Below, piece after piece: positions 1 through 8,012 of a stretch of 8,012 nucleotides of DNA (its first letter is position 1; every line of letters begins with the position of its first letter). The stretch lies in the NCBI GenBank assembly GCA_005191425.1, contig SUPR01000128.1, positions 1 through 8,012 of the forward strand. Direction: 5' to 3'. The translations under genes and the position numbers were made by a program. The notes under the pieces were generated by a model. The model had not been told where the DNA came from, ran no database searches, and saw only the letters and a list, made by a program, of their open reading frames with translations. This stretch comes from Candidatus Helarchaeota ASGARD archaeon Hel_GB_B (GTDB lineage: Archaea; Asgardarchaeota; Lokiarchaeia; Helarchaeales; HEL-GB-B).

Positions 1-244
1 CATTATTGTTTTCATCTATTTCGAACAATTTTAATACTAATGCCCCGGTATGGCATTCTGATGCACATTCAATACATTCATTATCATGAGAAAAAATATA
101 TTCAGCACATTTTACTCGGTCTACGATTACTTCTCCTACTCCAAAAATTATTGCTTGTACCGGACATGCTCGAACACAAGCCCGACATTTATGACAAACT
201 TCCACTAGTTTTAATACGGGTGAATAAAATTTCTTTGATGGCAT
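1..244 (-). CDS. 2x[4Fe-4S] dicluster ferredoxin-like protein (3' end runs off the window; absent from the ORF track)
   Basis: Manual translation from the ATG at 244 (-): MPSKKFYSPVLKLVEVCHKCRACVRACPVQAIIFGVGEVIVDRVKCAEYIFSHDNECIECASECHTGALVLKLFEIDENNN..., open to the window edge. It has a canonical CxxCxxCxxxCP (C17,C20,C23,C27) and a second C-x10-CxxCxxxC-xTGAL motif (C46,C57,C60,C64). It starts 20 nt after the stop of the 265..705 gene on the same strand. Confidence 0.9.
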   Translation of the reverse strand, partial: MPSKKFYSPVLKLVEVCHKCRACVRACPVQAIIFGVGEVIVDRVKCAEYIFSHDNECIECASECHTGALVLKLFEIDENNN

Positions 245-264
245 TGAAATTTAAAAAAATAAAA

Positions 265-705
265 TTATTTATTTATTTTTTGGTTTATGATTTTCTCTGT
301 TTCTAAATGATCTAAAATTTTCGTGAAAATTCTAATATCCTCATTGATTAACTCTCTTTTATAAGGTCTATAAGTAGGGATATTCAAAATAGTGCCACTA
401 ATAAATAATATTCTCTGTTTTAATTTTTTATTTTTTGATTTTTCAAACTTGAATTCTTTAACTTTTTTAGAATCTGGGTGTTGATGTATTATTACCAAAG
501 TCTTTTCATCATGTTCTAAAAAGTCTAAAATTTTAGATAATTCTTTGAGATTCAATTCAATATGTAGACCTTCATCAAGTTTTTCCCAATTGTTGTCATC
601 TTTTTTCCTAATAAAATTGAAGTGGACTTTATCATCATAACTATGGGTTAGGATTATTAGTGCCTCATTCATACCAAAAAATGAAAAATTGTGATGTTCA
701 GTCAT
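265..705 (-). CDS. Hypothetical 146-aa protein, possibly a Whirly/PC4-like single-stranded nucleic-acid-binding fold
   Basis: Clean ATG-to-TAA ORF. The pattern of beta strands, then F-I-R-K-K-x4-W-E-K, a strand and the helix LNLKELSKILDFL, followed by a second strand set and a C-terminal helix, recalls the (beta4-alpha)x2 layout of Whirly/PC4-type proteins. Lys-rich segment KSKNKKLKQR. The CDS itself is well supported; the fold assignment is pattern-level only. Confidence 0.55.
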   Translation of the reverse strand: MTEHHNFSFFGMNEALIILTHSYDDKVHFNFIRKKDDNNWEKLDEGLHIELNLKELSKILDFLEHDEKTLVIIHQHPDSKKVKEFKFEKSKNKKLKQRILFISGTILNIPTYRPYKRELINEDIRIFTKILDHLETEKIINQKINK

Positions 706-726
706 TTTTAACCCATTTTATTTATC

Positions 727-734
727 TATTTAAA
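727..734 (-). promoter_or_regulatory. Candidate archaeal TATA box (TTTAAATA) for the 265..705 / ferredoxin unit
   Basis: TTTAAATA on the minus strand lies 22-29 nt upstream of the ATG at 705, which would fit a near-leaderless archaeal transcript. There is no convincing purine-rich BRE and the background is very AT-rich, so support is weak. Confidence 0.3.
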
Positions 735-946
735 CAAAATATTTATCAGATATTAAATTGTAATTATTATCCTTAAATATTAACTTTTTAACAATTTTAA
801 ATAAATACTATTAAAAATCTTTTTTGTCTATTTAAATAAGTGTTAATGAAAATTATTAGAAATTAAATTAAAGATATTTAAAAACAAATTAAAAAAATGT
901 ACCATTTTCTATCTTCTTAATACATTTTAAATTTCAAGTGATCTAT

Positions 947-1489
947 ATGAAAAAAATAAAACCAGGTGTTTATCCTAAAGAGTTTGAGAAATATATAACA
1001 TTAAAAGACGGAACAAAAGTATTTATTCGTCCAATAAAGCCTTCAGATAGGGATATATGGGTAGAATTTTATTTAAGTTTGAGTAAATTATCAAAATATT
1101 ATAGATTTTTTAGTACCAGACCTACTCCAAATGAAAAGATGATTAAACAGTATACTCAAATTGATTATGTAAATAATTTTGCATTAATTGCAATAATAAC
1201 AGAAAATGGTAAAGAAAAAATGATTGGGGTAGTGAGATATGTTTTAGTACCCGAGGAAGATGGTGCAGAATTGGCGATAGTTATTGCTGATGAGTGGCAA
1301 GGTAAAGGATTAGGCACTAAATTATTGTTATTAATATTAGATATAATAATTAAACGTAGAATCTCAAAAGTTTTAGGTGATGTCTTCTTAGACAATGATA
1401 AAATGATGAGAATAATGAAAGAAAGTGGTTTTAAATTAGTTTCTATAAATGAAGCGGGGATCAAACATTTCGAAATTAATTTAAAATAA
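947..1489 (+). CDS. Stand-alone GNAT N-acetyltransferase, Pat/PatZ-type protein lysine acetyltransferase domain
   Basis: YPxxxE...LKDGxxVxIRPIxPxD, LSxxSxYYRFF, AELAIVIADEW, acetyl-CoA-binding motif A QGKGLGTKLL (nt 1298-1327) and motif B NDKMMRIMKESGF all match the GNAT domain of Pat-type acetyltransferases. ATG 947 is preferred over the track's GTG 938 because GTGAT at 938-942 looks like the SD site. Confidence 0.88.
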   Translation: MKKIKPGVYPKEFEKYITLKDGTKVFIRPIKPSDRDIWVEFYLSLSKLSKYYRFFSTRPTPNEKMIKQYTQIDYVNNFALIAIITENGKEKMIGVVRYVLVPEEDGAELAIVIADEWQGKGLGTKLLLLILDIIIKRRISKVLGDVFLDNDKMMRIMKESGFKLVSINEAGIKHFEINLK

Positions 1490-1495
1490 TTTTTT
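1490..1495 (+). terminator. Possible archaeal oligo-T terminator after the GNAT gene
   Basis: T6 run immediately after the TAA at 1487-1489. T runs are common in this AT-rich DNA. Confidence 0.3.
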
Positions 1496-1652
1496 GGATA
1501 ATTTGCTCATTTTATGGTGAAAAAATAAATTCGAATTATTTAAATTAGAGAAATTATAATCTAGATATAGATAAAAAAAATAAAATCAAAAATCGGTTTT
1601 TCAAATTAAATTTCTAATAATTATTAAAAATTTATTCTTAAACTAATTATGT

Positions 1653-1657
1653 GGTGA
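1653..1657 (+). promoter_or_regulatory. Shine-Dalgarno site GGTGA of the zinc-finger gene
   Basis: GGTGA lies 10 nt upstream of ATG 1668 and is the typical archaeal SD core. Confidence 0.6.
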
Positions 1658-1667
1658 AATCTAGATT

Positions 1668-2048
1668 ATGACATGTCCTCGTTGCGGAAAGGATACTCCG
1701 AAAGATTCATTTTGTTCAATAGAGTGTATGAAATTATATAATGGGAAACAAATTAACGAAGAAGAGGAATTAAAAAGAAGATATGAAATGCTTGATGAAC
1801 TTACAAATGATTTTAATAATTGTCCATTTTGTAATGTAAAACTAAGACTTTCTAAGCCAAAAAGTTCTGATAAAGATGAACATTTATTAGAACGAAACAA
1901 ATATTGCCCAAGGTGTTATCGAGTATTTGGATATATGATCAGTTCAGGAGAAGATAATATATGGACATTCATGAAGATACCATTTGAAGATGCAAAAAAG
2001 ATTCTTAAAGAAATGAAAGATATTTTAAATCCTGAATTAGTCGAATGA
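1668..2048 (+). CDS. Small double zinc-finger protein: N-terminal treble-clef (DUF2116/zf-FCS/YacG-like) plus C-terminal C4 zinc ribbon
   Basis: C3-x2-C6-x9-C16-x3-C20 with the FCSxxC signature (CPRCGKDTPKDSFCSIEC), a charged helical linker (EEEELKRRYEMLDEL), then C52-x2-C55-x24-C80-x2-C83. Good SD and ATG start. Confidence 0.8.
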   Translation: MTCPRCGKDTPKDSFCSIECMKLYNGKQINEEEELKRRYEMLDELTNDFNNCPFCNVKLRLSKPKSSDKDEHLLERNKYCPRCYRVFGYMISSGEDNIWTFMKIPFEDAKKILKEMKDILNPELVE

Positions 2049-2054
2049 TAATCG

Positions 2055-2060
2055 TTTTTT
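2055..2060 (+). terminator. Possible oligo-T terminator after the zinc-finger gene
   Basis: T6 run 6 nt after the TGA at 2046-2048. Weak in this base composition. Confidence 0.25.
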
Positions 2061-2110
2061 ATGTATAATATATAATTAGTTTTCAATTTTTAGATTATTT
2101 GGTAATTAGG

Positions 2111-4522
2111 ATGTATTTTTTAATAAATTTTATTTTAATAATCATAGAATTTATGCTAATTATATTTTTAGGCTATTTATTTTTACCTAAAATATTAGAA
2201 CATTTGTTTAAAAACCATACTGGCACATATATTTATAAAAAAAAGGATTTTAGAGCACCAACGCCAGAAATTTCAACGCAATTAGAAATACCTGAACTGA
2301 TTATTGACAAAAAAACAGGTACATATTCAGTTCAATTTGGTGTTGATCGTAAATTAGAGAACGGTATAGTCCGAATTTATTTTAATGACCAATGGTATTC
2401 ATCAAATCCTTTAAGTAACGAGAAACAGTTAATCTTAAAAAAGGTAGACGAAAATATTGGCATTGATAAATTAGGAAAATATAAGATTACATCAATTGAA
2501 TGGCAACTAGGGACAAAACCAGAAAAAATTTTAACAAATTTTTATTATTACAATAAAAAACCATATATTATATTTGAACAAAAATTTTTGGCTGAATTAA
2601 AGACGGGAATTAATAAATTTAATATTCCAATTACACAGTTTCCATGTTTTAAAAATGAAAGCCCGAACAAAAAGCGTTTTTTATTTAAAAATAGAATATT
2701 CAGTCCACCATCTTCAAAAAAAAATCCCACATCAGGCCCAATACTCTATTATGATGATAAATTACAGGGATTTATAATTTCATCATTGAATAATTTTCTT
2801 GTTAACATTATAAATGAAATGGGGGCAGATAATTATATTTCATGTGGATTAGAAGGAGAAATTGAAAAAATACCAGAAAATTATTCTCAGAAATTTATTT
2901 TGTATTTTGGAACAGGTATTAATAATATATTTGAGAAGTGGGGAGATATTCTGTTAAAATATTATGATAGAAAGAGAGCTGGACTCTATGATAACCCAAT
3001 TATTTCATTTTTAGGCTATTGGACTGATAATGGTGCATATTATTATTACAAGACGATGAAAGGTAAAAATTATCAAGAGACTTTAGAAGCTTTATCAGAA
3101 TATTTTAAACGTGAGAAAATTCCAATTAGGTATTTTCAACTTGATTCATGGAGTTATAAGAAATCTTGGGCACCACCGATACCTCTTAGTCTTGTAATAT
3201 TAATGAATGGTATAATAGATTGGAGTCCAAATTTAAAACATTTCCCTGATTTTAAAAGATTCCAAAAGAATATTGGAAATATGCCAATTGCATGTCATTC
3301 AAGATATTTCAACCCAAAAAATGTATATATAAAAAATTATAAATTCTTTTTTTCAGATAGTAAATTAAATAAATGGGTATTACCAGCAGAAATTGGGGTA
3401 TGGGATAAGATGCTGTCTGAAGCCAAAAAGAATAATATTGTATTATATGAACAAGACTGGATGAAAAACCAATTTTCTCGATTTAAAATACTTAGAAATA
3501 ATGTTTATCAGGCTAGAAAATGGTTATTGGATATGAATGAATCTGCAATTAAAAATGATATTTGGATTCAATATTGTATGGCAACTCCATCTATGATTTT
3601 GCAAACGCTTGAATGTAATAGAGTTTCATTTGTAAGGACAGGAAATGATTATAATGCTCGGTTTCCATTAAATTTATATTTCCCCCATAATAGTGAAACC
3701 GCAATATTGGCTTATTCAATTGGTATTTTACCATTCATAGATTGTTTTATTTCTAATAATAACCAAGGACCTTTTTATAAATCACCATTTCCAGAGTTAT
3801 TAGCGGTCCAAGCTATAATGAGTTGTGGGCCTGTTGGTCCAGGAGACAGAATTAATTATTTAAATAAAGACCTACTTATGAAAACATGTAGAAATGATGG
3901 ACTCTTATTAAAGCCGGATAAGCCTGCTACACCCATTGACTTAATGTTTAAAAGACACTCTACATATTATATTACAAAAACTTATAGCAATAAAAATAAT
4001 AATAGGTGGTACTATTGTCAAATAGTGAATATCTGGCCAAAACGAGCTAAAAACAAAAGTTTCTCATTAAAAGACCTTAATATACCCGAACCCAGACTTG
4101 TTTATGATTTTTGGGATAAAAAAATAACAAAATTATCTAATGACCAGAATATAACTCTAAATTTGAAAAAGAATGAAAGCAAATTACTGATTTTTGCACC
4201 TTTGTTTGACGATAAAATTGCAGTAATTGGAAATCCAGAAAAATTTATAACATGTTCAAATACGCAATTTCCTGAAATTACATATAAAGATAAAATGTTG
4301 AGTATTCAGATAAAAGATGTCCGAGACAGTATTTTATCGGTTAAAATTTATTCAGAACTCAAGCCAGAGAAAATAATATTGGATGATATTCAGTTAGACA
4401 TATTACATATTACTGAACAGAGTATTTCAAGTTATATTTACGATGAAAATACTAATTTAATACTTATAAAAATATTTTTTGGAAAAAACGATACAAAAAA
4501 TCTGAAATTATTTTTCAATTAA
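2111..4522 (+). CDS. Membrane-anchored glycoside hydrolase-like protein, (beta/alpha)8 clan GH-D-like (GH27/31/36/raffinose-synthase-related), uncharacterised family
   Basis: About 25 hydrophobic N-terminal residues (YFLINFILIIIEFMLIIFLGYLFLP) form one TM helix. Conserved-looking blocks: GYWTDNGAYYYY (3014-3049), IPIRYFQLDSW, CHSRYF, YEQDW (D453, 3455-3457), QYCM, RTGNDY (D517, 3647-3649), GPVGPGD, CRNDGLLLKPDKPATPID. Beta-rich N- and C-terminal flanks. ATG 2111 is preferred over the track's TTG 2099. Confidence 0.75.
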   Translation: MYFLINFILIIIEFMLIIFLGYLFLPKILEHLFKNHTGTYIYKKKDFRAPTPEISTQLEIPELIIDKKTGTYSVQFGVDRKLENGIVRIYFNDQWYSSNPLSNEKQLILKKVDENIGIDKLGKYKITSIEWQLGTKPEKILTNFYYYNKKPYIIFEQKFLAELKTGINKFNIPITQFPCFKNESPNKKRFLFKNRIFSPPSSKKNPTSGPILYYDDKLQGFIISSLNNFLVNIINEMGADNYISCGLEGEIEKIPENYSQKFILYFGTGINNIFEKWGDILLKYYDRKRAGLYDNPIISFLGYWTDNGAYYYYKTMKGKNYQETLEALSEYFKREKIPIRYFQLDSWSYKKSWAPPIPLSLVILMNGIIDWSPNLKHFPDFKRFQKNIGNMPIACHSRYFNPKNVYIKNYKFFFSDSKLNKWVLPAEIGVWDKMLSEAKKNNIVLYEQDWMKNQFSRFKILRNNVYQARKWLLDMNESAIKNDIWIQYCMATPSMILQTLECNRVSFVRTGNDYNARFPLNLYFPHNSETAILAYSIGILPFIDCFISNNNQGPFYKSPFPELLAVQAIMSCGPVGPGDRINYLNKDLLMKTCRNDGLLLKPDKPATPIDLMFKRHSTYYITKTYSNKNNNRWYYCQIVNIWPKRAKNKSFSLKDLNIPEPRLVYDFWDKKITKLSNDQNITLNLKKNESKLLIFAPLFDDKIAVIGNPEKFITCSNTQFPEITYKDKMLSIQIKDVRDSILSVKIYSELKPEKIILDDIQLDILHITEQSISSYIYDENTNLILIKIFFGKNDTKNLKLFFN

Positions 4523-4641
4523 CTCAAATAAATATGTCTATGATTTTTAACAAGATTACTAATTAAACGGAATAAAAATTCTGGCAGAAAAATTGAAAAT
4601 TATATTTAAATAATTAATGAATGAAAAAATAAAACTAAAAT

Positions 4642-6273
4642 TTAGCTTTTTACGAATTCATCTTTAGCGCGTTTAAATTCTCCATGCAACATATTACAAG
4701 ATAGCATGTCTTCTAATGCTTCAATTATTATATTTCTATCAACTTTTAAAATATCAATCATTGTTTTAATGGACAAAGGATTATATTCTCTTGTTAAATT
4801 AAGTATCTGTCTATAGAATTGGTCTTTACTAACAATTTCTTCTTTACTATCATTAATAATAATAGTTAGGCCATAGCGTTTCTTAATTTCGGGTAATAAC
4901 TCTTTTACCATAAATTTAGATATTTTTAGTTTATGCGCTATTTCTTCAAAACTCAAATTTTGTTCAGACTTACATAAGGAGACAATTTGATTGATAATGT
5001 TTTCCATATAAATAGTAAGTTCATTATATTTAGGTGTGTCGCCCTCAATTTTCCATGAGACTGTATAATATCCCGATGCTGCGCCATAATTTAAATTTTT
5101 TAATTTGAATATTTTAAATCCAGGATTATTTTCACTTAAGTCGGTAAAATCAAACACTAAAGCAATAGCTTTTGGATTTACTGATTGATATCCTAAGTGG
5201 TTAACTATATCGGTGTGGGAAAGAAAAAGCCCAATACCAGGATGACTGTGATACCATCCGATTATAAATAAATTTTTAGAAGCAGCTAAACCATCAATTT
5301 CGGCGGCTTTAGCATAATGTTTATTTTCAAATTTAACCTCATATTTTGAGCCGGAAGTAATTGGAATAGCATCAGTAATATAAACATTATCACCTTCAAT
5401 TTTTCCAATTAATAAGCCGTATATCTCTTTCCAATCAACTCTTGGGATGTTTCTATTAGCATAAAAAAGAGCATGTAAAGCGATAGTTAAATAAGAAGTA
5501 TTTCGTATTTTTATAATTCCTTTCTCTTCGCCTGTTTGGTAATACATTTGTTCTCCTGGAAAATATTTATGAAATACATTATAAAATAGAGTCATAATTT
5601 GAGCTTGAAGCCCAGTAGACCGTGCCGAAAATAATGGTGCATTTGGTTCTATTTTATTTTTTAGTATATTTAATGCTTCATCATGATTTTTCTTAATTAC
5701 ATGAATCCCAAAAATCGATGTTAATGCACCTATTTCCTGTGGGGATTCCGAATCATGAGCGATTTTTGCAGATTGTTGAATAAAATTTATAGCTTTATTT
5801 TCATTCCCAGTCATTAAGAAACATAAAGCACATAAAGAATAATCTAATACAATCTGATTATTGATATATTTCTTTATTAACTCGTCTTCCATCTCTAAAA
5901 TTTTAACAAGGTACTCTAGTCCAATAGTAAAAAATTTTGTAGATGATTCATAATCATCAAGTGCTGTAATTGCTATAGCTATATCCTCACAACATGCTAC
6001 AATATTATGAAATAAAGACTTTTTATCATTAATTTCTGGCTCAACTTCTAAATAACAATCTATTGCTTTTTGATAATATATAACAGCCCTATCAAAATTA
6101 CCCATTTCAGTATATAAAGTTGCTGCATTAATATAGCAATTTGCTGCATCTTCAAGAAAAATAGAACCATCTAATTTGTACGCGTCAGCTGCTTGAATAT
6201 AAAATTTAATTGCTTCTTCATAATTTCCCTCGTTTAATGATTTATTTGCTGCCGATTCTAATGATTCTGCCAT
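4642..6273 (-). CDS. Multidomain alpha-SNAP/TPR-like repeats + JAMM/MPN+ metalloisopeptidase (Rpn11/CSN5-like) + tandem winged-helix (PCI-like) protein
   Basis: aa 9-215 form helical repeats (EEAIKFYIQAADAYK, DAANCYINAATLYTEMGNF). aa ~260-415 form the MPN domain, with EIYGLLIG (E291, nt 5425-5427) and GWYHSHPGIGLFLSHTD = H-x-H-x7-S-x2-D (H350, H352, S360, D363; nt 5209-5250). aa ~430-551 contain two WH-like units. ATG 6273, preceded by AAGGT, is preferred over the track's TTG 6297. Confidence 0.88.
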   Translation of the reverse strand: MAESLESAANKSLNEGNYEEAIKFYIQAADAYKLDGSIFLEDAANCYINAATLYTEMGNFDRAVIYYQKAIDCYLEVEPEINDKKSLFHNIVACCEDIAIAITALDDYESSTKFFTIGLEYLVKILEMEDELIKKYINNQIVLDYSLCALCFLMTGNENKAINFIQQSAKIAHDSESPQEIGALTSIFGIHVIKKNHDEALNILKNKIEPNAPLFSARSTGLQAQIMTLFYNVFHKYFPGEQMYYQTGEEKGIIKIRNTSYLTIALHALFYANRNIPRVDWKEIYGLLIGKIEGDNVYITDAIPITSGSKYEVKFENKHYAKAAEIDGLAASKNLFIIGWYHSHPGIGLFLSHTDIVNHLGYQSVNPKAIALVFDFTDLSENNPGFKIFKLKNLNYGAASGYYTVSWKIEGDTPKYNELTIYMENIINQIVSLCKSEQNLSFEEIAHKLKISKFMVKELLPEIKKRYGLTIIINDSKEEIVSKDQFYRQILNLTREYNPLSIKTMIDILKVDRNIIIEALEDMLSCNMLHGEFKRAKDEFVKS

Positions 6274-6448
6274 AATTCTTACCTTATTTTTATACAAAAA
6301 TTTTCCATGTTTTTTATATGATAATTTAAATTATTTTTAATGTATATAAATTTGTAATTATTCTTTTAGATTTAAATTTTTTAGAGATTAATAAACAAAT
6401 TATATTCTTTTTAAAGAACATGTTTAAAATTCAGTTGATGATATAAAA

Positions 6449-7885
6449 ATGAGAAATAGAAGAACAAAAATTATTGCTACAATCGGACCGAGCTCAAGTA
6501 ATCCAGAAATTCTAAAGCAATTAATTAAAACAATAGATATTGCCAGGTTTAATTTTTCTTTTGGAAATTATGAGGCTCACAAAAAAAATATAGAAAATAT
6601 TAGAACAATTTCCGAAGAATTAAATAGGAATATAGCTATTCTACAAGATATACAAGGTCCTAAAATAAGAATTAATAAAATTTTTAATAATCAAATCGAA
6701 TTAAAATATAATGATATTGTTTCAATTATACCTGGAAATAAAATTCAAGAAAAAAATGAAATTGCAATAACATATGATAAGTTATTTAGCGATGTTAAAC
6801 CTGGAGATAAAATATTAATATCAGATGGATATATTGAACTTGAAGTCGAAAAAATTTCGGGAGTTAAAATTTTTGCAAAAGTTATACAAGGAGGATTATT
6901 AAAAGATGGAAAAGGACTTAATATACCTGTTGAATTGAAAATACCAACTATTTCTAAAAAAGATGAAATGGATATTAATTTTGGGCTAGAAAATGAGGTG
7001 GATTACATTGCATTATCATTTGTCAGGTCTTCTGCTGATATTTTAAAATTGAGAGATATTTTTAAAAATTATAAAAAAGACCACCCCGAATTGAGTTCAT
7101 TTCCAGGAATTATTGCAAAAATAGAAAGACCTGAAGCTCTTAGTGATATTGAAAAAATTATTAAACTATCAGATGGTATAATGGTAGCTAGGGGAGATTT
7201 GGGGATAGAATTAGCATTTGAAACAATTCCAAAAATTCAACGCGACCTGATCAGAAAATGCCAAGAATTGTCTAAACCAGTAATAATAGCAACCCAACTA
7301 TTATATTCTATGGTAAATTCGATCAGGCCCAGTAGGTCTGAAGTTGACGATGTCTATAATGCTGTGATCAGTGGAGCAGATTGTTTAATGTTATCTGATG
7401 AAACTGCTGTTGGAAAACACCCAATTAAGGCTGTAGACACTTTTGATATGATTATAAAAGAGGCAGAAAAAGATATTGTATCCTATCGCAATGCGACAAG
7501 ACCAAATATTACGGTTGAACATAATATTGCCCGAGCAGTTTCAAATGCTGTCTGTGAACTTGCATCTGAAGTTAAAGCTAAAGCTATTGTGTCATTTACA
7601 AAATCGGGGTTTACTGCACTCTTAATTTCCAAAAATAGACCGGATGTTGATATATTTGCGATAACTCCAGAAAAATCAGTTATGAGAAAATTAGCCCTTT
7701 ATTGGGGTGTTAGGCCATATTTAGTCCAAAAAATTGAAAATACCGATGAAATTATTACCACTTCTGAAAAATGTATTCTTGATTTGAATATTGCTGAATC
7801 GGGTGATATCATTGTGATTACTGCAGGTCTTCCAATTGCTTTTACCGGGATCACAAACCTAATTAAAGTGCACCAAATAAATTGA
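6449..7885 (+). CDS. pyk: Pyruvate kinase (K+-independent type)
   Basis: RRTKIIATIGPSS, DIQGPKIR, AKIERPEA, MVARGDLGIE, IATQ, GADCLMLSDETAVGKHP, C-domain FTKSGFTA...RP and terminal G-x-TNLIKV are all present. The 478-aa length fits a full A/B/C-domain enzyme. Confidence 0.97.
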   Translation: MRNRRTKIIATIGPSSSNPEILKQLIKTIDIARFNFSFGNYEAHKKNIENIRTISEELNRNIAILQDIQGPKIRINKIFNNQIELKYNDIVSIIPGNKIQEKNEIAITYDKLFSDVKPGDKILISDGYIELEVEKISGVKIFAKVIQGGLLKDGKGLNIPVELKIPTISKKDEMDINFGLENEVDYIALSFVRSSADILKLRDIFKNYKKDHPELSSFPGIIAKIERPEALSDIEKIIKLSDGIMVARGDLGIELAFETIPKIQRDLIRKCQELSKPVIIATQLLYSMVNSIRPSRSEVDDVYNAVISGADCLMLSDETAVGKHPIKAVDTFDMIIKEAEKDIVSYRNATRPNITVEHNIARAVSNAVCELASEVKAKAIVSFTKSGFTALLISKNRPDVDIFAITPEKSVMRKLALYWGVRPYLVQKIENTDEIITTSEKCILDLNIAESGDIIVITAGLPIAFTGITNLIKVHQIN

Positions 7886-7922
7886 TTTAAATAACGGGTG
7901 ATTTAATAATATATTGATTAAA

Positions 7923-8012
7923 ATGTGTGATACTATTGTTGCTTTAGGTAATTCAACTGAAGATGGGACAACAATTTTTGCAAAAAATAGTGATAGAGAG
8001 CCAAATGAAGCT
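7923..8012 (+). CDS. Peptidase family C69 / secernin-like Ntn-hydrolase (5' end only; absent from the ORF track)
   Basis: Manual translation from ATG 7923: MCDTIVALGNSTEDGTTIFAKNSDREPNEA, open to the window end. M-C-D-T...FAKNSDR-x-PNE is the characteristic N-terminus of C69 dipeptidases and secernins, with Cys2 as nucleophile. It lies 37 nt after the pyk stop. Confidence 0.88.
   Translation, partial: MCDTIVALGNSTEDGTTIFAKNSDREPNEA

Follow-up and report, generated by a model that had tools for sequence, protein, structure and literature searches.

We found a protein of three parts encoded in the window (the whole stretch of DNA that was analysed, which is an entire contig of 8012 bases): an N-terminal solenoid (residues 1-240), an MPN+ domain (residues 253-412) and two tandem winged helices (residues 413-543). 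With a probability of roughly two in three, we read it as a targeted deubiquitinase, i.e. a cytosolic, zinc-dependent isopeptidase of the Rpn11/CSN5 class that is equipped with docking modules and was invented within one Asgard order. The coding part (4645-6273, minus strand) gives a protein of 543 aa. We placed its start at the ATG at 6273 and not at the TTG at 6297, because the homologues share the same methionine (MAESLES or MSESYES). The catalytic residues named in an earlier note on this DNA (E291, H350, H352, S360 and D363) are the right ones, but they had been counted from the upstream TTG and their numbers are 8 too high; counted from the ATG they are E283, H342, H344, S352 and D355. 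The features of the gene are as follows.

4642..6273, minus strand: whole gene (ATG at 6273, 543 codons, stop codon at 4642-4644)
5554..6273, minus strand: residues 1-240, acidic (net -15) TPR/SNAP-like solenoid of 11 helices (secondary structure of the model, Pfam, VIA)
5038..5517, minus strand: residues 253-412, predicted MPN+ (JAMM) catalytic domain of the Rpn11/CSN5 class (Pfam JAB, PDB sequence search, profile, Foldseek, VIA)
5425..5427, minus strand: E283, putative general-base glutamate of the JAMM motif, in the context WKEIYGLLIG (invariant in 12/12 members)
5329..5364, minus strand: residues 304-315 (PITSGSKYEVKF), Ins-1 loop (aligns to Ins-1 of CsRpn11)
5209..5250, minus strand: H342-S-H344-x7-S352-x2-D355 (GWYHSHPGIGLFLSHTD), putative zinc ligands and oxyanion serine (invariant in 12/12 members)
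4828..5037, minus strand: residues 413-482, long helix and winged helix 1 (C-terminal model, Pfam PCI)
4645..4827, minus strand: residues 483-543, winged helix 2 (C-terminal model, VIA, Pfam PCI in siblings)

The gene has a divergent pyruvate kinase gene and a convergent gene for an 807-aa protein as its neighbors, and no operon partner was found for it in the window's own clade. Its DNA is present in metagenome runs from hydrothermal vent and marine sediment; no RNA run containing the gene is among the runs listed. Because the gene is sited apart from the ubiquitin cluster of the host, whose genome has at least seven other MPN genes with a JAMM motif, it may act on a different ubiquitin-like protein or have a different function. 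Genomic contexts were also collected for the sister clade of the window's clade, where an Rpb6 gene follows the family gene, a GNAT gene is found after the family gene and a gene for a Rab-like GTPase is operonic with it. The GNAT gene in the window was rejected as an orthologue of the sister-clade GNAT (24% identity), and there is no conserved GNAT link. An Arf-like GTPase encoded 5 kb from P0005 is likewise unrelated to the GTPase that is operonic in the sister clade (26% identity), and a role of the window protein as a GTPase effector was not adopted: its genome has no orthologue of the sister-clade GTPase (best match 43% identity).

The catalytic motif of the MPN domain (E...HxH-x7-S-x2-D) is complete and invariant in 12/12 members of the family. 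Pfam JAB (PF01398) matches residues 267-367 with 49.9 bits (cut-off 22.5), and Prok-JAB scores 23.8 bits (cut-off 25). A search of PDB with the single sequence retrieved CsRpn11 (E 4e-17, 65 bits), and the family profile against PDB chains gave 84 bits for CsRpn11, 66 for Rpn11, 59 for CSN5, 48 for BRCC36 and 42 for AMSH. The MPN fold is present by structure as well, with Rpn11 (Foldseek E 1e-7, TMt 0.70; VIA Z 15.1 over 153 aa) and CsRpn11 (6fnn, TMt 0.77) among the matches. An MPN domain with a complete catalytic set and a eukaryote-like character had been proposed from the letters alone, and both points held: the domain is assigned to the Rpn11/CSN5 class and not to the ordinary prokaryotic JAMMs, where the relation to eukaryotic MPN families is one of bit-score ranks against PDB chains and the tree holds Asgard proteins only.

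Within the Ins-1 loop (PITSG..E..F), residues P304, I305, G308, E312 and F315 are invariant among the 12 members. In CsRpn11 and Rpn11 this loop pairs with the C-terminal tail of ubiquitin (PMC6043591), and by analogy the conserved Ins-1 of the window protein would position that tail. We further propose, by analogy with solved JAMM enzymes, that zinc is held by H342, H344 and D355, that water is activated by E283 and that the intermediate is stabilised by S352.

Asgard archaea carry eukaryote-like ubiquitin systems. Judging by its genes, the ubiquitin system of this host (ubiquitin, E1, E2 and RING protein) is eukaryote-like: one cluster encodes an 82-aa ubiquitin precursor ending in GG-SPKN, an E2 and a RING-H2 protein, and further E2 and E1 matches are found on contig C128. 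This ubiquitin is the putative substrate, which the enzyme would remove from particular targets. Prokaryotic JAMMs (desampylases, CysO or QbsD peptidases) act on non-ubiquitin substrates, and the window protein might similarly act, as isopeptidase or peptidase, on a SAMP/ThiS/MoaD-type carrier, on another ubiquitin-like carrier or on a peptide bond outside the ubiquitin-like proteins. The genome does encode six ThiF-type E1-like proteins and two further weak ubiquitin-like matches, the gene is outside the ubiquitin cluster and the weak Prok-JAB match would agree with such a role. But CsRpn11, Rpn11 and CSN5 rank far above all other matches of the profile, there is no prokaryotic JAMM among the 60 family-profile matches listed, the equivalog for the archaeal desampylase JAMM1 (NCBIfam NF041370) scores 17.1 bits, far under its cut-off of 130, and the Ins-1 loop, which is typical of ubiquitin-specific JAMMs, is invariant; we consider a non-ubiquitin substrate unlikely.

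The N-terminal solenoid has 11 helices across residues 2-237 in the model. A helical-repeat N-terminus of ~205 aa had been suggested; the repeat is real, but its length is about 240 aa. Pfam TPR_12 matches it with 48.6 bits and SNAP (PF14938) with 32.8 bits (cut-off 25), the latter over just positions 28-91 of the 282 positions of the profile; SNAP matches 9/12 family members at E 0.01 or better. The structural matches listed by VIA are of the TPR/SNAP type (LGN, Z 17.9 over 155 aa; gamma-SNAP, Z 17.6 over 203 aa; HAP40, Z 17.6 over 210 aa), and among the 50 VIA matches listed for the full model there is no PCI subunit aligned to the N-terminal solenoid. Five family members have weak MIT matches, in which the similarity covers only ~23 residues.

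Two winged-helix-like units had been predicted at the C-terminus, and both are seen when this piece is modelled alone (pLDDT 92.5), each with the order H-b-H-H-b-b; the arrangement of the domains in the full-length model is uncertain (pTM 0.56). With the C-terminus scanned alone, Pfam PCI (PF01399) reaches winged helix 1 with 22.6 bits (cut-off 22), and it matches winged helix 1 of the sibling P0004 with 35.5 bits and winged helix 2 of the siblings P0007 to P0010 with 31-41 bits. By VIA, winged helix 2 superposes on the winged helix of CSN2 (Z 11.1, rmsd 1.1 A, 62 aa); matches to CSN4, CSN7, PCID2 and eIF3m are also found, and DNA-binding wHTH domains score Z 8-9.5. Taken singly, the two winged helices match those of PCI domains; taken together, they match the UFL1 array, and the tandem superposes on UFL1 (8qfc_B) with Z 11.6 and rmsd 3.5 A over 128 of 132 aa by VIA, and with E 3e-4 and TMq 0.67 by Foldseek. 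The winged helices are probably of a PCI/UFL1 type (Pfam PCI, VIA and Foldseek). When PDB sequences were searched with a profile of the C-terminus, no match was significant; the best had E 0.008, and CSN2 and CSN4 came at E 0.2-0.3.

Tandem winged helices could also bind DNA, RNA or the ribosome, which would make the protein a tethered deubiquitinase or regulator; MYSM1 on chromatin and the winged-helix array of UFL1 on the 60S subunit are precedents. UFL1 is the best match for the pair, the UFL1 model PF09743 matches 7/12 members in one register, the winged helices of eS25 and SelB were matched along with those of DNA-binding wHTH proteins, and the Rpb6 gene of the sister clade would suit such a tether. 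However, every PF09743 match is under the cut-off of 23.2 bits (16.2 for the window protein itself and 22.3 for the best sibling), the C-terminus profile found no significant match to any DNA-binding family in PDB, and the family shows no consistent basic charge on its winged helices: those of the window's clade are close to neutral, P0012 and P0013 have acidic ones, and in P0014 the first winged helix is acidic. This charge pattern is a weak argument for protein docking and against DNA binding, and a nucleic-acid or ribosome tether is very improbable in our estimate.

There are 12 full-length homologues (29-70% identity), which keep the architecture and share 58 invariant columns, including the whole JAMM motif; for this reason we take the architecture to be beyond chance. 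A sub-clade (P0057 and P0058) is without the second winged helix. The family is present in 7/7 genomes of the window's order (NCBI label Helarchaeota), and was found in none of the 393 other genomes of the phylum (0/393), where the profile of its N-terminal domain has no match either. A region search with the MPN domain returned Asgard proteins alone. In the tree, the MPN domains of the family form one clade (SH-aLRT 84), whose sister (SH-aLRT 80) is a group of MPN+ proteins that are 213-328 aa long, most of them 213-241 aa, including the product of a gene in the window's own genome (223 aa). Since the family MPN is a single clade beside short stand-alone MPN+ genes, the tree points to late domain accretion behind the fusion: a short stand-alone MPN+ gene may have been duplicated and have gained the extra domains within this one order. 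The earlier note could not say whether the architecture was undescribed; we found neither a description of a solenoid-MPN-WH-WH protein in the literature on Asgard, PCI and MPN proteins nor a curated family for it.

The same results bear on whether the protein is a minimal machine like the proteasome lid or CSN, in which the solenoid and the winged helices would form one PCI domain interrupted by the MPN domain, the protein would assemble through its winged helices with other PCI-like proteins (perhaps with an MPN- partner), and the resulting complex would be homologous or ancestral to lid, CSN or eIF3. Pfam PCI is over its cut-off on either winged helix in 8/12 members (up to 41 bits), but it also matches 4/14 ordinary prokaryotic control genomes; winged helices of CSN2, CSN3, CSN4, CSN7, lid and eIF3 are among the best structural matches, but generic DNA-binding winged helices are within 2 Z units of them. 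The host genome has PCI-like matches elsewhere, among them proteins on contigs C56, C153 and C160, and on C56 a PCI-like gene of 175 aa is clustered with an MPN- and an MPN+ gene; one sibling also has a weak RPN7 match (E 0.0016). Unlike in a PCI domain, however, the solenoid and the winged helix are split by the MPN domain, at most a few residues follow the last strand of winged helix 2, leaving no C-terminal helices to enter a bundle, and the sub-clade mentioned above has no second winged helix. Together with the TPR/SNAP-type matches of the solenoid, the restriction of the family to one order and the nesting of its MPN clade beside short local paralogues, this speaks against the 'lid-in-one-chain' that had been envisaged and against a bearing on the origin of PCI/MPN complexes. 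We regard a lid- or CSN-like machine as improbable. Equally doubtful to us is the idea that the fusion points, like a Rosetta stone, to a genuine archaeal PCI/MPN assembly, in which the protein would dock through its PCI-type winged helices and SNAP-like arm on the other PCI-like proteins of the genome or on an AAA+ unfoldase (Cdc48 or PAN) as a lid-like deubiquitinating cap. In 2018 a lid-like complex was stated to be unknown in archaea (PMC6043591). The architecture looks like a lineage-specific invention and not like something left over from an ancestor of lid, CSN or eIF3, and of the two readings raised earlier the parallel Asgard invention is the one that fits best.

The window protein is thus probably a targeted deubiquitinase. 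Its acidic TPR/SNAP-like solenoid and its one or two PCI/UFL1-type winged helices would be protein-docking modules that direct the enzyme to its partners or substrates, in a way comparable to the MIT domain of AMSH. PCI/MPN complexes are seen as inventions of the eukaryotes, and one Asgard order appears to have independently joined an Rpn11-type protease to the kinds of modules that are used in the eukaryotic lid and CSN. If the protein is an active deubiquitinase that depends on a partner, it would offer a compact model, on a single chain, of how scaffold modules regulate an Rpn11-like enzyme, and would illustrate the convergent recruitment of domains close to the root of the eukaryotes; the narrow distribution of the family limits its bearing on the actual origin of the lid.

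Several known systems resemble parts of this protein. Rpn11 (PSMD14) and CSN5 share its MPN+ class and motif, and their MPN domains also work with helical-repeat and PCI-type winged-helix modules; in the eukaryotic lid and CSN, however, these modules are on six separate PCI subunits, with an MPN+/MPN- pair and a C-terminal helix bundle, whereas the window protein is one chain (solenoid-MPN-WH-WH) without bundle helices. The whole 240-aa solenoid superposes on gamma-SNAP and HAP40, but generic TPR proteins (LGN, KLC) score equally. The tandem winged helices superpose, both together, on UFL1 of the UFL1-DDRGK1 scaffold, which serves the UFM1 ligase (TMq 0.64-0.69); UFL1, however, has at least five winged helices, lacks an MPN domain and acts as a scaffold for a ligase, and at an identity of ~10% common descent is unproven. 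In AMSH/STAMBP, too, a helical TPR-like targeting domain (MIT) precedes an active JAMM domain, which works outside a large complex, but AMSH is specific for K63, its Ins-2 carries a second zinc, it lacks winged helices, and it scores lower with the MPN domain (42 bits). The best match of the MPN domain in both sequence and structure is CsRpn11 (~30% identity), a soluble Rpn11 homologue and experimentally proven archaeal deubiquitinase of Caldiarchaeum subterraneum (PDB 6FJU, 6FJV and 6FNN; PMC6043591). Both have a complete JAMM motif and Ins-1, and the stretch after the motif aligns almost free of gaps, so that the window MPN domain is probably without Ins-2. CsRpn11 is a stand-alone enzyme of 202 aa encoded beside the ubiquitin operon, whereas the window protein carries 240 additional residues at the N-terminus and 130 at the C-terminus.

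We give a probability of roughly 0.65 to the reading that the 543-aa solenoid-MPN-WH-WH protein is a lineage-specific targeted deubiquitinase, in which the solenoid and the winged helices would recruit partners or substrates and so bring the enzyme to them. Its gene was correctly placed by the earlier note, and the window, which is the whole 8012-base contig (G+C ∼25%), carries:

938-1489, plus strand: GNAT acetyltransferase
1668-2048, plus strand: 126-aa zinc-ribbon protein (two CxxC pairs)
2099-4522, plus strand: 807-aa ORF with a hydrophobic N-terminal segment and no Pfam match
4642-6273, minus strand: the gene under study
6449-7885, plus strand: pyruvate kinase

The longest minus-strand ORF runs from a TTG at 6297 to the stop at 4642-4644; as the homologues begin at the Met of the ATG at 6273, we place the start there (product of 543 aa). 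The catalytic residues named earlier were the right ones, with numbers 8 too high because they had been counted from the TTG: they are E283, H342, H344, S352 and D355.

The AlphaFold2 model of the whole protein, built on 12 homologues (pLDDT 82.7, pTM 0.56), consists of:

residues 2-237: 11 helices, then a short low-confidence linker
residues 253-410: alpha/beta domain
residues 416-436: long helix, followed by two winged helices to about residue 537

In Pfam the protein matches TPR_12 (48.6 bits), SNAP (32.8 bits, cut-off 25, profile positions 28-91 of 282 only) and, weakly in the whole-protein scan, PCI. Gamma-SNAP (Z 17.6, 203 aa) and HAP40 (Z 17.6, 210 aa) superpose on the whole N-terminal solenoid by VIA, where they are equalled by generic TPR proteins (LGN, Z 17.9 over 155 aa; kinesin light chain). 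The solenoid is acidic (net charge −15).

Two C-terminal winged helices had been proposed from the sequence, and the last 132 residues, modelled separately, bear this out (pLDDT 92.5, pTM 0.81; two H-b-H-H-b-b units). The best match for the pair as a unit is the UFL1 tandem (128 of the 132 residues superposed at Z 11.6; E 3e-4 and TMq 0.67 by Foldseek), and PF09743 (UFL1) matches seven of the 12 family members in one register, every match lying under the cut-off. Taken by itself, winged helix 2 matches the PCI winged helix of CSN2 (Z 11.1, rmsd 1.1 Å) and those of a lid subunit, CSN4, CSN7, PCID2 and eIF3m, with DNA-binding wHTH proteins just 1-2 Z units lower. Pfam PCI matches are found in 8/12 members (the same model also matches 4/14 ordinary prokaryotic control genomes): winged helix 1 exceeds the cut-off in member P0004 and, at 22.6 bits, in the C-terminus of the window's protein when that is scanned separately, and winged helix 2 does so in members P0007 to P0010 (31-41 bits). 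Tethering to nucleic acid or the ribosome through the UFL1-like pair seems very unlikely to us; a consistent basic charge of the winged helices was not seen across the family. The PCI-type winged helices might conceivably dock to other PCI-like proteins of the host, whose genome encodes several, including one in a cluster of three genes within ∼6 kb on contig C56:

L007 934-1866, minus strand: MPN+ protein of 310 aa with a coiled-coil tail
L007 2218-2745, minus strand: helical 175-aa protein with a PCI-type winged helix at its C-terminal end (24.3 bits; the cut-off is 22), whose gene precedes the MPN+ gene by ∼350 bp
L008 (C56:514-798), plus strand: MPN− paralogue, GWFSSRY replacing the HxH motif

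This trio looks more lid-like than the solenoid-MPN-WH-WH protein itself.

Full-length relatives number 12 in a 90%-clustered database (∼8 clusters at 50% identity), all from MAGs that NCBI names Helarchaeota or Lokiarchaeota, under the names 'tetratricopeptide repeat protein', 'PCI domain-containing protein', 'Mov34/MPN/PAD-1' or hypothetical. The gene is present in all seven species-representative genomes of the window's order (three families, six genera), and the N-terminal profile has no match at E 1e-12 or better in the rest of the phylum (393 genomes). Three clades make up the family tree: the window's clade, a sister clade and a short form (∼480 aa) without winged helix 2, to which P0056 (685 aa, with a duplicated solenoid) belongs. 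Short-form genes in two reference genomes (G302:C313:6622-8088 and G301:C97:3068-4456) have one in-frame stop each (TGA and TAA, respectively), reflecting either decay or assembly error. In a tree of 214 Asgard MPN domains the family is monophyletic (SH-aLRT 84), together with one fragment. The sister group (SH-aLRT 80) comprises MPN+ proteins that are 213-328 aa long (213-241 aa in most cases), including the product of a 223-aa host gene without winged helix. Tree and distribution fit domain accretion inside the order. The 'lid-in-one-chain' of the earlier note becomes improbable, because the family is confined to one order, its MPN domains form a clade nested next to local paralogues, the MPN domain stands between solenoid and winged helices, and bundle helices are absent after winged helix 2.

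In the window's clade the gene has a divergently transcribed pyruvate kinase gene on one side and, on the other, a convergent gene for a conserved ∼800-aa protein (its neighbour in L033 too, with 816 aa, and in L039, with 800 aa), and no operon partner was found. In the sister clade the gene is preceded, on the same strand and at a distance of 21-44 bp, by that of a Rab/Ras-like GTPase (175-179 aa; 58-77% identity from locus to locus):

L034 5451-5978
L036 4429-4956
L037 4434-4973
L035 5443-5979
reference genomes: G304:C3:585709-586230 and G305:C82:5586-6110

Rpb6 and GNAT genes follow the family gene in three of the four loci. The adjoining GTPase suggests a GTPase-coupled deubiquitinase in the sister clade; its orthologue is absent from the window's and short-form clades. 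The link is not transferable to the window's protein, since the host genome has no orthologue (nearest match 43% identical). Small GTPases of the Ras/Arf/Rab-like kind are encoded by at least 21 genes on many contigs of this genome, several as fusions with longer proteins, in open frames of 320-566 aa. In L037, 1.2 kb downstream of member P0012, there is a second MPN+ gene (7868-8860, minus strand; 330 aa), its JAMM motif intact and its C-terminal end a long lysine-rich tail.

The host's ubiquitin cluster (L019, G000:C128:59327-62527) is eukaryote-like:

1474-1722, minus strand: 82-aa ubiquitin ending GG-SPKN
1215-1445, plus strand: 76-aa RING-H2 protein
1930-2382, minus strand: 150-aa E2

The ubiquitin is a precursor requiring a processing protease, and an E1 with a ubiquitin-like tail is encoded ∼4 kb away. 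Nine MPN matches were found in this genome, at least eight with the JAMM motif. That the substrate is a ubiquitin-like protein other than ubiquitin is, in our view, rather unlikely.

No description of the solenoid-MPN-WH-WH architecture was found in the literature searched, and no NCBIfam model covers the protein. PCI complexes were stated as not known in archaea in 2018 (PMC6043591), and a 2024 survey mentions Asgard HTH/PCI domains for ESCRT-linked proteins only.

The MPN fold claimed from the sequence is upheld by the JAB match (49.9 bits, cut-off 22.5; Prok-JAB is under its own cut-off), by CsRpn11 of Caldiarchaeum as the closest solved relative in sequence (E 4e-17; then Rpn11, CSN5, BRCC36 and AMSH) and by structure, on which both tools agree (Rpn11, Foldseek TMt 0.70, VIA Z 15.1; CsRpn11, TMt 0.77). 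Against PDB chains the family MPN profile scores 84 bits for CsRpn11, 66 for Rpn11, 59 for CSN5, 48 for BRCC36, 42 for AMSH, 29 for eIF3h and 22 for Rpn8; no prokaryotic JAMM is among the best 60 matches listed, and the NCBIfam desampylase equivalog reaches 17 bits (cut-off 130). The JAMM motif is invariant in 12/12 full-length members, as is a PITSG..E..F segment aligned to Ins-1 of CsRpn11, which in CsRpn11 and Rpn11 is a hairpin pairing with the ubiquitin tail (PMC6043591). The stretch after the motif aligns, with a gap of at most four residues, to CsRpn11, which is without Ins-2. All features known as needed for the predicted ubiquitin-type isopeptidase activity are therefore present.
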